Shown here one piece after another: positions 1 through 15,913 of a stretch of 15,913 nt of DNA (the stretch's first letter is position 1; the number at the start of each line of letters is the position of its first letter). Both the position numbers and the translations under genes were made by a program. Under the pieces are notes generated by a model, which worked only from the letters and a program-made list of their open reading frames with translations, did no database searches and was not told the origin of the DNA. Where the stretch lies: the NCBI GenBank assembly GCA_037147375.1, contig JBAWVI010000007.1, positions 1 to 15,913 on the forward strand, read 5' to 3'. This stretch comes from an archaeon. Lineage in GTDB: Archaea; Iainarchaeota; Iainarchaeia; Iainarchaeales; CSSED10-239.

Positions 1-154
1 TAAAATGGATTTTGTGTTACTGGATCTGCATTTAAAGATATAAATAAGAATGATAAAAAGATTATACTTAATACTAAAATAATATATCTTACTTTCATAC
101 TTATATAGATATATAAAGGGTTTAAAAATATAACTATAAATTATTAACTAGAAA

Positions 155-189
155 AAGTAAATAAAAAACCTTTGAGATAAACTCAAAGG
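155..189 (-). terminator. Hairpin plus oligo-T tract downstream of the 950-aa surface protein gene
   Basis: Perfect 8-bp inverted repeat CCTTTGAG (169-176) / CTCAAAGG (182-189) with a 5-nt loop. It begins 9 nt past the stop codon (199-201) on the - strand and is followed on that strand by TTTTTTATTT (A-run 163-168 on +). Oligo-T tracts are the usual archaeal termination signal. Confidence 0.55.
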
Positions 190-198
190 TAACTTTAT

Positions 199-3051
199 TT
201 ATGGGAACGTATGAGTATACAAATCGCTCTGAACCCAATTAGAAGTTGCATATACTGTTAAATAATTAGGATCCCCATAATCTTCTGTTTCCATTATAGC
301 TCTTGCCTTGAAGTTTGTTGGTTGATTAATCCATATTGGTCCTGTGCTATTATAATTCCAACCATCACAAACTAAGTGTCCATTGAACAATCCAACTGGT
401 TCGCTACCATCCATTGTGTAACAAATTGTTGAACCAGGTGTTGGTGAAGTAAATGTTACATATGAACTTAAATAACTTGCACTTGGAGCTGCAGGTTTAG
501 GTATTCCATTTGCACAAATTATTGAAGTATATCTTTGACCTACTCCATGCTGTCCCCAATTAGTAAACTGATTACCATATGCTACAGGTCCATTACAATT
601 AAAATTACCTTTAACATATTGTAAATTTGGCTCGAAAGGTGCAGCTACAAATGTAAGACCATGATTTTGACAAAATAATTCTCCAACTGATGGCAACTTA
701 GCTAATTGATCATCTGGATTATAAGTTTGAGAAAGACCTAACCAAACCTGATTATAAATTACTGTATGTAAAGAATTAGATAAATTATTTGTACATGTAG
801 TAAATCTAATGTCCATTGGAGAATTAGGAGTTTCATCACCACATCCTGTTGGTACTCCACCTGTATATGTTAATTCATAAACAGGTACACTTAAAATATT
901 ACAACGGTCCATAATATAATTTTCAGTCATTATACTGCTTGCAGTATATCCTGACTTAAAACCAACTGCTTTCACTTGTGTATCACCAGTTAAGGTTATT
1001 GCACCACTATAGATTGGTGCACCAGGTGCTGGAACTTGCATAGGAGTTGATCCATCAGTTGTATAACGTATTTCTGCACTATTTGTAATTGAACTTATAC
1101 TTACATCAAGTGGAAGTACATAAGTTCCTCCTGTTGGACTAGCAGTAGGTAGTGCACATTTAAGTGTATAAATCTTAGTCATGATTCCACTTGGATTCAT
1201 TGGTGATAAACATCCAATTGCCTTTAAAGTTTTTGTTCCTGTAATAGGAATTGCGCTTACATATTGAGTTGATGAACAATTAGGATCTGTTCCATCAAGT
1301 GTATAGTGGACTATTGCACTTGGTGTACTACAACTTAAAGTTACTGATTGGTCATTATAGTATATACCACTATTTAGACTTGCAGTTGGTGTTGCAACAG
1401 TACCTACATTATTAATTGTCCATGTACTATCTTTATATGCTGAATTTGCAGCATTACTATCATTAGTTGCTGTAAATCTTAATCTATAAGTTCCAATTGT
1501 ATTACATCTAAATGGAGCATAACTTAATGTTGATGGAGCTAAATTAGTTCCAAGAGTAATACTTGGTGCATAAACACTATTATATGCACAATTAGAGGTT
1601 GAAAAACCAGTGGAGTCATCTTTAACATCCACTTTTAATGTATATCTTACTGTTGACGCATTTTCTAATGTATTTACATCAACATTGAAATCAGTATTTA
1701 AAGTTGTTGATCCAGTTGTTGGAGTTACATTTATTTTCATTGGAGTTGGTGGTGTAAGCACAAATGAAGCTGCTACTGTTATATTTCCTTGAACATTTGT
1801 ATCTGTTCTTGGATTAGCTGTTGAACCATCACTCCACTGATTAAAATCATAACCTGTGTTTCCAACTGCAGTTACTGGAGTTCCAGAACCACCCTTAGCA
1901 ACTGTTTGTGGAGAAACACCACTTATTGTACCATTTGGACCTGCTGTGTATGTTAAAGTATAATTTACACCCACGTTTTTAACAAAGGTTATACGTATCC
2001 AATGATTACGATCAACTGCATAAAATGTATATGAATTTCCTAAGTGACCAAATGATTGTACGGTTCCATCTACATTTACTTCACCTATAAGATAACCTGG
2101 ATTTGCAGACCATGTAAATTTTTGATCATTTCCAGCAGGAACTAATACTTGACCACTAGGAATTATTGTACCGCCCACTGTACCGTCACTAGGAAATGTT
2201 CTAACAAATGCAAAAATAGTATAATCTGCTGGTGGAGTTGGATCTTCAATTCTACAAGTTACATCAATTGTATGATTTGCTTGTACATTAATAAAATCAT
2301 AAGTTAATGTAGGAGATATTACTTCACTCCCATCTACCATTAATGTATCAATCTCATAACCTGTATCAGGGATAATTTTATATGATTGATCATTACCTTC
2401 ATTAACATCTGTTGCACCTAAAGGAAATATTGTACAATTAGGACCAGCTGTTGATTTGATTGTATATGTATTTGTTGGTGAACCAACTAACTTGAATGTT
2501 GCATGAATTGTATGATTTGATTGTATATCAGTAAATGGATACGGGTTAACTACTGTCGTAGATGTACCATCAATATAAAGTTTATTAATTTCGTAAGTTA
2601 CGTTAGGTGTGATTACATATGATTGATTATCACCTTGATTAACAGTTGTAACACCAGGTGGTGTTACTGTACCATTAGGATTTTGTGTTGCAGTTATAGT
2701 AAAAGTTCCTAAACAATTTGATATGTTTAAAGTACAATTCGAATTACATGAAAGGGTACCTCCACCATTATAACCTTCAGTGGCACAATCATAAGGCCCA
2801 AATAATAATCCATCACATTTTTCTCCAGGATCTAAAGCACTATTACCACATGGAGTTCCATAGATTGGTTCATTAAGATCACCAATCATTCCATTATAAT
2901 CTAAATTTGCAATCTCAGTTGCTTCCGCTGTTTTTTTATTAATGTTAGATAAATAAAAAGTTCCTAAAATTATTCCTCCTATAACTAGAACTCCTAGTAT
3001 TGCTAGAATTTCTATTGATGTTTGTCCTTTACTTTTATTTTTATTAAACAA
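199..3051 (-). CDS. Large secreted/surface protein with class III (archaeal type IV pilin-like) signal peptide; modular putative adhesin
   Basis: 950-codon ORF. The start is TTG (3049-3051), preceded by the same 11-nt GGTGATTAAAT leader as the paralog at 3259-3645. The N-terminus MFNKNKSKG|QTSIEILAILGVLVIGGIILG has a short basic region, a G|Q cleavage context, the QxSxE motif and a hydrophobic helix (Class_IIIsignal/DUF361-like). A six-Cys module spans aa 68-113 (CGNSALDPGEKCDG...). Four B-repeat-like modules of about 70-80 aa span aa 117-431. An Ig-like Thr/Ser-rich segment spans aa 437-555. CHB_HEX_C-like modules (IxYTxDG[ST]xP) lie at aa 560-632, 640-714 and 858-950. An unassigned six-Cys domain spans aa 715-855. 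Confidence 0.9.
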   Translation of the reverse strand: MFNKNKSKGQTSIEILAILGVLVIGGIILGTFYLSNINKKTAEATEIANLDYNGMIGDLNEPIYGTPCGNSALDPGEKCDGLLFGPYDCATEGYNGGGTLSCNSNCTLNISNCLGTFTITATQNPNGTVTPPGVTTVNQGDNQSYVITPNVTYEINKLYIDGTSTTVVNPYPFTDIQSNHTIHATFKLVGSPTNTYTIKSTAGPNCTIFPLGATDVNEGNDQSYKIIPDTGYEIDTLMVDGSEVISPTLTYDFINVQANHTIDVTCRIEDPTPPADYTIFAFVRTFPSDGTVGGTIIPSGQVLVPAGNDQKFTWSANPGYLIGEVNVDGTVQSFGHLGNSYTFYAVDRNHWIRITFVKNVGVNYTLTYTAGPNGTISGVSPQTVAKGGSGTPVTAVGNTGYDFNQWSDGSTANPRTDTNVQGNITVAASFVLTPPTPMKINVTPTTGSTTLNTDFNVDVNTLENASTVRYTLKVDVKDDSTGFSTSNCAYNSVYAPSITLGTNLAPSTLSYAPFRCNTIGTYRLRFTATNDSNAANSAYKDSTWTINNVGTVATPTASLNSGIYYNDQSVTLSCSTPSAIVHYTLDGTDPNCSSTQYVSAIPITGTKTLKAIGCLSPMNPSGIMTKIYTLKCALPTASPTGGTYVLPLDVSISSITNSAEIRYTTDGSTPMQVPAPGAPIYSGAITLTGDTQVKAVGFKSGYTASSIMTENYIMDRCNILSVPVYELTYTGGVPTGCGDETPNSPMDIRFTTCTNNLSNSLHTVIYNQVWLGLSQTYNPDDQLAKLPSVGELFCQNHGLTFVAAPFEPNLQYVKGNFNCNGPVAYGNQFTNWGQHGVGQRYTSIICANGIPKPAAPSASYLSSYVTFTSPTPGSTICYTMDGSEPVGLFNGHLVCDGWNYNSTGPIWINQPTNFKARAIMETEDYGDPNYLTVYATSNWVQSDLYTHTFP
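1759..2703 (-). repeat. Tandem array of four protein-domain repeats (InlB B-repeat / Flg_new-like) inside the 950-aa CDS
   Basis: aa 117-187, 196-267 and 277-357 share the pattern [FY]T[IL]...G...V..G..Q.[YF].I.P..GY.I..[LV].VDG....Y.F..[IV]..NHTI...F. aa 364-431 is the related GYDFNQWSDG...NITV..SF type. Residual DNA identity remains at the NHTI-coding segments (AATTGTATGATTTG at about 2268-2281 and about 2507-2520). Confidence 0.7.
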
Positions 3052-3062
3052 ATTTAATCACC
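3052..3062 (-). promoter_or_regulatory. Shine-Dalgarno leader GGTGATTAAAT directly before the TTG start of the 950-aa gene
   Basis: The reverse complement of 3052-3062 is GGTGATTAAAT, identical to the leader of the paralog at 3646-3656. GGTGAT is complementary to the AUCACC near the conserved 3' end of 16S rRNA. Confidence 0.6.
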
Positions 3063-3258
3063 TTTCATTTATCCATAAATAATTATTAATAATAGTAATT
3101 ATAGTAAAATACATTAAGTTTATAAATATTACTTTTTTAAACAAATAATTGGAAGAAATGAATTTTAATTGCTTTAAAAAAAGGAGAATATGTAAAATAT
3201 ATATAAATAAGTAATAAATAACAAAAACAGTTTAAAAAATATTTAAATTAAATAAATT

Positions 3259-3645
3259 TTACTTAACTGTGCACATAGTTTTATCAAAGGTGCATTCTTG
3301 TGCAGTCCCAACTGCATAACAAGTTAATGATCCTGTTAAACTTGGATCTTCTGACTCACAAGTCTTTCCATCTACATTTATAGGAGGCCCTGGTTCACAT
3401 TCTTCAGCCCCATCTATAAAACCATCTCCACAAATTACAGGAGTTCCTGGAATATAAAGTTCATCTGAATTTAAATCATCATTCATAGCAGTTGCTGTAT
3501 TTAAAACTCTTGCAGCTTCTCCTGTTTTCTTATTTTGATTAGATAAATAGAAGCTACCAATAATAACAGCTCCAACAATAAGAACTCCAAGTATAACTAT
3601 AACTTCAATTGTAGCTTGTGCTTTTTGTTTATTTTTTAAAAACAT
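3259..3645 (-). CDS. Small class III signal peptide (type IV pilin-like) protein with C-terminal six-Cys module
   Basis: 128-aa ORF with an ATG start preceded by GGTGATTAAAT. The N-terminus MFLKNKQKA|QATIEVIVILGVLIVGAVIIGSFYLSNQNKKTGEA is co-linear with the N-terminus of the 950-aa protein (MFNKNKSKG|QTSIEILAILGVLVIGGIILGTFYLSNINKKTAEA). Cys residues at 72, 83, 96, 109, 118 and 125 include CGDGFIDGAEECE, which resembles the CGDGxxxxxEECD cysteine-rich repeat family. Confidence 0.85.
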   Translation of the reverse strand: MFLKNKQKAQATIEVIVILGVLIVGAVIIGSFYLSNQNKKTGEAARVLNTATAMNDDLNSDELYIPGTPVICGDGFIDGAEECEPGPPINVDGKTCESEDPSLTGSLTCYAVGTAQECTFDKTMCTVK

Positions 3646-3656
3646 ATTTAATCACC
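3646..3656 (-). promoter_or_regulatory. Shine-Dalgarno leader GGTGATTAAAT directly before the ATG of the 128-aa pilin-like gene
   Basis: The reverse complement of 3646-3656 is GGTGATTAAAT, the same 11-mer and the same spacing as at 3052-3062. Confidence 0.6.
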
Positions 3657-3734
3657 AATATCATATCTATTCAATATAATTAAGTATAATAAAAGGCGTT
3701 AGATTTAAATACGTTTTTATTATAGAATAATCTT

Positions 3735-4307
3735 ATGGATATAAAGCAAATCCTAAGTAAGGATTTAAAAAAAGCAGATAAATTTAAACAAGCAATTCTA
3801 AATCCAGAAAATAAAAGAAGATATAGACCTTGGTCAACAGTTTATAAAAACCATAAAAGAGAGCCAAGTTTATTTATTGGAGCATACGATAAAGATAAAC
3901 TGATAGGAATTATTTTTGGATATATTAAAAAAAGTAAAATATTAATTGGAGAGATGGCAGTTTCTGAAAAATATAGAAATAAAGGGATTGGTAGTAAATT
4001 AATTAATTTTTTTGAAAAACAAGTAAAAAAATTAAATAAAAAAGAAATTGTATTAGGTTCTTGGGAATCTGCAGAAAAGTTTTATTTAAAACAAGGATAT
4101 AAACCACAATTGTTTATTCAGATACCACATGATAAAGTTCCTAAAGATTACAAAAAGATGGGTTATGATATTATTAAAGAAACAAATTACAAAGATGCTA
4201 AAAAATTAACAATTAGAGTAAATAAATTAGATGATAAATTAAAACAAAAAGCAAAAAAGGATTTTAATACAGATGATGTGATTTATTTATTTAGGAAAGA
4301 AGTATGA
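3735..4307 (+). CDS. GNAT-family N-acetyltransferase
   Basis: 190-aa ORF. Acetyl-CoA-binding motif A: IGEMAVSEKYRNKGIGSKLINFFEKQVKKLNKKEIVLGS...AEKFYLKQGY (V..x.YRxxGIGxxL...A..FYxKxG[FY]). Confidence 0.85.
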   Translation: MDIKQILSKDLKKADKFKQAILNPENKRRYRPWSTVYKNHKREPSLFIGAYDKDKLIGIIFGYIKKSKILIGEMAVSEKYRNKGIGSKLINFFEKQVKKLNKKEIVLGSWESAEKFYLKQGYKPQLFIQIPHDKVPKDYKKMGYDIIKETNYKDAKKLTIRVNKLDDKLKQKAKKDFNTDDVIYLFRKEV

Positions 4308-4656
4308 TTTAGATATAGCCAAGAAGAAATAGCCGCAGAAAAAATATTTGCTTAATTTAAAAATCATCTACAATTTTAATTAATCTACGATAACTCATTT
4401 GACATCGTTCCTTTAATGTCAGTAGATACATATAAACCAAATTTTTGTATATTTCAGTAGAATACTTGAGAATAAAAGAAGGGACACTAACTTTGTAACG
4501 TTCTTTAAACTATCTTGTAGAAAGAAATAAAAACAATTAGATACTACTATACAACTGAAGTGGTCAATAATATAAATGTAAATTTATATTATCACCTAAA
4601 AATAAGGAATTAAAGAGGGTTTCTACAGACCCATAAAAATTAAGAGGGTTTCAAAG

Positions 4657-5622
4657 ATGGATACTTATTTAGTTACAGGATGTGCTGGTTTTATTGGGTT
4701 TAATTTTATCAAAAAGATGTTAATAGAAGGTAAAAATATAATTGGAATTGATAATCTAAATAATTATTATAATCCAAAACTTAAAAAAAAAAGATTAAAT
4801 ATTTTAAAAAGATATAAAAAATTTATATTTAAAAAGATAGATATAGCAGATTATAATAAATTATATAATTTTATCAATCAAAAAAATATTAATGTTATTG
4901 TTCATCTTGCAGCACAGGCAGGTGTTAGATATTCATTACAAAATCCTTGGGCATATGAATCATCTAATAATTTAGGTACATTAAATGTGTTCGAATGTGC
5001 AAGAAATTGCAACATTAAAAAAGTGGTATTTGCATCATCTGCATCCGTTTATGGTGATTTAAATTCAAGTTGGTGTGAGTATAAAAAAACGGCTCCAATT
5101 TCATTGTATGCAGCAACTAAATTATATAATGAAAATTTAGCATATGCTTATAATCATTTATATAATATTGATTTTGTTGGTTTGAGATTTTTCTCTGCAT
5201 ATGGAGAATATGGTAGACCAGATATGGCATTGTGGATATTTGCAAAAAATATATTGGAAGATAAGCCAATTGATGTATATAATTTTGGGAATATGAAAAG
5301 AGATTTTTCCTATATTGATGATATTGTATCAGGAATATCCGAAGCAATTAAATATAATAAATCGAGTTTTGAAATATTTAATTTAAGTTCTGGTGGTTCT
5401 ATTACTTTGAAAAAATATATACAATTAATTGAAAAACATATTGGCAAAAACGCAAAAATAAATTATTTACCATTGCAAGCGGGGGATATTTTAAAATCAG
5501 AGGCCAATTTACAAAAATCAAATAAATTATTACGATATTATCCAAAAACAAATATTGATGTGGGGGTTAATAAATTTATTAAATGGTATCTTGAAAATTG
5601 GAATTGGATAAAAGATTTGTGA
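4657..5622 (+). CDS. NAD-dependent epimerase/dehydratase (extended SDR), UDP-glucuronate 4-epimerase-like
   Basis: 321-aa ORF. It has the Rossmann motif VTGCAGFIGFNF, the DNLNNYYNPKLKKKRL segment typical of UDP-GlcA 4-epimerases, and the catalytic SSASVYG and YAATK (YxxxK) motifs. The stretch GLRFFSAYGEYGRPDMALWIFAKNILEDKPIDVYNFGNMKRDFSYIDDIV closely matches the GLRFFTVYGPWGRPDMA...KRDFTYIDDIV signature of that subfamily. Sugar specificity is inferred only. Confidence 0.88.
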   Translation: MDTYLVTGCAGFIGFNFIKKMLIEGKNIIGIDNLNNYYNPKLKKKRLNILKRYKKFIFKKIDIADYNKLYNFINQKNINVIVHLAAQAGVRYSLQNPWAYESSNNLGTLNVFECARNCNIKKVVFASSASVYGDLNSSWCEYKKTAPISLYAATKLYNENLAYAYNHLYNIDFVGLRFFSAYGEYGRPDMALWIFAKNILEDKPIDVYNFGNMKRDFSYIDDIVSGISEAIKYNKSSFEIFNLSSGGSITLKKYIQLIEKHIGKNAKINYLPLQAGDILKSEANLQKSNKLLRYYPKTNIDVGVNKFIKWYLENWNWIKDL

Positions 5623-6084
5623 TCTTTGGATATACCATTTTTAAAACCAAGAGATAGTGGAGAGATAGAATATAATGTTTGATTTTAGCAAACAAATTGC
5701 ACGTTATGCATACATTGTTGTTGATTCAGAAAACAGATATATATAAACCACATTAAAAATTACTTTACAATTCTACAGATAAACCCATCACAAAATGTGT
5801 TGTAACAATATTTTGATGTAAAAACAATGTGGAAAGAGTTCTTATATACACCCGAAAAGTTTTTATTCATATAGTCTTACAATTCATGTATACATCACTC
5901 TTATTGACCTGCGATTAATAGGATATATTTACAATAATTTGGTTAACGTCACGTATAAACAACTTCATCAATCTATTAATGTGCAGAACTCAGCTTCATG
6001 GTTTCATAAGGAAAAAAACAAATAGTTAAACCAAATATAAAATCCCGTAAAGCAGGAAACAAATATTACAAGAAATGATTAAAT

Positions 6085-7248
6085 ATGGAAAACAAAAAAA
6101 TTAATTTACTTGTTGTGGGATTAGGGAATTGGGCAAAAAGTTCTTTACTTATGTTAAAAGAACACAATATAGAAAATATAGTAGATAAATGTATATTAAT
6201 ATCCAGATCTAAAAAAAATACATTATTTGTAAAGAAATTAAGACTAAAAATAAAACATAAAATATATACTAATTTGAAACTCGCTTTATACGAAAATAAT
6301 ATTAACGCTATATATATATGTACTCCTGATCACTTGCATATACATTTTATAAATAAAATATTAAAAATTACAAAAAATAAAGAAAAAATACACTTTTTAA
6401 TAGAAAAGCCTTTTGGGACCAATACAAATTCAATTATACAAACTATGAACAAATTAGGTTATACTTACAAAAAAGGTCATTTCTTCCCAACAATGAATGC
6501 AGGGTTTGTTATGATAGATTGGCATAAAAAATATAGTCCTCAGCAGAAACAATTAGTTCACATGATTAAAAATAATAATCTCGGCAAATTAAAATCAATT
6601 AGAATAAGATATCTTGATAAAAAAATGGTCTTGTCTAAAAAATTCATTTCTTGGTTTAAAAAAACAAATGTATTTTCATTTTTAGCGGGGCAATATATTG
6701 ATCTAATATTTCATACATTTCCTGATTTTGTGCCCAAAAAAATGGTAGTTGTGGCATATAAAAACCGTGATGGATGTATAACAGAAGCAACATTGTGCAT
6801 AAATATTCAACATAAAATAAAATTATACAGTGCTCTAGTTACTATGATAGTAACTTGTAATGAACCAGATAATAATTATACTCTAACAGAACAGGATATT
6901 GTGTTTGTTTTTGAGAACGCAAAAATAAAAATAGATACTACTGGGCGTGATTTCGAATTAATTGATAAGACTGGAATCTCATTTATAAATGTACATTCTA
7001 GAACAGGTCTTACAGATGCCTGGGAAAATGATTTCGTTACATATGGATATACTTACGAATCACAAAAGCGCTGGTTATATACAGTATACAATATTATTAA
7101 TAAAAATAAAACTATTTCTGAATCAATTAAACAATATCCAATAAGTATATTCCCTGAAATCATAATAGAATATTGTAATAGGAGTTTAACAAAAGTTAAA
7201 ACAAAATCAAATATTATTTTTGGTAAGATAAGTAAAATAAAAATTTAA
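6085..7248 (+). CDS. Gfo/Idh/MocA-family NAD(P)-dependent oxidoreductase (divergent)
   Basis: 387-aa ORF. N-terminal Rossmann KINLLVVGLGNWAK, then ICTPDHLHIHFINKIL...HFLIEKPF, which matches the family signature (TPxxxH...EKP). I cannot recognise the C-terminal half by eye. The gene converges on the M20 gene with only an 18-bp spacer (7249-7266). Confidence 0.72.
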   Translation: MENKKINLLVVGLGNWAKSSLLMLKEHNIENIVDKCILISRSKKNTLFVKKLRLKIKHKIYTNLKLALYENNINAIYICTPDHLHIHFINKILKITKNKEKIHFLIEKPFGTNTNSIIQTMNKLGYTYKKGHFFPTMNAGFVMIDWHKKYSPQQKQLVHMIKNNNLGKLKSIRIRYLDKKMVLSKKFISWFKKTNVFSFLAGQYIDLIFHTFPDFVPKKMVVVAYKNRDGCITEATLCINIQHKIKLYSALVTMIVTCNEPDNNYTLTEQDIVFVFENAKIKIDTTGRDFELIDKTGISFINVHSRTGLTDAWENDFVTYGYTYESQKRWLYTVYNIINKNKTISESIKQYPISIFPEIIIEYCNRSLTKVKTKSNIIFGKISKIKI

Positions 7249-7266
7249 CAAATTAGAAATCTGATT

Positions 7267-8460
7267 TTAAATATCATTTTCTAATATAGAATATATAAAA
7301 TTTTCAACAACGTTAATTGCTTTGATTATATCTCTCAAATTTATAAATTCATTATCTGAATGAGCAAAGGATAGATCCCCTGGGCCAAAAACAATTGTAG
7401 GTATATTTTTTTTAAGTACAAATAATCTAGAATCACAACTTGCAGGAAATCCTTTTACATCCGGGTAAGATACAAGCGTTTTGCTACACACAGATATAAA
7501 CTTACTTAGATATTTGTTTTCTTTAATTTCATAAGGATTATTATGCAGAGAATTAAAATATATATTATAATGTTTCTTAGATTTAACAGTAAATAATTTT
7601 AAATACTTTTGTGTGCCTCTTTCAATAGCACATTTTAATTCATTTTTAATTTGAGTAACATTTTTATTTGATAAAAAACCAATAGCCCCATAAAAAGTAA
7701 CTTTATTAGGCAATGTTGAATTAATCAATCCTCCTTGGATTTTACCAATATTTAATTGAATTGGTAATGGATAATATCGAAAATAAATGTGATTCTTTGA
7801 TTCTTTAATTAAAGATTTCCAGTATTTATTTAACTCTAAAATAATATATGTTGTTTTATAAATTGCATTATCACCTTCATTAAATTTACCCATATGTGTA
7901 GATTTACCATATATATCAACAGTAAACCATAATGCACCTCTACAAGCATTGCAAATAACAAAATTAGTAGGCTCAAAAACAATAGCAAAATTAGCTTTCT
8001 GTTCATTTTGTAACAAAGATAAAGTACCATTACCACCAGTTTCTTCACAATTAGCAAAATGGATTATAATATTCGGAATTTTATTTTTTGAGTTATGTAT
8101 CTTTTTAAGTAATCCTAAAACTAAAACCACTTGCCCTAAAGCATCGCAAGAACCTCTCCCATAAATAGTATTATTAAAAATAGAACATTTAGACATCTTT
8201 GCACTTGCAGGAACTGTGTCAAAATGTGTATTTAATATGATAGTATCTTTAGAATTGTTATTTAATTTTATACGAATACTTTTTTGTCCTAATTCATCTG
8301 TCTTTGTAAAATCAGGATCAACACCTAGACTTTTTTTAATGGAAATAATTTCAAATTGTAAATTCAATTGTTTCAGAACATTACATATTATATCTATCCT
8401 TTTTGAATCTGTATCTGCATTAATGAGTTTAGAAAGTGTTCTTATTAAAAATTCTTTCAT
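7267..8460 (-). CDS. M20-family metallo-amidohydrolase (ArgE/DapE/LysK-like deacylase or peptidase)
   Basis: 397-aa ORF. Metal and catalytic motifs appear in order: LNTHFDTVP, GRGSCDALG, NCEETGGNG (catalytic EE), FEPT, GALWFTVDIYGKSTHMG, FAHSDNEFI. The ATG overlaps the stop of the upstream ATP-grasp gene (ATGA at 8457-8460). Confidence 0.85.
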   Translation of the reverse strand: MKEFLIRTLSKLINADTDSKRIDIICNVLKQLNLQFEIISIKKSLGVDPDFTKTDELGQKSIRIKLNNNSKDTIILNTHFDTVPASAKMSKCSIFNNTIYGRGSCDALGQVVLVLGLLKKIHNSKNKIPNIIIHFANCEETGGNGTLSLLQNEQKANFAIVFEPTNFVICNACRGALWFTVDIYGKSTHMGKFNEGDNAIYKTTYIILELNKYWKSLIKESKNHIYFRYYPLPIQLNIGKIQGGLINSTLPNKVTFYGAIGFLSNKNVTQIKNELKCAIERGTQKYLKLFTVKSKKHYNIYFNSLHNNPYEIKENKYLSKFISVCSKTLVSYPDVKGFPASCDSRLFVLKKNIPTIVFGPGDLSFAHSDNEFINLRDIIKAINVVENFIYSILENDI

Positions 8461-9671
8461 ATCGTTCTTATTTTTATTTTTTTAATAATATTATCACAAT
8501 TTATATTAGATTCTTTGCGAGAATTTCCTTTTGTAATAACAAATGCAACCATATCAGACAAATTTTTAAAATCACCTAAATATGTATTTTGTTTAGGCTC
8601 GGATCCTTTCCACCACCTAAATTCAACAAACCCAGGCATTTTAGAAATATTTGATTTATATTTAATATCTTTATAAAATCCATTTTTAAAAAAAATACAT
8701 TTAAATGTAACCCCTATACTTTTACTAATAAACACGTCTTTTTTTCTAGGCACCTTTCCTAACGCAACATAAATTGCAGCCACAATACTATTTGTACCAT
8801 ATGCCATATTATTTAACTTCCAAAAATTAGGGGAACCTAACCTTCCTGCCATTTCAATTATCTTTGGACCATCACAAGTATATATTAAATCTCCTTTAAC
8901 AACTCCGTTTTTTATTTTTAAAATATTAATTGCGCTAACAAATAGTTTGCATAAATTTTTATACTTTTCCTGCGATAAATTCGTTGGTAATACATCTCCC
9001 TGTTCAACAAAAAAAGGATTATATTTTTTATATAAATATATTCTATCCGAAAACCCAGTTATATAAATTTGATTATTTGAAACAATGGCTTCTATACTAT
9101 GTTCACTTCCTTTAAGAAATTCTTGTATAATAATATTATTCGAAACGGTTCTTGCATGAGAATACGATTCTAAAAGTTCTCCTTCATTTCTAACTTTTCT
9201 CACTCCTCTTGCACCAGCACAATCTACTGGTTTTATAACAAAAGGGTATTCAAAATGTTTTGTTTTACTTTTAAAGTCTTCAAAAGAATCCACTTTCATT
9301 GTTCTAGGAACCGGAATTTGCTTAGAACTTAACAATGTATACATTAAATATTTATTAGTAAATAATTCAGCTTGTTTAATAGATAAGCCAGGGAACCTAT
9401 ACATTTTAGAAATATGCGCAGATAGTTTAACCCCCTTTTCAAACCCAAAAGGGATTACTCCTGCAAACTCATCTTTTTTCCTATGCTTTTTTAAATAAAA
9501 CTTTATCTTATCAATTTCATCAAGTGATATAAAAAGCTGCTCATCATTTGCATCTATCCTTAAATCACGTTCCGATATAATAAATAAATCGAATCCATTT
9601 AATTTAATAAATTTTAACCCCTCTTCTATTCCTCCTCCAACCCCAGTTATTATAATTTTTTTTCGTTTCAT
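8457..9671 (-). CDS. ATP-grasp ligase (ATP-grasp_4 / L-amino-acid-ligase-like by eye)
   Basis: 404-aa ORF. N-terminal KKIIITGVGGG pre-ATP-grasp domain. Then NKYLMYTLLSSKQIPVPRT...YPFVIKPVDCAGARGVRKVRNEGEL...IIIQEFLKGSEHSIEAIV...VKGDLIYTCDGPKIIEMAGRLGS, which fits the ATP-grasp pattern (K-loop, E-x-[FY]-[IL]-x-G, ...[IV]E.N.R.gG). The ATG overlaps the stop of the upstream gene (ATGA at 9668-9671). Confidence 0.8.
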   Translation of the reverse strand: MKRKKIIITGVGGGIEEGLKFIKLNGFDLFIISERDLRIDANDEQLFISLDEIDKIKFYLKKHRKKDEFAGVIPFGFEKGVKLSAHISKMYRFPGLSIKQAELFTNKYLMYTLLSSKQIPVPRTMKVDSFEDFKSKTKHFEYPFVIKPVDCAGARGVRKVRNEGELLESYSHARTVSNNIIIQEFLKGSEHSIEAIVSNNQIYITGFSDRIYLYKKYNPFFVEQGDVLPTNLSQEKYKNLCKLFVSAINILKIKNGVVKGDLIYTCDGPKIIEMAGRLGSPNFWKLNNMAYGTNSIVAAIYVALGKVPRKKDVFISKSIGVTFKCIFFKNGFYKDIKYKSNISKMPGFVEFRWWKGSEPKQNTYLGDFKNLSDMVAFVITKGNSRKESNINCDNIIKKIKIRTI

Positions 9672-10675
9672 TTTTTCACAGATAATATCATTTTTTCTAG
9701 AAAATCAGCCAAGGTAATATTATTCAAATCATAAAATTTTTCAAATTGAAGACCAGTAAGTGATGTGCCTGGATTAAATTCTAATAAATATAATTTCCCA
9801 TCTTTCGATTCTCTAAAATCAAAACGGCCATAACTGTTTAAATTTAGTTTTTCTATTAATAATTTTATAATCTTCAAAATATTATTTGTAATTTCAATAT
9901 TTACTTTTTCCATTCGTTTTTCTCTTTTATCTTTTAGTATGTTTGATTGATATTTATAATCTTTCCAATTATTAAATATTACCTCACGTAACGCAATTGA
10001 ATGAAATCGGTTATCAAAAAAAGCATACGGAGTAGAAATATCGTTTCCATCAATAAATTCTTCAATCATCATAGGGGAATCGTATTTTTTAGAATGATTA
10101 TACGCAAATCTTAATGCATCATTTCTATTTTTGAAAATATTTTTATTCCCTTTTATTAATCCAATACTATTATCTAATTTAGCTGGCTTTACAATATAAG
10201 GACCTGAAAAAGGGATTTTAATTTTATAATTTATAGTTTTATACGATATTGTTATCCAATTCGGAGTTAATATACCCCATTGCCTAATAATACTTTTAAA
10301 ATGATCTTTGTTTTGAGCGAGAGCCTGAATATATGTTTCTTCCATTACATATGGAATTCCTAATAGTCTCATAGTAGATGGGAAATGCGCACCATCATAA
10401 ATATCATAACCATCTGTTATATTCCATCCCACTAAGTTATTCGTTTTTTGATATAATAATTTATTTAAATCATCTTTAGAACAAATAGGTATTAACTCAA
10501 AACCCTTACTTTCTAACGCGGCAATGATACAATTTATTTCTATATCTCTTTGAAGAAATCTAGATTTATCCTTAAATATTAAATCATTCTCTTTATTTTG
10601 TTTTTTTAACCAATTATTACGCCTTTCATAATATAATAATATCGTCATTTTATTAATCATCATTTGTACCCCCAT
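9668..10675 (-). CDS. D-alanine--D-alanine ligase-family ATP-grasp enzyme
   Basis: 335-aa ORF. Motifs: KDHFKSIIRQWGILTPNW, GPYIVKPAKLDNSIGL, MMIEEFIDGNDIS, and GRFDFRESKDGKLYLLEFNPGTSLT (compare Ddl gRvDf...dG.iyllEvNt.PG.T). The start is uncertain. The longest ORF start (10675) overlaps the upstream gene by 23 nt. An ATG at 10663 or 10660, preceded by GGGGGT, is at least as likely. Confidence 0.8.
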   Translation of the reverse strand: MGVQMMINKMTILLYYERRNNWLKKQNKENDLIFKDKSRFLQRDIEINCIIAALESKGFELIPICSKDDLNKLLYQKTNNLVGWNITDGYDIYDGAHFPSTMRLLGIPYVMEETYIQALAQNKDHFKSIIRQWGILTPNWITISYKTINYKIKIPFSGPYIVKPAKLDNSIGLIKGNKNIFKNRNDALRFAYNHSKKYDSPMMIEEFIDGNDISTPYAFFDNRFHSIALREVIFNNWKDYKYQSNILKDKREKRMEKVNIEITNNILKIIKLLIEKLNLNSYGRFDFRESKDGKLYLLEFNPGTSLTGLQFEKFYDLNNITLADFLEKMILSVKK

Positions 10676-11693
10676 CTATCTGTTGCATAATCTTTTGTAA
10701 TAAAAATAAATTGCCCTTGGCTTGGTTATAATCACACAAATATTCTTGAGTCCTTTTTTTTTCATATATACATTTTAAAGCCGTTGATAGAAATGCATAG
10801 ACTTTATTTAATTCTGGCAATTTAGATATGTAATTATTATTAGGATATTCTATGTTCATTATAATCTTTTTTGTATAATTGCACTTATTATATTTTAAAA
10901 TCTGTATTTTATCATAATCCCATAACACATTATCAAAAGATAATTTAATTTGATAACCTATATTCGGATCGTTTTTATCGTCAGCATATAATATTAGTTT
11001 ACGAATTCTTTCTAACCAGGTAAAGCTACTATGGCCAGTAATATTACATTTATCTAATTTTATCAATACATCTATACTATCAACAACAGGCACATCTAAT
11101 TGTGTAATGGGAAAATAAGTATAATTAATTACCTTTACAGATGTATTTGTTGGTTTTAAAATAAAAGTTAATAAATCTAATGGATGGGTTATATCAGCAT
11201 AAACACCCATAGTCTTTCTATAATCTAAAAATCTATCCTTTCCCCAAAGAAAGCTACCTTTTTTAAAAATTAAATTTTGTTTGTGTAAAAAGTTTTGCAA
11301 TTTTAATATTATTGGACTAAACCGTTCAACATAATTTACAAAAACTATCCTATTTTTAAAAAAGCTATCTAACTCATTACAATATTTTAACGTGGATACC
11401 AATGGTTTCTCTGAAATTAAGTCTATATTTTTTTTTAATTTAGATATTTCACGAAATATATTTTCGTGAGTATTATCATTTGTAGTCACAATTAATACAT
11501 CAAACTCAACTTTGAGTAATTCTTCAATTGATGAAAAAAATGGATAGTCATTAAATAATTTATTAACAGGTTTTTTTAAATCAGAAATACCTATAATTTC
11601 AATAGAATTATGACTTTCTGAAAAATAATTTAGACATCTAATAAAACGAGTGCCAGAGAATCCTAGCCCAATCAATGCAATTTTTAATTTCAT
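10653..11693 (-). CDS. Gfo/Idh/MocA-family NAD(P)-dependent oxidoreductase; first gene of the ligase operon
   Basis: 346-aa ORF. Rossmann motif MKLKIALIGLGFSGTRF, then VTTNDNTHENIFREISKLKKNIDLISEKPL (TPxxxH...EKP-type signature with N in place of P). AGGA lies 5 nt upstream of the ATG. Confidence 0.8.
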   Translation of the reverse strand: MKLKIALIGLGFSGTRFIRCLNYFSESHNSIEIIGISDLKKPVNKLFNDYPFFSSIEELLKVEFDVLIVTTNDNTHENIFREISKLKKNIDLISEKPLVSTLKYCNELDSFFKNRIVFVNYVERFSPIILKLQNFLHKQNLIFKKGSFLWGKDRFLDYRKTMGVYADITHPLDLLTFILKPTNTSVKVINYTYFPITQLDVPVVDSIDVLIKLDKCNITGHSSFTWLERIRKLILYADDKNDPNIGYQIKLSFDNVLWDYDKIQILKYNKCNYTKKIIMNIEYPNNNYISKLPELNKVYAFLSTALKCIYEKKRTQEYLCDYNQAKGNLFLLQKIMQQIDGGTNDD

Positions 11694-11741
11694 ATAATCC
11701 TTTTTTATATTTTTAAATAAATGTAATTAACAAATAATGAC

Positions 11742-13016
11742 TTAAAAAGATTCATTTTTCTTAATTTCGGTTTTACCATACATATATGGTTGTAAAATTT
11801 CTGGAATTTTTATGGTTCCTGCTTCTGTTTGAAAGTTTTCTAAAATAGCCACTAAAGTTCTAGTTATTGAAATGGCCGTACAATTCAAAGTGTGAACATG
11901 ATATTTATCACCACACTTTGTCTTGGCACATATATTTGATCCTATTGCTTGTGTTTCGGTTAAATTACTACAAGAACCTAATTCTATATATTTATTTCTA
12001 ATTGGACTCCAAACTTCAATATCTACTTGCTTTTTTTTCCAATCTCCTAAATCTCCTGAACACATTTGTAAATACCTAACATTAAAGCCTAAATCTAAAA
12101 GTAGGGTTTTTTGATTAAACAATAAATCGTTAAAATATTTATCAGAATCCGTTGGTTTACAAATTATAATTTGTTCTACCTTGTCGAATTGGTGTACTCT
12201 AAATAACCCTCTTTCATTTACTCCATGAGATCCTTTTTCTAATCTAAAACACGCTGAAAAAGAAAATAATTTAAGGGGTAATTTTTCTTCATCAATAACT
12301 TTATTTGTCAGCATAGCAATTAACGATAATTCTGAACTCCCTATTAGATATAAATCATTATTTTCAATTTTATATATTGAATCCTTAAAATCATTAAACG
12401 AAATCACTCCATCACATGCTTTTTTATTAACCGCAAATGGGGGTGCGATAAATAAATGTCCTTGCTTTTGCATAAAATCCTCAGCATATGCGATAAGGGC
12501 TTGATTTAAAAGAGCTAAATCAGCTTTTAAATAATAAAAGCCCTGTCCAGATAAATTTCTCGATGAATCGAAGTCAACCACATTTAAATTTTCTGCAAGA
12601 TCAATATGATTTTTTAAGCTAAAATTAAATATATGTTTTTTTCCAAAATTACCAATCTCTTTGTTAAAATTTTCATCTTTACCTATAGGAGTATCATCTG
12701 AAATTATATTTGGAATTTGTTCAACTATTTCATCAAATCTTAATTTAATTTTGTCTTGTTCTTGATTAATTTTTTTAATTTCATTATCTAAATCAATAGT
12801 ATTCTCTGATAATTCATTTTCCATTTTGTTTTTTATTCCCACAGAAATTTTATCTCTTATAACTACAAGCTCATTTATTTTAGATAGATTTTGGTGAAAT
12901 ATTATATCTAACTCAACAAATTCGTCTAATAGATTTAATTTACTTTCTTGGAATTTATGTTTAATATTTTCTTTTACTAGTGTTAGATTTTCACGTAGAA
13001 ATTTTATATCAATCAT
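11742..13016 (-). CDS. serS: Seryl-tRNA synthetase (class II)
   Basis: 424-aa ORF. It has the typical N-terminus MIDIKFLRENLTLVKENIK and a coiled-coil tRNA-binding arm. Motif 2 is FRLEKGSHGVNERGLFRVHQFDKVEQ. The motif 3 region is HTLNCTAISITRTLVAILENFQ. A GGTG Shine-Dalgarno sequence lies about 10 nt upstream of the ATG. Confidence 0.95.
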   Translation of the reverse strand: MIDIKFLRENLTLVKENIKHKFQESKLNLLDEFVELDIIFHQNLSKINELVVIRDKISVGIKNKMENELSENTIDLDNEIKKINQEQDKIKLRFDEIVEQIPNIISDDTPIGKDENFNKEIGNFGKKHIFNFSLKNHIDLAENLNVVDFDSSRNLSGQGFYYLKADLALLNQALIAYAEDFMQKQGHLFIAPPFAVNKKACDGVISFNDFKDSIYKIENNDLYLIGSSELSLIAMLTNKVIDEEKLPLKLFSFSACFRLEKGSHGVNERGLFRVHQFDKVEQIIICKPTDSDKYFNDLLFNQKTLLLDLGFNVRYLQMCSGDLGDWKKKQVDIEVWSPIRNKYIELGSCSNLTETQAIGSNICAKTKCGDKYHVHTLNCTAISITRTLVAILENFQTEAGTIKIPEILQPYMYGKTEIKKNESF

Positions 13017-13346
13017 ATATAATACACCATATATTCGAGAAACATTAATATAATATATAATACATTTTATTTTTATAAGTTTCTATATTAAAAGGAAATA
13101 AATTTTAGCAACTTTTATACACTAGTTTAACCAGATATATAATATGATTAAAGATAGAAAATAATCCAAATCGCTTCGCGATTTAATGTTTATCAGGAAC
13201 CATTACCTATACCTGAATTTACGGTCTTCAGCATATTATTTAATAACTAATCTACAGCCCAAAAAGAAACATCTGCTTTGTTTGAAATTTTATTGATTAG
13301 GCATAAGCTCTCAAATAGATAGTTTCACATTATTTTTCAAAGTAAA

Positions 13347-13793
13347 TCAAAAAAAGGTTTTATTTTTTGCAATAATCTTTTCCATAAATTTTAACTGGGA
13401 GGGTATAATTATATATTGTTGATAATTATCTTTATTTACCCACTTATAATCACAAATTTCTTTTTTTTGTAACTTAAACTTCTGATTTTGTTTTATTTTC
13501 GCAAAAAATACACTTCTTTCTTGACCTTCATAATAAATTCTAGTCTCTTTAAATTTCTGTTGTCTAATCTCATTTGGCCAATCAAATTTATCTATATATT
13601 TACTTTTGGATAATGACTTCATTTCAATACCTAATTCTTCTTTTACTTCTCTTTGTATTGTATCCTCTTCTGTTTCATTATTTTCAACACCACCAGCAGG
13701 AATTTTCCAATAATTTGATTTTCCGGTAGCAGAAACTAATATAAACTCTTTTTTATTATTTAAAATAAAAACAGATACCCCTTTTCTATACAT
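13347..13793 (-). CDS. Nudix hydrolase
   Basis: Complete Nudix box GGVENNETEEDTIQREVKEELGI (Gx5Ex7REUxEExGU). The ORF track starts at a GTG at 13805. I prefer the ATG at 13793 (MYRKGVSVF...) because GGTG sits 4 nt upstream of it. Confidence 0.88.
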   Translation of the reverse strand: MYRKGVSVFILNNKKEFILVSATGKSNYWKIPAGGVENNETEEDTIQREVKEELGIEMKSLSKSKYIDKFDWPNEIRQQKFKETRIYYEGQERSVFFAKIKQNQKFKLQKKEICDYKWVNKDNYQQYIIIPSQLKFMEKIIAKNKTFF

Positions 13794-13854
13794 CAAACAC
13801 CACACATTATATTTAATTTAATTATTTATACTTTTGGACGATAACAATATTAAT

Positions 13855-14871
13855 TTAGTAATCAAACAAACCTTTCTTTGATATTTCATCTATTGGCCTT
13901 GCTTGCTTGTTTAACTTCTTTTGTATACTGCTTGCAAGCTCTTCCTTAAACCCATGCATTGTGTAAACTTCTCTTGGATTTACTTCTTGCACAAATCTTA
14001 AAAGATTTGGATAATCACAATGATCTGAAAGATGATATACCTTACTTGAACGATTGTAATTCCAACCTGTTGCAATGTATGAACTAACTTCCTTATTTAA
14101 TTGATGGGAAAGAGAATTAATCAAATCTTTTGAAATTAGATTCATTGGAAGAATTAAAATATTACTCTCGGAGAGGTTGTGATCAAGGAGTTCATATTGT
14201 CCAAGAAATATAGCATTCTTTTCATAAACCTTTGAATAACTATACGTATCTTTATCAACTATTGGTTTTTCATTTAAATATTTATTAACAAGTGAAATTA
14301 ATTCTTGATTCTTTCCAAGAGTGTATCCTCCAATTAACACAAACTTATTATTATCTATGTCTTTCTTAATGGATTGAGAGAAACTCGTGTATATTTCATC
14401 TCTGTCTCCAAATGAAAACCCAGGTTTACCAAAGGTTGATTCCATAATAAGTATATCTGCGTGTATTGGCTCTGCTCCTTTTAAAAATAAAGAATCAGAA
14501 TTATTAAAATCCCCTGTGTAAAGAATTGTTTTTCCTGTGCCTTCATCTTCAATAAAAAACATTGTGCTCCCAAGGATGTGTCCAGCATTAAGAGGAGTAA
14601 TTGAAATAGTATCATTTATTTTTATTTTTTTATTATAATTAATTTCAGTAAAGTTTGTTATGCTTCCAGATCTTATCTTATTTTGAACATCTCTAATTAA
14701 TGAAATTGTTTCTTTACTTGCAAATGTATTTTGAGTTGTGGATGTTAAATGATCAGAATGAGAGTGAGTGATAAATGAATCAATCTCATCTTCATGAGAT
14801 TTTGATTGGTCAATATGTATCTTTTTATTTTTATCAGTTATTGATAAAAAATTATTATAACGAAGTTGCAT
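13855..14871 (-). CDS. Short metallo-beta-lactamase-fold beta-CASP nuclease (COG1236-like; resembles ligase-associated exonuclease / archaeal mRNA 3'-end processing factor homologs)
   Basis: 338-aa ORF. MBL motif ITHSHSDH, then PLNAGHILGS, YTGDFN, ILIMESTFGKP (beta-CASP motif A context), GGYTLGKNQELI, and the C-terminal HLSDHCDYPNLLRFVQEVNPREVYTMHG (motifs B/C). A GAGGA Shine-Dalgarno sequence lies upstream. Confidence 0.85.
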   Translation of the reverse strand: MQLRYNNFLSITDKNKKIHIDQSKSHEDEIDSFITHSHSDHLTSTTQNTFASKETISLIRDVQNKIRSGSITNFTEINYNKKIKINDTISITPLNAGHILGSTMFFIEDEGTGKTILYTGDFNNSDSLFLKGAEPIHADILIMESTFGKPGFSFGDRDEIYTSFSQSIKKDIDNNKFVLIGGYTLGKNQELISLVNKYLNEKPIVDKDTYSYSKVYEKNAIFLGQYELLDHNLSESNILILPMNLISKDLINSLSHQLNKEVSSYIATGWNYNRSSKVYHLSDHCDYPNLLRFVQEVNPREVYTMHGFKEELASSIQKKLNKQARPIDEISKKGLFDY

Positions 14872-14932
14872 AAATTATTGTCCTCTTCTCTTAAAAGTAG
14901 TTACTGGAATAGTTTATAAACATTTATTCTCC

Positions 14933-14943
14933 TAAATATATAA
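14933..14943 (+). promoter_or_regulatory. TATA-box-like element for the tRNA-Trp gene
   Basis: TAAATATATAA is centred about 25 nt upstream of tRNA position 1 (14963). This is the expected spacing for an archaeal TATA box. Confidence 0.5.
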
Positions 14944-14962
14944 GACCGAATAAACAATCTAT

Positions 14963-15163
14963 GGGGATATAGGGTAGTCCGGTCTAGCCTAACAGGCTCC
15001 AGACTGATACTTTCTTGAAAAAGAAAGGTTCTGGAACGCAAGATGGTTTTTATAAAAGAAAACCAGATGATTGAAAAATACAAGTTTGTCTGAAAAAGAA
15101 ATTTTTTCGGGATAACAGAAAGGGAGAAACTTGTTGACCCGGGTTCAAATCCCGGTGTCCCCA
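14963..15163 (+). tRNA. tRNA-Trp (anticodon CCA) with a 126-nt intron at the canonical 37/38 position
   Basis: Manual cloverleaf.
- Acceptor stem: GGGGATA (14963-14969) pairs with TGTCCCC (15156-15162); discriminator A73 (15163).
- U8, A14, G18G19 and A21 are present.
- D stem: GGGT/GCCT.
- Anticodon stem: ACAGG (14992-14996) pairs with CTTGT (15130-15134).
- Loop: C32 T33 C34 C35 A36 G37, then the intron, then A38.
- T arm: CCGGG-TTCAAAT-CCCGG (15139-15155).
- CCA is not encoded.
- G1:C72 plus A73 fits archaeal/eukaryal Trp identity. Confidence 0.9.
15003..15128 (+). ncRNA. tRNA-Trp intron with bulge-helix-bulge splice motif and three internal hairpins; box C/D-like motifs are imperfect
   Basis: BHB motif: the central 4-bp helix pairs CTCC (14997-15000) with GGAG (15123-15126). 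It is flanked by 3-nt bulges AGA (15001-15003) and AAA (15127-15129). Cleavage after the 2nd bulge nucleotide gives exactly G37|intron|A38. Internal hairpins: CTTTCTT-GAAA-AAGAAAG (15010-15027), GGTTTT-8 nt-AAAACC (15045-15064), and GAAAAA-loop-TTTTTC (15092-15108). Confidence refers to the existence of the intron, not to a guide-RNA function. Confidence 0.75.
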
Positions 15164-15184
15164 TATAAATTTCTTATTTTTATT

Positions 15185-15913
15185 TTATCTAAGTCCTTTA
15201 TCTTTTAAAAAACAATTTCTACAATTGTCTAGAATAGTTATTGGATATTCTCCTGACACACATGCAGTACAAAGATCTCTTCTAATTGCTTTCTTTAAAT
15301 CTTCAACATCTGAATAAACTACTTCGTTTGCATTTATGTAATCTCTAATCTCTGGTATTGTTTTATTATGTGCTATAAGTTCAATTTCAGTTGACATATC
15401 AATTCCATAAAAACAAGGATACTTGATTGGTGGACAAGATGAAACAAACACAATATTCTTTGCTCCAGCATCTCTAAGAAGCTTAACAATTCTTTTTGAA
15501 GTTGTTCCACGAACAATACTATCATCAACAAGAAGTATATTTTGATCTTTAACAATTGAGATGATTGGATTAAGCTTAATGTGAACTCCTGATACCCTAT
15601 TTTCTTGAGAGGGCATAATAAATGTTCTTCCAATATATCTGTTCTTGATTAATCCCTCTCTATGCTTTATTCCAAGAACTTCTGATAACTTAAATGCACA
15701 ACTTCTTGCAGTGTCTGGAACAGGAATAACAATATCTATTTTATATTTTTCAATTAGTTTTTCTTTCTTTATTCTTTCTCCTAAAAGAACACCAAGCGCA
15801 AGACGTGCCTTGTAAACTGATCTTTCTTCAATCATTGATTCTGGTCTTGCAAAATACACCCATTCAAACATACAATGTGCTTTTTCTTTTGCATTAAATA
15901 CTTTTGTTTGAAT
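15185..15913 (-). CDS. purF: Amidophosphoribosyltransferase, C-terminal part (5' end lies beyond the window)
   Basis: The reading frame is open to the window edge (…IQTKVFNAKEKAHCMFEWVYFARPES…), so the M at 15871 in the ORF track is internal. Motifs: CxFExVYFARPxS, VIPVPDTAR, the PRPP-binding loop ILLVDDSIVRGTTSKRIV, CPPIKYPCFYGID, and C-terminal CTACVSGEYP (Fe-S Cys context). Confidence 0.95.
   Translation of the reverse strand: MQTKVFNAKEKAHCMFEWVYFARPESMIEERSVYKARLALGVLLGERIKKEKLIEKYKIDIVIPVPDTARSCAFKLSEVLGIKHREGLIKNRYIGRTFIMPSQENRVSGVHIKLNPIISIVKDQNILLVDDSIVRGTTSKRIVKLLRDAGAKNIVFVSSCPPIKYPCFYGIDMSTEIELIAHNKTIPEIRDYINANEVVYSDVEDLKKAIRRDLCTACVSGEYPITILDNCRNCFLKDKGLR

Follow-up and report, generated by a model that had tools for sequence, protein, structure and literature searches.

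The gene pair and its surroundings

The DNA analysed here, referred to as the window, is 15,913 nucleotides long. Close to its beginning two adjacent genes are located on the minus strand, encoding proteins of 950 and 128 amino acids with putative class III signals at their N-termini. The following features were recorded:

1–98, minus strand: start of a conserved neighbour gene for a Sec-signal-peptide protein, running off the window (sequence; homologous N-termini in L005, L007 and L010)
162–190, minus strand: terminator-like hairpin (9 bp stem, 168–190) and T6 run after the large gene (sequence read)
199–3051, minus strand: large gene, open reading frame of 950 aa with TTG start; layout: class III signal, helix, Cys module, four B-repeats, beta-sandwich segment, two CHB_HEX_C modules, six-Cys domain, CHB_HEX_C module
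202–486, minus strand: CHB_HEX_C_1/Fn3_assoc module 3, residues 856–950 (Pfam 34–37 bits)
487–903, minus strand: domain of about 140 aa, residues 717–855, with six conserved Cys and the word F-C-x-x-H-G; recurs in orthologs, no family assigned
904–1395, minus strand: CHB_HEX_C_1/Fn3_assoc modules 1 and 2, residues 553–716 (Pfam 67 and 57.8 bits, cut-off 22)
1396–1752, minus strand: beta-sandwich ('Ig-like') segment, residues 434–552 (predicted strands, pLDDT 40–69; no family assigned)
1753–2712, minus strand: four InlB-type B-repeat modules, residues 114–433 (PF18998, hhalign; beta-rich, pLDDT 65–80)
2713–2850, minus strand: six-Cys module of the large protein, residues 68–113, opening with C-G-N-x5-G-E-x-C-D (Cys positions; alignment with the small paralog)
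2851–2919, minus strand: polar, mildly acidic linker, residues 45–67 (read from sequence)
2920–3024, minus strand: predicted mature N-terminus, residues 10–44, Q-T-S-I-E followed by the hydrophobic alpha-1 helix (Kyte-Doolittle, AlphaFold2, ortholog alignment)
3025–3051, minus strand: leader peptide MFNKNKSKG, residues 1–9, with the motif KGQTSI at residue 8 and a predicted prepilin-peptidase cut Gly9/Gln10
3057–3062, minus strand: Shine-Dalgarno word GGTGAT of the large gene (read from sequence; small-gene counterpart at 3651–3656)
3105–3126, minus strand: conserved TATA-box-like word TTTATAAACTTAATGTATTTTA, putative promoter of the large gene
3259–3645, minus strand: small paralog, open reading frame of 128 aa; leader MFLKNKQKA, Q-A-T-I-E helix, linker and one six-Cys module

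Both open reading frames lie where an earlier note on this DNA had placed them. The large gene starts with TTG (3051–3049) and the small one with ATG (3645–3643). The GGTGAT word is identical before both genes, 5 nt ahead of each start, and also precedes the orthologs in the loci L007 and L008; for the large gene this word, together with the paralog and ortholog alignment, backs the start, and Pfam matches back the domain content. The two proteins are paralogous: BLASTP aligns them co-linearly, beginning at residue 1 and ending at the last Cys, with 52 of 129 positions identical (40 %, E 6e-22), and the N-terminal co-linearity described earlier is thereby confirmed as a paralogous region of about 125 residues. 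Orthologs of the small paralog are P0001 and P0002, and the pair is conserved in L005.

The word TTTATAAACTTAATGTATTTTA occurs once in the window, compared with 0.02 matches expected by chance. Its 16-mer precedes the large gene in L001–L006, and in L007 and L012 it precedes the large and the small gene alike; a T-rich sequence lies 3' of the small gene. In L005 and L007 homologs of the neighbour gene follow the large gene, and in L010 one precedes it; this full-length relative is Peptidase_M6-like (PF05547, E 9e-5).

The N-terminal signal and its family

Both proteins possess a K-rich leader of nine residues, followed by [G/A]|Q-x-[S/T]-x-E and a hydrophobic helix of about 22 residues; the complete motif K-[G/A]-Q-x-[S/T]-x-E occupies residues 8–14 and reads KAQATI in the small protein. 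Each protein has a single hydrophobic stretch, which is N-terminal (residues about 11–34, mean Kyte-Doolittle 2.5–2.9; maximum of 2.48 at residues 15–33 in the large protein). AlphaFold2 predicts a helix at residues 12–44 of the large protein with low pLDDT, within a low-confidence model of residues 1–114, and residues 4–34 are invariant across six orthologs.

A profile of the 60 N-terminal residues retrieved 172 protein clusters among 1.84 billion representatives, every listed match being N-terminal. The signal motif is present in 141 of 147 members of this family, with Gln at median position 9, and among 95 members Gln10 is invariant while Lys8 and Glu14 reach a conservation of at least 90 %. 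In bacterial pilins a buried Glu at +5 serves subunit-subunit packing. On the two proteins themselves the model PF04021 (Class_IIIsignal) is not significant (E 0.45, or 0.11 with the 60-residue N-terminus of the small protein; 11–13 bits against a cut-off of 23.7 bits), whereas 47 of the 95 relatives scanned match it (E <= 0.01, best 2.7e-7). TIGR04205 likewise stays under its cut-off on both proteins, and neither gave a sequence match to solved pilins. Cleavage of Epd pilins takes place at KGQV, KGQI or RAQI, and EppA substrates are defined by Gln at +1 and Glu at +5 (PMC4371748). The motif and its family thus support the proposal that both N-termini are class III signals of the Epd/EppA kind, and we infer that they are cleaved accordingly.

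An uncleaved signal-anchor, or an ordinary Sec signal with a signal peptidase I site behind the hydrophobic stretch, would agree with the sub-threshold PF04021 scores, with a peptidase gene not in view and with A-x-A-like words after the large-protein helix (e.g. A-E-A at residues 42–44). However, conservation is found in the motif before the hydrophobic stretch and not at the site after it, the stretch is long for a Sec signal, half of the scanned relatives match PF04021, and the genuine Sec-type signal of the neighbour gene looks quite different. We consider this reading highly improbable.

The length of 950 aa, regarded before as exceptional for a pilin-like protein, is not unusual in the family, since 58 of the 147 members have at least 500 aa and 22 at least 800 aa. 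Passengers on this N-terminus span 43–2123 aa and comprise many unrelated domain types. Iainarchaeota genomes encode proteins of 594, 932 and 1200 aa that combine a class III signal with B-repeats, and other relatives carry adhesin-type modules such as PKD, Big_7, DUF285, GLUG and Fib_succ_major. A class III signal on a large adhesin-like chain is common in these archaea, so that the large protein illustrates a familiar type well and is no new device.

Passenger domains of the large protein

The four B-repeats named in the earlier note were recovered. Module 4 (362–433) passes PF18998 alone (45.8 bits) and module 2 matches weakly (E 0.012); modules 1 and 3, searched singly against Pfam, gave no match. 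Profile-profile alignment with hhalign ties all four together (B1-B2 99.7 %, B1-B3 98 %, B2-B3 97.9 %, B2-B4 92 %). Each of the three CHB_HEX_C-like modules scores over the Pfam cut-off, and hhalign relates modules 1 and 2 with 99.7 % and module 3 to both of them with 95–97 %. For the 'Ig-like' segment, which is conserved in the orthologs and in the L008 protein, the predicted beta strands agree with the original description; its only family match is a sub-threshold one to LIFR_D2 (E 0.007), and the name is no more than plausible. The Cys-rich domain (717–855) is a real module: nine copies with all six Cys and the F-C-x-x-H-G word conserved exist across six orthologs. Searches for Pfam, PDB sequence and PDB fold matches to it were negative, and its AlphaFold2 model reaches pLDDT 60 and pTM 0.61. 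A fold search with the passenger returned only multi-Ig surface and adhesion proteins. Taken together, a multi-domain adhesin-like passenger on a class III N-terminus is supported for the large protein.

B-repeat (PF18998/PF09479) and CHB_HEX_C_1 (PF13290) modules, both matched here over threshold, are known from hundreds of surface proteins of bacteria, where they are combined with Sec signals, T9SS sorting domains, S-layer homology domains or comparable devices. The passenger described here follows a pilin-type N-terminus instead.

The six-Cys module

The Cys positions given previously are exact for both proteins (68/79/89/102/106/113 in the large one, 72/83/96/109/118/125 in the small one). 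The module had been suggested as a possible interface between the two proteins, but it is a repeatable unit, with two copies in P0010 and about six in the L008 protein, which argues against a pair-specific interface. Its head, C-G-[ND]-G-x(3-6)-[GA]-E-E-C-[DE], resembles the cysteine-rich acidic repeat (TIGR02232, myxo_disulf_rpt), DUF4215 and the N-terminal part of disintegrins. Yet the scores are all under the cut-offs (on the small protein TIGR02232 reaches 19.8 bits, E 5e-4, against 20.8; DUF4215 E 0.036; disintegrin E 0.14), and the copy of the large protein and those in relatives matched no family. Filing the module under one of these families was rejected.

Selection and the standing of the small gene

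With simple Nei-Gojobori counting, in a genome that is AT-rich and at dS values near 0.7–1.2, dN/dS is 0.034 for codons 2–48 of the large gene (dS 0.70) and 0.51 for its passenger. In the small gene it amounts to 0.38–0.48 throughout, and its N-terminus (0.38) is about ten times less constrained than that of the large protein. Between relatives the small-paralog helix retains 47–64 % identity, while the large proteins of the same relatives keep 89–98 %. The conserved N-terminal codons of the large gene differ synonymously in 30–43 % of cases; recent gene conversion would not explain this, and the conservation is therefore ascribed to selection acting on the protein. In L007 and L012, two contig records of the closest relative with a resolved genome, the small gene contains in-frame TAG and TGA stops next to an intact large gene, and beside the more distant large-gene ortholog in L010 the small gene is missing.

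These data bear on the model of the earlier note, in which the small paralog forms a dedicated fibre or primes its assembly, the large protein is its tip adhesin and the six-Cys module is the interface. The adjacency of the genes, their common N-terminus, Cys module and Shine-Dalgarno word, the conservation of the pair in L005 and the ordinary pilin size of the small protein speak for it. However, the weakly constrained helix, the stop codons and the absence of the small gene beside the L010 ortholog make a fibre-forming or priming role unlikely; the multiplied Cys module leaves no one-to-one interface, and a conserved putative promoter word stands before the large gene itself, with T-rich sequence after the small gene. 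The model as a whole appears improbable. From the sequence comparisons we read the small gene rather as a partial duplicate encoding an accessory or variable surface protein.

Source organism and assembly machinery

Both genes derive from a DPANN-type archaeon related to or within the Iainarchaeota/Diapherotrites, and the small-genome archaeal source presumed earlier is borne out: all six GTDB loci with matches are archaeal, three of them labelled Diapherotrites or Iainarchaeum. A tRNA-Trp encoded in the window, with a 126-nt intron in the anticodon loop, also speaks for an archaeal origin. Within the DPANN, the Diapherotrites belong to the lineages with a richer metabolism and may be free-living (PMC8561730); this and the presence of purF in the window weaken the idea of an episymbiotic host-attachment device, which has become uncertain.

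As stated before, the window contains no assembly ATPase, platform protein or prepilin peptidase, nor did a plain search for Walker-A words reveal one in the 10 kb around the related pilin-like genes that were fetched. In the fetched loci the pilin-like genes occur in tandem sets with Sec-secreted proteases and never adjoin assembly genes. Type IV pili genes were reported in reference Diapherotrites genomes (PMC8561730) and an Epd-like 'system 1' in DPANN (bioRxiv 10.64898/2026.04.22.720090). It is plausible that the assembly machinery is encoded elsewhere in the genome.

Proposed mechanism and comparison with known systems

The explanation we prefer, at slightly less than an even chance, is that the large protein is a modular pilin-like adhesin and a low-abundance fibre subunit assembled by outside machinery, the small gene being an accessory duplicate. 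The K-rich leader would keep the N-terminus at the cytoplasmic membrane face until a prepilin peptidase, its gene lying elsewhere, cleaves behind Gly9 (large) or Ala9 (small) and exposes Gln+1. The conserved alpha-1 helix with Glu+5 would then enter the machinery of a type IV filament, whose genes would likewise lie elsewhere, and the large protein would therefore sit in a pilus-like fibre whose main subunit may be another pilin of the genome. Its passenger of about 900 residues, formed by the disulfide knob, four B-repeats, the beta-sandwich segment, three CHB_HEX_C modules and the six-Cys domain, would point outward as a stalk-and-head adhesin. A terminal position in the fibre is probable under this explanation, as is binding of a glycan or a surface, but tip location and ligand are speculation on our part. 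The small gene would have arisen by partial tandem duplication of the large-gene 5' end (Shine-Dalgarno word, leader, helix, linker and one Cys module); fast-evolving and dispensable in at least one relative, it probably does not supply the fibre-forming subunit.

The closest signal is that of the Methanococcus maripaludis Epd pilins and other EppA substrates (PF04021, formerly DUF361): the leader is short and basic and closes with K/R-G/A, and Gln (+1), Ser/Thr (+3), Glu (+5) and a hydrophobic helix come next; KGQT and KAQA here correspond to KGQV, KGQI and RAQI there (PMC4371748). In the Epd system, too, pilin genes can sit apart from the assembly locus. Unlike Epd pilins, whose passenger has under 100–200 aa, the large protein carries a passenger of about 900 aa, both proteins score under the HMM cut-off, the host is a DPANN archaeon, and neither an epd-like locus nor an EppA gene is in view.

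In architecture the large protein resembles the modular type IV pilins of bacteria (Streptococcus sanguinis PilB and PilC; CofB/TcpB), whose pilin-type N-terminus carries grafted effector modules foreign to the pilus. They are proposed to be adhesive and located at the pilus tip, and their architectures are widespread, very diverse and in some cases multi-repeat (PMC8179133). In contrast to the archaeal Gln+1 signal they have the N-methylation motif G|F-T-L-I-E (IPR012902) and a complete globular pilin module ahead of the graft. In the large protein only a helix and a Cys knob of 46 residues precede the passenger, and the missing canonical globular pilin head counts against the preferred explanation.

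A big extracellular protein on a class III N-terminus is also known from the Sulfolobus 'bindosome' and from SPIII/adhesin-like proteins of archaeal TFF loci. Such substrate-binding and SPIII proteins are displayed with the help of TFF machinery (PMC4371748; bioRxiv 10.64898/2026.04.22.720090). Bindosome passengers differ in being solute-binding proteins with PibD-type signals lacking the +1 Gln, whereas repeats and beta-sandwiches without a binding-protein domain are present here.

Since many large and diverse passengers share one N-terminus, it may be a general device for export and anchoring. After cleavage the helix would remain a membrane anchor or part of a short, non-fibre 'bindosome-like' assembly, the pilin-type N-terminus would be the general surface display route of the lineage, and the large adhesin would stand on the cell surface, off any pilus. 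The range of passengers, the tandem arrangement with Sec-secreted proteases away from assembly genes and the established precedent of archaeal sugar-binding proteins with class III signals (PMC4371748; bioRxiv 10.64898/2026.04.22.720090) favour this alternative, which we regard as rather unlikely. However, the bindosome too is thought to require TFF machinery, at least 90 % of the family retain a buried Glu at +5, and the strong constraint on the large-protein N-terminus, with 48 near-invariant residues, far exceeds the needs of a lipid anchor.

The gene pair and its surroundings

At the start of the window lie two adjacent minus-strand genes which the earlier note had read as paralogs. This is borne out by BLASTP, which aligns the large and the small protein over 129 columns, in co-linear order from the first residue through to the sixth Cys (40% identity, E 6e-22); the Cys positions listed there for both proteins also proved exact. 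The same GGTGAT word stands 5 nt before the start codon of both genes, and each protein possesses a single hydrophobic stretch, which is N-terminal. The following features belong to this region:

1-98, minus strand: third minus-strand gene (seen in the sequence), starting at 98 and leaving the window
168-190, minus strand: terminator-like hairpin with a T-run, 3' of the large gene
199-3051, minus strand: large gene, ORF of 950 aa with TTG start
3259-3645, minus strand: small paralog gene, ORF of 128 aa with ATG start

A TATA-box-like word, TTTATAAACTTAATGT(ATTTTA), is located at 3105-3126 (minus strand), about 55-75 nt upstream of the start codon of the large gene. It is also present in the related loci L001-L006 and, upstream of both genes, in the metagenome contig L007 (9178-9193 and 9929-9944, with the same coordinates in L012). 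The word occurs once in the window against 0.02 occurrences expected by chance, and is probably a dedicated promoter.

Elsewhere the window encodes a GNAT acetyltransferase, an NAD-dependent sugar epimerase, two GFO/IDH/MocA-type oxidoreductases, an M20 peptidase, two ATP-grasp ligases, a seryl-tRNA synthetase, a NUDIX hydrolase, a beta-CASP/MBL nuclease and the 3' part of purF. The NAD-dependent epimerase/dehydratase, both oxidoreductases, the M20 (ArgE/DapE-type) deacylase and the two ATP-grasp ligases are clustered at 4657-11693, and this cluster may make or modify a surface glycan decorated with sugars or amino acids.

The N-termini as predicted class III signals

Both proteins begin with a short charged leader, MFNKNKSK-G in the large and MFLKNKQK-A in the small one, with Lys at −2 and Gly or Ala at −1; the motif begins at residue 8. 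The words QTSIE (large) and QATIE (small) supply Gln at +1 and Glu at +5 and are directly followed by about 22 hydrophobic residues. Windows with a mean Kyte-Doolittle value above 1.6 are confined to residues 8-37 in both proteins, no other membrane segment exists, and residues 12-44 of the large protein are predicted to be helical by AlphaFold2. Substrates of EppA, the euryarchaeal prepilin peptidase, carry the +1 Gln, which this enzyme requires, together with the +5 Glu, and the Epd pilins of Methanococcus are cut at KGQV, KGQI, KGQL and RAQI (PMC4371748).

Taken alone, the two proteins score weakly with PF04021 (11-13 bits vs a cut-off of 23.7 bits; E 0.45, or E 0.11 with the 60-residue N-terminus of the small protein). 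A profile named A2 was built from residues 1-60 of the two paralogs and of three orthologs and run by HMMER against 1.84 billion representative proteins at E <= 0.001. It matched 172 clusters and, among the matches listed, every one lies at the N-terminal end of the protein. The pattern [K..][G/A]-Q-x-[S/A/T]-x-E was found in 141 of the 147 members inspected, with the Gln at median position 9, and in an alignment of 95 members Gln10 is invariant while Lys8 and Glu14 are at least 90% conserved. PF04021 itself matches 47 of the 95 shorter members scanned at E <= 0.01 (best 2.7e-7). A word-indexed homolog search found only two relatives of the small protein and one of the N-terminal profile, so the exhaustive scan was needed to see the family.

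The class III assignment proposed for both N-termini is accepted as well supported by the motif and the transitive homology to relatives that match PF04021; cleavage is predicted. Against the weak HMM scores of the two proteins alone, the N-terminal family appears decisive, and it is very improbable that the N-terminus is something other than a class III signal. Since there is no second hydrophobic stretch, a C-terminal sorting segment is absent from both proteins. A match to TIGR04205 (archaeosortase D/PIP-CTERM-associated) was rejected, as it reached 15.9 and 21.1 bits against a cut-off of 65 bits and covered only the signal and helix region. Searches of PDB sequences with A2 and a further N-terminal profile, A4, gave no solved pilin; the N-terminus of a bacterial geopilin appeared at E 5 only.

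The earlier note had contrasted the 950 aa with the much shorter typical archaeal pilins. In the N-terminal family, the 147 members have a median length of 388 aa, 58 of them reach at least 500 aa and 22 at least 800 aa, and the longest has 2123 aa. The length of the large protein is thus not unusual in this family. Other passengers comprise PKD, Big_7, GLUG and CHB_HEX_C modules. Many members also share an acidic/aromatic word at about residues 45-60, after the helix (T-D-D-F-x-N-D-L or V-D-D-F-V-D-D-L; D-Y-N-G-M-I-G-D-L-N in the large protein), which may be a conserved linker or recognition element.

Constraint on the two helices

The full-length orthologs of the large protein (P0003-P0006 and P0010) are 42-74% identical overall, with residues 4-34 invariant and residues 2-48 nearly so. 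The dN/dS values from the comparison with the related locus L005 are simple Nei-Gojobori counts for a genome of about 25-30% GC with substantial dS:

dN/dS between the window and L005
Large gene, codons 2-48: 0.034 (dS 0.70)
Large gene, first Cys module: 0.26
Large gene, remaining passenger: 0.51
Small gene, helix: 0.38
Small gene, remainder: 0.48

At the N-terminus of the large gene, 30-43% of the codons for identical residues differ synonymously; the invariance therefore reflects selection at the protein level, as opposed to a recent gene conversion. By these values the helix of the large protein is under a constraint far above the needs of a lipid anchor, in keeping with a helix that packs against other helices or is recognized by a machine. 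The helix of the small paralog, judged by the same counts, is constrained no more than a variable surface domain.

Passenger domains of the large protein

The passenger contains domains that are not specific to pili. Each of the three CHB_HEX_C-like modules recognized beforehand scores above the Pfam gathering score (PF13290/PF13287, CHB_HEX_C_1/Fn3_assoc; 67, 57.8 and 34.4 bits vs a cut-off of 22), and the three are mutually related by hhalign. The four B-repeats are likewise confirmed, by way of a chain only: PF18998 (Flg_new_2, InlB B-repeat) exceeds its gathering score in the whole protein (47.4 bits) and in module 4 (45.8 bits), whereas module 2 scores weakly and neither module 1 nor module 3 is matched when run alone; modules 1-3 are joined to module 4 by hhalign on ortholog alignments (B1-B2, B1-B3, B2-B3 and B2-B4, probability 92-99.7%). 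With PF18998 and PF13290/PF13287 downstream of a class III N-terminus, the protein shares the modular layout of modular type IV pilins in the sense of Raynaud et al. 2021. The Ig-like segment stands in part: residues 434-552 are predicted to form beta strands with modest confidence, and no significant family match was found for them.

Modular pilins in that sense have a complete pilin fold, an alpha-1 helix packed on a beta-sheet head, in front of the grafted module. Ahead of the B-repeats there are only the helix, a linker and a Cys knob of 46 residues, and the model of residues 1-114, with pLDDT 25-49, is unreliable. The AlphaFold2 model of the whole protein from a six-sequence alignment has pLDDT 55 overall and about 27 over the later six-Cys domain; Foldseek with this model returned generic strings of Ig-like domains only.

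The Cys-rich domain near the C-terminus, left without assignment at first reading, is a module in its own right:

487-903, minus strand: unassigned six-Cys domain of about 140 aa (residues about 717-855)

An HMM built from the domain finds nine copies among six orthologs. The proteins of 1155-1166 aa have a second copy at the C-terminus; such second copies are present in P0003, P0004, P0005 and P0010. The copies share six conserved Cys, an F-C-x-x-H-G word and a C-x-x-P end. No match was obtained against Pfam, PDB sequences or PDB folds. Modelled alone with the nine copies, the domain reached pLDDT 60 and pTM 0.61, and the best Foldseek hit of this model in the PDB had E 0.84. A likeness to C-type lectins (E 2-7, TM about 0.2 in a few chains) does not count as evidence. 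The domain is a candidate for a new binding domain, and it is possibly the binding head of the protein.

The first six-Cys module (residues 68-113 in the large and 72-125 in the small protein) is a different one. It bears a likeness to TIGR02232 (the 'cysteine-rich acidic repeat'), to DUF4215 and to the first part of disintegrin domains, with every score below threshold. An assignment to TIGR02232/DUF4215 was rejected because it stayed sub-threshold and was not reproduced on other copies: TIGR02232 gave at best 19.8 bits vs 20.8, in the small protein only, and the modules of the large protein and of the relatives gave no match or E 0.032. Among solved structures searched by sequence, the small protein found only sub-significant disintegrin matches (E 0.14). 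With two copies in P0010 and about six in a related protein of locus L008, the module behaves as a repeat unit.

The small paralog in relatives

In L005 the pair of small and large genes is conserved together with the adjoining GNAT gene. The ortholog of the small gene in L007 (9257-9847; L012 at the same coordinates) has kept the SD word, a TTG start and the promoter word, but precisely where the codon for the +1 Gln is expected it has a TAG (K-A-*-I-S-I-E), and a TGA follows 27 codons later; past both stops it continues into a longer, different Cys-rich tail. The 700-nt stretch compared between L007 and L012, 'uncultured archaeon', contains both stops and is identical, and the adjoining large gene, which encodes the 971-aa ortholog P0010 in L007, is intact. 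The stops may mark a pseudogene, an off-switch or read-through. Furthermore, no small paralog is present beside P0027, a more distant ortholog of 1578 aa in L010.

Because of these stops and this absence, the small gene looks like a lineage-specific partial duplicate of the 5' end of the large gene, and at least one lineage can do without it. The proposal that the small paralog forms or primes the fibre on which the large protein is displayed at the tip is contradicted by this, and such a fibre-and-tip pair is improbable.

Archaeal origin of the genes

A scan with the 5-sequence N-terminal alignment over one genome per GTDB species gave six loci, all of them archaeal. They are labelled 'uncultured archaeon' (two), 'archaeon' (one), 'Candidatus Diapherotrites archaeon' (one) and Candidatus Iainarchaeum (two). 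The Iainarchaeota belong to the DPANN group, kingdom Nanobdellati. An independent indication comes from a tRNA gene of the window:

14962-15164, plus strand: tRNA-Trp(CCA) with a 126-nt anticodon-loop intron (ARAGORN, introns allowed)

Introns at this position are typical of Archaea, so the gene backs the archaeal origin. ARAGORN with default settings and the Rfam gathering search reported no RNA gene in the window, and thus both missed this one. The 87-aa ORF at 14901-15164 (minus strand) is therefore spurious. Within the intron there are box C/D-like words (GATGATTGA ... GTCTGA), which recall the guide RNA known from introns of archaeal pre-tRNA-Trp.

Proposed function and comparison with known systems

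As the earlier note had stated, the window encodes no prepilin peptidase, PilB/FlaI-type ATPase or PilC/FlaJ-type platform protein, and a crude six-frame scan for a T2SSE-type Walker-A word over the window and 17 related loci (about 200 kb) was negative for these loci. Type IV pili genes have been reported in reference Diapherotrites genomes (PMC8561730), and an Epd-like 'system 1' has been placed in DPANN archaea (bioRxiv 10.64898/2026.04.22.720090).

We tentatively favour, at somewhat less than even confidence, the following model. A prepilin peptidase encoded elsewhere would cut after Gly9 of the large or Ala9 of the small protein, and the helix, now beginning with Gln and bearing Glu+5, would then be handled by a type IV filament machinery likewise encoded elsewhere. 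The large protein would be a low-abundance, probably terminal subunit with its passenger as adhesive stalk and head, and another pilin of the genome would form the main fibre. The main rival holds that the class III N-terminus serves for export and anchoring only, with no fibre. The number and diversity of large passengers in the family speak for it, as do the pilin-like genes that lie without linkage to assembly genes in the loci scanned; set beside the constraint on the large protein's helix, such a role is rather unlikely, if still a serious contender.

Under the favoured model, the large protein is an archaeal (DPANN) Epd-type modular pilin-like adhesin, and as such of a kind already known. 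The Epd pilins, which are of the EppA type, share the signal of the pair but are much smaller proteins. Bacterial modular pilins show the same design but differ in the type of signal and possess a full pilin head; they are widespread, with over 1,200 proteins in 264 architectures, and a place at the tip of the pilus has been proposed for them (PMC8179133). Large archaeal class III proteins have precedents in the binding proteins of the bindosome, in the 'relatively large pilins' of Haloferax and in SPIII proteins of the epd locus that carry adhesin-like or galactose-binding domains (PMC4371748; bioRxiv 10.64898/2026.04.22.720090). No machine of a new kind emerges from the locus. Its novelty is one of detail and concerns the unassigned six-Cys domain, the exchange of modules with a neighbouring Sec-secreted M6-like peptidase and the stop codons that interrupt the frames of relatives.

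Most DPANN archaea have not been cultured, and their contact with surfaces, partners and hosts is little understood. The locus offers a concrete candidate, in which a conserved pilin-type N-terminus bears an adhesin-like stalk of 900 residues, and it points to the six-Cys domain as a possible binding head. According to the family survey the arrangement is common in Iainarchaeota-like genomes, which extends the concept of the 'modular pilin', for which surveys have so far covered bacteria, to the Archaea.

Surface genes in relatives and their possible variability

Further class III proteins of the Iainarchaeota carry the same kind of modules: a 1200-aa protein combines ten B-repeats with Fib_succ_major, and two proteins of 594 and 932 aa combine B-repeats with DUF285. 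The number of B-repeats in the three ranges from 2 to 10.

A Sec-signal-peptide gene next to the pair is conserved:

Window 1-98, minus strand; L005 4325-4699; L007 13005-13313; L010 7709-9907: Sec-signal-peptide neighbour gene

In L010 it is full-length (732 aa) and matches Peptidase_M6 (immune inhibitor A) with E 9e-5. The C-terminal part of this M6-like protein, about 280 residues, is 55% identical to that of the pilin-type protein of L008, and modules have therefore been exchanged between Sec-type and pilin-type surface genes.

The L008 gene (175-2634; L009 150-2609) is a relative of the large gene with one frame of 819 codons that is broken once, by a TGA following residue 97, where the window protein has Gly. 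Counted from the gene start, the first 526 nt, TGA included, are identical in the contigs of two samples. The encoded protein shares the invariant N-terminus and the beta-sandwich segment with the large protein; it has about six Cys modules and one CHB_HEX_C module, and its C-terminal region is a different one.

A broader reading, speculative and unlikely on balance, is that in Iainarchaeota-like DPANN archaea the Epd/EppA-type leader with its alpha-1 helix is a general display system. The repertoire of surface proteins would be large and fast-evolving, modules would be shuffled between pilin-type and Sec-type genes, as between L008 and the M6-like peptidase, and single members would be switched off and on via in-frame stops (TAG at the +1 Gln, TGA in otherwise intact frames). 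The window pair would then be one cassette of a variable 'pilin-anchored surfaceome'.

In Diapherotrites/Iainarchaeum and related archaea, class III signal genes occur in tandem sets of two or three (L013 22-3624, L016 9193-11704, L017 9950-15189), the genes of the 594-, 932- and 1200-aa proteins among them. A Lon_C-like Sec-type protein is encoded nearby in L016 and L017.

Follow-up and report, generated by a model that had tools for sequence, protein, structure and literature searches.

Organization of the locus

The window, by which we mean the whole 15,913-nt stretch of archaeal DNA analyzed herein, carries a block of five enzyme genes, four of which are packed on the minus strand. In the direction of transcription, these encode GfoA, a Gfo/Idh/MocA dehydrogenase (10653-11693; 346 aa); a Ddl-like ATP-grasp ligase (9668-10675; 331-335 aa, its start being uncertain); an L-amino-acid-ligase-type ATP-grasp enzyme, hereafter LAL (8457-9671; 404 aa); and an ArgE/DapE-type M20 metallo-deacylase with a dimerisation domain (7267-8460; 397 aa). 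The fifth gene, GfoB (6085-7248, plus strand), encodes a Gfo/Idh/MocA oxidoreductase of 387 aa and is convergent to the others. An earlier note on this DNA had placed the five ORFs at these positions, and all of its coordinates were exactly reproduced. The ATGA stop/start overlaps that it described at 8457-8460 and 9668-9671, which couple LAL at both ends, are seen directly in the sequence, and the convergent spacer between GfoB and M20 is indeed 18 bp (stops at 7248 and 7267). The junction between GfoA and the Ddl-like gene is tight, as claimed, but the length of its overlap, given as 8-23 nt, is uncertain, because the ligase could start at any of four ATGs. Relative to the GfoA TAA stop codon (10655-10653), these lie at 10675 (a 23-nt overlap), 10663 (11 nt), 10660 (8 nt), and 10648 (a 4-nt gap), with the NCBI call at 10663 yielding 331 aa and an 11-nt overlap. 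With the ORFs and the ATGA couplings confirmed, the description of the minus-strand enzymes as a single, tightly packed unit of intact enzymes holds. Upstream of GfoB, and specific to the window, genes for an SDR sugar-nucleotide enzyme and a GNAT offer a hint as to a scaffold.

On the same strand as the packed genes, 48 bp upstream of GfoA, lies a gene for a canonical seryl-tRNA synthetase (SerRS; 11742-13016; 424 aa). The AT-rich spacer between the two (11694-11741) contains, on the minus strand, a TATA-like TTTAAAAATATA, which could be a candidate internal archaeal promoter, although it is not distinguishable as such at 25% genomic GC. A consensus terminator scan found no terminator-like hairpin between SerRS and GfoA; by that scan only, a terminator-like site (a hairpin with a T-tract on the minus strand, at 13166-13186) was located in the gap between a Nudix gene and SerRS, where it may mark the boundary of an upstream transcription unit. 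SerRS probably heads a transcript running from 13016 to 7267 with the block enzymes, an arrangement that would bring serine charging and the pathway under one promoter in the window.

Families and folds of the encoded enzymes

Both GfoA and GfoB were matched by Pfam GFO_IDH_MocA, in line with their earlier assignment, in the N-terminal domain only (PF01408; E = 1.3e-12 for GfoA and 1.2e-8 for GfoB), and neither has a Pfam C-terminal domain match. The GfoA profile aligns with the inositol dehydrogenases 3ec7 and IolG (3mz0) as far as ITHPLD, including the catalytic His; EKP, Asp38, and His170 are invariant in its alignment; and its best NCBIfam match is the archaeal UDP-GlcNAc 3-dehydrogenase (51 bits versus a 450-bit cutoff). 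For GfoB, whose orthologues are 38-46% identical, PDB profile matches are confined to the NAD-binding domains of inositol dehydrogenases, and its C-terminal half has no match in the Pfam or PDB profile searches. The EKP motif is invariant in both proteins across four lineages. The earlier statement that catalytic motifs are intact in each protein stands for all of the other enzymes; it does not for the window GfoB, which has Gln (GQYID) where three orthologues keep a putative catalytic His (GHY(L/V)D), placed by motif only. Cofactor types can be read from motifs only: GfoA is predicted to be NAD-type, since an Asp ends Rossmann strand beta-2, and inositol-dehydrogenase-like through the catalytic His, and GfoB, a divergent family member, is predicted to be NADP-type, given the Ser/Thr-Arg at the same strand end. 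Gfo/Idh/MocA enzymes typically act on sugars, cyclitols, and sugar nucleotides, and not on amino or hydroxy acids.

The assignments of the two ligases were upheld by Pfam (Dala_Dala_lig_C on the 335-aa protein, PF07478, E = 1.5e-13; ATP-grasp_3/4 on the 404-aa protein, PF02655, E = 1.7e-18), and the structure prediction and fold search that had been proposed placed them as Ddl/VanA-type and L-amino-acid-ligase-type, respectively. The AF2 model of the Ddl-like ligase (pLDDT 88) matches Ddl/VanA structures in Foldseek at TM 0.65-0.75 and 13-22% identity; the three-domain Ddl fold is present, and the ATP-grasp residues (K-loop, R-x-D, E-x-N) align. The D-Ala-binding motifs are absent, with WNxTDG in place of the N-domain HGxxGEDG and K-D in place of the omega-loop K-Y, and scores fall below the Ddl models (TIGR01205, 85.6 versus 245.65; PRK01372, 84.3 versus 243). 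The protein has a Ddl/VanA-type fold in a separate "WNxTDG" subfamily, marked in alignment by WN(L/I)TDG / QNKHH / DYxRxDFR; an exhaustive search recovered 18 representatives at E <= 1e-30. The AF2 model of LAL (pLDDT 94.7) has its best fold match in BL00235 (3vot; TM 0.84-0.86), with RizA and BacD also recovered, and 4dim and 3vot are its PDB sequence matches. LAL retains all of its family invariants, Pfam LAL_C2 was not detected in the window protein, and the ligase motifs (K-loops, E-x-N or E-x-A-x-R) are kept across four lineages. Neither ligase is RimK/LysX-type (TIGR02144, 36.8 versus a cutoff of 275.6), in agreement with the earlier note.

The M20 assignment is similarly secure (Peptidase_M20, PF01546, E = 1e-22; M20_dimer, PF07687, E = 7.9e-14). 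All five metal/catalytic motifs (HFD, CDALG, CEETGG, FEPT, and AHS) are conserved across four lineages. The protein scores 173.7 against TIGR01910 (cutoff, 217.6) and lies far under the equivalog cutoffs, including those of ArgE, DapE, and LysK; its PDB matches are 3pfo and 3ct9, with weak matches to the [LysW]-lysine hydrolase 5xoy and to an N-acetyl-lysine deacetylase model. M20 enzymes normally cleave N-acyl-amino-acid bonds, and their substrates are mostly amino acids or peptides.

Conservation of the block and its linkage to SerRS

The block had been called an orphan, and this description is apt, in that none of the five enzymes attains an NCBIfam equivalog cutoff and that relatives number a handful: the block occurs in 1 of ~185,000 GTDB species, and a search of 1.8 billion cluster representatives turned up 3 close ones. 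The neighborhood survey that the earlier note had suggested showed the five enzyme genes to be co-conserved, at 38-57% identity, in three further independent archaeal lineages (L001/L002/L005, L003, and L004), one of which is a named Woesearchaeota MAG, so that four lineages in all share the block. GfoB, convergent in the window, properly belongs to it, being co-directional and closely packed directly after M20 in the three other lineages. Further, the 4-nt overlaps between the Ddl-like gene and LAL and between LAL and M20 are kept in L001 and L003, while L004 keeps the latter and has a 2-nt gap at the former; since the same genes recur with conserved overlaps, their co-occurrence is more than chance. 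A fifth, more distant, partial locus (L012) has the core order Gfo-[kinase]-Ddl-LAL, and its extra kinase resembles the type-II homoserine kinase, a hydroxy-amino-acid kinase; this likeness, and the fact that four SerRS pass TIGR00414, hint at serine.

The earlier account lacked SerRS, which emerged as a sixth constant neighbor: the six genes recur at 37-65% identity in L001/L002/L005, L003, and L004, in three different orders and with no foreign gene inside, while the remaining synteny is lost. An all-ORF tblastn between the loci found nothing common beyond the block and SerRS, which is the only shared gene besides the block enzymes, and no aminotransferase, glycosyltransferase, nucleotidyltransferase, transporter, carrier, or sugar-activating or glycosyl-transfer gene was conserved with the block in the loci compared. 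A literature search found no paper on the block, and PADLOC anti-phage defence models matched none of the six proteins. Our favored, if tentative, reading, in which our confidence is somewhat short of even, is that the block represents a biosynthetic module, both conserved and lineage-restricted, in DPANN-type (Woesearchaeota-related) archaea; it would comprise six genes, SerRS among them, and use two-ligase amide chemistry.

Alternatively, only the five genes may be functionally connected, with SerRS an ordinary housekeeping neighbor retained through shared ancestry and small local inversions, a possibility to which we would assign a little under an even chance. SerRS is canonical in every lineage (392.6 bits in the window and 405.2, 469.5, and 443.2 among the orthologues from the three other lineages, all above the TIGR00414 serS cutoff of 301.65), with class II motifs 2 and 3 intact and conserved, although the L001 copy is without ~36 aa of the N-terminal arm. 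It diverges in a pattern unlike that of the block enzymes; it is convergent in three lineages and therefore not co-transcribed there; the window's 48-bp spacer holds the TATA-like element; and all block carriers come from one narrow archaeal clade. The adjacency of SerRS could reflect a gene order that these related genomes have inherited. Against this, SerRS has stayed directly adjacent through three gene orders while other flanking synteny decayed, and in L001 it is embedded in the block, between GfoB and GfoA. The stronger proposal, that SerRS itself works within the module and directly couples serine activation (as pool, seryl-adenylate, or Ser-tRNA) to a DPANN-specific pathway for a seryl-containing glyco- or pseudo-peptide, strikes us as distinctly unlikely. 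If true, it would constitute a rare case, in genome-reduced archaea, of an essential aminoacyl-tRNA synthetase whose gene lies inside a small-molecule biosynthetic operon and shares its transcript; the compound made might serve at the cell surface, in host interaction, or as an aminoacyl-mimic, and a function would be defined for the uncharacterised "WNxTDG" Ddl-like subfamily.

Possible chemistry and relation to known systems

A plausible scheme for the module is the stepwise attachment of amino acids to an oxidised sugar or cyclitol scaffold. Both ATP-grasp ligases would convert a carboxylate to an acyl-phosphate, to be captured by an amine, forming two amide bonds in sequence. L-serine would be the leading candidate for one amino-acid unit because SerRS is constantly linked to the block, and the acceptor or donor scaffold would probably be a sugar, sugar-acid, amino-sugar, or cyclitol. 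On a secondary alcohol of this scaffold, GfoA and GfoB might act as an oxidise-then-reduce pair, yielding an epimer or a keto or aldonate intermediate, and M20 would cleave an N-acyl-amino-acid-type bond, either unmasking an intermediate (protect-modify-deprotect) or trimming or recycling the product. The scaffold reading gains indirect support from the three nearest LAL outgroups, only 30-35% identical, all of which sit in sugar-nucleotide/nonulosonic-acid (NulO) clusters and thereby hint at sugar-linked acceptors rather than two free L-amino acids. Several points run against it: the folds modeled for both ligases are typical of amino acid-to-amino acid ligation, the bonds normally cut by M20 enzymes are N-acyl-amino-acid bonds, no aminotransferase, glycosyltransferase, nucleotidyltransferase, transporter, or carrier accompanies the block across the loci, and the window GfoB is without the putative catalytic His.

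A purely peptidic pathway, which we judge rather unlikely, merits consideration because the ligase folds are of the amino-acid type and M20 substrates are usually amino acids or peptides. LAL and the Ddl-like ligase would then join free amino or hydroxy acids into a depsipeptide or a peptide of two or three residues; the Gfo enzymes would supply or modify one of the building blocks, much as VanH feeds VanA, for example by interconverting a keto and a hydroxy acid or oxidising the side chain of Ser, Thr, or homoserine; and M20 would be a dipeptidase removing a competing or precursor peptide, like VanX. Such a route would fit the canonical amino-acid-ligase folds of both ligases, the similarity of M20 to ArgE, DapE, and peptidases, the homoserine-kinase-like kinase of L012, the adjoining of the block by a serine enzyme, SerRS, and the lack of a conserved sugar-activating or glycosyl-transfer gene. 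It sits poorly with the usual substrates of Gfo/Idh/MocA enzymes, with the proximity of GfoA to inositol and UDP-GlcNAc 3-dehydrogenases, and with the sugar-cluster setting of the LAL outgroups, and neither a racemase nor a VanH-type dehydrogenase is present at the block.

A carrier-free analogue of LysX/LysK, in which one ligase puts an N-acyl group on a hydroxy-amino acid, the side chain is then altered by the two dehydrogenases via a reactive carbonyl, and M20 frees the product, appears very improbable. It would account for the SerRS adjacency, if the product were serine or serine-derived, and the predicted NAD/NADP pairing of the Gfo proteins speaks for it; an ATP-grasp ligase with an M20 deacylase follows the logic of LysX/LysK, and the weak M20 matches to 5xoy and the N-acetyl-lysine deacetylase model point the same way. 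However, two ligases would be superfluous, neither is of the LysX type, no LysW-like ORF was found, and the block has no kinase or ArgC-type reductase. The LysW/LysX/LysK pathway itself resembles the block in pairing an ATP-grasp ligase and an M20 hydrolase for protection and deprotection; it was rejected, as it had been in the earlier note, since there is no LysW or other small carrier ORF, LysZ kinase, LysY reductase, or aminotransferase in the conserved set, and the ligases are not RimK-type.

Other systems share parts of this logic. Murein synthesis had likewise been discounted, correctly, as there are no Mur ligases in the window or the relatives' loci; pseudomurein peptide synthesis was also rejected (NF053643, 20.1 versus 500; no Mur-type genes nearby). 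The Ddl-like ligase differs from Ddl/VanA in its low identity (13-22%), in scores far under the Ddl cutoffs, and in its archaeal host, with no Mur genes in any locus. In joining a Ddl-type ligase with an oxidoreductase and with a metallo-hydrolase, the operon echoes VanH-VanA-VanX, but membership in vanHAX was rejected; the block has Gfo/Idh/MocA enzymes instead of D-2-hydroxyacid dehydrogenases and an M20 instead of an M15 hydrolase. The L-amino-acid ligases BL00235, RizA, BacD/YwfE, and DdaF provide the best fold (TM up to 0.86) and sequence matches to LAL, although identity is 14-19% and the LAL outgroups occur in sugar-nucleotide clusters, not in dipeptide-antibiotic ones. IolG and IolW, an NAD-type and NADP-type Gfo/Idh/MocA pair, epimerise a secondary alcohol of myo-/scyllo-inositol via a ketone; the block similarly has two different Gfo enzymes, and the alignment between GfoA and IolG runs through the catalytic His, but the scores fall far under the IolG cutoffs, and the C-terminal half of GfoB matches nothing. 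In mycothiol/bacillithiol-type routes, MshB deacylates an N-acetyl amino-sugar conjugate, after which the CysRS-like MshC ligates an amino acid with ATP. The deacylate-then-ligate logic and the involvement of an aminoacyl-tRNA synthetase family gene are reminiscent of the block, but those routes use LmbE in place of M20 and a CysRS paralogue in place of ATP-grasp enzymes, whereas SerRS at the block is canonical, not a paralogue, and no glycosyltransferase is present there. Finally, in the mycosporine cluster, the ATP-grasp enzyme MysC and the Ddl-like MysD equip a cyclic core derived from a polyol with two amino acids, of which the second is often serine. The block, too, has one Ddl-like ligase and one general ATP-grasp enzyme, yet its M20 and two Gfo genes have no counterpart there, and, consistent with the earlier exclusion of this cluster, no DDGS/EEVS or O-methyltransferase was present in the window, L001, L003, L004, or L012. 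The block matches no characterised pathway and therefore probably makes an amino-acid conjugate not described so far.

The module and its recurrence in divergent archaea

The five enzyme genes that the earlier note had placed in the window agree exactly with our ORF map: GfoB, one of two Gfo/Idh/MocA dehydrogenases (6085-7248, plus strand), and, on the minus strand, an M20 deacylase (7267-8460), a 404-aa ATP-grasp enzyme of the L-amino-acid-ligase type (LAL-like; 8457-9671), a Ddl-like ATP-grasp enzyme (9668-10675), and the second dehydrogenase, GfoA (10653-11693). Direct reading of the sequence, which is AT-rich (GC ~25-27%), likewise confirmed both ATGA stop/start overlaps and the 18 bp between the convergent GfoB and M20 genes, and a Pfam profile search bore out all five family assignments at the domain level. 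None of the five enzymes reached an NCBIfam equivalog or subfamily cutoff. The overlap claimed between GfoA and the Ddl-like gene stood as a tight junction and not as a fixed length, which varies with the choice among four in-frame ATGs: it is 11 nt with NCBI's 331-aa start call and zero with a Ddl-like start at ATG 10648.

Each ligase has only two to three relatives near 50% identity in indexed searches of 5.8 billion proteins, and the contigs of these relatives carry the same genes as the window. Specifically, the neighbourhood survey found them in three other archaeal lineages, in each case with a seryl-tRNA synthetase (SerRS) gene as a sixth constant neighbour. The order is Ddl-LAL-M20-GfoB, convergent SerRS, then GfoA in loci L001 and L002, with the same ORF layout in L005, a "Candidatus Woesearchaeota" MAG found by a GTDB scan; it is GfoA-Ddl-LAL-M20-GfoB with convergent SerRS in L003, and Ddl (a fragment)-LAL-M20-GfoB with convergent SerRS in L004, a locus that ends short on one side. 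Between loci, the enzymes are 38-57% identical in pairwise comparison, and SerRS 37-65%. In an all-ORF tblastn comparison, the only genes common to the window and the other loci were these six, so the flanking synteny has fully decayed around six genes that stay contiguous in three different orders. Further, in both L001 and L003 the Ddl-like and LAL-like genes overlap by 4 nt, as do LAL and M20; in L004 the LAL-M20 overlap persists, and Ddl and LAL stand 2 nt apart. GfoB, which converges on the operon in the window, is clearly part of the unit, as had been proposed: in the other lineages it is co-directional with M20 and follows it closely, overlapping it by 11 nt in L001 and L004 and separated from it by 1 nt in L003. 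The six-gene neighbourhood is selected and intact.

The module is also rare. The GTDB scan (~185,000 species) returned a single Woesearchaeota genome, a JGI metagenome scan returned the window's own organism only, and a Ddl-like profile, run exhaustively with HMMER against 1.84 billion cluster representatives, matched only 3 at E <= 1e-70 and 18 at E <= 1e-30. The nearest outgroup (P0170, 35% identical) lies on a groundwater contig, L012, in the order Gfo, APH-type kinase, Ddl-like, and LAL-like (35% identical), followed by the contig end; this order extends the Gfo, Ddl, and LAL core to a fifth, more distant lineage. The kinase gene (L012 711-1664, plus strand) is inserted between the Gfo and Ddl-like genes with coding ends that overlap, matches type-II homoserine kinase best (62 bits, below cutoff), and is absent from the loci of the archaeal clade.

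Other genes in the window are not shared in this way. A GNAT acetyltransferase (3735-4307) and an SDR sugar-nucleotide epimerase/dehydratase resembling dTDP-glucose 4,6-dehydratase, GalE, and TviC (4657-5622) lie upstream of GfoB on its strand; this pair (3735-5622) is window-specific, not being conserved at related loci, and may assist the module as an accessory confined to this lineage. Upstream of SerRS, on the minus strand, are a Nudix hydrolase (13347-13805) and a beta-CASP metallo-beta-lactamase like the ligase-associated exonucleases (13855-14871; 155.8 bits, below cutoff), neither conserved at related loci. At the far end, the gene at 199-3051 (minus strand) encodes what is probably a large surface or adhesion protein, 950 aa long, with three CHB_HEX_C/Fn3-associated domains and a Listeria-Bacteroides repeat.

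Ligases, deacylase, and dehydrogenases

Structure prediction and fold search placed the two ATP-grasp enzymes in Ddl/VanA-type and L-amino-acid-ligase-type folds, respectively. The AF2 model of the Ddl-like ligase (pLDDT 88, pTM 0.88) matches structures of Ddl and VanA across the full three-domain fold (TM 0.65-0.75, identity 13-22%), and its K-loop, R-x-D, and E-x-N motifs align. It is nevertheless a member of a separate subfamily, whose signatures are WN(L/I)TDG, QNKHH, VKPA..DNSIG, and DYxRxDFR and in which the "GEDG" region of the Ddl N-domain and the omega-loop K-Y are replaced. We rejected a true Ddl, since the ligase misses the model cutoffs, lacks the D-Ala motifs, and has no murein context. 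More distant members of this "WNxTDG" subfamily are bacterial and occur in unrelated contexts, and none served as a functional guide: P0171, P0173, and P0177 adjoin an integrase and an unknown protein of ~800 aa, P0125 has another Ddl-like gene and an S58 peptidase for neighbours, and P0127 is on its own. At two such bacterial loci (L016 9006-9941 and L017 9021-9995), a XerC/D-type integrase gene repeatedly precedes the Ddl-like gene, and a convergent gene for an uncharacterised protein of ~700-850 aa follows, a separate conserved pairing.

The LAL-like ligase (AF2 pLDDT 94.7) finds its best folds among genuine L-amino-acid ligases, namely BL00235 (3vot; TM 0.84-0.86), RizA, and BacD/YwfE, and retains every invariant of a large uncharacterised LAL-type family. 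With two ligase folds of these kinds, a purely peptidic product following vanHAX-like logic has to be weighed, and we consider it rather unlikely. The three nearest LAL outgroups examined (30-35% identity) all lie within sugar-nucleotide/nonulosonic-acid clusters, which hold NeuB, DegT aminotransferase, PseB-like dehydratase, and CMP-transferase genes.

The metal and catalytic motifs of M20 are all invariant in four lineages, its nearest relatives are ArgE/DapE-type deacylases and peptidases, and by its sequence it is a functional-looking deacylase. Both dehydrogenases carry the EKP motif. In Rossmann folds, the residue at or after the end of strand beta-2 indicates the cofactor, Asp for NAD and Ser/Thr-Arg for NADP; by these established rules, GfoA, whose beta-2 is closed by an invariant Asp, is predicted to be NAD-type, and GfoB, with Ser/Thr-Arg after beta-2, NADP-type. 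On alignment, a His in GfoA coincides with the one that is catalytic in 3ec7 and IolG. In GfoB, the putative catalytic His, placed by motif similarity since the hhalign alignment ends at residue 184, is Gln in the window copy only (GQYID near residue ~203, versus GHY(L/V)D/E in three orthologues), a substitution that could mean altered or lost activity. The C-terminal half of GfoB had no Pfam or PDB sequence match, and the Gfo C-terminal domains matched nothing in Pfam even at relaxed thresholds.

The seryl-tRNA synthetase linkage

SerRS (11742-13016, minus strand) is canonical in four lineages (TIGR00414 392-470 bits, against a cutoff of 301.65), with motifs 2 and 3 intact. The L001 copy, from the Woesearchaeota relative (13530-14696, minus strand; 388 aa), has a shortened N-terminal coiled-coil tRNA-binding arm, from which ~36 residues are absent; it nonetheless clears the serS cutoff, in an alignment that begins at model position 51. 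In the window, 48 bp separate SerRS from GfoA, which follows it on the same strand; a consensus scan found a hairpin plus T-tract after the preceding Nudix gene and none between SerRS and GfoA. This spacing and the position of the hairpin suggest that SerRS may head the module transcript. The AT-rich SerRS-GfoA spacer, however, holds a TATA-like element. A promoter scan with bacterial consensus, inapplicable to an archaeal host, returned fewer sites than shuffled controls.

No tRNA or Rfam family was found in the window. Two long non-coding gaps in an otherwise compact genome, 5623-6084 (462 bp) and 13017-13346 (330 bp), flank the module; a search for riboswitches or other RNA elements gave no Rfam match there even at E <= 0.1, and no convincing small ORF was found in either. 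A palindromic hairpin lies within the second, at 13166-13186. A tRNA-Ser beside the cluster was also considered and rejected: in L001, the GC-rich stretch that precedes the Ddl-like gene is an intron-containing tRNA-Lys(UUU) (8588-8781, plus strand; Rfam tRNA 51.2 bits, missed by ARAGORN). Its 121-nt intron sits in the anticodon loop and contains a ~25-nt direct repeat, and the 3' acceptor/T-arm end is present again ~70 nt downstream (L001 ~8846-8870).

That SerRS is a passive neighbour, independent of the question of chemistry, is a quite possible reading, if one we would stop short of calling probable. Functional integration of this housekeeping enzyme in a seryl-conjugate pathway seems doubtful to us. 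Its constant linkage nonetheless offers a testable lead, either to a serine substrate or to co-regulation with serine charging. If the linkage is mere synteny and the product a simple dipeptide, the gain would be a modest one in ATP-grasp ligase diversity.

Proposed function and relation to known systems

We tentatively advance, as possible rather than probable, a general scheme of two ligations, serine, a sugar or cyclitol scaffold, the Gfo pair, and M20. Two sequential acyl-phosphate ligations would form two amide bonds. One unit would plausibly be serine, given the SerRS linkage and the homoserine-kinase-like enzyme in L012. The ligation partner would plausibly be a sugar, sugar-acid, amino-sugar, or cyclitol, to which three lines point: Gfo/Idh/MocA chemistry, the weak similarity of GfoA to IolG and UDP-GlcNAc 3-dehydrogenase, and the location of the LAL outgroups in sugar clusters. 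The NAD/NADP Gfo pair may oxidise and then reduce a secondary alcohol or, alternatively, produce an intermediate of the keto or aldonate type. The bond that M20 would cleave is of the N-acyl-amino-acid type, the kind that the ligases make, which suggests a deprotecting, trimming, or recycling role. Such a deacylase would also suit a carrier-free conversion in which an amino acid is protected, modified, and deprotected, a reading we think very improbable.

In DPANN archaea, Woesearchaeota among them, genomes are very small and biosynthetic capacity is scant. A module kept intact across divergent lineages with such tiny genomes is probably important to their lifestyle, for instance by decorating the envelope, in interaction with a host, or through a special metabolite. 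Since the Ddl-like subfamily is uncharacterised and the two dehydrogenases have unrecognisable substrate domains, solving the module would give function to several "dark" families at once.

The view that the module matches no canonical pathway held among curated models and the searchable literature, where a search for a characterised pathway with this gene combination found nothing relevant. It is not the LysW/LysX/LysK system, of which carrier, kinase, and reductase are all absent (a small-ORF scan of the intergenic regions of the window, L001, and L003 found no LysW), nor the mycosporine cluster, as it has no cyclase or O-methyltransferase. Pseudomurein synthesis (NF053643 scores 20 against a cutoff of 500) and a defence system (zero PADLOC matches) were rejected. 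The proteins themselves fall within known superfamilies: Ddl-type and LAL-type ATP-grasp, M20, Gfo/Idh/MocA, and class II SerRS. The proposed oxidise-then-reduce role of the two Gfo enzymes resembles that of the IolG/IolW pair, and the likely logic of ligation, redox tailoring, and deacylation is familiar and not categorically new. What is new is the combination of genes, a Ddl-like subfamily yet to be characterised, the confinement of the module to genome-reduced DPANN-type archaea, and its lasting linkage to SerRS.
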